Shown here piece by piece: positions 1 to 54,826 of a DNA stretch of 54,826 nt (position 1 is the stretch's first letter; every line of letters begins with the position of its first letter). A program made the translations under genes and the position numbers. The notes beneath the pieces are model-generated. The model had not been told where the DNA came from, ran no database searches, and was given only the letters and a program-made list of their open reading frames with translations. This DNA comes from a virus (Duplodnaviria > Heunggongvirae > Uroviricota > Caudoviricetes): IMG/VR virus record IMGVR_UViG_2687453585_000002. One strand, written 5' to 3'.

Positions 1-1131
1 TCAAATGACCAGTTTTTTCCATTCCTTACCGCGTGCGTCGTTGTAAATATCGGTCATTTTTTGATTCGAATGGCCCAGCAAAATTTTGGTATCAACCCCC
101 TGCTCTCTGAACAATCGCTCTGATAAAGATCTCTGCTCATGGAAAGAGGGTGGGGTGCCATTAGCACGCCAGTTGTAATCCACAGAATCCCGGGCTTTTT
201 TAAATGCAACGGTTAATGTTGCTGGCTTAACCATCCCGCCGCGCTTAGCTGTCCCTTTCGCGTGATGGTGGTGCAATAGCCACGGACTAAGAACGCAATC
301 GCGGCAGGATGACACCACATCATCTAGGGTGAGATTTAATTTATCGCAACGCAGAGCCAGAGGGATGGCAATCCGGGTTCCTGTTTTTTGCTGTTCGACA
401 TGAAGATAACCATCCCGGATATCCGAAAATTGCATTTTGCAAATATCTGAAAGGCGCTGGCCTGTCATCAGTGCCAGCAGCATACCGCGCTGTAAAAAGT
501 AACCATCCTTTTCCGCTGCGTTATAAATCATCATCCACTCATCAAAAGTCAGTCGCTGTCTTGATATCCGCACCTGCGGTTTTTTTGCCGATTCTGCAGG
601 GTTAAAGCCTGGCGGGACATCGCCCGTTTGCTGAGCTTCCCGGAAAACATCGATCAGTACCTTCCTGAAAATTTGTCCCATTCTGTTATGTCCTCTGGCC
701 TTGTACTCTTCCAGTACTGATACCACATCTTTTACGGTTATGGCATCTAACGGTCTGGTGCCAAAACGTTCATCAAATACCCTGAGAGGGGCCGCTTTCT
801 GTTTCAGCGTGTTGAGTTTGATCTCGCCGTTTTCATATCTTTCCTGTTGAATTTTTCTGTAATTATTCAGAAAAATGGTAACGGTTGATGAACCGCCGGT
901 ATCACTAATAATTTTCTCCTGCAGACTGAGCATTTGTTCCATTTGCTGCCGGGCAAGACGGCTGTTCGCTTCTGCTGCAATAGTTTCTGCCAGTTTCTGG
1001 TCAATACTGCCGAGACCGTGATTTTTGCCTGTTATGGGATGCCTGTAACGCCAGTAAACTTTGTTATTTCTTTTGTCAAAATACGGAGATAATCCCGGAA
1101 CATTGGTTTTATATTTTCGCGGGCGCGCCAT
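1..1131 (-). CDS. int: phage integrase, tyrosine recombinase family
   Basis: 376-aa ORF; C-terminal LLGHSNQKMTDIY-type tail typical of tyrosine recombinases; GAGGA RBS upstream of ATG at 1131; sits at prophage edge with overlapping xis-like gene. Confidence 0.85.
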   Translation of the reverse strand: MARPRKYKTNVPGLSPYFDKRNNKVYWRYRHPITGKNHGLGSIDQKLAETIAAEANSRLARQQMEQMLSLQEKIISDTGGSSTVTIFLNNYRKIQQERYENGEIKLNTLKQKAAPLRVFDERFGTRPLDAITVKDVVSVLEEYKARGHNRMGQIFRKVLIDVFREAQQTGDVPPGFNPAESAKKPQVRISRQRLTFDEWMMIYNAAEKDGYFLQRGMLLALMTGQRLSDICKMQFSDIRDGYLHVEQQKTGTRIAIPLALRCDKLNLTLDDVVSSCRDCVLSPWLLHHHHAKGTAKRGGMVKPATLTVAFKKARDSVDYNWRANGTPPSFHEQRSLSERLFREQGVDTKILLGHSNQKMTDIYNDARGKEWKKLVI

Positions 1132-1357
1132 CTTCCAGTATCCTCTTCAAAGCAGGGTGATCTGTGGCGATCACCTCCGGCTTGTTTACCATTCCGACAA
1201 AGCGAGCTTGCGGATCCACTCGCCAGCGTCTTCCAACTTTTTTGGGGAGAGGAAATATCATTCCGGCTTTAGCGTATTTACTTAACGTACTCGGAGTTGG
1301 GACCGGTTCACTGAATTCCTCTTTTGCCCACTCAGTGAGCAGAATAAGTCTTGCCAT
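1109..1357 (-). CDS. excisionase-like small DNA-binding protein
   Basis: 82-aa ORF immediately upstream of and overlapping int start by 23 nt (classic xis-int arrangement); basic helix-rich sequence. Confidence 0.5.
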   Translation of the reverse strand: MARLILLTEWAKEEFSEPVPTPSTLSKYAKAGMIFPLPKKVGRRWRVDPQARFVGMVNKPEVIATDHPALKRILEDGAPAKI

Positions 1358-1421
1358 GAGCGTCGTTCGCTAATCATGGTCGCCGCCACTATAGCTGGTG
1401 GGCAACGACCGGGGTTGAACA

Positions 1422-3893
1422 TTAAAAATCAGCCTGATTCGGGATCAGTTTTTGCCAGATAACTGAAACGTATTTTGCCTGGTAACGGGCGTCATCAAGT
1501 GCATTATGGCGCTCACCTTCGAATGGAATAGCCGTTCTGGCATCGAAGTCTATGGCTTTCCCCAGCTCAACGATTGTGCGTACATCGCGATCGTTGTAGT
1601 AACGCCATGGGCAGGGGATCCCCTGCCGTTCGTATGAACGGCGCAAAATCGTGTTTTCGAAGTTGGCTCCATTTCCCCAGACCTGAACAAAAAATTCACC
1701 GGAGTTTTCGTCGATAAATTCCCGCAATTGTAACAGTGCATCATCTAACGGGATTTCATCGGTCATAATGGCAGACTGCGCTTCACGTGATTGCTTCAGC
1801 CACCTTTTAATGACGTCACGATCAATGACTCCGCCAGCAGTTTCCAGATCGATAGTCTTACTAAATTCCGGTCCCATATCTCCGGTTTGCGGATCGAAAA
1901 ATATTGCATCTATTGAGATAATCGGGGCATCAGGATTTTTTCCCATGGTTTCAAGGTCAATCATCAGATGGTGCCACAACCTGCTGGTGGATGTGCTTTT
2001 ACGATGACTGTTCACCTTAATTAAGGGATTTGCTGTCTCGCCTATTTCATTATTGTCATTGGCATGTTGATCGCCTTCGGTGCACTCCTTGTTCGGGAGT
2101 CCGGCATTTTCTATTTCCTCTGGATCTTTTTCCCGGGCTTCATCCTGGCTTTCTTCGTTGAATGTCTCCTGGTAGGTTGCGTCACCCATCACTGCGCCAC
2201 AATCAGGGCAGTTACCACCACCAGTCTGATTGCATGCGGTACAAACTTTTTCCTCTTCCTGTTGCACGACTGGTTCAGGTTGTTTCGTTTCTGGCTCGTT
2301 TTGTAACGCATTTTGGCTGTTTTGTTCCGCTTTTTGGTCGTACTGTTCCGTTTCTGACTGGTTCTGGTGCACAGAATCGCGGGTTTCAATCCCCTTCACC
2401 CATTTCGGATCATTCGGGTCGCTAATCCCTTCAACAAATTCACCACGTGATGCAGCGAGCAACTTATTAGCGTCAGGCTGGCTGATACTGGCTGCCTGCA
2501 TAATTTTGTTTACTTCGTCAGCGGTAACTTTTACCAGGTCTGGTTGTGCGGTCGTGTCAGATGCATCAGTATTTTGTTGTGAACCTGTGTATGTGCCGTT
2601 TTTGCGGGCAAAATATTCTTCTTTCGTGATTTCAGTTGCCCCGGCAGCCAGCGCCTTATCCAGACCAGAAAGTTTGTTTGCGCGACCGTATTTTTCGCCA
2701 TCCTTGTCGGTGAAGAGGAAGTAGAACGGCCCCTCACGCTCTACAGATGGTTCGACTTCCACTTTGCATTCGGTTTTTTCGTTGTCCGGAATTGCCGTTT
2801 CCACTGCATCAGTTTCTGGTACTGGCGACGAGAGAGTATCAGTTGCGCTCTGATTTCTTCCTTCATCTTCAAACACGCCCTTTGTAGTCAGGTATTCAGT
2901 AATGTATTTGTTCAGTGCCACAGGGTCTTTGTGAATGTCGATCGGACGTTCACGGACAAGGCCAAAAATAGTCTGGCGGTCGTAGCGAAGGGCATCAGGC
3001 TGTTTGCGCATTGATGCCGAGATACGCTTCCAGTCTTCGCGGTCGTTGTCGATAACTTCATTTTTTGCCCAGCGATGGATGCTGCCGTCAATGTTTCCGG
3101 CATCCACATCACCAGGCCAGAGAGCGTAGGCCAGTTCGTCATCCAGTGTTTTCCATGTCTGCTTGTATTCGCGATGAATGGCAGCAATGACCGGGCTGAT
3201 TTTTCCTGTTGAATTTTCAGTGTACTGTTGATTGGCTCTGGCGCGGGCGAGATCAACAACAGACGTGTATTTTCCGGTTTCCTTGCGTTCACCTTCACGA
3301 CGTTTTTTCCAGATGCGCATCTCTGCCTGAATTTCGGGCCATTTGGCACCAGGCTTACATTTATGCTTAACCCACCCGATGGCATGCAGCTTAAGCTCCG
3401 GATACATGGCGTTAACTTCTGGCATTTTCATCAACGCTTCAACGATATGTCCGTCGAATGTTGCCATGTCTTCCTGCAACAATTCCTGTGCGCTAATAAC
3501 CATATCAACGGTGATGTTTTCACATGTGTCGAACTTAACCATGACAGCGTTCTGTACTTCAGGGGCCAGCTTGTCAAAAGTGACGTTCATCGGATCGGAT
3601 TCAGTCTCAACCGGGACAAAGGAAGCAGACTCCTCATCCCAGCGGTTTTCCTGCATATATTCAGCATCCCAGGAATCGAGGGCAGGGCGGGGTATACCGG
3701 GTTTATCCTCGCAGACAAGAAATTTATAAGCGCAGTCCTGAGCAGCCGGATAATGTTCCAGGAATTGCCAGTGAAATTTTGCGCGGGCGCGACGTTCATC
3801 ACCGGCTTCAATGGCAGTGGCTACAGCGACGGCACCTTCTTCCTTTATTGCCTGTTCGTCCGGAATGGCGGCGCAAATAAAGACTTTACTCAT
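1422..3893 (-). CDS. putative exonuclease, C-terminal DnaQ-like (DEDDh) 3'-5' exonuclease domain with large N-terminal domain
   Basis: 823-aa ORF; C-terminal 'LMIDLETMG...' and '...HNALDDARYQAKY' motifs resemble DEDDh exonucleases; internal CxxC...CxxC zinc-ribbon-like motif (CTACNQTGGGNCPDCG). Confidence 0.6.
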   Translation of the reverse strand: MSKVFICAAIPDEQAIKEEGAVAVATAIEAGDERRARAKFHWQFLEHYPAAQDCAYKFLVCEDKPGIPRPALDSWDAEYMQENRWDEESASFVPVETESDPMNVTFDKLAPEVQNAVMVKFDTCENITVDMVISAQELLQEDMATFDGHIVEALMKMPEVNAMYPELKLHAIGWVKHKCKPGAKWPEIQAEMRIWKKRREGERKETGKYTSVVDLARARANQQYTENSTGKISPVIAAIHREYKQTWKTLDDELAYALWPGDVDAGNIDGSIHRWAKNEVIDNDREDWKRISASMRKQPDALRYDRQTIFGLVRERPIDIHKDPVALNKYITEYLTTKGVFEDEGRNQSATDTLSSPVPETDAVETAIPDNEKTECKVEVEPSVEREGPFYFLFTDKDGEKYGRANKLSGLDKALAAGATEITKEEYFARKNGTYTGSQQNTDASDTTAQPDLVKVTADEVNKIMQAASISQPDANKLLAASRGEFVEGISDPNDPKWVKGIETRDSVHQNQSETEQYDQKAEQNSQNALQNEPETKQPEPVVQQEEEKVCTACNQTGGGNCPDCGAVMGDATYQETFNEESQDEAREKDPEEIENAGLPNKECTEGDQHANDNNEIGETANPLIKVNSHRKSTSTSRLWHHLMIDLETMGKNPDAPIISIDAIFFDPQTGDMGPEFSKTIDLETAGGVIDRDVIKRWLKQSREAQSAIMTDEIPLDDALLQLREFIDENSGEFFVQVWGNGANFENTILRRSYERQGIPCPWRYYNDRDVRTIVELGKAIDFDARTAIPFEGERHNALDDARYQAKYVSVIWQKLIPNQADF

Positions 3894-3985
3894 TTTGTTT
3901 TACCTCATTACAGATTTAAGGGTGAACAAATCCCTGCCATTGCTGGCATATAAGAATGAAACCGGATATTTATTACGGAACTGTT

Positions 3986-4177
3986 TTAAAGACCTGCCGG
4001 GATTTCGTTATTATCCTGGTGAATAACTTTATCGACCGGGTAACAGTTACCGGGAATTTTCTGTTCGGTTGCTGCAGTCACACACTCCTGCATTGTCCTG
4101 TGAACACTGACTGCAATATCAACTGGCTCTCCGGAAACAAGAAAAACTGTCAGAACAAGTGCAAATGCTGTATTCAT
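3986..4177 (-). CDS. small membrane protein, YdfD-like (Qin-type lysis-associated protein)
   Basis: 63-aa product from internal Met (MNTAFALVLTVFLVSGEP...) with N-terminal hydrophobic segment; start codon overlaps dicB stop; position downstream of dicB as in dicBF operons. Confidence 0.45.
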   Translation of the reverse strand: MNTAFALVLTVFLVSGEPVDIAVSVHRTMQECVTAATEQKIPGNCYPVDKVIHQDNNEIPAGL

Positions 4178-4362
4178 TGCCAGCATCCTTTTTGTATCGG
4201 ACGTAAACGGGCCAGCATTGAAAGAATGCATATTTTATTTAATAGCTCCCGTTCGTGTTTTCTCTTGTTAATGGCATCTTCAGTAAATACAGGGTTACTG
4301 ATATTGACACCAATTTCAAAACAACCTTCAGACGTATTAACGTTTGGTAATAACGTTTCCAT
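4174..4362 (-). CDS. dicB: cell division inhibitor DicB
   Basis: 62-aa product METLLPNVNTSEGCFEIGVNISNPVFTEDAINKRKHERELLNKICILSMLARL... closely matches DicB as I recall it; preceded by DicF sRNA sequence. Confidence 0.8.
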   Translation of the reverse strand: METLLPNVNTSEGCFEIGVNISNPVFTEDAINKRKHERELLNKICILSMLARLRPIQKGCWQ

Positions 4363-4531
4363 TATCGCGTCCTCAACAATGAATTTTGTGATGCGGTGCC
4401 TGGTGCCTCCAGGTGACGTTAACCAGTTAACAATTAACGCCGGATACAGAGAATCCACCCATAACACTGTTTTTGGTTTTAACTGTTCCGCGTGCGCTCA
4501 GCCGCATTCACCACATCACAAAATTCACTTT

Positions 4532-4589
4532 AAAAAGGGCGGCAGAGCAGTCACGGAGTAAAACTGATACCGCCAAACGTCACCAGAAA
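4532..4589 (-). ncRNA. dicF: DicF small regulatory RNA (ftsZ-targeting)
   Basis: minus-strand sequence TTTCTGGTGACGTTTGGCGGTATCAGTTTTACTCCGTGACTGCTCUGCCGCCCTTTTT matches DicF as recalled; ends in GC hairpin plus T-run; located between ydfC-like and dicB as in Qin. Confidence 0.75.
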
Positions 4590-4927
4590 ATTGATAACAG
4601 AGGGCGTTGCAGCGGAGTTGTCACTTAAGCGTATGGTCAACCTGACAACCCGGTGTCCTCAACGGAGGAAGGAATAACCCCGCCATACTTACCGCCGCGC
4701 CATTTCGCGGAGTGCCACAACCGGAAGCGCACGGTCGAACTAAATTTAACGACACCGTACAGAGAGACCAATTTCGCCGTGCGCTTTCGCTTTATGCCCT
4801 GACTTTTCAGGGACATATCCTTTCAGTAAACTGTCAGTGCCGGATGTTCACCCGTGTCCGGCGCACGCACTCCACCTGACCCGTGGAGAACTCCTTAATT
4901 ACCAACCTTAGCTTCGTTGGTTAGCTA

Positions 4928-5146
4928 TTAACGCGGGTATGTAACCATTCTGGCAATGCTTAATGCCGCTGCTTTTTCCAGCCTGGTGATATCCTGCTCC
5001 AGAGCGGACAGATTTTCAGCCTGCTTAGTCCTGGCTTCATTGGCCCATTTCAGATCCTGCGCTGCATTAATTTTCTGGCGCATCCACTCATAAAGTTCAT
5101 CATCGGTATAGTCTGGCGCGATGATGACGGGTTCTCGTTTCTGCAT
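4928..5146 (-). CDS. hypothetical protein, YdfC-like
   Basis: 72-aa ORF in dicBF-type operon position upstream of dicF. Confidence 0.45.
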   Translation of the reverse strand: MQKREPVIIAPDYTDDELYEWMRQKINAAQDLKWANEARTKQAENLSALEQDITRLEKAAALSIARMVTYPR

Positions 5147-5175
5147 ACTGATTCCTCGCGGTGCTGCTTCGCTTA

Positions 5176-5304
5176 TCAGCCGTTAGATTTTGCCGAGCTG
5201 GAAAGCGCCTGTTTAAACTCACTGAAGCTGAGAGCTTCTTCGCCTTCGGCAAGGCCTTCGAAGTATTCTTCGTAAGCCTTTTCCATGATTGTGTCGAAAT
5301 CCAT
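5176..5304 (-). CDS. small acidic hypothetical protein, YdfB-like (42 aa)
   Basis: ORF below the 60-aa track cut-off, found by manual translation: MDFDTIMEKAYEEYFEGLAEGEEALSFSEFKQALSSSAKSNG; tightly packed between neighbouring ORFs. Confidence 0.4.
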   Translation of the reverse strand: MDFDTIMEKAYEEYFEGLAEGEEALSFSEFKQALSSSAKSNG

Positions 5305-5305
5305 A

Positions 5306-5461
5306 TCACTCACCTGAGTTTCTTTCCAGCCAGCGACGGGCACCATTTTCGGTTTTAAACGTTTTGCTTTTGGTATACGTCATTGCGGTGAACGTGCCGT
5401 CCTGGTTGGGGAACACGCCACATACCAGAGATTCGCTGTTGCCAAGATCGATAGTATCCAT
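5306..5461 (-). CDS. hypothetical protein, YdfA-like (51 aa)
   Basis: internal ATG at 5461 preceded by GAGG RBS; product MDTIDLGNSESLVCGVFPNQDGTFTAMTYTKSKTF...; first gene of leftward early operon. Confidence 0.45.
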   Translation of the reverse strand: MDTIDLGNSESLVCGVFPNQDGTFTAMTYTKSKTFKTENGARRWLERNSGE

Positions 5462-5645
5462 GCTGACCTCATTTCCCCTTAACGCCGGGGGAGCGGAACA
5501 AAAACCTGCTGCATAGTTATTAAAGTTGAACCCTGCCGTCATGTTCTTACGCCTCGGGCTGGCTACTTACCCCCTGACCACTGCTTGGTAACTCGAAGTA
5601 TTGCCCGGCGTTCTGTGGGGCGGGGTGGGTTGGTATGTTGTTAAG

Positions 5646-5659
5646 GTAACAAGAGTTAC
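5646..5659. promoter_or_regulatory. putative left operator (OL) palindrome GTAAC-AAGA-GTTAC
   Basis: perfect 5-bp inverted arms with 4-bp spacer, same architecture as the two palindromes between cI and cro; upstream of leftward early operon. Confidence 0.45.
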
Positions 5660-5702
5660 CTTTCGAGTCAATACAATGTTGCAAAAGGTACATTTGAGGG
5701 CA

Positions 5703-5726
5703 TAAAAAACCCGCAATGAATGCGGG
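5703..5726 (-). terminator. intrinsic terminator downstream of cI-like gene
   Basis: minus-strand hairpin CCCGCA-loop-TGCGGG followed by TTTTTTA, 8 nt after repressor stop. Confidence 0.6.
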
Positions 5727-5733
5727 TTCTGAC

Positions 5734-6408
5734 TCAGTCTAAGTATTGATGTATTTGTGAAACTTTACCTTTAATGGTGTAACCACCATTCAGTTCGATG
5801 GGTTTGTAAAGCGGATTCAGTGACAACAGATAGATGTTTGGTCCGTCAATCGCAACTTTTTTTAGTGTTACGTTTGGCGTTCCTTCCAATTGGATTAAGA
5901 TTATTTTTCCCACCAGTTCTCTAATGTTACTTGAGCATGGTGTGATCAGCACGGTAGATCCGTCGGGGATGGTTGGGAGGCCGTTAGAGTTTGTCATCGC
6001 ATCTCCCTCAACATGCAATAAAAAAGAGTTTTCAGCGGTTTTTGTCATGACATCAACCCAGTTCTTAATACCAGGAATCTTGGTTACTGGACAACTCATA
6101 TCCCAATAACCAGCCTGTTCCCACGTTAAAACGGGCAACCGGGCGATGTTGTCACTAATGTAAGGGTACTGATTCAGACGCAGATCATCGGTTTTATCGT
6201 GACCGTCCTTTCCATAAAGAATCCATTCAGGAGATTTGGAAAGCAATTTTGACAGTAGATACAAATTCTCACCGTCAGGTTTTGAAGAGCCATTTTCCCA
6301 TTTTGTTACGGATACACGAGATATGCCGATTGCTTTCGCAACCTGCTGTTGGGTTAATCCAACGTCTTTTCGACGATTCCGAATACGTTCGCTGATAGTG
6401 TTTTTCAT
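5734..6408 (-). CDS. CI-like prophage repressor (HTH_XRE + S24 LexA-like peptidase domain)
   Basis: N-terminal HTH (LTQQQVAKAIGISRVSVTKWENG) and C-terminal S24 domain; start placed at ATG 6408 because operator palindrome abuts it (leaderless, lambda PRM-like); in-frame alternatives at 6450 and 6507. Confidence 0.75.
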   Translation of the reverse strand: MKNTISERIRNRRKDVGLTQQQVAKAIGISRVSVTKWENGSSKPDGENLYLLSKLLSKSPEWILYGKDGHDKTDDLRLNQYPYISDNIARLPVLTWEQAGYWDMSCPVTKIPGIKNWVDVMTKTAENSFLLHVEGDAMTNSNGLPTIPDGSTVLITPCSSNIRELVGKIILIQLEGTPNVTLKKVAIDGPNIYLLSLNPLYKPIELNGGYTIKGKVSQIHQYLD

Positions 6409-6470
6409 GTAACCAATGTTACTACCAAGTGATGTTGCTATGGTTGACATTGTTATGTAACTATTGTTAC
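6409..6470. promoter_or_regulatory. OR-like operator region: palindromes GTAACCAATGTTAC (6409-6422) and GTAACTATTGTTAC (6457-6470); TTGACA at 6444-6449
   Basis: two 14-bp GTAAC-N4-GTTAC palindromes in the divergent cI/cro intergenic region. Confidence 0.55.
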
Positions 6471-6499
6471 CCTTCTGCTCGAAATAACAGGAGAGTTTT

Positions 6500-6715
6500 A
6501 TGTTCAAAGATGATGTTCTGCGCTATTTCAAAAAAAAGCGACTAGTAGCTGAGGCTCTTGGAATTTCACATGTGGCTGTTGTGCGGTGGAAAGCAGTTAT
6601 TCCCAAACTTCGCGCAATGGAACTGGATGAAATTACTAACGGTGAATTGAAATACAACCCAGAACTTTACAAGAAGCAGGATAGCACCTCGAACGAAGGA
6701 AAGAATGATTCATGA
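6500..6715 (+). CDS. Cro-like / YdaS-like HTH regulator
   Basis: 71-aa ORF divergent from repressor; AGGAGA RBS; HTH-like LVAEALGISHVAVVRWK. Confidence 0.65.
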   Translation: MFKDDVLRYFKKKRLVAEALGISHVAVVRWKAVIPKLRAMELDEITNGELKYNPELYKKQDSTSNEGKNDS

Positions 6716-7137
6716 AAATCAAGCATGAACACATCCGCATGGCGATGAATGCCTGGGCGCATCCGGACGGCGAAAAAGTGCCGGCTGCGAAAATTACCAA
6801 AGCGTATTTCGAGCTGGGAATGACGTTCCCGGAACTGTATGACGACAGCCATCCGGAAGCCCTGGCCCGTAATACCCAGAAAATTTTCCGTTGGCTGGAT
6901 AAAGACACCCCTGATGCTGTTGAAAAAATGCAGGCTCTGTTACCGGCGATCGAAAAGGCGATGCCGCCTTTGCTGGTGGCCCGTATGCGCAGCCACAGTT
7001 CTGAATATTACCGTGAGATCGTCGAACGGCGGGATCGGCTGGTGAAGGATGTCGATGATTTTGTTGCGTCAGCGGTTGTTTTGTATGACCAGATGAATCG
7101 CGGCGGCCCGGCAGGGAATGCTGTGGTGATGCACTAA
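6712..7137 (+). CDS. YdaT-like (CII-analog position) protein
   Basis: 141-aa ORF starting MKIKHEHI..., overlapping cro stop (ATGA); position and N-terminus resemble Rac YdaT family as recalled. Confidence 0.5.
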   Translation: MKIKHEHIRMAMNAWAHPDGEKVPAAKITKAYFELGMTFPELYDDSHPEALARNTQKIFRWLDKDTPDAVEKMQALLPAIEKAMPPLLVARMRSHSSEYYREIVERRDRLVKDVDDFVASAVVLYDQMNRGGPAGNAVVMH

Positions 7138-7159
7138 AAGCACGGTGTTCGGGGGTTTT

Positions 7160-8122
7160 ATGAGCAGCAAGCTTCATGGTCTTGTCTGGGAAGGGTGCGC
7201 CTTCACCGGCATGATCTTATCCAGGGTGGCGGTTATGGCCCGTCTTGCAGACTACAGCAATGACGAGGGCGTGTCATGGCCTGCCATTGAAACTATCCGG
7301 CGTCAGATCGGTGCAAGAAGTGAATCCACAGTGAAATCGGCTATTGCAGAACTGGCGAAAGAGGGCTGGCTGACGAAGGAAGAGCGTAAGGTCGGTGGGC
7401 GTAATGTAAGCAATATCTATCGGCTTAATGTGGAAAAACTCGAAGCAGCTGCGGCGGCGGCGCGTGAGTCATATAAACCGAAAAGAAAAATTAGCCCGGC
7501 AAAAAATGACCCGTTAACAGTTGACCCGTCAAATATTGACCCCTCAACGGTTGACCCGTCAAATTTTGATGGATCAACTGTTGATAAAAAACTGCCGATT
7601 AGGGGGCCGATGATTGACCCCGATCCGTCAGTATTAAAACCTGATCCGTCAGATAAAAGATCTTCTTGTCCGGACGCTTCGCAACCGGACCCGCAGACGG
7701 CTGAACAGGATTTTTTAACCCGACACCCTGACGCGGTTGTGTTCAGTGCGAAAAAACGCCAGTGGGGAAGTCAGGAAGATTTGGTGTGCGCACAGTGGAT
7801 CTGGGGACGAATCGTGAGTCTTTACGAGCAGGCGGCCAGCTATGATGGCGAGATCACTAGACCGAAAGAACCCAACTGGACAGCATGGGCCAATGACGTT
7901 CGCACAATGCGGATGCTGGATGGCAGAACTCACAGACAAATTTGTGAAATGTTTGGGCGTCTCCAGCGGGATTCGTTCTGGGTAAAAAACATCATGAGTC
8001 CGGCAAAACTCCGGGAAAAATGGGATGAACTGGTTATCCGCCTGGGGCGTTCGCCTGCGCAGCGTTGCGTGAATCACATTTCTGAACCGGACACTGAAAT
8101 ACCGCCGGGATTCAGGGGGTGA
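7160..8122 (+). CDS. replication initiation protein, O-like/YdaU-like
   Basis: N-terminal winged-helix-like region; central proline/aspartate-rich segment encoded by iteron-like DNA repeats; followed by DnaC-like loader; GTG at 7145 is an alternative start. Confidence 0.65.
   Translation: MSSKLHGLVWEGCAFTGMILSRVAVMARLADYSNDEGVSWPAIETIRRQIGARSESTVKSAIAELAKEGWLTKEERKVGGRNVSNIYRLNVEKLEAAAAAARESYKPKRKISPAKNDPLTVDPSNIDPSTVDPSNFDGSTVDKKLPIRGPMIDPDPSVLKPDPSDKRSSCPDASQPDPQTAEQDFLTRHPDAVVFSAKKRQWGSQEDLVCAQWIWGRIVSLYEQAASYDGEITRPKEPNWTAWANDVRTMRMLDGRTHRQICEMFGRLQRDSFWVKNIMSPAKLREKWDELVIRLGRSPAQRCVNHISEPDTEIPPGFRG
7505..7665. repeat. iteron-like direct repeats (putative ori) inside O-like gene
   Basis: repeated TTGACCCGTCAAAT / TTGACCCCTCAACGG / TGACCCGTTAACAG / TGATCCGTCAG units. 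Confidence 0.55.
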
Positions 8123-8128
8123 CGTGTC

Positions 8129-8875
8129 ATGAAAAACATTGCGGCAGTTGGGGTTCTTGAACGTATTCGCAGACTTGCACCACAGGGGTCGGTTCCACCG
8201 TACCGGACGGTGGAGGAGTGGCGGGAATGGCAACTTGCTGAAGGACGAAAACGCAGCGAGGAGATTAACCGCCAGAATCGCCAGTTGCGGGTGGAAAAAA
8301 TCCTGAATCGTTCGGGCATCCAGCCTCTGCACAGCAAATGCTCGTTTGCAAATTATCAGGTGCAGAACGACGGGCAAAAATACGCGCTGAGCCAGGCCAA
8401 ATCCATAGCTGACGAACTGATGACCGGGTGCACGAATTTTGTGTTCAGCGGTAAAACCGGCACCGGGAAAAATCACCTTGCAGCGGCGATGGGCAACCGG
8501 CTGATGGTGAAGGGGCGCAGCGTGATTATCGTCACCGTGTCTGACGTCATGAGCGTGTTGCATGACAGCTACGACAACGGCAAATCCGGGGAAAAATTTT
8601 TACAGGAGCTTTGCGGGGTTGATTTGCTGGTCCTGGATGAAATAGGCGTTCAGCGGGAGACGAAAAACGAGCAGGTGGTATTGCACCAGATAATTGATCG
8701 CCGGACAGCATCACTGTGCAGTGTCGGGATGTTAACAAACCTGAATCATGCCGCAATGAGTACGCTTCTTGGTGAGAGGATTATGGACCGCATGACCATG
8801 AACGGTGGTCGATGGGTGACGTTTAACTGGGATAGCTGGCGTCCAAATGTCAGCAATATGAGGGTTGTGAAGTAA
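8129..8875 (+). CDS. DnaC-like helicase loader (IstB-like AAA+ ATPase)
   Basis: Walker A FSGKTGTGKNHLAAAMG and Walker B LLVLDEIG; 248 aa. Confidence 0.8.
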   Translation: MKNIAAVGVLERIRRLAPQGSVPPYRTVEEWREWQLAEGRKRSEEINRQNRQLRVEKILNRSGIQPLHSKCSFANYQVQNDGQKYALSQAKSIADELMTGCTNFVFSGKTGTGKNHLAAAMGNRLMVKGRSVIIVTVSDVMSVLHDSYDNGKSGEKFLQELCGVDLLVLDEIGVQRETKNEQVVLHQIIDRRTASLCSVGMLTNLNHAAMSTLLGERIMDRMTMNGGRWVTFNWDSWRPNVSNMRVVK

Positions 8876-8896
8876 TTTTGTCCGGAGGAAATTTTA

Positions 8897-9667
8897 ATGG
8901 AAACCGTATCTGACGCACTGAAAGCACTGAAAAAAGCCTCTTCACATGTGGTGGCAGCTCGCCTTGGAATCAGTCGTGAAGAGGCTGTCAACGAGCTGTG
9001 GGAACTCAAAAGAAAAGGCGTCGTTGATAAAACTGGTCACACCTGGTTTCTGGCTGGCGAAGGTGAATCCCGGGTAACCGAAGAGCGGCCAGTAAAATCT
9101 GAAGCACAGGATATGCTGACCGGGGAGGTCGAACAAAAAGTTACCGCAGACATGATGATTGAGTTTATCGGTCAGGATGGGGCTAAAACGTGTGAGGAAC
9201 TGGCGGGTAAGTTCGGTGTCAGTACTCGCAAGGTTGCTTCCACGCTGGCGGTGGTAACCGCAACGGGGCGGCTGGCACGCGTTAATCAGAACGGTAAATT
9301 TCGTTACTGCATGCCGGGCGATAATTTACCAGCAGAGCCGAAAGCCGCGCTGGTAACGGAAAGTGATGGTAAGGCCTTTCCTCAGCCAGCAGGTGCTGCG
9401 TTACCAGTCCGGGAAGCCGCAACACAGGAAGAAATTAAAACAGAAACTGTGGCGGACATTGTGCAGCCGTTGCCATCGTTTACCGAAACGCAAGCAGATG
9501 AGCTGATTTTTCCGTCCCTTCGCAGGGCAAACCTGGCGCTGCGCAGGGCGAAAAGTGATGTTCAGAAGTGGGAGCGAGTCTGCGCCGCGCTGCGGGAGCT
9601 GAACAAGCACCGGGATATTGTTCGACAGATTACTGATTCTTCCCGCCGTGTTGTATCGGAAAAGTGA
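8897..9667 (+). CDS. hypothetical phage protein (nin-region)
   Basis: 256-aa ORF with GGAGG RBS; N-terminal winged-helix-like segment. Confidence 0.45.
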   Translation: METVSDALKALKKASSHVVAARLGISREEAVNELWELKRKGVVDKTGHTWFLAGEGESRVTEERPVKSEAQDMLTGEVEQKVTADMMIEFIGQDGAKTCEELAGKFGVSTRKVASTLAVVTATGRLARVNQNGKFRYCMPGDNLPAEPKAALVTESDGKAFPQPAGAALPVREAATQEEIKTETVADIVQPLPSFTETQADELIFPSLRRANLALRRAKSDVQKWERVCAALRELNKHRDIVRQITDSSRRVVSEK

Positions 9668-9682
9668 TTGCCGGAGGCGCTT

Positions 9683-10108
9683 ATGGCAAAAGTATTTACA
9701 CAAGAAGAGCGGGAAAAAATTAAAGGGCAGGTTGTTGAACTTGTACGTCTGAGCGGTCGCGAGACGTTGCGGCAACTGGAAGCCAAGACAGGTGCGACAA
9801 GATATCTGATGAGTGTTCTCGCCAGAGAGCTGGTTGCCAGTGGCGATGTATACAACTCTGGTTACGGGTTATTCCCGTCTGAACAGGCGCGTAAGGACTG
9901 GCAAAATGCTCGCAAAAAACTCTCAAGGGCAAAGGTGAAGAAACCTGCAGTGGTTGATCCGGACCTTATCTGGTCGTTACCAGACGGCGAAATACGCCGC
10001 TACGACAGGCGCCTGAATATAATCTGTCGCGAGTGCCGGAAGAGCGAAGCTATGCAGCGTGTACTGGCATTTTATCAAGGAAATGTTAGGTATTTTAGAC
10101 GTTACTAG
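9683..10108 (+). CDS. hypothetical phage protein
   Basis: ATG at 9683 preceded by GGAGG; 141 aa. Confidence 0.45.
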   Translation: MAKVFTQEEREKIKGQVVELVRLSGRETLRQLEAKTGATRYLMSVLARELVASGDVYNSGYGLFPSEQARKDWQNARKKLSRAKVKKPAVVDPDLIWSLPDGEIRRYDRRLNIICRECRKSEAMQRVLAFYQGNVRYFRRY

Positions 10109-10261
10109 ATTAAAGAGCATTAGTTCAGATGTGAATTGACATTTTCATGGCGCAGGGTAGAGCCAGCGTGGTTGTCCGCTTTGCGTCAAAACCAGATATT
10201 ACCAGATTTAGACATATATTCCCGATAGCCCTGCTCTGATGCTACACTCTGTGCTATTTTC

Positions 10262-10948
10262 ATGACCCCAATAAAAATATTTATGACTATTGCTGATTTC
10301 AAACGGCCTAAATTGGAGCTCCCAAACGGGGCAAACAAACTACTACTGCACTCTTGCTGTGCTCCATGTTCCGGTGAAGTGATGGAGGCGCTTCAGGCCT
10401 CGGGAATCGACTACACCATCTTTTTCTACAACCCGAACATTCATCCTCAGAAAGAGTATTTAATTCGTAAGGATGAAAATATTCGCTTTGCTGAACAACA
10501 CGGCGTGCCGTTTATCGATGCTGATTACGACACCGACAACTGGTTTGAACGTGCCAAAGGAATGGAATGGGAGCCTGAGAGGGGGATCCGTTGTACCATG
10601 TGTTTTGACATGCGTTTTGAGCGGACAGCGTTGTACGCTGCTGAAAATGGTTTCAGTGTGATCAGCAGTTCACTGGGCATTTCACGCTGGAAAAATATGC
10701 AGCAGGTTAACGAGTGTGGGCGGCGAGCTGTTGCGCATTATCCGGGTATGGTGTACTGGGATTATAACTGGCGCAAGCAGGGCGGCTCGTCCCGTATGAT
10801 TGAAATCAGCAAGCGCGAAAAATTCTATCAGCAGGAATATTGTGGCTGTGTGTATTCTCTGCGCGATACCAATCTACACCGCAAATCTCAGGGACGCCCT
10901 CTTATCAAAATTGGCCAACTCCACTACGGAAAAGAAGAGAAGGAGTGA
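10262..10948 (+). CDS. DUF208/QueH-like protein (putative epoxyqueuosine reductase)
   Basis: [11 protein letters not shown] motif near N-terminus plus CTMC and CGC cysteine motifs and ~220-aa size fit the QueH family; start 10262 or 10283. Confidence 0.55.
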
Positions 10949-11185
10949 TTTTATGGATCACCTTTCTGATTGATTTCATATTGGCGAGGTGACGTGAGTT
11001 AAGTAGAATGGCTGCGGGTGCTTGAGGCTATCTGTCTCAGGCATGAACACTGAAAGGCAGATAGAGAAAAGCCCCAGTTAACATTTCGCGTCCTGCAAGA
11101 CGCTTAACATTAATCTGAGGCCCAATCTATGTCTCACAAATGTAGGTTAGCCTCTTACGTGCCGAAAGGCAAGGGGAAGCAGGCT

Positions 11186-11341
11186 ATGAAGCAGCAAAAG
11201 GCGATGTTAATCGCCCTGATCGTCATCTGTTTAACCGTCATAGTGACGGCACTGGTAACGAGGAAAGACCTCTGCGAGGTACGACTCCGAACCGGCCAGA
11301 CGGAGGTCGCTGTCTTCACAGCTTACGAACCTGAGGAGTAA
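11186..11341 (+). CDS. hok: Hok/Gef-family type I toxin (HokD/RelF-like)
   Basis: 51-aa product MKQQKAMLIALIVICLTVIVTALVTRKDLCEVRLRTGQTEVAVFTAYEPEE matches HokD nearly exactly as recalled; single TM helix. Confidence 0.85.
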   Translation: MKQQKAMLIALIVICLTVIVTALVTRKDLCEVRLRTGQTEVAVFTAYEPEE

Positions 11342-11400
11342 GAGACCCGGCGGGGGAGAAATCCCTCGCCACCTCTGATGTGTCAGGCATCCTCAACGCA

Positions 11401-11437
11401 CCCGCACTTAACCCGGTTCGGCGGGTTTTGTTTTTTT
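11401..11437 (+). terminator. intrinsic terminator after hok
   Basis: CCCGC...GGCGGG hairpin followed by TTTTGTTTTTTT. Confidence 0.6.
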
Positions 11438-11508
11438 CTGGCATTCTGGTTTACAATTCGCACGTCAGCCTGAACACCTGACACCTGCTGCGCCAGCAGA
11501 GAAAACAG

Positions 11509-11781
11509 ATGGCGCACAAAACCAAATTTCACAATTCTGATACCGACCTTGCCATCCGGCATGGGCGGCGTTCACACGCATTTAAAACCGACTGGTACCA
11601 ACACCCACCATGTACTGAAGAACAGGCCGAATGGCTAATTCATAACTACCGCAGACGCGGATACGAGATTAAGAAAGCCCTCAGCCTCGATTATCGTCAC
11701 TGGATAATCTCCGTCAGGCTTCCTTACTCTGAACGCCCACCGCGTCCGTCCCGCACATTCCAGCAACGCATCTGGAGGTAA
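11509..11781 (+). CDS. hypothetical protein, Rem-like by position
   Basis: 90-aa ORF between hok and DUF968 gene, as in Qin hokD-rem-ydfU order. Confidence 0.4.
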   Translation: MAHKTKFHNSDTDLAIRHGRRSHAFKTDWYQHPPCTEEQAEWLIHNYRRRGYEIKKALSLDYRHWIISVRLPYSERPPRPSRTFQQRIWR

Positions 11782-11782
11782 C

Positions 11783-12838
11783 GTGCGGGTATTACTTCGA
11801 CCTGTTCTGGTACCGGAACTCGGGCTGGTGATCGTTAAGCCGGGCCGTGAATCCATGCCGGTATTCCACAATACCCGGGTACTGGTGGAGCCGGAACCGA
11901 AAAGCATGCGTAATCTGCCGTCCGGGGTCGTTCCTGCCGTTCGCCAGCCGCTGGCGGAGGATAAATCATTACTGCCATTTTTCAGCGACGAACGAGTGAT
12001 TCGTGCTGCTGGTGGCGCTGGCGCATTGTCTGACTGGTTACTGCGCCATGTTAAATCCTGCCAGTGGCCACACGGCGATTATCACCACAGTGAAACCGTC
12101 ATTCACCGTTATGGTACCGGCGCAATGGTGTTGTGCTGGCACTGCGACAACCAGCTGCGCGACCAGACCTCCGAATCACTCGGGCAACTTGCTCACCAAA
12201 ACCTGTTTGCATGGATGATTGACGTCATACGCCATGCAATGAATGGCTCGCAGGAACGGGAATTATCGCTGGCTGAATTATCCTGGTGGGCGGTCCGCAA
12301 TCAGGTGGCGGACGCGCTACCGGAAGCGGTATTACGTCGTTCGCTGGGGTTGCGTGCGGAAAAAATCCGCTCAATGTACCGTGAAAGCGACATCGTACCG
12401 GGAGAGCAGACCGCCACCAGCATACTGAAGCAGCGCACAAAAAATCTTGCGCCGCTGCCTCACGCCCACCAGCAAAACCCGCCACAGGAAAAGACGGTGG
12501 TCAGCATTGCCGTTGATCCGGAGTCACCGGCTCAGTATCTCCAGCGCCAGAAATCACAACGGGAAGAGATGCCTGTATACACGCGTTGGGTAAAAACGCA
12601 GAAATGCATGACGTGTGGCAATCAGGCAGATGATCCGCATCACATCATTGGTCATGGACTGGGAGGGATGGGAACAAAGGCTGATGATTTGTTTGTTATT
12701 CCGCTGTGCCGTAAATGCCATAGCGAACTACACGCCGGGGTAAAAGATTTTGAAGAAAAACACGGCAGCCAGCTGTTGTTGCTGATTCGTTTTTTAATGC
12801 ACGCGAGAAATTCGGGTGTTCTGAAGTGGAAAGCATAA
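11783..12838 (+). CDS. DUF968/YdfU-like protein with C-terminal HNH-like cysteine/histidine motif
   Basis: GTG start with GGAGG RBS; C-terminal CMTCG...HHIIGHGLGGMG...CRKCH motif; 351 aa. Confidence 0.55.
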   Translation: MRVLLRPVLVPELGLVIVKPGRESMPVFHNTRVLVEPEPKSMRNLPSGVVPAVRQPLAEDKSLLPFFSDERVIRAAGGAGALSDWLLRHVKSCQWPHGDYHHSETVIHRYGTGAMVLCWHCDNQLRDQTSESLGQLAHQNLFAWMIDVIRHAMNGSQERELSLAELSWWAVRNQVADALPEAVLRRSLGLRAEKIRSMYRESDIVPGEQTATSILKQRTKNLAPLPHAHQQNPPQEKTVVSIAVDPESPAQYLQRQKSQREEMPVYTRWVKTQKCMTCGNQADDPHHIIGHGLGGMGTKADDLFVIPLCRKCHSELHAGVKDFEEKHGSQLLLLIRFLMHARNSGVLKWKA

Positions 12839-13219
12839 ATGACTGAACGCATAGAATTTGTTTTGCCTTACCCGCCAACGGTGAACACTTACTGGCGTCG
12901 TCGTGGCAGCACATATTTTGTATCAAAAGCCGGGGAGCGTTATCGCCGGGCAGTGGCGCTTATTGTTCGCCAGCAGCGGCTGAAATTAAGCCTGTCCGGA
13001 AGGTTGGCAATAAAAATTATTGCAGAACCACCGGATAAGCGCCGCCGTGATCTGGACAATATTCTGAAAGCGCCGCTGGATGCGCTGACGCATGCGGGGT
13101 TGCTAATGGACGATGAGCAGTTTGATGAAATCAATATCGTTCGTGGTCAGCCAGTATCTGGTGGACGTCTGGGGGTGAAGATTTACCCCATAATGCATGA
13201 AGAGCAGGTCAAAAAATGA
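12839..13219 (+). CDS. rusA: Holliday junction resolvase RusA
   Basis: 126 aa; conserved PPxxNxYW N-terminus and DRRRRDLDN catalytic motif. Confidence 0.85.
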   Translation: MTERIEFVLPYPPTVNTYWRRRGSTYFVSKAGERYRRAVALIVRQQRLKLSLSGRLAIKIIAEPPDKRRRDLDNILKAPLDALTHAGLLMDDEQFDEINIVRGQPVSGGRLGVKIYPIMHEEQVKK

Positions 13220-14037
13220 AACTGGAAGATTTACCGAAATACTACTCCCCAAAATCCCCCGGCCTGACTGATGCATCGGCCTCAACGTCGAAAGATGCGC
13301 TGAGTATCACTGATGTGATGGCCGCGCAGGGCATGACACAGAATCGGGCTGAGATGGGGTTTTCTGCGTTCCTGGGGAAAATGGGCATCAGTATGAATGA
13401 CAGGGCGCGGGCAACAGAATTACTGGCAGATTATGCACTCAGTCGGTGCGATCGTGTGGCGGCGTTGAGAAAACTTCCGGCAGAAATAAAACCGGTAGTG
13501 ATGCGCATTATGGCTTCGTACGCTTTTGAGGATTATGCCCGCAGCGCAGCGAGTAAAAAGCAGTGCCCCTGTTGCCGAGGGGAAAAATTTATTGAAGGCG
13601 AAGTTTTTACAAACAAGGTTCAGTATCCGGATGGCAAGCCGCCAGTATGGGCAAAGTGTACGAAAGGTGTGTATCCGTCTTACTGGGAAGAATGGAAAAA
13701 AATTCGGGAGGTGGTGAAAGTTTCTTGTCCTGAATGTAAAGGGAAGGGGGAGATTTCCACTGCCTGTAAAGACTGCCGTGGGCGTGGTGTCGCCATTCAT
13801 CGTGAAGAGTCGGTAAAACGTGGTATGCCTGTTATCAGAGACTGCCAGCGTTGTGGTGGTCGTGGCTGTGAAAGACTACCATCAACGGAGGCATTTAATG
13901 CCATATGCAAAGTGACGAGTGCTATCACGCTTGATACGTGGAAAAAATCAGTGAAACGCTTTTACGATACGTTGGTGGTTCGGTTTGACATTGAAGAGGC
14001 ATGGGCGGAGCGGCAGTTAAAGAGGGTAACGCGATAG
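13216..14037 (+). CDS. late gene antiterminator Q-like protein
   Basis: 273 aa with multiple CxxC zinc motifs; last gene before a strong terminator and the late region. Confidence 0.7.
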   Translation: MKLEDLPKYYSPKSPGLTDASASTSKDALSITDVMAAQGMTQNRAEMGFSAFLGKMGISMNDRARATELLADYALSRCDRVAALRKLPAEIKPVVMRIMASYAFEDYARSAASKKQCPCCRGEKFIEGEVFTNKVQYPDGKPPVWAKCTKGVYPSYWEEWKKIREVVKVSCPECKGKGEISTACKDCRGRGVAIHREESVKRGMPVIRDCQRCGGRGCERLPSTEAFNAICKVTSAITLDTWKKSVKRFYDTLVVRFDIEEAWAERQLKRVTR

Positions 14038-14117
14038 TGTTGTTGATTTTTCCCGAATCTGTGGTAAATTTGCTCTAACGATGGGCGTTTTATGCCTGAC
14101 GTTAGAAGATTTTTTAC

Positions 14118-14143
14118 ACCCCGCCGCCTGGCGGGTTTTTTAT
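14118..14143 (+). terminator. intrinsic terminator (tR'-like) downstream of Q
   Basis: CCGCC-GCCT-GGCGG hairpin followed by GTTTTTTAT. Confidence 0.7.
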
Positions 14144-14263
14144 GACTGAAATCGCGTCAGTACAGTAAACGCGCTGGTGGCGGTGAATACCTGTCTTTCA
14201 GCTTGCTGGCTTTTTCGACAAGAGTTATTGGTGTGTCACGTTAACCGGAAAAGGGAAAAAGAC

Positions 14264-14461
14264 ATGCTGAAACAGCAGGATATGACAGAAACCGCCAGAG
14301 TGGTGTTTAATGAATTAAGCGTCACCGAACCGGCGACAGCCGGGGAGATTGCGCAGAATACTTACCTTTCACGCGAACGCTGCCAGTTAATACTGACCCA
14401 GCTGGTTATGGCGGGTCTGGCAGACTATCAGTTCGGTTGTTACAGACGCCTTCCGCAGTGA
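14264..14461 (+). CDS. hypothetical small protein
   Basis: ATG at 14264 with AAGGGA RBS; 65 aa. Confidence 0.4.
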   Translation: MLKQQDMTETARVVFNELSVTEPATAGEIAQNTYLSRERCQLILTQLVMAGLADYQFGCYRRLPQ

Positions 14462-14612
14462 AGGCTTTTTTATTTGTGGTAAATGGGCGGCTGGTGGGTG
14501 TTAGGGGCACCCACCAGCCATCTGCTCATGCGTTGGGGTCACAAGCAAACCTCAGGCCCATCTGCTTTGCGCAAAAGCGGTATGAGCCTATCAGAGAAGT
14601 GCTTATTGATCT

Positions 14613-15662
14613 ATGGCTAATACTGTAAAAATATCCAGTTGTGAGTTAATCAACGCCGACTGCCTGGAATTTATCCGGTCGTTACCCGAAAATTCTGTTG
14701 ACCTGATAGTCACGGACCCGCCGTACTTTAAAGTGAAGCCTGAGGGCTGGGATAACCAGTGGAAGGGCGACGATGATTACCTGAAGTGGCTGGACCAGTG
14801 TCTGGCGCAGTTCTGGCGGGTGCTGAAACCTGCCGGAAGTCTTTACCTGTTCTGTGGTCATCGCCTGGCATCTGATATCGAAATCATGATGCGTGAACGC
14901 TTCAGTGTGCTGAACCATATTATCTGGGCGAAGCCGTCCGGACGCTGGAACGGATGCAACAAGGAAAGCCTGCGGGCGTATTTCCCCGCCACAGAGCGCA
15001 TTCTGTTCGCGGAACATTATCAGGGGCCGTATCGTCCGAAAGATGCCGGGTATGCGGCGAAGGGCAGTGCACTGAAACAGCATGTGATGGCCCCGCTGAT
15101 TTCTTACTTTCGTGATGCGCGCGCGGCCCTGGGGATAACGGCAAAACAGATTGCAGATGCCACAGGAAAGAAAAACATGGTGTCGCACTGGTTCAGTGCC
15201 AGTCAGTGGCAGCTACCGAACGAAAGCGATTATCTGAAATTACAGTCGCTGTTTGCCCGGGTGGCAGAAGAGAAACATCAGCGCGGTGAACTGGAAAAGC
15301 CCCACCACCAGCTGGTGGATACGTATACGTCACTGAACCGGCAGTATGTGGAGCTGCAGAGTGAATATAAGCATCTGCGGCGGTATTTTGGTGTGACGGC
15401 GCAGGTGCCGTACACGGATGTGTGGACACATAAACCGGTGCAGTTCTATCCCGGGAAACATCCGTGCGAAAAACCGGCAGAAATGCTGCAGCAGATAATC
15501 AGCGCAAGCAGTCGTCCGGGTGACCTGGTTGCAGATTTTTTTATGGGCTCAGGTTCAACGGTAAAAGCGGCACTGGCGCTCGGGCGTCGTGCGATTGGCG
15601 TTGAGCTGGAGACCGGACGTTTTGAGCAGACAGTCAGGGAAGTTCAGGGTTTAATCGTTTGA
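14613..15662 (+). CDS. DNA N6-adenine (or N4-cytosine) methyltransferase, orphan
   Basis: motif IV DPPY (IVTDPPYF) near N-terminus and motif I FxGxG (DFFMGSGS) near C-terminus; no adjacent restriction gene. Confidence 0.8.
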   Translation: MANTVKISSCELINADCLEFIRSLPENSVDLIVTDPPYFKVKPEGWDNQWKGDDDYLKWLDQCLAQFWRVLKPAGSLYLFCGHRLASDIEIMMRERFSVLNHIIWAKPSGRWNGCNKESLRAYFPATERILFAEHYQGPYRPKDAGYAAKGSALKQHVMAPLISYFRDARAALGITAKQIADATGKKNMVSHWFSASQWQLPNESDYLKLQSLFARVAEEKHQRGELEKPHHQLVDTYTSLNRQYVELQSEYKHLRRYFGVTAQVPYTDVWTHKPVQFYPGKHPCEKPAEMLQQIISASSRPGDLVADFFMGSGSTVKAALALGRRAIGVELETGRFEQTVREVQGLIV

Positions 15663-15711
15663 AACGGATGAGATTGCAGAATTAATTACGCACCATTATT
15701 ATTCTGCTCCC

Positions 15712-15787
15712 GGCCCTTTAGCTCAGTGGTGAGAGCGAGCGACTCATAATCGCCAGGTCGCTGGTTCAAATCCAGCAAGGGCCACCA
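15712..15787 (+). tRNA. tRNA with CAU anticodon (Ile2/Met type)
   Basis: acceptor stem GGCCCTT/AAGGGCC, GTTCAAATCC T-loop, anticodon loop CTCATAA, 3' CCA. Confidence 0.8.
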
Positions 15788-15887
15788 TCACAAACCGCCA
15801 TTAGCTTATCAGGAAGAGCAGACGACACGATAACAGGGTTGTTGGTGCGGGGGCGGGTCCCCGATGGCGGTCCATTATCGGTATTCA

Positions 15888-15964
15888 GCGTTGTTAGCTC
15901 AGCCGGACAGAGCAATTGCCTTCTAAGCAATCGGTCACTGGTTCGAATCCAGTACAGCGCGCCA
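15888..15964 (+). tRNA. tRNA-Arg (UCU)
   Basis: acceptor stem GCGTTGT/ACAGCGC, T-loop GGTTCGAATCC, anticodon loop CTTCTAA, 3' GCCA. Confidence 0.8.
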
Positions 15965-16071
15965 TATTCATTCTTCCAGATTCCTTCCGGCAGAGCCTTA
16001 TACTGAAATATACCTGGCTCAGGATATTGTTGAAAATATTATATGTTTGTCAAAAATAAAAGTTCTGTTAA

Positions 16072-16428
16072 GTGTTGATTGAGTGTTTGTTATACGGTCT
16101 AATGGTTTTTTCAGCATTAAATATTTATCATTCATATGGTGTGGGTAGAGTGAATATTGATGAGGCGTCGGGGTGTTTCATCCTTAGGCAGCGTATTGAT
16201 ATAGTCAATGCAGCACGAGCAAAGGCCTTCAGCCGTTTGACAGTTTTGTTCTGTACTCCTGATCGTCTTTCGGGAAGAGACGTTATTATTCTGAATAGTG
16301 ATGCTATACAGAGGGTTTGCGATGAGTTCATGGTGGCTAATTCAGAATTATTTACTCTTGTTCAGGAGTACAACAGAATAGCCAGGACCTGTGGTATGGA
16401 TGAACTTCGGATTACTCATCTGGGGTAG
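16072..16428 (+). CDS. hypothetical protein (cargo locus, function unknown)
   Basis: 118-aa ORF from GTG (in-frame ATG 16102 and GTG 16150 alternatives); no recognisable motif; weak RBS. Confidence 0.3.
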   Translation: MLIECLLYGLMVFSALNIYHSYGVGRVNIDEASGCFILRQRIDIVNAARAKAFSRLTVLFCTPDRLSGRDVIILNSDAIQRVCDEFMVANSELFTLVQEYNRIARTCGMDELRITHLG

Positions 16429-16875
16429 ATACATATCTGGATTATCACCGGTTACGGTAAAAAGTGATTGCTTACTGTTTTTGTGAATGGCATTGCTGCA
16501 GCCGGATAATGTCAGTGCTGGCTGACGGTGTGCTGGTGGCGGGTGTGGTGGTTGTTGCTTTCCCGTTGCTGAAAAAGAAAACGCCAGACTGTTAGCCGGG
16601 TATCAGTTAGCGGGAGAAATTTTTAAATACTTCACAATTCAGGCGGTTGATTGTTGTCTGGTTTGCGGGGAGTTTGTTAAAAGAAACTGGCATGGTGAAT
16701 CCCCCTGTGCGGAGGGGCAATCAGCGAGTAGGTATATGGGATAATCGCGGATTCAGGTGCTGGTACTGAATTCACCGGGAGGCACCCGGCACCATGCAAT
16801 GGCACATAGCGCCACTCTCCAGCCCCTCTCCGGAGGGGCTGTTTATATTGATTTTGTCAGATGTGAGTAAACTCC

Positions 16876-17211
16876 TTATGGACTTTGTTGTTTTAGTCCA
16901 TAAGGACATATTTGCAGAGTGCAACGGTTATTAAAGCATTCATTCAATACGTTATCTGTATTTGTAGGGCATTCCTGGCTGTTTTTGATTAAATTCCAGA
17001 ATGTTTTATTGAATGGTACTACGTTGTAAATGGTTACAGGTAGCACTTTGTTATTGAGCATGATGCCTGTGTGAGTCAGTGTAAATATACTTTCAGGAGG
17101 TAAGAAAGCATCCGATTGATACCAGATTATTAATTTTATTTTACTCCATATGACTGAAAAAGATATTCCGCATGATGGCTGGATAACTGTATCAATCACA
17201 ATCCACTTCAT
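16876..17211 (-). CDS. hypothetical cysteine-containing protein (AT-rich cargo)
   Basis: 111-aa ORF with AAGGAA RBS 7 nt upstream of ATG; 4 Cys in C-terminal third; visibly AT-rich relative to flanks. Confidence 0.45.
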
Positions 17212-17471
17212 TTAGTTTCCTTGTTTATGCCTTGCTGGTGATGTTCTGAAAAGTATAAATGATATTTTTGATTGTAAACCATAGAGCAGAATTATTTTTC
17301 TGATGTTGTTTATTGTTTATTTAAATGCAGGGTGGTTTATATCTCGTCTTGTAGTTTATCCATGCATATCTGCTTGATGATGAGGTTTTTATTTAAGGTA
17401 TGGTTTTGTGTTTTTTCTGTATTACATGTCAGGTATTTTAAAGAATCATTTTTCAGATGGTGGAAAGAACC

Positions 17472-19325
17472 ATGGCATTTAAACACTATGATGTTGTCAG
17501 GGCGGCGTCGCCGTCAGATCTTGCGGAAAAGCTGACACATAAACTGAAAGAGGGCTGGCAGCCGTTTGGTAGTCCGGTGGCCATAACCCCTTATACCCTG
17601 ATGCAGGCGATTGCAGCAGAAGGTGATGTGGTCGTCAGTGGTGCAACTGAGCCGGAGTGGTACTACGTCATCGTACTGGCCGGGCAATCCAATGCCATGG
17701 CTTACGGTGAAGGGCTTCCGCTTCCGGATTCATACGATGCGCCCCATCCGCGCATTAAGCAACTGGCCCGTCGTAACACAGTGACTCCCGGTGGTGAAGT
17801 ATGCGTATTTAACGACATCATTCCTGCTGACCATTGTCTGCATGATGTTCAGGATATGAGTACGATTAACCATCCCCGGGCTGACCTGAGCAAAGGGCAG
17901 TACGGCTGTGTCGGACAGGGCTTACATATTGCCAAAAAACTGCTTCCGTATATCCCTAATAATGCGGGGATCCTGCTGGTACCATGCTGTCGTGGTGGTT
18001 CGGCATTCACCCAGGGCACGGAGGGGACATTCAGCGAGTCCACGGGGGCCAGTCAGGATTCGGCTCGCTGGGGAGTGGGTAAGCCGTTATATCAGGATCT
18101 GCTTTTCCGCACGAAGGCAGCATTGCAGAAAAACCCGAAAAACGTTTTGCTGGCGATATGCTGGATGCAGGGGGAATTCGATATGACGAATGCCAGTTAC
18201 GCCCAGCAGCCAGCAGCATTTCTTGCAATGGTACAGCAGTTCCGTGCTGACCTTGCCGGGCTGGCGGCGCAGTGTCACGGTGGAAGTCCGGCATCAGTCC
18301 CCTGGATTTGTGGCGACACGACATACGCGTGGAAACAAGAACACGGTACGCAATATGAAGTGGTATATGGTGCATATAAAGGTAAAGAATCCCAGCAGAT
18401 TTATTTTGTTCCCTTTATGACCGATGGTAGCGGAGTTAATACACCGACAAACAACCCGTCAGAAGATCCTGATATTGCCGGGTCTGGTTATTACGGTTCG
18501 GCATCCCGAACGAACAAAAACTGGGTATCATCAAATCGCCCGACGCATTTCAGCTCATGGGCGCGTCGTGGCATTATTCCCGATCGTATGGCAACTGCTA
18601 TTCTGAACGTAGCCGGTCGCACCTTAGCCTTCATTAGTGGTAAGGCACCGGAAATCAAACCCTCGCCCGGCGGCGACACGCCATCGGGGCCGTCTGAAGA
18701 TGCATCCGTACGCACAATCTCCCTGTTGCCGACAGCCGGAGATGCTGCTGCGCAGGGCTGGAGCATTAAGAATGGCGGAATTCAGTTGTCAGATGGTGTA
18801 TTTAAGATCACCAAGCAGAGCAATAAAGCCTGGTCCCTGACGCGCCCGGTGGATGACGCAGTCTCCCTGCTGACACGGGGTGGCAGACTGAGCTGTAAGT
18901 TTCGACTGTCAGGCGCACTGACCAACAATCAGTTCGGTCTGGGAATTTATCTGTATACCGATGTAGCGTTACCTGACGTCGTGGCGATGACCGGGACTGG
19001 TAACCCGTTCCTGATGTCGTTCTTCACCCAGACCACAGACGGCAAACTGAATCTGATGCATCACAAGAAAGCAGGAAACACAAAGTTGGGCGAGTTCGGG
19101 AATTACAGTAACGACTGGCAGACGCTGGAGCTGGTGTTCACCGCCGGCAGTGCCACGGTTACTCCGAAACTGAATGGAGTGGCTGGCCCGGCATTCCAGG
19201 TCATAAAAGACAGTCTGACACTGGGGCTGAATGCGCTGACGCTGACGGATATTACCAAAAATGCAACGTATGGCGTTGAGATAGAAAGTCTGGTGCTGGA
19301 GATAAATGCACCGGCATCATCATAA
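17472..19325 (+). CDS. NanS-p-like sialate O-acetylesterase family protein
   Basis: GQSN motif (VIVLAGQSNAMAYGEG) typical of SASA-type esterases; ~620 aa; sits between Q/tRNAs and lysis genes as in Stx phages; start at ATG 17472 preferred over 17457. Confidence 0.7.
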   Translation: MAFKHYDVVRAASPSDLAEKLTHKLKEGWQPFGSPVAITPYTLMQAIAAEGDVVVSGATEPEWYYVIVLAGQSNAMAYGEGLPLPDSYDAPHPRIKQLARRNTVTPGGEVCVFNDIIPADHCLHDVQDMSTINHPRADLSKGQYGCVGQGLHIAKKLLPYIPNNAGILLVPCCRGGSAFTQGTEGTFSESTGASQDSARWGVGKPLYQDLLFRTKAALQKNPKNVLLAICWMQGEFDMTNASYAQQPAAFLAMVQQFRADLAGLAAQCHGGSPASVPWICGDTTYAWKQEHGTQYEVVYGAYKGKESQQIYFVPFMTDGSGVNTPTNNPSEDPDIAGSGYYGSASRTNKNWVSSNRPTHFSSWARRGIIPDRMATAILNVAGRTLAFISGKAPEIKPSPGGDTPSGPSEDASVRTISLLPTAGDAAAQGWSIKNGGIQLSDGVFKITKQSNKAWSLTRPVDDAVSLLTRGGRLSCKFRLSGALTNNQFGLGIYLYTDVALPDVVAMTGTGNPFLMSFFTQTTDGKLNLMHHKKAGNTKLGEFGNYSNDWQTLELVFTAGSATVTPKLNGVAGPAFQVIKDSLTLGLNALTLTDITKNATYGVEIESLVLEINAPASS

Positions 19326-19475
19326 AAAGTGAGCCAGTCAAATGGAAGGTATCGTTAAACTCACCGGTAGTGTCAGTGGGTCGTCTGAGATGCCTGCATG
19401 AGTTATCAGAGCCATCAGTACTTAACTGGTGGCTTTTTTTATTGTTGTCAGCTTCCGGATAACGGGAGACGGGGT

Positions 19476-19691
19476 ATGTACCAGATGGAAAAAATCACAA
19501 CAGGTGTGTCATACACCACGTCAGCGGTGGGAACGGGCTACTGGTTCCTGCAGTTGCTGGACAGGGTTTCCCCGTCTCAGTGGGCGGCAATAGGCGTGCT
19601 GGGGAGTCTGCTGTTTGGGCTGCTGACATATCTGACTAACCTGTATTTCAAAATCAGAGAGGACCGTCGTAAGGCGGCACGGGGAGAGTAA
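19476..19691 (+). CDS. pinholin, phage 21 S-like (class II holin)
   Basis: 71 aa, dual-start MYQM, two TM segments, C-terminus [22 protein letters not shown] matching S21 as recalled. Confidence 0.85.
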
Positions 19692-19695
19692 TTCA

Positions 19696-20040
19696 ATGAC
19701 TCAAAACTATGAACTGATTGTGAAAGGGATCCGCAATTTTGAGAATAAAGTTACGGTAACTTTAGCGTTACGGGACAAAAAACGCTTTGACGGTGAAATT
19801 TTTGACCTGGACATCTCGCTGGACCGTGTTGAAGGTGCCGCGCTGGAGTTTTATGAGGCAGCAGCCAGAAGGAGCATCAGACAGGTCTTCCTGGATGTTG
19901 CTGCCGGGTTATGTGAAGGGGATGAGCAGTCGCCGGAAAAGCGCCCCGTAATTTTAGAGGCGCAGGATGTGTTGATAACCTACAGAGGAAAACTACCGGG
20001 AATAATTACGGGTTCTCTGAAGAGTCCGCCGAAATGGTAA
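19696..20040 (+). CDS. hypothetical protein (lysis-cassette insert)
   Basis: 114-aa ORF 4 nt after holin stop with GGAG RBS; no recognisable motif. Confidence 0.4.
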   Translation: MTQNYELIVKGIRNFENKVTVTLALRDKKRFDGEIFDLDISLDRVEGAALEFYEAAARRSIRQVFLDVAAGLCEGDEQSPEKRPVILEAQDVLITYRGKLPGIITGSLKSPPKW

Positions 20041-20278
20041 TTTTACCAGCATATTTTTCATCCAGTAATACAGCAAGCCGCCTGAAAGAGTCTTGTTGTT
20101 CCTGAGACCATTTGGGATTGCATGATTCAAACTGGATTGATGCCAGCGTTGATTGCATCTGTTCCCTTGGAATTGAGAATGCCAGATATGAGAAGGCGAC
20201 GGTAAGGGTATTCACGTCTTCCCGAAGCCTGGAAATGCTGTCGAGCAACTCCTGTAGAGAAATGGTGTTATTGTCCAT
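20006..20278 (-). CDS. hypothetical protein (lysis-cassette insert)
   Basis: 90-aa ORF, GAGGA RBS; convergent with and overlapping previous ORF by 35 nt; abuts IS left end. Confidence 0.4.
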   Translation of the reverse strand: MDNNTISLQELLDSISRLREDVNTLTVAFSYLAFSIPREQMQSTLASIQFESCNPKWSQEQQDSFRRLAVLLDEKYAGKITISADSSENP

Positions 20279-20343
20279 AAATAATCCTCATGATTGTATT
20301 GACCTGTTGAAGTGGTTTACTGAATTTGGCCACCTGAACAGAG

Positions 20344-21527
<1,184 letters not shown>

Positions 21528-21636
21528 CTCGGTGGCCAGTTTTTGTTGACCACTTCATGTTAGCAGCCTGAGGCAACAGGCTGGAACTGATAAACATATC
21601 CAGGGCTCAGAAACCGATAAATCCTGATAAATATCC

Positions 21637-22170
21637 ATGAACGCAAAAATCAGATACGGCCTGTCGGCTGCCGTTCTGGCGCTGATTGCCGCTGGTGCGC
21701 CTGCGCCTGACATTCTCGACCAGTTTCTGGATGAAAAGGAAGGTAACCACACCACGGCATACCGTGATGGCGCGGGTATCTGGACCATCTGCCGCGGTGC
21801 CATCCTGGTGGATGGCAAACCTGTCGTTCCGGGCATGAAGTTGTCGAAGGAAAAATGCGACCGGGTTAACGCCATTGAGCGTGATAAGGCGCTGGCATGG
21901 GTGGAGAAAAACATCAAAGTGCCATTGACCGAACCCCAGAAAGCGGGGATCGCGTCATTCTGTCCGTACAACATTGGTCCCGGTAAGTGTTTCCCGTCGA
22001 CGTTTTACAGACGAATTAATGCAGGTGATCGCAGGGGAGCATGCGAAGCGATTCGCTGGTGGATTAAGGACGGTGGCAGAGACTGCCGTATTCGCTCAAA
22101 TAACTGTTACGGTCAGGTATTCCGTCGTGACCAGGAGAGCGCGCTGGCGTGCTGGGGAATCGACAGATAA
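21637..22170 (+). CDS. SAR endolysin (lysozyme, GH24-like)
   Basis: 177 aa; N-terminal weakly hydrophobic signal-anchor-release segment LSAAVLALIAAGA; lysozyme-like core; pairs with pinholin. Confidence 0.8.
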   Translation: MNAKIRYGLSAAVLALIAAGAPAPDILDQFLDEKEGNHTTAYRDGAGIWTICRGAILVDGKPVVPGMKLSKEKCDRVNAIERDKALAWVEKNIKVPLTEPQKAGIASFCPYNIGPGKCFPSTFYRRINAGDRRGACEAIRWWIKDGGRDCRIRSNNCYGQVFRRDQESALACWGIDR

Positions 22171-22263
22171 GCAGAATATTTTGCTGAAAAATGAGGTTGG
22201 CCAACGCGGGCGGATAACACGAAGTCCTGTGAACTGGCAAAACCTAAGTGAATAAAAGTAAAA

Positions 22264-22299
22264 ACCCCGTTTGTTGGCAGCAAGCGGGGTTTTGTTTTT
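22264..22299 (+). terminator. terminator-like hairpin after endolysin
   Basis: CCCCG...CGGGG stem followed by TTTTGTTTTT. Confidence 0.45.
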
Positions 22300-22364
22300 A
22301 TGGCAGTAAGCTATGGGAGGCTGCCTTGATTGATTTTAGCAAACTGATTAGGGAGTTGCGACTC

Positions 22365-22460
22365 ATGATTAGTCAATTACCAAACTGGAAATTTTTGCTG
22401 GTCTGGAGCATCCCTTTTTTATGGGTAGTATCCCAGTTAATTGTGGCAATTAAGGGGTAG
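22365..22460 (+). CDS. small hydrophobic peptide (31 aa)
   Basis: MISQLPNWKFLLVWSIPFLWVVSQLIVAIKG; single predicted TM; found by manual translation. Confidence 0.3.
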   Translation: MISQLPNWKFLLVWSIPFLWVVSQLIVAIKG

Positions 22461-22462
22461 CT

Positions 22463-22594
22463 ATGTCAGACAAACTCATAACGCCGGCAAAGGTCCTGTG
22501 TGTGATTGTCGGTATTTCATTTTCACTAATGCTGGTTGCTCTTTTTCTGTCCCTCGCCTGGGTGATGTTGTCTTCGTCGGGGCTGCTGGGGTGA
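22463..22594 (+). CDS. small hydrophobic peptide (43 aa)
   Basis: MSDKLITPAKVLCVIVGISFSLMLVALFLSLAWVMLSSSGLLG; AAGGGG RBS 6 nt upstream. Confidence 0.4.
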   Translation: MSDKLITPAKVLCVIVGISFSLMLVALFLSLAWVMLSSSGLLG

Positions 22595-22713
22595 CAGTGA
22601 CTGATGACATCAGCAGAGCGCTGGCTTTTGCTATTAAGTGGGTGGCTGTTGGTATTGCTGTGTCTCCGATGCTGTATGGGCTGGCAAAACTGGTCATTGC
22701 GCTGAAATCGTGA
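22591..22713 (+). CDS. small hydrophobic peptide (~40 aa)
   Basis: GTG start overlapping previous stop (GTGA coupling); ...ISRALAFAIKWVAVGIAVSPMLYGLAKLVIALKS. Confidence 0.3.
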   Translation: MTVTDDISRALAFAIKWVAVGIAVSPMLYGLAKLVIALKS

Positions 22714-22724
22714 ACTTTAAAAAG

Positions 22725-22811
22725 ATGAGTGCTGAACTTATTCGGGCAATGGCATTTGCCATTCGTATTGTGGCCATTGCTGTTCTGGTCTGGGCAATCC
22801 GTTGGTGGTGA
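22725..22811 (+). CDS. small hydrophobic peptide (28 aa), paralog of preceding peptide
   Basis: [28 protein letters not shown]; similar to RALAFAIKWVAVGIAV of neighbour; stop 1 nt before Rz start. Confidence 0.3.
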
Positions 22812-22812
22812 T

Positions 22813-23307
22813 ATGAACCGTGTTCTGTGTGTGGTGATTATTGTCATGCTGGTAGCCTGTGGTGTGCTTAGTCTGGGGCTGAATCATTACCGCGATAACG
22901 CCATCACCTACAAAGCGCAGCGCGATAAAAAAGTCAGTGAGCTGAAACTGGCGAATGCCACTATTACTGACATGCAGCAGCGCCAGCGAGATGTCGCTGC
23001 GCTTGATGCCAGATACACGAAGGAATTAGCCGATGCGAGAGCTGAAAATGAAACTCTGCGCGCTGATGTTGCCGCTGGTCGTAAGCGCCTGCGGGTCAAC
23101 GCCACCTGCCCCGGTACCGTGCGTGAAGCCACCGGCACCTCCAGCGTGGATAATGCAACCGGCCCCCGACTGGCAGACACCGCTGAACGGGATTATTTCA
23201 TCCTCAGAGAACGGTTGATGACAATGCAGAAGCAGCTGGAAGGGGCGCAGGAATATATCCGCACTCAGTGCACTAAGCTGGCTTTTTATTATCCGGAGGA
23301 TACATGA
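22813..23307 (+). CDS. Rz: i-spanin Rz
   Basis: 164 aa from ATG 22813; N-terminal TM, coiled-coil rest; embedded Rz1 in +1 frame. Confidence 0.8.
23048..23218 (+). CDS. Rz1: o-spanin Rz1 (lipoprotein) embedded in Rz
   Basis: lipobox LVVSAC, proline-rich mature region; wholly within Rz in alternate frame. Confidence 0.75.
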
Positions 23308-23519
23308 AGAAATTACGGGTAACCGTAGAACCTTTTCAGGGAACAATTCCGTTCCGTATTTTGCAGCGTGGTCGTGTTCTTGTTGAAGGTTCGTTCAGTG
23401 GTAAATGTACGCAATTACACTCCCGGACCTTTCAGGTGAATGCCACGAATGAAGAGCTAACCGTGGAGTGTACGATGAATGCCGCTAAATGCCGCATGGT
23501 ATTACAGCCAGTGTGTTGA
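23304..23519 (+). CDS. hypothetical small protein
   Basis: 71-aa ORF; ATG overlaps Rz stop; GGAGGA RBS. Confidence 0.4.
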
Positions 23520-23717
23520 GCGACCTTATTATCCATGCGCGGTATTGTCGCCGTATTCCTGCATTAACAGAGACCGCAGCCCGACAGGGAGACTCCTCTG
23601 CGCGAGTGTGCGGGGATAATCAAAAACGATACACACCGGGGTTTACCGCGTTAACGGAGCGCGGCGTTGTCCCCTCATAGTCGCCTGTCCGGTGCGATGG
23701 TGGAAGAAACCGAACGT

Positions 23718-23918
23718 TCATTTCTCGTTATTTGTCATGCTGGCCGGGCGCAGATGCGTTGCATCTGTTGCCAGCCTTCTCCTGCAGGCTTCAATAACCC
23801 ACGCTGAAAAGTTACCGGACCCTTTATGCTCAAGGGCGATGTTGATCTGTTCAATTATGTGATTGGGGAAACGGATATTGCGGGTTGTGGTTCTGCGGGT
23901 CCGGTTTTTCGATGACAT
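23718..23918 (-). CDS. ribbon-helix-helix-like small protein (YlcI/DUF3950-like)
   Basis: 66 aa from internal ATG with AAGGA RBS; IRFPNHIIEQINIALEHKGSGNFSAWVIEACRRRL resembles RHH fold pattern. Confidence 0.45.
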   Translation of the reverse strand: MSSKNRTRRTTTRNIRFPNHIIEQINIALEHKGSGNFSAWVIEACRRRLATDATHLRPASMTNNEK

Positions 23919-23959
23919 ATTTATTTCCTTTACTGATTGCCATATGACGGGGATTTTAC

Positions 23960-24325
23960 ATGGCTGAGCTTCGTACACTCCAGAGCAGAATCAAAACACT
24001 GAATACCCGACGGGTGAATATTCTGAAGGGGGAGCAGCGTCGTGTCAGTGGCAGTGCACGTGTTTCCCTCAAGCGTCATATCTGGCTGAGGGACGCCGGG
24101 CAGTGCTGTATCTGTGGTCGTGTGGTTGACCTCTGTGACAGTGAACTCGATCACCGAATTGCACTTCAGTTCGGTGGTGGTAATGAGGAGACGAATCTTT
24201 GGACGCTCTGTGCCGAATGCCATCGACAAAAGTCTGCTCGTGAAGCGGCGAGTGGTATGCCGGACCCGACGCTGCCGGAGGTGTCCGGAGGTAGTGGCAG
24301 AGAGGACGACATCATCGGACTGTAA
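23960..24325 (+). CDS. HNH endonuclease (packaging-associated)
   Basis: CxxC...DH...N...CxxCH motif (CCICG...DHRIAL...NLWTLCAECH); directly upstream of cos-like region and terminase. Confidence 0.8.
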   Translation: MAELRTLQSRIKTLNTRRVNILKGEQRRVSGSARVSLKRHIWLRDAGQCCICGRVVDLCDSELDHRIALQFGGGNEETNLWTLCAECHRQKSAREAASGMPDPTLPEVSGGSGREDDIIGL

Positions 24326-24416
24326 CCCAACCCGGGGGGGGTATCATCCGGCGTAAAAAACGATCGCTTTGGACACCGCGCCCCCTCTCACGCAGAGAAA
24401 AAATTCCCGTTTCAGG

Positions 24417-24545
24417 GCAGTTAACATGTTAACTGGCTGCCCGGGCATTTTTGCGGTTTTTATCTTTATTATTCAGTTTGTTGTGCGGAAAAAATGTTAA
24501 CAGGCTTTTTCAGCAAATGTTAACCAGGCAGCAGTTAACATTTGC
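24417..24545. promoter_or_regulatory. putative cos / terminase-binding region with GTTAAC-containing repeats
   Basis: four copies of (A)TGTTAAC including palindrome GTTAACATGTTAAC in the non-coding gap between HNH and terminase small subunit. Confidence 0.4.
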
Positions 24546-24615
24546 GGCATGAGACGCCGGGAAAAATGGGCTGAACCATACCCGGCTGAGTGCGTTCTGG
24601 ACCCGGGAGGAGGCT

Positions 24616-25179
24616 GTGCTGACAACGCAAAAACGAAAATTTGCGCTGGCGCTCATGTCCGGGAAAAACAAAACAGCGTCAGCCATTGCCGCCGGTTATT
24701 CGGCGAAGACCGCCAGGGTTAAAGGCTCGCAGCTGGCAAAAGATCCTGAGGTGCTTGCGTTTATAGCCCGTAAACAATGCGAGACGGTGGAGGTGGATGA
24801 GGTTCCTGTTTACCGGCAGAAAAAATCAGAGCAGGAGGATAAACCCCGTCGCCGTGAGGCGGCTGCAATACCACAGCCGGACGAAAACAATCTGGAGATG
24901 CCACCGTCCGCGGTGATGTCTCCTGGTATTGAATATATGGAGGATGGTCTTCCCGATCCGGTGAAAGCCATGGGGCGGATCCTGGTGGAAAACCTCTGCA
25001 TTGATCCGAAACTGGCACTGGATGCGGCCTGGCGTCTGGCGCAGTTCACGCACCATAAAAAAGGGGATACCGGGAAAAAATCGGCAAAAGGTGATGCCGC
25101 GAAAAAAGCGGCTAACCGTTTTGCGGTGCCACCGCCCCCCCGACTGGTGGTGAATAACGATAATGAGGGCAACGGATGA
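24616..25179 (+). CDS. terminase small subunit (P27-like)
   Basis: GTG start with GGAGGAGG RBS; N-terminal AIAAGYSAKTA motif typical of P27-family small terminases. Confidence 0.7.
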   Translation: MLTTQKRKFALALMSGKNKTASAIAAGYSAKTARVKGSQLAKDPEVLAFIARKQCETVEVDEVPVYRQKKSEQEDKPRRREAAAIPQPDENNLEMPPSAVMSPGIEYMEDGLPDPVKAMGRILVENLCIDPKLALDAAWRLAQFTHHKKGDTGKKSAKGDAAKKAANRFAVPPPPRLVVNNDNEGNG

Positions 25180-26837
25180 TACCTGTATGGAGCACAGCCT
25201 GCCCGGACTGGGCAGAGCGCCTGAAAAAGGGGCTGTCGATTATTCCGGATCCGATTTATCCGGACGAGGCCGCACATGCCCTGGCGATTTTTAAACAACT
25301 GCGGATTGTGGATGCACCTGGTAGCCCTACGTTCGGGGAGTCCTGTGCACCGTGGGTGTTTGACCTGGTGGCGGCCCTGTTTGGCTCCTACGATGCGCAG
25401 ACCGGTGTACGCCATATCAAGGAAGTTTTTATCCTTATCCCCAAGAAAAACTCGAAGTCCACGCTGGCCGCGGGGATCATGATGACTGCACTGTTACTGA
25501 ACTGGCGGCAGGCGGCGGGTTACACGATTCTGGCCCCGACTGTGGAGGTGGCGGCCAACGCCTTCAACCCTGCCCGGGATATGGTACGACGTGACGATGA
25601 TCTGGATGACCTCTGCCAGGTACAGACCCATATCCGGACCATCACCCACCGAGTGACGGACACCACCCTGAAGGTGGTGGCAGCCGATCCGAATACGGTG
25701 TCCGGTATCAAGTCCGTGGGTACGCTGATTGATGAGTTGTGGCTGTTTGGCAAGCAGTGCAAGGCGGAGGACATGTTACGTGAAGCCATAGGCGGCCTTG
25801 CCTCCCGCCCGGAAGGGTTTGTGGTGTATACGACCACCCAGTCGAATGAACCGCCCGCCGGGGTGTTCAGACAGAAACTGCAGTACGCCCGGGATGTGCG
25901 CGACGGCAAAATTCATGATCCGCACTTTCTGCCGGTGATATTTGAACACCCTCCTGAAATGGTGGAAAGCGGGACTAACCTGCTGATGGAAAACCTCGCC
26001 ATGGTCAATCCGAATCTCGGCTATTCAGTGGATGAGGCCTTTCTGTACCGGGAGTACCGTAAAGCCCGGGAAGCCGGTGAAGAGACATTCCGGGGGTTCA
26101 TGTCAAAACACGCCAATGTGGAAATTGGTCTTGCCCTGCGCTCTGACCGCTGGGCGGGGGCTGATTTCTGGGAAGAGCAGGGCCGTTGTATCAGCCTGGA
26201 CGATATCCTGCGTCGTGCTGATGTGGTGACGGTGGGGATTGACGGCGGAGGGCTGGATGATCTGCTGGGGATGTATGTGATTGGGCGTGACCGGGAGACC
26301 CGCGAATGGCTGGGCTGGGGCCATGCCTGGGCGCATGAAACCGCGGTGGTCCGACGGAAGAGCGAGGCGTCCCGGTTTCAGGATCTTGTTGCCTGTGGAG
26401 ATATGACCATTGTCCGGCGTGTCGGGGATGACACGGCGGAAGTGGCGGAATATGTGCGTCGCATTCATGAGGCTGAGTTACTGGACCATATCGGTATTGA
26501 CCCGTCAGGGGTGGGGCAGATTCTGGATTCACTGGCGGAAGCCGGGATCCCCGACGGAATTGTGGTGGGGATAAGCCAGGGCTGGAAACTGGGCGGGGCC
26601 ATTAAAACCACCGAGCGCAAACTGGCTGAAGGGGTGCTGGTGCATGGTGACCAGCCCCTGATGGCCTGGTGTGTCGGCAATGCCCGGGTGGAGCCTAAAG
26701 GTAACGCCATTCTTATCACCAAACAGGCCAGTGGACGGGGAAAAATTGACCCGCTGATGGCGCTGTTCAATGCGGTCTCCCTGATGTCCCTTAACCCGGA
26801 ACCGAAAAAGAAAGAATATGCGGTTTTTTTCATATAA
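25176..26837 (+). CDS. terminase large subunit
   Basis: 553 aa; ATPase and nuclease regions typical of HK97-type large terminases; overlaps TerS stop. Confidence 0.85.
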   Translation: MIPVWSTACPDWAERLKKGLSIIPDPIYPDEAAHALAIFKQLRIVDAPGSPTFGESCAPWVFDLVAALFGSYDAQTGVRHIKEVFILIPKKNSKSTLAAGIMMTALLLNWRQAAGYTILAPTVEVAANAFNPARDMVRRDDDLDDLCQVQTHIRTITHRVTDTTLKVVAADPNTVSGIKSVGTLIDELWLFGKQCKAEDMLREAIGGLASRPEGFVVYTTTQSNEPPAGVFRQKLQYARDVRDGKIHDPHFLPVIFEHPPEMVESGTNLLMENLAMVNPNLGYSVDEAFLYREYRKAREAGEETFRGFMSKHANVEIGLALRSDRWAGADFWEEQGRCISLDDILRRADVVTVGIDGGGLDDLLGMYVIGRDRETREWLGWGHAWAHETAVVRRKSEASRFQDLVACGDMTIVRRVGDDTAEVAEYVRRIHEAELLDHIGIDPSGVGQILDSLAEAGIPDGIVVGISQGWKLGGAIKTTERKLAEGVLVHGDQPLMAWCVGNARVEPKGNAILITKQASGRGKIDPLMALFNAVSLMSLNPEPKKKEYAVFFI

Positions 26838-26900
26838 CCCTGTTCACACTGTAACCATCACGAACCGCTCCGGCGGTTTTTTTATTTTCAGGAGGCTGAT

Positions 26901-37600: not shown

Positions 37601-37869
37601 GGGCCGGGCTGATGGGGGAAGCCGGACCTGAAGCCATTATGCCCCTGACCCGGGCGGCGGATGGCTCGCTGGGCGTACGCGCGGTGGGCAGTATGAACGG
37701 CAGTGCCGGTCTGGTGTATTCCCCGGTCTACCACATCGCCATTCAGAATGACGGGGCTAACGGACAGATAGGGGCGGAGGCGGCAGGCAGTCTTGTGCAG
37801 CTGATTGACCAGCGGGTGCAGGCGGTGATGCTGTCCATGCGACGTGACGGAGGAATGCTGAGTGGCTGA
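34627..37869 (+). CDS. tail tape measure protein
   Basis: 1080 aa, long alpha-helical/coiled-coil protein between chaperone and minor tail genes. Confidence 0.85.
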   Translation: MATLRELIIKISANSQSFQSEIQRASRMGSEYYRTLQNGGRQAAAVARVQRRALAELNSQLTEIRASAAGTAGAFAGAFATGHLISLADEWSSVNARLKQASQSSDEFSSSQKVLMDISQRTGTAFSDNAALFARSAASMREYGYSADDVLKVTEAISTGLKISGASTAEAGSVITQFSQALAQGVLRGEEFNSVNESGDRIVRALAAGMGVARKDLKAMADDGKLTADKVVPALISQLGVLRDEYAAMPETVSDGITKVENAFMAWVGGANEASGATKTLSGVLNGVAGNIDNVATAAGALVAVGVARYFGNMASGAVSATAGLVTAARNEVALAEAQLRGTQIATARARAAVYRAQQAVAAARGTEMQIAAEARLAATQERLNRNIAARTAAQNELNSTTAVGSRLMTGALGLVGGVPGLVMLGAAAWYTLYQNQEQARESARQYALTIDEIAHKTPSMSLPEASDNEGRTRAALAEQNRLIDEQASRVKSLQEKIAGYQYVLANPGWTTGDGFMINHLTSVKTVTEGLSQATEQLAVEQSRLAQMQEKAQSIQDVLAGLEDRRVALIRQQAAEQNKVYQSMLVMNGQHTEFNRLLGLGNELLQQRQGLVNVPLRLPQATLDDKQQSALTKTERELALSRLKGEEKERARLGYAADDLGFVGDSYQEARQRYISNALEAWRNNEANKPKSRGGKSETEKAEDSFSRLLKQQKEQLALAGQNTELAKLKYQTAQGELKTLTEMQKQELLRNAALIDQQKIREQLRSREETLKNDNVAARASNEAELLGYGQGERARERMRELQQIRDSFRQKDADLQSQYQTGDISEDFYRQARAQNAQYLSERLKDQAAFYAESDAQRADWQKGLQEGLSNWVDNASDYASQAAQLATEGISGMVNNITEMLNGNKVEWRNWASSVLQEISKVLMNAAIVNGIKTAANGMSGAGGFIGSIGDWLGGAVANAKGGVYTSANLSAYSNSIVDTPTYFAFAKGAGLMGEAGPEAIMPLTRAADGSLGVRAVGSMNGSAGLVYSPVYHIAIQNDGANGQIGAEAAGSLVQLIDQRVQAVMLSMRRDGGMLSG

Positions 37870-38203
37870 GATAAAAACGCTGCATCTGGTCCCGCGTGAA
37901 GGGATGCAGGTGAGTGAGAAACCGTCGGTGGTGAGGGTTCGGTTTGGTGACGGTTATGAACAGCGCCGACCGACGGGACTTAATGCCAGACTGAAGACGT
38001 TTCAGGCGGTGTTCCGGGTGACGGATGAACCAACCCGGCGCTGGCTGGATGAATTTTTATCGTGGCATGGTGGTTACCGTGCCTTTTTGTGGCGACCGCC
38101 GAAACATAACCTGACGGTGAGGGTGGTGTGCCGGGAGTGGAGCGTCACAGATAACGCCAGGCACAGTGATTTCAGTTGTACGATTGAGCAGGTGGTGAAC
38201 TGA
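37862..38203 (+). CDS. M: minor tail protein M
   Basis: VRFGDGYEQR motif aligns with lambda M as recalled; GTG start. Confidence 0.75.
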   Translation: MAEIKTLHLVPREGMQVSEKPSVVRVRFGDGYEQRRPTGLNARLKTFQAVFRVTDEPTRRWLDEFLSWHGGYRAFLWRPPKHNLTVRVVCREWSVTDNARHSDFSCTIEQVVN

Positions 38204-38901
38204 TGCAGGATATTCGCGAAGAAAGTCTGAACGAGTCGGTTAAGTCAGAGCAGTCACCGCGGGTGGTACTCTGGGAAATCGACCTGACGGTACAGGGCGG
38301 TGAGCGGTATTTTTTCTGTAATGAGCTGAATGAAAAAGGGGAGCCGGTCACCTGGCAGGGGCGGCAATATCAGGCATACCCGATTGACGGCAGCGGTTTT
38401 GAGATGAGCGGGAAGGGCAGCAGTGCCAGACCGTCGCTGACGGTGTCCAATCTGTTCGGTCTGGTCACCGGGATGGCGGAAGACCTGCAGAGTCTGGTGG
38501 GGGCCACGGTGGTCCGCCGCCGGGTGTATGCCCGTTTTCTGGATGCGGTGAATTTCGTTGCGGGCAATCCGGAGGCGGACCCGGAGCAGGAGCTGAGTGA
38601 CCGCTGGGTGGTGGAGCAGATGTCGCAGCTGACAGCCATGACGGCCTCGTTTGTGCTGGCTACACCGACCGAGACGGATGGGGCGCTGTTTCCCGGTCGC
38701 ATCATGCTGGCGAACACCTGTATGTGGGATTACCGGGGAGATGAATGCGGGTATAACGGTCCTGCGGTGGCGGATGAGTTCGACAACCCCACCACGGATA
38801 TCCGTAAGGACAGATGCAGCAAGTGCATGCGCGGGTGTGAACTGCGCAGGAATGTCGGCAATTTTGGCGGTTTCCTTTCCATTAATAAACTTTCGCAGTA
38901 A
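38203..38901 (+). CDS. L: minor tail protein L
   Basis: 232 aa; C-terminal cysteine cluster CSKCMRGCEL; lambda L-like. Confidence 0.8.
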   Translation: MQDIREESLNESVKSEQSPRVVLWEIDLTVQGGERYFFCNELNEKGEPVTWQGRQYQAYPIDGSGFEMSGKGSSARPSLTVSNLFGLVTGMAEDLQSLVGATVVRRRVYARFLDAVNFVAGNPEADPEQELSDRWVVEQMSQLTAMTASFVLATPTETDGALFPGRIMLANTCMWDYRGDECGYNGPAVADEFDNPTTDIRKDRCSKCMRGCELRRNVGNFGGFLSINKLSQ

Positions 38902-38911
38902 ATCCCGGTTT

Positions 38912-39655
38912 ATGACACAGACTGAATCAGCGATTCTGGCGCATGCCCGGCGGTGTGCGCCTGCGGAGTCGTGCGGCTTCGTGATAAGCACGTCGGAGGG
39001 GGAGTGGTATATCCCTTGTGTGAATATTTCTGCAGAGCCGGAGGCGTATTTTCGTATCGCACCGGAAGACTGGCTGCGGGCAGAGATGCAGGGGGAGATT
39101 GTGGCACTGGTCCACAGTCATCCCGGTGGGCTGCCCTGGCTGAGCGAGGCTGACCGGCGGCTGCAGATAAAAAGCGCACTGCCCTGGTGGCTGGTCTGCC
39201 GGGGTGACATTCACAAATTCCGCTGTGTGCCACATCTGACAGGACGGCGCTTTGAGCACGGGGTGACGGACTGTTACACGCTGTTCCGGGATGCTTATCA
39301 TCTGGCGGGGACTGAAATGCCGGATTTTCATCGCGAGGATGACTGGTGGCGCAACGGTCAGAACCTTTACCTGGACAATATGGCGGTCACCGGCTTTTAC
39401 CGGGTGCCCCTGTCCTCTGCACAGGCGGGCGATATTCTGCTGTGCTGCTTTGGTGCTTCGGTACCGAACCATGCCGCCATTTACTGCGGCAACGGTGAGC
39501 TGCTTCACCATCTGCCTGAACAACTGAGTAAACGGGAGAGGTATTCCGAAAAATGGCAACGACGAACGCATTCTGTCTGGCGTCACCGCCACTGGCACGC
39601 ATCTGCCTTCACGGGGATTTACAACGATTTGGCCGCCGCCTCAGCCTGTATGTGA
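38912..39655 (+). CDS. K: tail assembly protein K (MPN/JAB + NlpC/P60-like)
   Basis: start at ATG 38912 just after L stop; HSHPGG JAB-type motif; C-terminal ~45 aa overlap I and may be over-extension. Confidence 0.75.
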   Translation: MTQTESAILAHARRCAPAESCGFVISTSEGEWYIPCVNISAEPEAYFRIAPEDWLRAEMQGEIVALVHSHPGGLPWLSEADRRLQIKSALPWWLVCRGDIHKFRCVPHLTGRRFEHGVTDCYTLFRDAYHLAGTEMPDFHREDDWWRNGQNLYLDNMAVTGFYRVPLSSAQAGDILLCCFGASVPNHAAIYCGNGELLHHLPEQLSKRERYSEKWQRRTHSVWRHRHWHASAFTGIYNDLAAASACM

Positions 39656-40233
39656 ACACGGCAGCGGAAGCCATCCGGGCGCTGTCGTTACAGGTGCCGG
39701 GCTTTCGCCGTCAGATGAACGAAGGCTGGTACCAGATACGTATTGCCGGTTATGACACGGCACCGGAGGCGGTGTACGCCCGTCTTCACGAACAGCTGGG
39801 TGAGGGAACGGTCATCCATATTGTGCCGCGACTGGCCGGGGCCGGAAAGGGTGGACTGCAGATTGTGCTGGGGGCGGCAGCCATCGTGGGCTCTTTCTTC
39901 ACTGCCGGGGCATCAATGGCGTTATGGGGTTCAGCCCTGGCAGCCGGTGGTTTTTCTGCCACCACGATGCTGTTTTCACTTGGAGCCAGCATGATTCTGG
40001 GCGGTGTGGCCCAGATGCTGGCCCCGAAGGCAAAAACACCGGATTACCGCGCAACGGATAACGGCAGACAGAACACGTACTTTTCCTCGCTGGATAACAT
40101 GATTGCCCAGGGGAACCCGATGCCGGTGCCTTACGGGGAAATGCTGGTTGGCTCCCGCCGTATATCCCAGGACATCAGCACCCGTGATGAAGGCGGGGGC
40201 GGAACGGTCGTGGTTATCGGGCGACAGGGATAA
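39553..40233 (+). CDS. I: tail assembly protein I
   Basis: N-terminus and hydrophobic glycine-rich middle resemble lambda I as recalled. Confidence 0.7.
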   Translation: MATTNAFCLASPPLARICLHGDLQRFGRRLSLYVNTAAEAIRALSLQVPGFRRQMNEGWYQIRIAGYDTAPEAVYARLHEQLGEGTVIHIVPRLAGAGKGGLQIVLGAAAIVGSFFTAGASMALWGSALAAGGFSATTMLFSLGASMILGGVAQMLAPKAKTPDYRATDNGRQNTYFSSLDNMIAQGNPMPVPYGEMLVGSRRISQDISTRDEGGGGTVVVIGRQG

Positions 40234-40575
40234 AACATAAAAAAATCCCGCAGTGATCGCGGAGCTGCGGGGACAGACAAATGAAGATCAATGTTAAGGA
40301 GTTGTTTTTGTTACTCGGGCAAAAAAACACTAACGCAGCGAAATTATAAGCGCCACAGTCAGTGTGTGAAAATGTGAAGATATTCAGAATTTTTATGCCA
40401 TTACCGGTTTTAACCAACAGGATTATCGGTGGGCATGAAAGAAAACCCCGGTATCTGCTGATACCGGGGTTTCTCTTTAGCATGGCAGAAATGTGTTTCA
40501 TGCTTTTCGGGCGAAGGATATCCGACTTCTGTACGGAATGGCAAGTGGCGGTTAATTTATTCAGGGGAAGGCTGT

Positions 40576-43500
40576 ATGGGAAAAGGTGGCGGTAAGGCAC
40601 ACACGCCTCGTGAGGCGAAGGATAATCTCAAATCCACGCAGATGATGAGCGTGATTGATGCGATTGGTGAGGGACCGATAGAAGGTCCGGTGAAGGGACT
40701 GCAGAGTATTCTGGTGAACAAAACCCCACTGACGGACACGGACGGCAATCCCGTGATACACGGTGTGACGGCGGTCTGGCGCGCCGGGGAGCAGGAGCAG
40801 ACACCACCGGAAGGCTTTGAGTCCTCCGGAGCTGAAACCGGACTGGGCGTGGAAGTGACGAAGGCAAAACCGGTGACGCGCACCATTACGTCCGCGAACA
40901 TTGACCGCCTGCGGGTTACCTTCGGGGTGCAGTCACTGGTGGAGACCACCTCAAAGGGTGACCGTAACCCGGCATCCGTCCGCCTGCTGATTCAGTTACA
41001 GCGTAACGGTAACTGGGTGACAGAAAAGGACGTCACCATTAACGGCAAGACCACCTCACAGTTCCTGGCCTCGGTGATTCTGGATAATCTGCCTCCCCGG
41101 CCCTTTAACATCCGGATGGTCAGGGAGACGGCGGACAGCACCACGGACCAGCTGCAGAATAAGACGCTGTGGTCGTCATACACCGAAATCATCGATGTGA
41201 AACAGTGCTACCCGAACACGGCCATTGTGGGGCTGCAGGTGGATGCGGAGCAGTTCGGCGGCCAGCAGATGACGGTGAACTACCATATCCGCGGTCGCAT
41301 CATCCAGGTGCCGTCAAACTATGACCCGGAAAAACGCACGTATAGTGGTATCTGGGACGGCAGTCTGAAACCGGCATACAGCAACAACCCGGCCTGGTGT
41401 CTGTGGGACATGCTGACTCACCCGCGCTACGGCATGGGAAAACGTCTGGGGGCGGCGGATGTGGACAAGTGGGCGCTGTATGCCATCGGGCAGTACTGCG
41501 ACCAGACGGTCCCGGATGGTTTCGGGGGGACCGAGCCGCGGATGACCTTTAATGCGTACCTGGCACAACAGCGTAAGGCGTGGGACGTTCTCAGTGATTT
41601 CTGCTCTGCGATGCGCTGTATGCCGGTATGGAACGGTCAGACGCTGACGTTCGTTCAGGACCGCCCGTCGGATGTGGTGTGGCCGTACACCAACAGCGAT
41701 GTGGTGGTGGATGATAACGGCGTGGGATTCCGCTACAGCTTCAGTGCCCTGAAGGACCGGCACACGGCGGTGGAGGTGAATTACACCGACCCGCAGAACG
41801 GCTGGCAGACCTCCACGGAACTGGTGGAAGACCCGGAAGCCATACTGCGCTACGGACGCAACCTGCTGAAGATGGACGCGTTCGGCTGTACCAGCCGCGG
41901 TCAGGCCCACCGTGCCGGACTGTGGGTGATAAAGACCGAACTGCTGGAAACGCAGACGGTGGATTTCACGCTCGGGTCTCAGGGGCTGCGGCACACACCC
42001 GGTGACATTATTGAAATCTGTGATAATGACTATGCCGGGACCCTGACCGGCGGACGTGTCCTGTCCATTGATGCTGCCACCCGCACCCTGACGCTGGACC
42101 GTGAGGTTACCCTGCCGGAGACAGGTACATCGGCGGTGAACCTGATTAACGGCAGCGGTAAGCCGGTGAGTGTGGACATCACCGCACACCCCGCGCCGGA
42201 CCGGATACAGGTCAGTACCCTGCCTGATGGTGTGGAGACATACGGGGTGTGGGGACTCTCCCTGCCGTCACTGCGCCGTCGCCTGTTCCGCTGTGTCTCC
42301 ATCCGGGAAAACACGGACGGCACCTTTGCCATCACGGCGGTGCAGCACGTACCGGAAAAAGAAGCCATCGTGGATAACGGTGCCCGCTTTGAGCCGCAGT
42401 CAGGTTCCCTGAACAGCGTCATCCCACCGGCAGTGCAGCACCTGACGGTGGAGGTGAGCGCAGCTGACGGCCAGTATCTGGCGCAGGCGAAATGGGACAC
42501 GCCGCGGGTGGTGAAGGGTGTGCGCTTCAGTCTGCGCCTGACCAGTGGTAAGGGAACGGATGCCAGACTGGTGACCACCGCCATCACCGCAGACACGGAG
42601 CACCGTTTCAGCGGCCTGCCGCTCGGGGAATACACCCTGACGGTGCGGGCGATAAACAGCTATGGCCAGCAGGGTGAACCTGCCACCACCACCTTCCGGA
42701 TTGCCGCACCGGCAGCACCGTCGCGGATTGAGCTGACGCCGGGCTATTTTCAGATAACCGCAACGCCACATCTTGCCGTTTATGACCCGACGGTACAGTT
42801 TGAGTTCTGGTTCTCGGAAAAGCGGATTGCGGATATCAGGCAGGTTGAAACCGCAGCCCGCTATCTTGGCTCGGCGCTGTACTGGATAGCTGCCAGTATC
42901 AATATCAAACCGGGCCATGATTATTATTTTTATATCCGCAGTGTGAATACTGTTGGCAAATCGGCATTCGTGGAGGCTGTCGGTCGGGCGAGCGATGATG
43001 CGGAAGGTTACCTGGATTTTTTCAAAGGAGAAATCGGGAAAACACATCTGGCCCAGGAGCTGTGGACGCAGATTGATAACGGTCAGCTTGCGCCGGACCT
43101 GGCTGAAATCAGGACGTCCATTACGAATGTCAGCAATGAAATCACGCAGACCGTCAATAAAAAACTGGAAAATCAGAGTGCGGCAATCCAGCAGATACAG
43201 AAAGTTCAGGTTGATACAAATAATAACCTGAACAGCATGTGGGCCGTGAAACTGCAGCAGATGCAGGACGGACGCCTTTATATTGCGGGTATCGGTGCCG
43301 GTATTGAGAATACGCCAGCAGGAATGCAGAGTCAGGTGCTGCTGGCGGCAGACAGGATTGCGATGATTAATCCTGCGAATGGCAACACAAAGCCGATGTT
43401 TGTTGGTCAGGGCGATCAGATATTTATGAATGAAGTGTTCCTGAAATATCTGACGGCTCCCACCATTACCAGCGGCGGTAATCCTCCGGCATTTTCCCTG

Positions 43501-44049
43501 ACACCGGACGGGCGGCTGACGGCGAAAAATGCCGATATCAGCGGTAACGTGAATGCGAACTCCGGGACGCTCAACAACGTCACGATTAACGAGAACTGTC
43601 GGGTTCTGGGAAAATTGTCCGCGAACCAGATTGAAGGCGATCTCGTTAAAACAGTGGGCAAAGCTTTCCCCCGGGACTCCCGTGCACCGGAGCGGTGGCC
43701 ATCAGGAACCATTACCGTCAGGGTTTATGACGATCAGCCGTTTGACCGGCAGATTGTTATTCCGGCGGTGGCATTCAGCGGCGCTAAACATGAGAAAGAG
43801 CATACTGATATTTACTCCTCATGCCGTCTGATAGTGCGGAAAAACGGTGCTGAAATTTATAACCGTACCGCGCTGGATAATACGCTGATTTACAGTGGTG
43901 TTATTGATATGCCTGCCGGTCACGGTCACATGACACTGGAGTTTTCGGTGTCAGCATGGCTGGTAAATAACTGGTATCCCACAGCAAGTATCAGCGATTT
44001 GCTGGTTGTGGTGATGAAGAAAGCCACTGCAGGCATCACGATTAGCTGA
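40576..44049 (+). CDS. J: host specificity / central tail fibre protein J
   Basis: 1157 aa; follows I; fibronectin-like central regions. Confidence 0.85.
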
Positions 44050-44116
44050 ATTTTATAACCCAGATACGGGCGCCAGAAATGGCGCCTTTTTTATTGCAGA
44101 AAAGCGAGAGGTAATT

Positions 44117-44496
44117 ATGCGTAAATTATGTGCTGTTATTTTGTCCGCAGTAGTCTGGCAGGTCGCCGCTGCTACGCCAGCGAGTGCAGCAGAACATCAG
44201 TCCACGCTGAGCGCGGGGTATCTCCATGCCTCGACGAACGTTCCCGGTAGTGATGATCTGAACGGGATTAACGTGAAATACCGTTATGAGTTTACGGACG
44301 CGCTGGGGCTGATTACGTCCTTCAGTTATGCCAATGCTGAGGATGAGCAAAAAACGCGCTACAGCGATACCCGCTGGCATGAAGATTCCGTGCGTAACCG
44401 CTGGTTCAGCGTGATGGCGGGGCCGTCTGTACGCGTGAATGAATGGTTCAGCGCGTATGCGATGGCGGGTGTGGCTTACAGCCGTGTGTCGACTTT
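44117..44496 (+). pseudogene. lom: lom-like outer membrane protein gene, 5' fragment (interrupted by IS)
   Basis: signal peptide plus Ail/Lom-family beta-barrel sequence up to ...AYSRVSTF, then IS terminal repeat. Confidence 0.75.
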
Positions 44497-44689
44497 TGCG
44501 TATTTTCATGAAAGGAGATCACTCAATAACTTCCATCGAGATCGGGTAATAACATTTGAACAGATCGCTGAATAACATCGATGGAGATCACTTTTGACTC
44601 ATTTTGTTATTCAGTGATCTCCATCAATGTTATTGGAACTTCACAGGTGTGTTGATCTGTATCTTTTGCCATTCCGGTAAAGGATACCT

Positions 44690-46231
44690 ATGCCAACAGT
44701 TCCAATTTCTATGAGAAAACTTAAAGAAATTCTTAGGCTTAAATACGGTGTTGGACTCAGCCATCGACAAATTGGTCGTAGTCTTGCAATCTCCCCTTCC
44801 GTTGTATCCAGATATGCTAATCGGGCGGCTCAACTTGGCATAAAGCAGTGGCCCTTACCTACAGGATGGGATGATACAAAACTAAAACATGCGTTCCTTC
44901 AGACCCAGGTTAAGATGAAGAAGCACTCTCTGCCTGACTGGGCTACAGTACACCGGGAACTGCGTAATAAATGCGTGACGCTGCAGCTACTCTGGGAAGA
45001 ATACTGTGAGCGTAATCCAGGCGGTTTTTACAGCTATAACCATTACTGCCGGATGTACCGTGAATGGCTCAAAACCACTTCACCATCAATGCGTCAGGTA
45101 CATAAAGCTGGCGAAAAACTTTTCGTTGATTACTGTGGACCTACCGTTGGCGTTACCGACCCTGAGACCGGAGAAATAAGAACTGCTCAGGTCATCGTAG
45201 CTGTTCTCGGGGCATCAAGTTACACATGGGCAGAGGCCACCTGGTCTCAGCAGCTTGAAGACTGGGTGATGAGTCATGTTCGCTGCTTCCAGTGGTTGGG
45301 TGGCGTTCCTGAACTTGTTGTTCCGGACAATCTGAAAAGCGCCACATCCAGGGCATGTAAGTATGATCCTGACGTTAACCCTACCTACCAGCAGATGCTT
45401 GAGCATTATAATGTCGCAGTTTTGCCTGCGCGGCCACGTAAACCGAAAGATAAAGCCAAAGCTGAAGTTGGCGTTCAGGTTGTTGAACGCTGGATCATGG
45501 CCCGAATCAGGCATGAGATCTTCTACAGCCTTGCATCGCTTAATCAGCGCATTCGGGAGTTGCTGGAAAGACTGAATAACAAAATAATGCAGAAGTTGGG
45601 TTATTCACGTGCAGAACTCTTCATCCAGCTTGATAAACCCGCACTGAAGCCTCTTCCTGAAGCCAGTTACAGTTACACCCTGGTGAAGAAAGTCAGAGTT
45701 CATGCCGATTACCACGTGGAAATCGACAAACATTACTACTCGGTTCCATGTTCGCTGTTAGGCCAGCAACTGGAAGCATGGATCTCCGGAGAACTGGTAA
45801 GACTCTTCAATCAGGGGCAGGAGGTTGCTGTGCACCCGCGCAAGCGTACTTATGGCTACAGTACCCGCAACGAGCACATGCCTGAAGCTCATCGACAGCA
45901 TGCCACCTGGACGCCAGAGCGTCTTCTGGAATGGGCGGGGCACATAGGCAGTGAAACTCATAGTTATGTGCTTCATATACTGAACTCTCGTCCACATCCG
46001 GAACAAAGCTATCGCTTCTGCCTTGGACTCCTGAACCTTCATAAAAAATACAGTAAAGCCAGACTTAATGCAGCATGTGCAAGAGCTCTGAAAACAAAGG
46101 TATGGCGTCTGTCAGGTATTAAATCGATCCTGGAAAAAGGTCTGGATAAACAACCTGTTCAGGATCCAAAACCAGATCTGTTATCCACGATGGAACACGA
46201 AAACGTACGCGGCAGTGAGTATTACCACTGA
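44690..46231 (+). CDS. istA: IS21-family transposase IstA
   Basis: 513 aa; N-terminal HTH; DDE core. Confidence 0.8.
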   Translation: MPTVPISMRKLKEILRLKYGVGLSHRQIGRSLAISPSVVSRYANRAAQLGIKQWPLPTGWDDTKLKHAFLQTQVKMKKHSLPDWATVHRELRNKCVTLQLLWEEYCERNPGGFYSYNHYCRMYREWLKTTSPSMRQVHKAGEKLFVDYCGPTVGVTDPETGEIRTAQVIVAVLGASSYTWAEATWSQQLEDWVMSHVRCFQWLGGVPELVVPDNLKSATSRACKYDPDVNPTYQQMLEHYNVAVLPARPRKPKDKAKAEVGVQVVERWIMARIRHEIFYSLASLNQRIRELLERLNNKIMQKLGYSRAELFIQLDKPALKPLPEASYSYTLVKKVRVHADYHVEIDKHYYSVPCSLLGQQLEAWISGELVRLFNQGQEVAVHPRKRTYGYSTRNEHMPEAHRQHATWTPERLLEWAGHIGSETHSYVLHILNSRPHPEQSYRFCLGLLNLHKKYSKARLNAACARALKTKVWRLSGIKSILEKGLDKQPVQDPKPDLLSTMEHENVRGSEYYH

Positions 46232-46242
46232 TACGGGATCCA

Positions 46243-46992
46243 ATGATGAATCATCTTTACGAACAACTGACCGCACTTAAACTCACCGGCTTCCGTGATG
46301 CGCTTAAAAAGCAACTTGCTCAACCGGGCACATACCAGGAGCTGGGCTTCGAAGAACGCCTGTCATTACTGACAGCAGAAGAACTAACCTGCCGTGAAAA
46401 CAGGAAGGCAGAGCGTCTGATCAAACATGCACGGTTCAGACTTAATGCTGAGTTATCAAAGCTGGATTATCGTAACAATAGAGGGCTGGACAGGGCCCTC
46501 ATCCGTTCACTCAGTCAGGGAAACTGGTTAACCCTGAAACAAAATATTTTACTGACCGGGGCCACCGGCAGCGGTAAAACGTTCCTGGCATGTGCACTTG
46601 GTCATAATGCCTGCCGACAGGGATACAAGGTCTACTATTATCGCCTTAAAGCGCTGATGGAACAGTGCTATCAGGGGCATGCTGATGGAAGATACAGCAA
46701 ACTTTTGACCAGGCTGAATAATAGCGATCTGCTGCTTCTGGATGACTGGGGGCTGGAACCTCTCTCATCAGAACAGCGTAGCGACCTGCTGGAAATAGTG
46801 GATCTGATGTACCAACGAGGCTCAATCATCGTAGTGAGCCAGTTGCCGGTGGAAAACTGGTACAAAATGATCGGAGACTCCACACATGCGGATGCCATCC
46901 TAGATCGACTGGTTCATGGCAGTATCAAGATCGAACTTAAAGGAGAATCAATGCGGAAAATACAATCTCCGTTGACCGAAGGAGATCAGTGA
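46243..46992 (+). CDS. istB: IS21-family helper ATPase IstB
   Basis: Walker A GATGSGKTFLA and Walker B LLLLDDWG. Confidence 0.85.
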   Translation: MMNHLYEQLTALKLTGFRDALKKQLAQPGTYQELGFEERLSLLTAEELTCRENRKAERLIKHARFRLNAELSKLDYRNNRGLDRALIRSLSQGNWLTLKQNILLTGATGSGKTFLACALGHNACRQGYKVYYYRLKALMEQCYQGHADGRYSKLLTRLNNSDLLLLDDWGLEPLSSEQRSDLLEIVDLMYQRGSIIVVSQLPVENWYKMIGDSTHADAILDRLVHGSIKIELKGESMRKIQSPLTEGDQ

Positions 46993-47078
46993 AGGTAATT
47001 TAAAAACGGTTCTGTGAAAGTGACACGAACCGATCTCCATCGATGTTACTCACCGATCTCCTTCACGGTAATACGCAA

Positions 47079-47302
47079 CTTTCTCCGGGGATTATCTCCG
47101 CGTAACTGACAACAAGGGGAAAACGCACGATGTGCTGACCGGAAGTGATGACGGTCGCCACAGCAACACGTCTCTGGCGTGGGGGGCTGGCGTGCAGTTT
47201 AACCCGACCGAATCCGTGACCATTGACCTTGCTTATGAAGGTTCCGGTAGTGGCGACTGGCGAACGGATGCATTTATTGTTGGTATCGGATACCGTTTCT
47301 GA
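47079..47302 (+). pseudogene. lom: lom-like gene, 3' fragment
   Basis: in-frame continuation ...SGDYLRVTDNKGKTHDVLTGSDDGRHSNTSLAWGAGVQFNPTESV...GIGYRF* after the IS. Confidence 0.75.
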
Positions 47303-47407
47303 CAACAGACGCCGATTTATCTTCTGTAAATATTGTTATGATACGCAGGTTCATCCACCTTATGGGGTGAACTGCGTTTGAGGAAACGTAAAGTTACACT
47401 GTCCTGA

Positions 47408-47440
47408 AGCCCGTGGCGTCACTGCTGCGGGCTTTTTTTA
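47408..47440 (+). terminator. terminator-like hairpin after lom
   Basis: GC-rich hairpin followed by TTTTTTATT. Confidence 0.45.
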
Positions 47441-47453
47441 TTGGTGGAAAAGT

Positions 47454-50360
47454 ATGACAGTAAAAATTTCTGGCGTGCTTAAAGATGGCACAGGAAAACC
47501 AGTACAGAACTGCACCATTGTGCTGAAGGCCAGACGAACCAGCAGCACGGTGGTGGTGAACACGGTGGCCTCTGAAAATCCGGATGAAGCCGGACGTTAC
47601 AGCATGGATGTTGAGCATGGTCAGTACAGCGTCACCCTGCTGGTTGAAGGTTTTCCGCCTTCACATGCCGGGACCATTACCGTCTATGAAGGTTCCAGAC
47701 CAGGTACGCTGAATGATTTTCTCGGTGCCATGACGGAGGATGATGTACGACCGGAGGCACTGCGCCGCTTTGAGCAGATGGTAGAAGAGGTGTCACGTAA
47801 CGCCTCCGCGGTTGCACAGAATACGGCAGCCGCGAAAAAATCAGCCAGCGATGCCAGTGCATCAGCCAGCGAGGCGGCAACTCATGCAACCGATGCTGCA
47901 GCCTCATCACGTGCCGCCAGCACGTCAGCCGGACAGGCCGCGTCGTCGGCTCAGTCAGCGTCTTCCAGCGCAGGAACGGCATCGACAAAGGCCCGTGAAG
48001 CAGCAAAAAGTGCTGCTGCTGCAGAGTCATCAAAAAGCGCGGCAGCTACCAGCGCCAGTGCCGCGAAAACGTCAGAAACGAATGCCGCAGCATCACAAAA
48101 ATCGGCAGCCACTTCTGCATCCACAGCGACCACGAAGGCGTCAGAAGCTGCCACCTCGGCACGGGGTGCGGCGGCCTCAAAAGAGGCAGCGAAATCTTCA
48201 GAAACGAATGCATCATCAAGTGCCAGTAGTGCAGCTTCCTCGGCAACGGCGGCAGGAAATTCCGCGAAGGCGGCAAAAACGTCCGAGACGAACGCTAAGT
48301 CTTCTGAAACAGCAGCGGGACAGAGCGCCTCAGCTGCGGCAGGTTCAAAAACAGCGGCTGCATTATCTGCCAGTGCCGCGTCAACAAGTGCCGGGCAGGC
48401 CTCAGCCAGTGCCACCGCCGCCGGAAAATCGGCAGAAAGCGCCGCATCATCCGCTTCAACAGCCACAACGAAGGCTGGCAAAGCCACTGAGCAAGCCACT
48501 GCAGCAGCGAGGTCTGCTTCTGCAGCAAAAACCTCTGAAACAAATGCAAAGACTTCAGCAGACAATGCTGCTTCCTCTAAGGCGGCAGCCGCATCGTCAG
48601 CCAGTTCAGCGGCGTCATCGGCATCATCTGCGTCTGCTTCAAAAGATGAGGCGACCAGACAGGCGTCAGCAGCAAAGGGCAGCGCCACGACGGCATCCAC
48701 GAAGGCGACAGAGGCAGCTGGCAGTGCGACGGCGGCAGCTCAGAGCAAAAGTACGGCGGAATCCGCGGCAACGCGCGCCGAGACAGCGGCAAAACGGGCA
48801 GAGGATATTGCATCCGCCGTGGCGCTTGAGGATGCGAGCACGACGAAAAAGGGGATAGTACAGCTCAGCAGTGCGACCAACAGCACTTCCGAGTCACTGG
48901 CGGCAACGCCAAAAGCGGTTAAGGCGGTAATGGGTGAAACGAACAAGAAAGCGCCCTTAAATAGTCCTGCACTGACCGGAACGCCAACAACACCAACTGC
49001 GCGACAGGGAACGAATAATACCCAAATCGCAAGCACGGCTTATGTTATGGCTGCGATCGCTGCCCTCGTGGACTCGTCGCCTGACGCACTGAATACGCTG
49101 AACGAGCTGGCTGCGGCGTTGGGCAACGACCCGAATTTTGCGACCACCATGACTAGCGCGCTTGCGGGTAAGCAACCGAAAGATGCCACCCTGACGGCGC
49201 TGGCCGGGCTTGCTACTGCGGCAGACAGGTTTCCGTATTTTACGGGGAATGATGTTGCCAGTCTGGCAACCCTGACAAAAGTTGGGCGGGATATTCTTGC
49301 GAAATCGACCGTTGCCGCCGTTATCGAATACCTCGGTTTACAGGAAACGGTAAACAAGGCTGGTAACGCCGTTCAGCGTTCCGGCGATAAAATGACCGGA
49401 GAACTGAAAATTGGCACGGTGAATGCGCTGCGAATTTTCAATGATGCCTTCGGTCTTATTTTCCGTCGTTCAGAAGATTTTCTTCATTTCATTCCGACGG
49501 CTGAAGGACAAGGCGAAAACGGTGATATCGGCCCATTAAGGCCATTCGCTATAAATCTGAGAACAGGTGCTATATCTGTCAGCCACGGGGCCAAAATTGA
49601 TGGTGGGCTGGCGCTTGGTACAGATAACGCACTGGGCGGTAATTCCATTACTCTCGGAGATAACGACACTGGTATTAAACAGGGCGGCGACGGTGTCCTT
49701 TTATTCTATTCAAATGGACAACTGGCATTTGGGCTTCAACCCGCATCTGCTGATTTTTATAAGCGGGTTGCATATATTCATCAGGGAATAATTCCTGATG
49801 GAAGTGGCGCATTTGCAGACCAGTTGAATAATGCCACCGCGCCTTTTGTTCAGACGCAGTTTGCCTGGAATCCCACTCCTGGTGGTCTTTACGTGCCGAT
49901 AGTTAAGGGCTTGTCCATTCGCAATGGACAGGGCTATCCCGGCGCGGTCAGCTTTGGGTATTTACTGACAGAACAGTATGGATTTCCGGTTCCATGTATT
50001 CATATGCGTGGCGATGGCGGTAATGATGCTTTATGGCAGTTTAACCCGAACGATAAATCCTTTATTTCACCGGGTGCTCTTATTGCGGGTGGCGTCCGTT
50101 ATAACACCGATGGAAATATATTTGGTGGGTGCTGGGGGTCAAACTTAAATGATTACCTGAATAGTTCTTTTATCAGAAATGTGCGTCTGGGAGGCAGACG
50201 TTCTGACACATTATATCGCGGAGGACTTTGCGAACCAGGTAATGGTCATGTGACAACAGGATTGCAAATTATTGGTGAGGTTGATGGAGATGACTGGATG
50301 GTGTCACGACCACTACAAAAATACATTTCTGGTAACTGGTATAACGTTGAACAGGCATAG
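47454..50360 (+). CDS. stf: side tail fibre protein (Stf-like) with Ala/Ser-rich repeat shaft
   Basis: 968 aa; long low-complexity A/S/T-rich region; C-terminal receptor-binding part lies within invertible segment. Confidence 0.8.
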   Translation: MTVKISGVLKDGTGKPVQNCTIVLKARRTSSTVVVNTVASENPDEAGRYSMDVEHGQYSVTLLVEGFPPSHAGTITVYEGSRPGTLNDFLGAMTEDDVRPEALRRFEQMVEEVSRNASAVAQNTAAAKKSASDASASASEAATHATDAAASSRAASTSAGQAASSAQSASSSAGTASTKAREAAKSAAAAESSKSAAATSASAAKTSETNAAASQKSAATSASTATTKASEAATSARGAAASKEAAKSSETNASSSASSAASSATAAGNSAKAAKTSETNAKSSETAAGQSASAAAGSKTAAALSASAASTSAGQASASATAAGKSAESAASSASTATTKAGKATEQATAAARSASAAKTSETNAKTSADNAASSKAAAASSASSAASSASSASASKDEATRQASAAKGSATTASTKATEAAGSATAAAQSKSTAESAATRAETAAKRAEDIASAVALEDASTTKKGIVQLSSATNSTSESLAATPKAVKAVMGETNKKAPLNSPALTGTPTTPTARQGTNNTQIASTAYVMAAIAALVDSSPDALNTLNELAAALGNDPNFATTMTSALAGKQPKDATLTALAGLATAADRFPYFTGNDVASLATLTKVGRDILAKSTVAAVIEYLGLQETVNKAGNAVQRSGDKMTGELKIGTVNALRIFNDAFGLIFRRSEDFLHFIPTAEGQGENGDIGPLRPFAINLRTGAISVSHGAKIDGGLALGTDNALGGNSITLGDNDTGIKQGGDGVLLFYSNGQLAFGLQPASADFYKRVAYIHQGIIPDGSGAFADQLNNATAPFVQTQFAWNPTPGGLYVPIVKGLSIRNGQGYPGAVSFGYLLTEQYGFPVPCIHMRGDGGNDALWQFNPNDKSFISPGALIAGGVRYNTDGNIFGGCWGSNLNDYLNSSFIRNVRLGGRRSDTLYRGGLCEPGNGHVTTGLQIIGEVDGDDWMVSRPLQKYISGNWYNVEQA
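49321..49346. repeat. DNA invertase crossover site (left inverted repeat) within stf
   Basis: TTATCGAATACCTCGGTTTACAGGAA is the near-perfect reverse complement (22/26) of the site at 52402-52427. Confidence 0.7.
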
Positions 50361-50375
50361 CCATCAGGAGAATAT

Positions 50376-50903
50376 ATGCAACATCTGAAAAATATTACCG
50401 CCGGAAACCCCAAAACCATTGAGCAGTATCAGCTTACGAAAAAAGCTGGCGTTATCTGGCTATATACAGAAGACGGTAAAAACTGGTATGACGAATTAAA
50501 AAACTTTCAGGATGATACTTTAAAAATAGCTTATGACCAGAAGGGGATTATTCGTTGTATTGAGAAAGACGTATCAACACTTAACCCTGACGGGTTAAGT
50601 GTTGTTGAGTTACCGAATATAACAGCCAACCGTCGCGCCGATATCTCGGGAAACTGGAAGTTTCTGGATGGTAAAGTAGTAAAGCGGGAATATACAAAAC
50701 AGGAACTGCAACAGCAGGCAGAGTTACAAAAAGCCGCTTTGCTTTCCGAAGCGGAGTCTGTGATTCAACCGCTGGAACGTGCTGTCAGACTGAATATGGC
50801 AACTGATGAGGAACGCACACGACTGGAATCATGGGAACGCTACAGCGTTATGGTCAGCCGTGTGGATACTGCAAAGCCTGAATGGCCACAGAAACCAGAA
50901 TAA
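50376..50903 (+). CDS. tfa: tail fibre assembly protein
   Basis: 175 aa; follows stf. Confidence 0.8.
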
Positions 50904-50933
50904 CAACAAATTAAGGCCCGTACGGGCCTTTTC

Positions 50934-51467
50934 TTATTCTGGTGGTTCCGGGAATGTTACAGGAAGAACCGAGGTATCAGTTGTCTCAACCTGTTGCACG
51001 TATCGCATCCAGTTCATCAGTTGCTGTCTGTCTGAATCAGTGATAATCCCCAAAGTAAGCTGTGTTTGCCAGAACTGCGTTTTTTCTCTGGCCTGCTGTA
51101 ATAATATTTTTTTCTGGTTTTCCGTCTGTAGGCGCAACTCTTCTTCGGTATATACACGTTTAATGACTGCGCCATCTTTAAACATCCATTTACCTGAGTC
51201 GTCAGCACGCCGGTTGGCGGTAATATCAGGAATCTCAACGACGCTATAACCTTCAGGGTTAAGTGTGGAGGCATCTTTGGTTATGGCAACAATAATATTA
51301 TTTTCATCGTAAACAATCTTTATGGTGTCTGGCTGAAAGTTTTTCACTTCCTCATACCAGTTTTTTCCGTCCTCAGAGTAAAGCCAGATAACTCCGTGTT
51401 TCTTTGTTAACTCATACTGTTCCAGTGTTTTAGCATTACCCGCTTTTATGTTCTTTAAGTGCATCAT
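50934..51467 (-). CDS. tfa: tail fibre assembly protein (alternative, inverted orientation)
   Basis: 177 aa paralogous to the plus-strand tfa ([30 protein letters not shown]...). Confidence 0.8.
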
Positions 51468-51468
51468 A

Positions 51469-52416
51469 TTAAACGCTCGCTACATTATACCAGGTGCCAT
51501 TTATATACTTTTGAACGGGTCTGTAATAAACGCCCGCTATATTATCGGCAGAGTTAGACCCTGTATCCTGAACATTAATACCAGACAATACATGACCTGA
51601 AGGGCACTGGAAATTCCATGTTTGCCAGTTGTTCACTCCATAATATTGCTGTGAACCAAGTCGAACATCTTTCACATAACGGGAATCAAAGTTACCGTAA
51701 TCCGAGGGGTTAACACGCCCTGTAATATTTATGGTTTTATTACTTTGAATGCTTCCGGAGACAAAGCGCATAACATGGACGTTATTAGCATAAACATCCA
51801 GATTACCATCGCCATTTTGTTTAAAGCCCGTGTCATTATCACCCAATACAATCGAATTACCGCCAAGAGCACTGGATGTTCCGATACCCAGTGCACCATT
51901 CAGTTGACCACCAGATAACGGCAGTGCACCAACATCTCCTGCTGAAGGCTTTCTGGTGGTGGTGTAAAATTCGGACCAGTCGGCTTCAAAACCATAACCA
52001 TCACGGGCTGAACGATAAAAAATACCGCCATTTTTATAATTAATCCGAAACTGAGCTGCAGGACAACTTCCTTCTCCCATATAAAAATGAATAATTAACG
52101 TTGATGCACCACTAATAGTTGCGTTATAGGCTCCGCTACTCCAGTTCCATCCAACTGCTTTATCATTCGCAACGGTGCTTCCTGTTTTCCCTAAGGCAAA
52201 CGCACCAACATGACTTGCTTTTAATGTGATATCGGAGGAACCATCAAAAGCCACATTGCTTATTTTCCTGGCAGTTTTTAATTTTGCAGCTGTAGAAGCA
52301 TTGCCGGATAGTTCACCAGAAAGGCCACCGCTGAATGTTTGTCGATTAGTCCAGGTATTCGCTGTACTGAGTAACGGTATTTTCTCCCCGCTTGTGCCGA
52401 GTTCTCGTAAACCGAG
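51469..52416 (-). CDS. alternative tail-fibre C-terminal segment (promoterless, fused to stf on inversion)
   Basis: frame open from the crossover site (stop TAA lies inside site at 52420-52422); shares ALGGNSIxLGDNDTG block with current stf C-terminus. Confidence 0.65.
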
Positions 52417-52427
52417 GTTTTAGATAA
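52402..52427. repeat. DNA invertase crossover site (right inverted repeat)
   Basis: TTCTCGTAAACCGAGGTTTTAGATAA; partner of 49321-49346; just upstream of pin remnant. Confidence 0.7.
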
Positions 52428-52481
52428 TGGCGGTTTCTGGCCTGCATGGCATGATTTGTGCTTTTGGACGGGAGATTCAGC

Positions 52482-52740
52482 GTGCTGATTGGCTATGTAA
52501 GGGTATCAACAAATGACCAGAATACAGATCTGCAACGAAACGCTCTTGTTTGTGCAGGATATGAACAAATATTTGAAGATAAATTAAGCGGAACAAGGAC
52601 AGGCCGACCTGGATTAAAACGTGCTTTAAAGCGCCTTCAAAAAGGTGACGCACTGGTTGTCTGAAAACTGGACTGACTGGTTCACTGTATGCGGCATCTT
52701 GTCGTGCTGGTGGTGGAAGCCTAGAAAAAGTATCGGGTGT
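52482..52740 (+). pseudogene. pin: Pin/Gin-family serine DNA invertase, decayed
   Basis: N-terminal LIGYVRVSTNDQNTDLQRNALVCAGYEQIFEDKLSGTRTGRPGLKRALKRLQKGDALVV intact, then TGA where Trp is expected and further stops; replaced after ~52728 by a tfa 3' fragment. Confidence 0.7.
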
Positions 52741-52860
52741 TACTGAACCGTGTTGATACATCAACTGCACCTGATATTGAGTGGCCTACGAACCCTGTCA
52801 GGGAGTAATCATTGGGATTATGCCGCAGCACGTCTTAAGCAAGAACGTGCTGCGGTTGGA
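52728..52860. repeat. ~130-bp direct repeat (copy 1), tfa 3' end plus hairpin
   Basis: about 88 percent identical to 53780-53910; encodes ...[26 protein letters not shown]. Confidence 0.7.
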
Positions 52861-52862
52861 TG

Positions 52863-53531
52863 CTATTTTTTCCCTGAAGCGGAAAACATTACTACAGTAC
52901 CTTGAACCTTGGTTTTAACATTCTCGAAATGCTCTGAGAGTATATGTGTTAAGCCTTCTTCGGAATCTTTTGTGTTTGAAAAGATGCCTTTCTGATTGTA
53001 AATGCGCATCAGTTTTTGACCGAAGCTATTGTGCACAACTCCATCGCCAAGAATTGTGGCTCCGTATAGAGTTCCATCGTCAGTTAAGGCCTGCGCCGCA
53101 TTGCGTATTACACAGCTTTTTGTAGATATATTTCCAGGCAGGCAGTGAAGAAGGTAAAACATGGAAATGGAATCAAATTGACCATGTAACGCCGCGGGAT
53201 AAGGTTCAAAAACATCATGGCTAATTTTATGTTTAATTTTTGATTCCCCAGCCCTTGTAGATGCCGCGTTCAGGCTAGCTTCGTTCAAATCCATTAAAGA
53301 TATCAGACTACTCTCAGGTACGTGAGTAAGGTAAAACCCAGTTCCAACACCAATATCCAGATGGTTGTTACCTACATGTTCCAGAAAGTGTGGAAGAAGG
53401 TGTTCCTTTGTAGGACATCCCCATGCAAGCCGATTTGATACTCCCAAAACCCACCAGTCATAAAGCTTTAGGGTAAGTGGTGTGTAAATTTTAGCCCCAT
53501 CATCTGTGTTTTTTTTCATTGATTTCACCAT
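52863..53531 (-). CDS. class I SAM-dependent methyltransferase
   Basis: 222 aa; motif I LDIGVGTGFY; AT-rich relative to neighbours; flanked by ~130-bp direct repeats. Confidence 0.6.
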   Translation of the reverse strand: MVKSMKKNTDDGAKIYTPLTLKLYDWWVLGVSNRLAWGCPTKEHLLPHFLEHVGNNHLDIGVGTGFYLTHVPESSLISLMDLNEASLNAASTRAGESKIKHKISHDVFEPYPAALHGQFDSISMFYLLHCLPGNISTKSCVIRNAAQALTDDGTLYGATILGDGVVHNSFGQKLMRIYNQKGIFSNTKDSEEGLTHILSEHFENVKTKVQGTVVMFSASGKK

Positions 53532-53587
53532 GTTATAGTTTTATTTGTGAATTAAATCAATTATGGCGATGAATTACAAGGGGTTAA

Positions 53588-53857
53588 ATGCTGCCGCAGC
53601 ATAGCGATATTGAAATAGCCTGGTATGCTTCGATACAGCAGGAGCCGAATGGCTGGAAGACCGTCACCACACAGTTCTACATCCAGGAATTCAGTGAGTA
53701 TATTGCGCCACTGCAGGATGCTGTAGATCTGGAAATCGCAACGGAGGAAGAAAGATCGTTGCTGGAGGCATGGAATAAATATCGGGTATTGTTGAATCGT
53801 GTTGATACATCAACTGCACCTGATATTGAGTGGCCTGCAAATCCTGTCAGGGAGTAA
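53588..53857 (+). pseudogene. tail fibre assembly gene fragment (C-terminal part only)
   Basis: 89-aa ORF ending ...[31 protein letters not shown]-terminal half of a Tfa-like protein without N-terminal half. Confidence 0.5.
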
Positions 53858-53910
53858 TCATTGGGATTATGCCGCAGACACGTCGTATGCAGGAACGTGC
53901 TGCGGTTAGT
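53780..53910. repeat. ~130-bp direct repeat (copy 2)
   Basis: partner of 52728-52860. Confidence 0.7.
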
Positions 53911-54268
53911 TTGTGAGCTTTCGATAGTGGTTGTTATTTTTGCCCTTATTTGTTCCGGAGGCCATGGTTCAATGGTCCGTCTGCCCCCTGTGGTGATGTC
54001 AGCAAAATCAGCCACTGCGCGAACCACAATAGCCCGGGAAGATGCTGAAGATCACCAGGTAAAGCTGTCAGCGCAGAAACTGGAAGAACTGCTCGCATCA
54101 ATGGTTAAGGATGAGGTTGATCGCAATGATGGGATTTATTGACGTCAGCGAGAGCAGAAGGAAGAACTGAATAACCTGAATGATTTACGCTCAATCAGAG
54201 CGATGGCGATTAGCGGCAATCACGCTCGATAAAATTAACCCCGGTGATCATCCGGGGTTTTGCATTCA

Positions 54269-54826
54269 TTAAAACCGCATCAACCTTTCCACCAATTGTT
54301 CTTTACGGGCAACGATCCACCCATGTTGCTCCAGATAAAATTTAAACCGTTCCAGCGTGCATACCATCGCATCGGCGGGGACTTTTTCTGTGAACTCGAC
54401 CTGACCGTGTTTATCGAAGTGGATCAGTAATGCGCATCCATTATTTGGGGCGGGGGAGTTTTGTGCTGCAGGAGGACGTTTGTGGAGTTCTTCTTCCATT
54501 GCGTTAAATTTTTCAATGTAAGCTTCTTTTAGTCTGGCTGCTTTTTTGCCAGTAAATCCCATTACGAGGAACATGAAGCCGTCTTTTGTGATCAGGTAGC
54601 ATCGTGATTCACGTTCTGCGCCGTTGCCAATTTCGACAGTCTGAACATCGGCCGAAAAGTTGGCTGATGTAAATTCGGGAGAGCAGTCGAGTGTGTCAAT
54701 CTTAGCTAAAACGTGTTTATGTTGTTTATCGAAGTAGTCGGCAACAGCTTGAGAGGTGGTAACCAGGCGACCATCTTTGAAAAAGACTTTTGGTGACTCG
54801 TTAGAAAAAGTTATAGCTGTATTCAT
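54269..54826 (-). CDS. Rha-family phage regulatory protein
   Basis: 185 aa; N-terminal VTTSQAVADYFDKQHKHVLAKIDTL resembles Rha N-terminal domain; start ATG is the last 3 nt of the window. Confidence 0.6.
   Translation of the reverse strand: MNTAITFSNESPKVFFKDGRLVTTSQAVADYFDKQHKHVLAKIDTLDCSPEFTSANFSADVQTVEIGNGAERESRCYLITKDGFMFLVMGFTGKKAARLKEAYIEKFNAMEEELHKRPPAAQNSPAPNNGCALLIHFDKHGQVEFTEKVPADAMVCTLERFKFYLEQHGWIVARKEQLVERLMRF

Follow-up and report, generated by a model that had tools for sequence, protein, structure and literature searches.

Lambdoid phage genomes carry morons, of which lom, bor and the morons of HK97 and HK022 are the classical examples (a concept from Juhala and Hendrix). The closest described counterpart of the locus considered here lies in the DLP12 prophage of Escherichia coli K-12, where ybcY stands between tfaD and tfaX (b0561-b0563) and is already annotated as a methyltransferase, so that the gene as such was known before this work. 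Phage lambda has a single tfa end and no methyltransferase, and its b region follows directly. Because lambda possesses the tfa end and the hairpin behind it without the gene, it serves as an ‘empty site’, and HK629/630 are like lambda in this respect.

Here, we analyze an intact copy of this gene between two tfa ends in a prophage sequence of 54,826 nucleotides (the window), which is 100% identical to E. coli ST131 EC958. The explanation that best fits the locus as a whole, and one that we consider likely, is that the ybcY cassette of lambdoid prophages is a self-contained, host-derived ‘moron’ located downstream of the side-tail-fibre genes. Like the classical lambdoid morons, ybcY is an extra gene between conserved modules, has an atypical base composition, a candidate promoter region and a hairpin of its own, and is present in some and absent from other related phages; the upstream region and downstream hairpin agree with its initial annotation as a moron. 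Unlike those genes, ybcY has the duplicated ends of a structural-gene family on both sides, and its autonomous expression is here a prediction.

The window gene and its K-12 counterpart

The methyltransferase open reading frame (ORF; Table 1) matches Pfam Methyltransf_12 at 37.5 bits (cut-off 30), with Methyltransf_23, _25 and _11 likewise above their cut-offs, and direct reading of the protein identifies motif I as D59-I-G-V-G-T-G65 and an acidic motif II residue, D81. The protein keeps every residue conserved in the wider family, including motif I, D81, H129 and D189. The phrog_2132 profile covers residues 5-222 from end to end (E=4.2e-157; profile positions 1-218 of 218), and the DNA is 99% identical to K-12 ybcY; by these alignments the window gene is an intact orthologue of the DLP12 pseudogene ybcY (b0562). 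The ORF is 41.1% GC and its 56-bp upstream spacer 26.8%, compared to 51.9% for the whole window, and the original description of a 222-aa, AT-rich class I SAM-methyltransferase on the opposite strand is thereby borne out. Translation probably starts at Met5 (ATG, 53519-53517), the position at which homologues begin, to give a protein of 218 aa; a GGTGA ribosome-binding site lies upstream of this codon, and Met5 is the likely start for annotation.

DLP12 and the window share the gene, its order and its orientation, with 97-99% DNA identity from 52711 to ~53765-53834 and the same hairpin and AT-rich spacer. They differ in the state of the gene, which is intact in the window and a pseudogene in K-12, whose allele has lost the Met5 start region to a 2-bp deletion and has serine in place of F125. 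On the left, K-12 keeps a long tfaD whereas the window keeps only 98 bp fused to a pin pseudogene; the tfaX 3' end in K-12 is a different tfa allele; and downstream, K-12 continues with appY-ompT, and the window with a tail-fibre fragment, Rha and the ompW attachment site. The suggested resemblance to YmfD of prophage e14 had to be given up, with a BLASTP E-value of 15 and DNA that does not align. YmfD is likewise a ~221-aa putative SAM-dependent methyltransferase of an E. coli cryptic prophage, but its gene lies at the integrase end of e14 beside ymfE and lit, away from tail-fibre genes. For annotation, the K-12 counterpart is DLP12 ybcY and not e14 ymfD.

Across 5426 complete E. coli genomes, 3841 (about 70-71%) carry a ybcY-type gene; sequence runs contiguously across the left junction in 3066 genomes and across the right one in 3436. 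The tfa-flanked arrangement is the usual setting of ybcY in E. coli and is not particular to the window prophage, which shows the same synteny of tfa 3' end, opposite-strand ybcY and truncated tfaX. In EC958, PGAP annotates this order as partial recombinase, partial tfa, class I methyltransferase and partial tfa.

Table 1. Coordinates of sequence features at the ybcY locus of the window
Feature	Position	Strand	Description or basis
pin (Pin/Gin-type serine invertase) pseudogene	52458-52710	plus	Resolvase N-terminal domain; PGAP partial recombinase in EC958
Left direct repeat (tfa 3' end and hairpin)	52711-52857	plus	Repeat search
Left tfa 3'-end remnant	52711-52808	plus	~Last 32 codons of lambda-type tfa; non-coding here
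Hairpin common to convergent tfa and methyltransferase transcripts	52822-52856	both	11-12 bp G+C-rich stem
ybcY-type class I SAM-dependent methyltransferase ORF	52863-53531	minus	222 aa, longest ORF; Pfam, phrog_2132, K-12 ybcY identity
AT-rich spacer between divergent genes	53532-53587	minus	26.8% GC; candidate methyltransferase promoter
Candidate hexamers TTGATT and TATAAC	53560-53555 and 53537-53532	minus	K-12 SELEX hexamers
Alternative hexamers TTAACC-16-CATAAT	53587-53560	minus	Consensus scan, 9/12 match
tfaX-type truncated tail-fibre-assembly ORF	53588-53857	plus	89 aa; Caudo_TAP, phrog_2341, PGAP partial tfa
Right direct repeat (tfa 3' end and hairpin)	53760-53907	plus	Repeat search
Right copy of post-tfa hairpin	53871-53905	plus	One-base bulge

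Tfa-derived repeats and mosaic junctions

The gene had been described as flanked by ~88% identical direct repeats of tfa 3' ends, and these repeats withstand alignment. Globally, the two copies agree at 131 of 148 positions (88.5%), in one block of 89% identity (52711-52828 versus 53760-53877) and another of 90% (52829-52857 versus 53879-53907) separated by a 1-bp indel, and both align to the 3' end of lambda tfa, matching its last ~220 bp at about 85%. A 39-nt core is identical in the two repeats and found nowhere else in the window, nor in any of 100 shuffles. The span first assigned to the feature, 52728-53910, fell about 17 bp short on the left.

The left copy corresponds to the end of the full-length tfa of E. 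coli 55989, of K-12 tfaD and of phage PhiR26_1; in the window it carries an internal TAG in place of TGG and ends at the former TAA stop (52806-52808), and PGAP labels it a partial tfa in EC958. The ompW prophage of 55989 reads stf, full tfa, methyltransferase, tfa' and a DUF4376 tail-fibre fragment (DUF4376') and is 99.4% identical over 52711-54220; judged from this prophage and PhiR26_1, the left copy is, in the ancestral arrangement, the end of the phage's working tfa. In the window prophage, by contrast, the left border of the cassette is the pin pseudogene, which retains the N-terminal third only (Pfam Resolvase N-terminal domain, 4.6e-15), contains an in-frame TGA at 52662-52664, and loses its homology to K-12 pinE at ...GTGCTGGTGG. 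By these alignments the left repeat was cut to 98 bp and fused to the dead pin by a deletion with ~3 bp of microhomology, and is not the product of a homologous exchange.

The right copy belongs to the 89-aa tfaX-type ORF, whose last ~98 bp form the start of the repeat. This ORF matches Pfam Caudo_TAP over residues 31-86 (6e-25) and phrog_2341 over its full length (4e-61), its Tfa homology beginning only at ~53668-53681 and its first ~30 codons being of other origin; tfaX in K-12 and in 2G7b is a frameshifted or shortened version. The matches identify the right repeat as the end of a decaying second tfa (tfaX). Rfam IS009 (RF02111, a candidate sRNA) scores 112.5 bits at 53611-53814, inside the tfaX coding sequence and below its gathering score of 117, and 43.5 bits on the left copy. 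Apart from sub-threshold IS009 and CssrB matches, the junctions contain no tRNA or known RNA element, and for annotation the Rfam ‘IS009’ matches and a 45-aa PGAP ORF here are most simply by-products of tfa coding sequence and hairpin.

Together, the hairpin, methyltransferase gene, spacer and tfaX ORF make up, by alignment, a unit of about 1 kb (~52820-53812) that varies little (97-99.5% identity) among lambdoid phage isolates and many E. coli prophages with differing neighbors. It is found at this identity directly downstream of the side-tail-fibre genes in phages PhiR26_1, PhiR68_2, 2G7b and ev243, all of which diverge from the window at 53812-53834. Their left sides differ: a full working tfa is present in PhiR26_1, unlike in the window; in PhiR68_2, pin and ynaE interrupt the stretch from tfa to hairpin; and 2G7b and ev243 (Nesevirus) have other tail-fibre modules with differently truncated tfa remnants, the gene being followed there by a hydrolase gene, ompT and int. 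The records of PhiR26_1 and PhiR68_2 name the gene ‘putative uncharacterized protein YbcY’.

The right homology breakpoint lies at ~53765 by alignment or 53834 by BLAST in K-12, and at 53812 in 2G7b, ev243, O157 and PhiR26_1; ~53765 and 53812 both fall inside the right repeat. On the left, homology breaks at 52711 in the window and at 52735 in ev243, the 2G7b break lying about 25 bp further to the left; for O157 and PhiR68_2 the break is at 52817-52823, and other genes fill the interval between tfa stop and hairpin there. The mosaic breakpoints thus mapped lie within the 3' end of tfa and in the gap from its stop codon to the hairpin, and because they do, modular exchange at tfa 3' ends is supported. 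We propose that the hairpin and the tfa 3' ends, both conserved, serve as portable homology, at which homologous recombination would swap the cassette and tail-fibre modules among lambdoid genomes; a single Campbell-type crossover in the tfa 3' end would give exactly the repeat-flanked layout. Since several left joints are illegitimate deletions and not homologous exchanges, homology-driven spread is only part of the history of the cassette. The initial annotation's proposal of insertion or exchange between tfa ends fits the breakpoints in the right repeat and a cassette that stays 97-99.5% identical while its flanks differ; it does not account for the left repeat of the window, which traces to the microhomology deletion. 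A transposon-like or site-specific insertion was rejected: the repeats consist of diverged coding sequence 148-227 bp long, and neither terminal inverted repeats nor a transposase accompany them. A recent capture of the O157 katN-yciEFG block from the E. coli ompW neighborhood is not supported either, at only 74% identity to chromosomal yciEFG.

Outside E. coli, Salmonella, Enterobacter, Yersinia and Erwinia each have a homologue (56-68% identity) that stands alone in the chromosome, away from phage genes, which speaks for a host origin of the gene. The Enterobacter homologue retains 69% DNA identity over 52892-53581, including about 50 bp upstream of the ORF. An Aeromonas homologue lies between transposase genes and a Testudinibacter homologue beside genes of an AlpA-containing mobile element. 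The six chromosomal contexts have no neighbor in common, and four of them are free of phage genes.

Hairpins and candidate promoter

The left hairpin folds at -28.6 kcal/mol (z -3.96) as plus-strand RNA and at -25.4 (z -3.63) as minus-strand RNA, about -24 to -29 overall. It is conserved downstream of lambda tfa, with one compensatory change of A-T to C-G in the alignment, and on this folding evidence is probably a terminator or RNA-end element; neither strand has a canonical U-tract, and a terminator scan did not pick it. The right hairpin folds more weakly (-24.2 kcal/mol, z -1.89) and is nearer to the lambda version than the left one is, with lambda's bulged form and its GGTTAGTT tail; the terminator scan picks part of it (53888-53904).

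A genomic SELEX study of K-12 counts the spacer between ybcY and tfaX as a constitutive RpoD promoter site, with ybcY hexamers TTGATT-17-TATAAC (PMC3946193). RNA polymerase holoenzyme binds the K-12 allele of this spacer in vitro, and the spacer is marked ‘HNS’ in the SELEX table (PMC3946193). We propose that a sigma-70 promoter in the AT-rich spacer would drive leftward transcription of the methyltransferase gene without help from the late operon, that this promoter is probably damped by H-NS, and that the shared hairpin would terminate the transcript. In its published position the -10 hexamer directly adjoins the first ATG and would leave little or no leader for the GGTGA site before Met5, which makes the true transcription start uncertain.

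Enzyme class, possible targets and persistence

An AF2 model of the methyltransferase (pLDDT 89.8) has a Rossmann-type fold with the seven-stranded beta-sheet of class I (Rossmann-fold) methyltransferases, and by its motifs and domain matches the ybcY product is predicted to be a class I SAM methyltransferase. Its nearest structural neighbors, PmtA (the top Foldseek match), JHAMT, SgvM, BelI/CysG, MM_2633, PsmD and Coq5, are small-molecule or lipid methyltransferases. Identity to solved MM_2633 (3dtn), BelI/CysG (9fce and related entries), PmtA (8ys9), JHAMT (7ec0) and SgvM (8ftr) is only 12-21%, and TM-scores to the nearest solved methyltransferases are 0.55-0.67 in a flat ranking, with sequence profiles covering the SAM-binding core only. 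A PDB search with the single protein and two profiles likewise aligned this core alone, to JHAMT, UbiG, NodS and CysG/BelI, and the family's N-terminal signature, Y-x-P-x2-L-x2-YDWWVL-x3-N-x2-AW-x-C, aligned to no solved chain among the alignments displayed.

NCBIfam offers no curated family: the protein's matches to CpaM, RquA and PmtA are far below threshold, the curated PmtA model (bacterial phospholipid N-methyltransferase) not reaching its cut-off, and 55 distant relatives give scattered matches only (BioC, UbiE, UbiG). Source names of 10 distant clusters are all generic, and literature on ybcY, three RefSeq protein accessions and tfaX/tfaD, apart from the SELEX promoter listing and some negative or passing mentions, offers nothing on function. 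By these searches the methyltransferase belongs to a large uncharacterised family. The gene is accordingly conserved without being a characterised housekeeping methyltransferase. Profile and structure searches place it in class I with a small-molecule- or lipid-like fold and in no curated family above cut-off, and, as the initial annotation anticipated, sequence, profile and fold searches assign no substrate. We propose that the product would be a cytoplasmic, stand-alone class I SAM methyltransferase of small-molecule or lipid type, with a ubiquitous host metabolite or xenobiotic as its target; neither DNA nor the tail fibre would be expected in that role.

Action on a macromolecule, be it DNA (restriction protection or epigenetic marking), tRNA, rRNA or protein, strikes us as unlikely. 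The protein has no (D/N/S)PP(Y/F/W) or PCQ...ENV motif of DNA methyltransferases, its 222-aa sequence lacking any PP dipeptide or PCQ, and 218 aa leave no room for a target-recognition domain. Its top fold and sequence matches are small-molecule or lipid enzymes and include no DNA methyltransferase; NCBIfam RNA-methyltransferase models stay below their cut-offs; PADLOC anti-phage defence models give nothing significant and one non-significant match; and no restriction or specificity partner adjoins the gene in at least 10 contexts examined. We find it scarcely credible that the enzyme is instead tied functionally to the tail-fibre genes, modifying Stf, Tfa or a cell-surface receptor so that its position reflects its function. 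In E. coli the gene does almost always adjoin tfa sequences, but it is encoded on the opposite strand behind an upstream region of its own, is parted from tfa by other genes in O157 and PhiR68_2, and persists in strain ABU 83972 where stf and a working tfa are lost, and the chromosomal contexts described above share no neighbor and mostly lack phage genes. The model, a compact soluble Rossmann fold, shows no evident signal peptide or membrane segment.

That the cassette is a functionless relic, a silenced and slowly decaying passenger of prophage remnants with no benefit to lysogen or phage, we hold to be decidedly unlikely. Several alleles do look like decay: ybcY is a pseudogene in K-12 (the 2-bp deletion at Met5 and F125S), truncated variants exist, among them a 161-aa cluster with 445 members and a 130-aa cluster, the tfaX of K-12 and that of 2G7b carry frameshifts, the ‘HNS’ mark on the spacer (PMC3946193) would suit silencing, and the window prophage is itself degraded, with its dead pin and an IS element in lom. 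Against this, the intact 222-aa form is the most frequent by a wide margin (6589 member sequences in its 90%-identity cluster), all family-invariant residues are kept, and the gene is found intact, at >99% identity, in phage isolates such as 2G7b, ev243 and PhiR26_1, where genome space is limited, and survives in heavily deleted DLP12 remnants with almost no phage genes (ABU 83972). Selection on the gene may be weak, given its inactivated or truncated copies in K-12 and some other strains; E. coli and phage alleles differ by too few substitutions for synonymous and non-synonymous counts to bear on this.

As a sequence feature the locus carries little weight, being an intact copy of an annotated K-12 gene within familiar lambdoid tail-fibre-end mosaicism. 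Its interest lies in the gene: ybcY is among the most widespread E. coli prophage passenger genes and belongs to a large uncharacterised bacterial family. A more specific reading, in our estimate a long shot, is that YbcY-family proteins are lysogenic-conversion enzymes that methylate a host envelope lipid or central metabolite. By analogy, such activity could be phosphatidylethanolamine N-methylation, hinted at by the top Foldseek match to PmtA, or methyl-esterification of a carboxylate, as in BelI/CysG and JHAMT. If true, this would explain why isolated phages, and DLP12 remnants that are otherwise gutted, still carry the gene in intact form, and lipid or metabolite methylation would alter membrane or metabolic properties in most E. 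coli lineages and in lambdoid lysogens.

The ybcY cassette and its distribution

The initial annotation described an AT-rich, opposite-strand methyltransferase gene with a recognizable motif I, set between two ~88%-identical direct repeats of a tfa (tail-fibre assembly) 3' end plus hairpin. The gene is borne out by matches above cut-off to Pfam Methyltransf_12, _23, _25 and _11, a motif I reading DIGVGTG, and a GC content of 41.1%, compared to 26.8% in the 56-bp upstream spacer and 51.9% in the whole window. The repeats also hold upon alignment, with 131 of 148 positions identical and one indel, and the observation was correct except for its left edge, which was off by about 17 bp. The suggested resemblance to e14 YmfD does not survive: the two are unrelated (BLASTP E=15), and their DNA cannot be aligned. 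The true K-12 counterpart lies in the DLP12 prophage, comprising tfaD (b0561), the opposite-strand pseudogene ybcY (b0562) and tfaX (b0563), with 97-99% identity to the window from 52711 to about 53765-53834. K-12 ybcY differs by a 2-bp deletion in an A-run, which removes the Met5 start, and by a few substitutions. The methyltransferase and the 89-aa ORF downstream are full-length members of PHROG 2132 and PHROG 2341, respectively, both families without known function, and the phage records PhiR26_1 and PhiR68_2 label the gene 'putative uncharacterized protein YbcY'. The feature is the ybcY cassette, for which K-12 and phage records already carry annotations; it is not a new element.

Features in and around the ybcY cassette (window coordinates)
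Feature	Coordinates	Strand	Remarks
Partner gix-like core	about 49328-49339	-	inverted, inside stf
gix-like crossover site	52402-52427	+	26 bp, TTCTCGTAAACCGAGGTTTTAGATAA
pin gene	52458-52710		dead; in-frame TGA at 52662-64, 3' two-thirds deleted
Left direct repeat	52711-52857		
Hairpin	52822-52856		
Methyltransferase ORF	52863-53531	-	669 bp
Candidate start codons	Met1 53531, Met5 53519	-	within 53517-53531
Published ybcY hexamers	TTGATT 53560-53555, TATAAC 53537-53532		candidate promoter
TTAACC-16-CATAAT	53587-53560		second candidate promoter
tfaX	53588-53857	+	truncated tfa
Right direct repeat	53760-53907		
Tail-fibre/DUF4376 gene fragment	53861-54142	+	internal stop; downstream of right repeat
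Rha-family regulator gene	54269-54826	-	followed by Ash-family regulator gene beyond window

The cassette is extremely common in E. coli. Counted at 95% identity or higher, a ybcY-type gene is present in 3841 of 5426 complete genomes, with a median copy number of one and a maximum of four; among complete genomes, the left junction (tfa end, hairpin, gene 3' end) is contiguous in 3066 and the right junction (gene 5' end, spacer, tfaX) in 3436. The sequence of the window is that of a lambdoid prophage, and positions 52400-54300 are 100% identical to ST131 genomes such as EC958, in which the prophage has a truncated ompW and the trp operon as neighbors. The prophage of strain 55989, also at ompW and 99.4% identical over 52711-54220, carries stf, full-length tfa, the methyltransferase gene, tfa' and the tail-fibre fragment; it has no Rha/Ash block and continues directly into what remains of ompW. 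PhiR26_1 has the order Stf, full Tfa, YbcY, Tfa', hydrolase, OmpT, while 2G7b and ev243 (Nesevirus) have different tail-fibre modules followed by a short tfa remnant, the gene, tfa', hydrolase, OmpT and Int. K-12 and ABU 83972 hold the cassette in DLP12 remnants adjoining ompT.

Recombination at tfa ends

Each repeat covers the final ~32 codons and the stop codon of a lambda-type tfa, followed by a G+C-rich hairpin; the two copies share an identical 39-nt core that is absent elsewhere in the window. The counterpart of the left copy in 55989, K-12 and PhiR26_1 forms the 3' end of a longer tfa that appears to be functional, and in these genomes the repeat reaches about 227 bp (53681-53907 versus the tfa end, 88.5-89.9% identity). 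In the window, the cassette is preceded by an invertible tail-fibre module (stf, tfa, inverted tfa', inverted stf', pin); pin homology ends at ...GTGCTGGTGG and tfa homology begins at TGGAAGCC, with ~3 bp in common. This pin::tfa joint at about 52708-52713 is the product of an illegitimate deletion. The remaining 98 bp of the left tfa contain an internal TAG and are non-coding, and the left tfa remnants of 2G7b and ev243 are truncated at other points. The right repeat is the end of tfaX. This ORF looks like a decaying remnant, given that K-12 and 2G7b have frameshifted or shortened versions of it and that its opening ~30 codons come from a different source.

Homology to the window on the right side stops at about 53765 in K-12 and at 53812 in 2G7b, ev243, O157 and PhiR26_1; both endpoints lie inside the right repeat, and beyond them are different tfa 3' alleles. 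O157:H7 has katN and yciEFG-like genes, and PhiR68_2 has pin and ynaE, located after the tfa stop codon and ahead of the cassette hairpin; lambda has the same tfa end and hairpin without the methyltransferase gene. Overall, these comparisons mark the tfa 3' end and a position immediately ahead of the hairpin as recurrent mosaic boundaries, and support the earlier proposal of exchange at tfa ends. That support is qualified in one respect: several joints, the window's left one among them, arose by illegitimate deletion. The repeat-flanked layout would result from a single crossover if a resident tfa end recombined with a donor, circular or linear, that carried a tfa end plus the gene. What flanks the gene is a pair of tfa ends, left behind by modular recombination at the lambdoid tail-fibre end.

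Several other features of the region merit description. The tail-fibre genes form an invertible segment of the Pin/Gin type, locked unless invertase is supplied in trans because pin is dead. The lom gene (Ail/Lom family, about 44117-47000) is split by the IS21-family element ISEc12 (istA, istB), as annotated for the identical EC958 sequence, and this is another sign of a degraded prophage. In O157:H7 strain 1130, the katN and yciE-, yciF- and yciG-like block (1290-3503 of that sequence) lies inside the prophage; with 74% identity to the chromosomal yciEFG of 55989, which flank ompW, it is a diverged paralogous block rather than a recent local capture. The Rfam candidate sRNA IS009 (RF02111) matches the tfaX coding region at 53611-53814 (+) with 112.5 bits, below its gathering score of 117, and the left remnant at 52686-52765 (+) with 43.5 bits; what this 'sRNA' family models seems to be tfa coding sequence. 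The left hairpin region at 52792-52854 (+) has a weak match to CssrB, a chromosomal sRNA of Shigella (32.6 bits, gathering score 76). A 45-aa ORF at 52781-52918 (+) covers the tfa stop, hairpin and methyltransferase gene 3' end; named 'hypothetical protein' in RefSeq (WP_001309429) and 'nucleocapsid protein' in one K-12-like strain, it is probably a spurious call.

The YbcY enzyme, its relatives and its expression signals

A word-index search returned 2296 homologues, the best-scoring in Enterobacterales, and an exhaustive profile search found 415 clusters (defined at 50% identity) below E=1e-30, whose named members, all bearing generic names, include proteins of Francisella and the flavobacterium Aureivirga. 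AlphaFold models the YbcY protein with confidence (pLDDT 89.8). Across the Enterobacterales alignment, an N-terminal segment (Y-x-P-x2-L-x2-YDWWVL-x3-N-x2-AW-x-C), motif I, D81-x-N, H105-D, DS-x-S-x2-YL-x-HCL-x-G and YN-x-KGIF-x-N-x2-D are conserved; Y24, W37, H57, G61, D81, S121, H129, G157 and D189 are invariant in the wider family. The protein reaches no curated NCBIfam model, PADLOC returns nothing significant for it, and its sequence lacks a DNA-methyltransferase motif. None of these searches names a substrate, in line with the initial annotation.

We inspected the contexts of homologues at 56-68% identity in six genera, and the six share no neighbor gene. In Salmonella, Enterobacter, Yersinia and Erwinia the homologue is a lone chromosomal gene without adjoining phage genes, the Aeromonas homologue sits between transposase genes, and that of Testudinibacter adjoins genes of an AlpA-containing mobile element. 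This last homologue (57% identity; 5001-6589 of its own sequence) ends the element directly beside an intact ompW, the integration target of this prophage family in E. coli, a position that may be coincidence.

Genomic SELEX in K-12 found RpoD holoenzyme binding in the ybcY/tfaX spacer, at a site marked 'HNS', with predicted promoter hexamers TTGATT-17-TATAAC (PMC3946193). Met1 begins immediately after the published -10 hexamer. A chromosomal Enterobacter homologue has 69% DNA identity over 52892-53581, upstream region included, but reads CAAGGTG in place of the window's CATGGTG, and its upstream sequence contains no ATG where Met1 would lie; homologues from other genera begin at the Met5 position. 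For both reasons we favor Met5, with GGTGA as ribosome-binding site, and YbcY is probably a 218-aa protein. The hairpin folds stably on either strand (z about -4 and -3.6), and lambda retains it with a single compensatory change; it has no U-tract and is not called by a terminator scan. These promoter, start-codon and hairpin signals make autonomous expression of the gene plausible.

It is very unlikely, in our estimation, that YbcY is a lysogenic-conversion methyltransferase of a lipid or metabolite. We conclude that YbcY is probably a stand-alone, small-molecule-type methyltransferase, acquired from a bacterial chromosome along with its upstream region.
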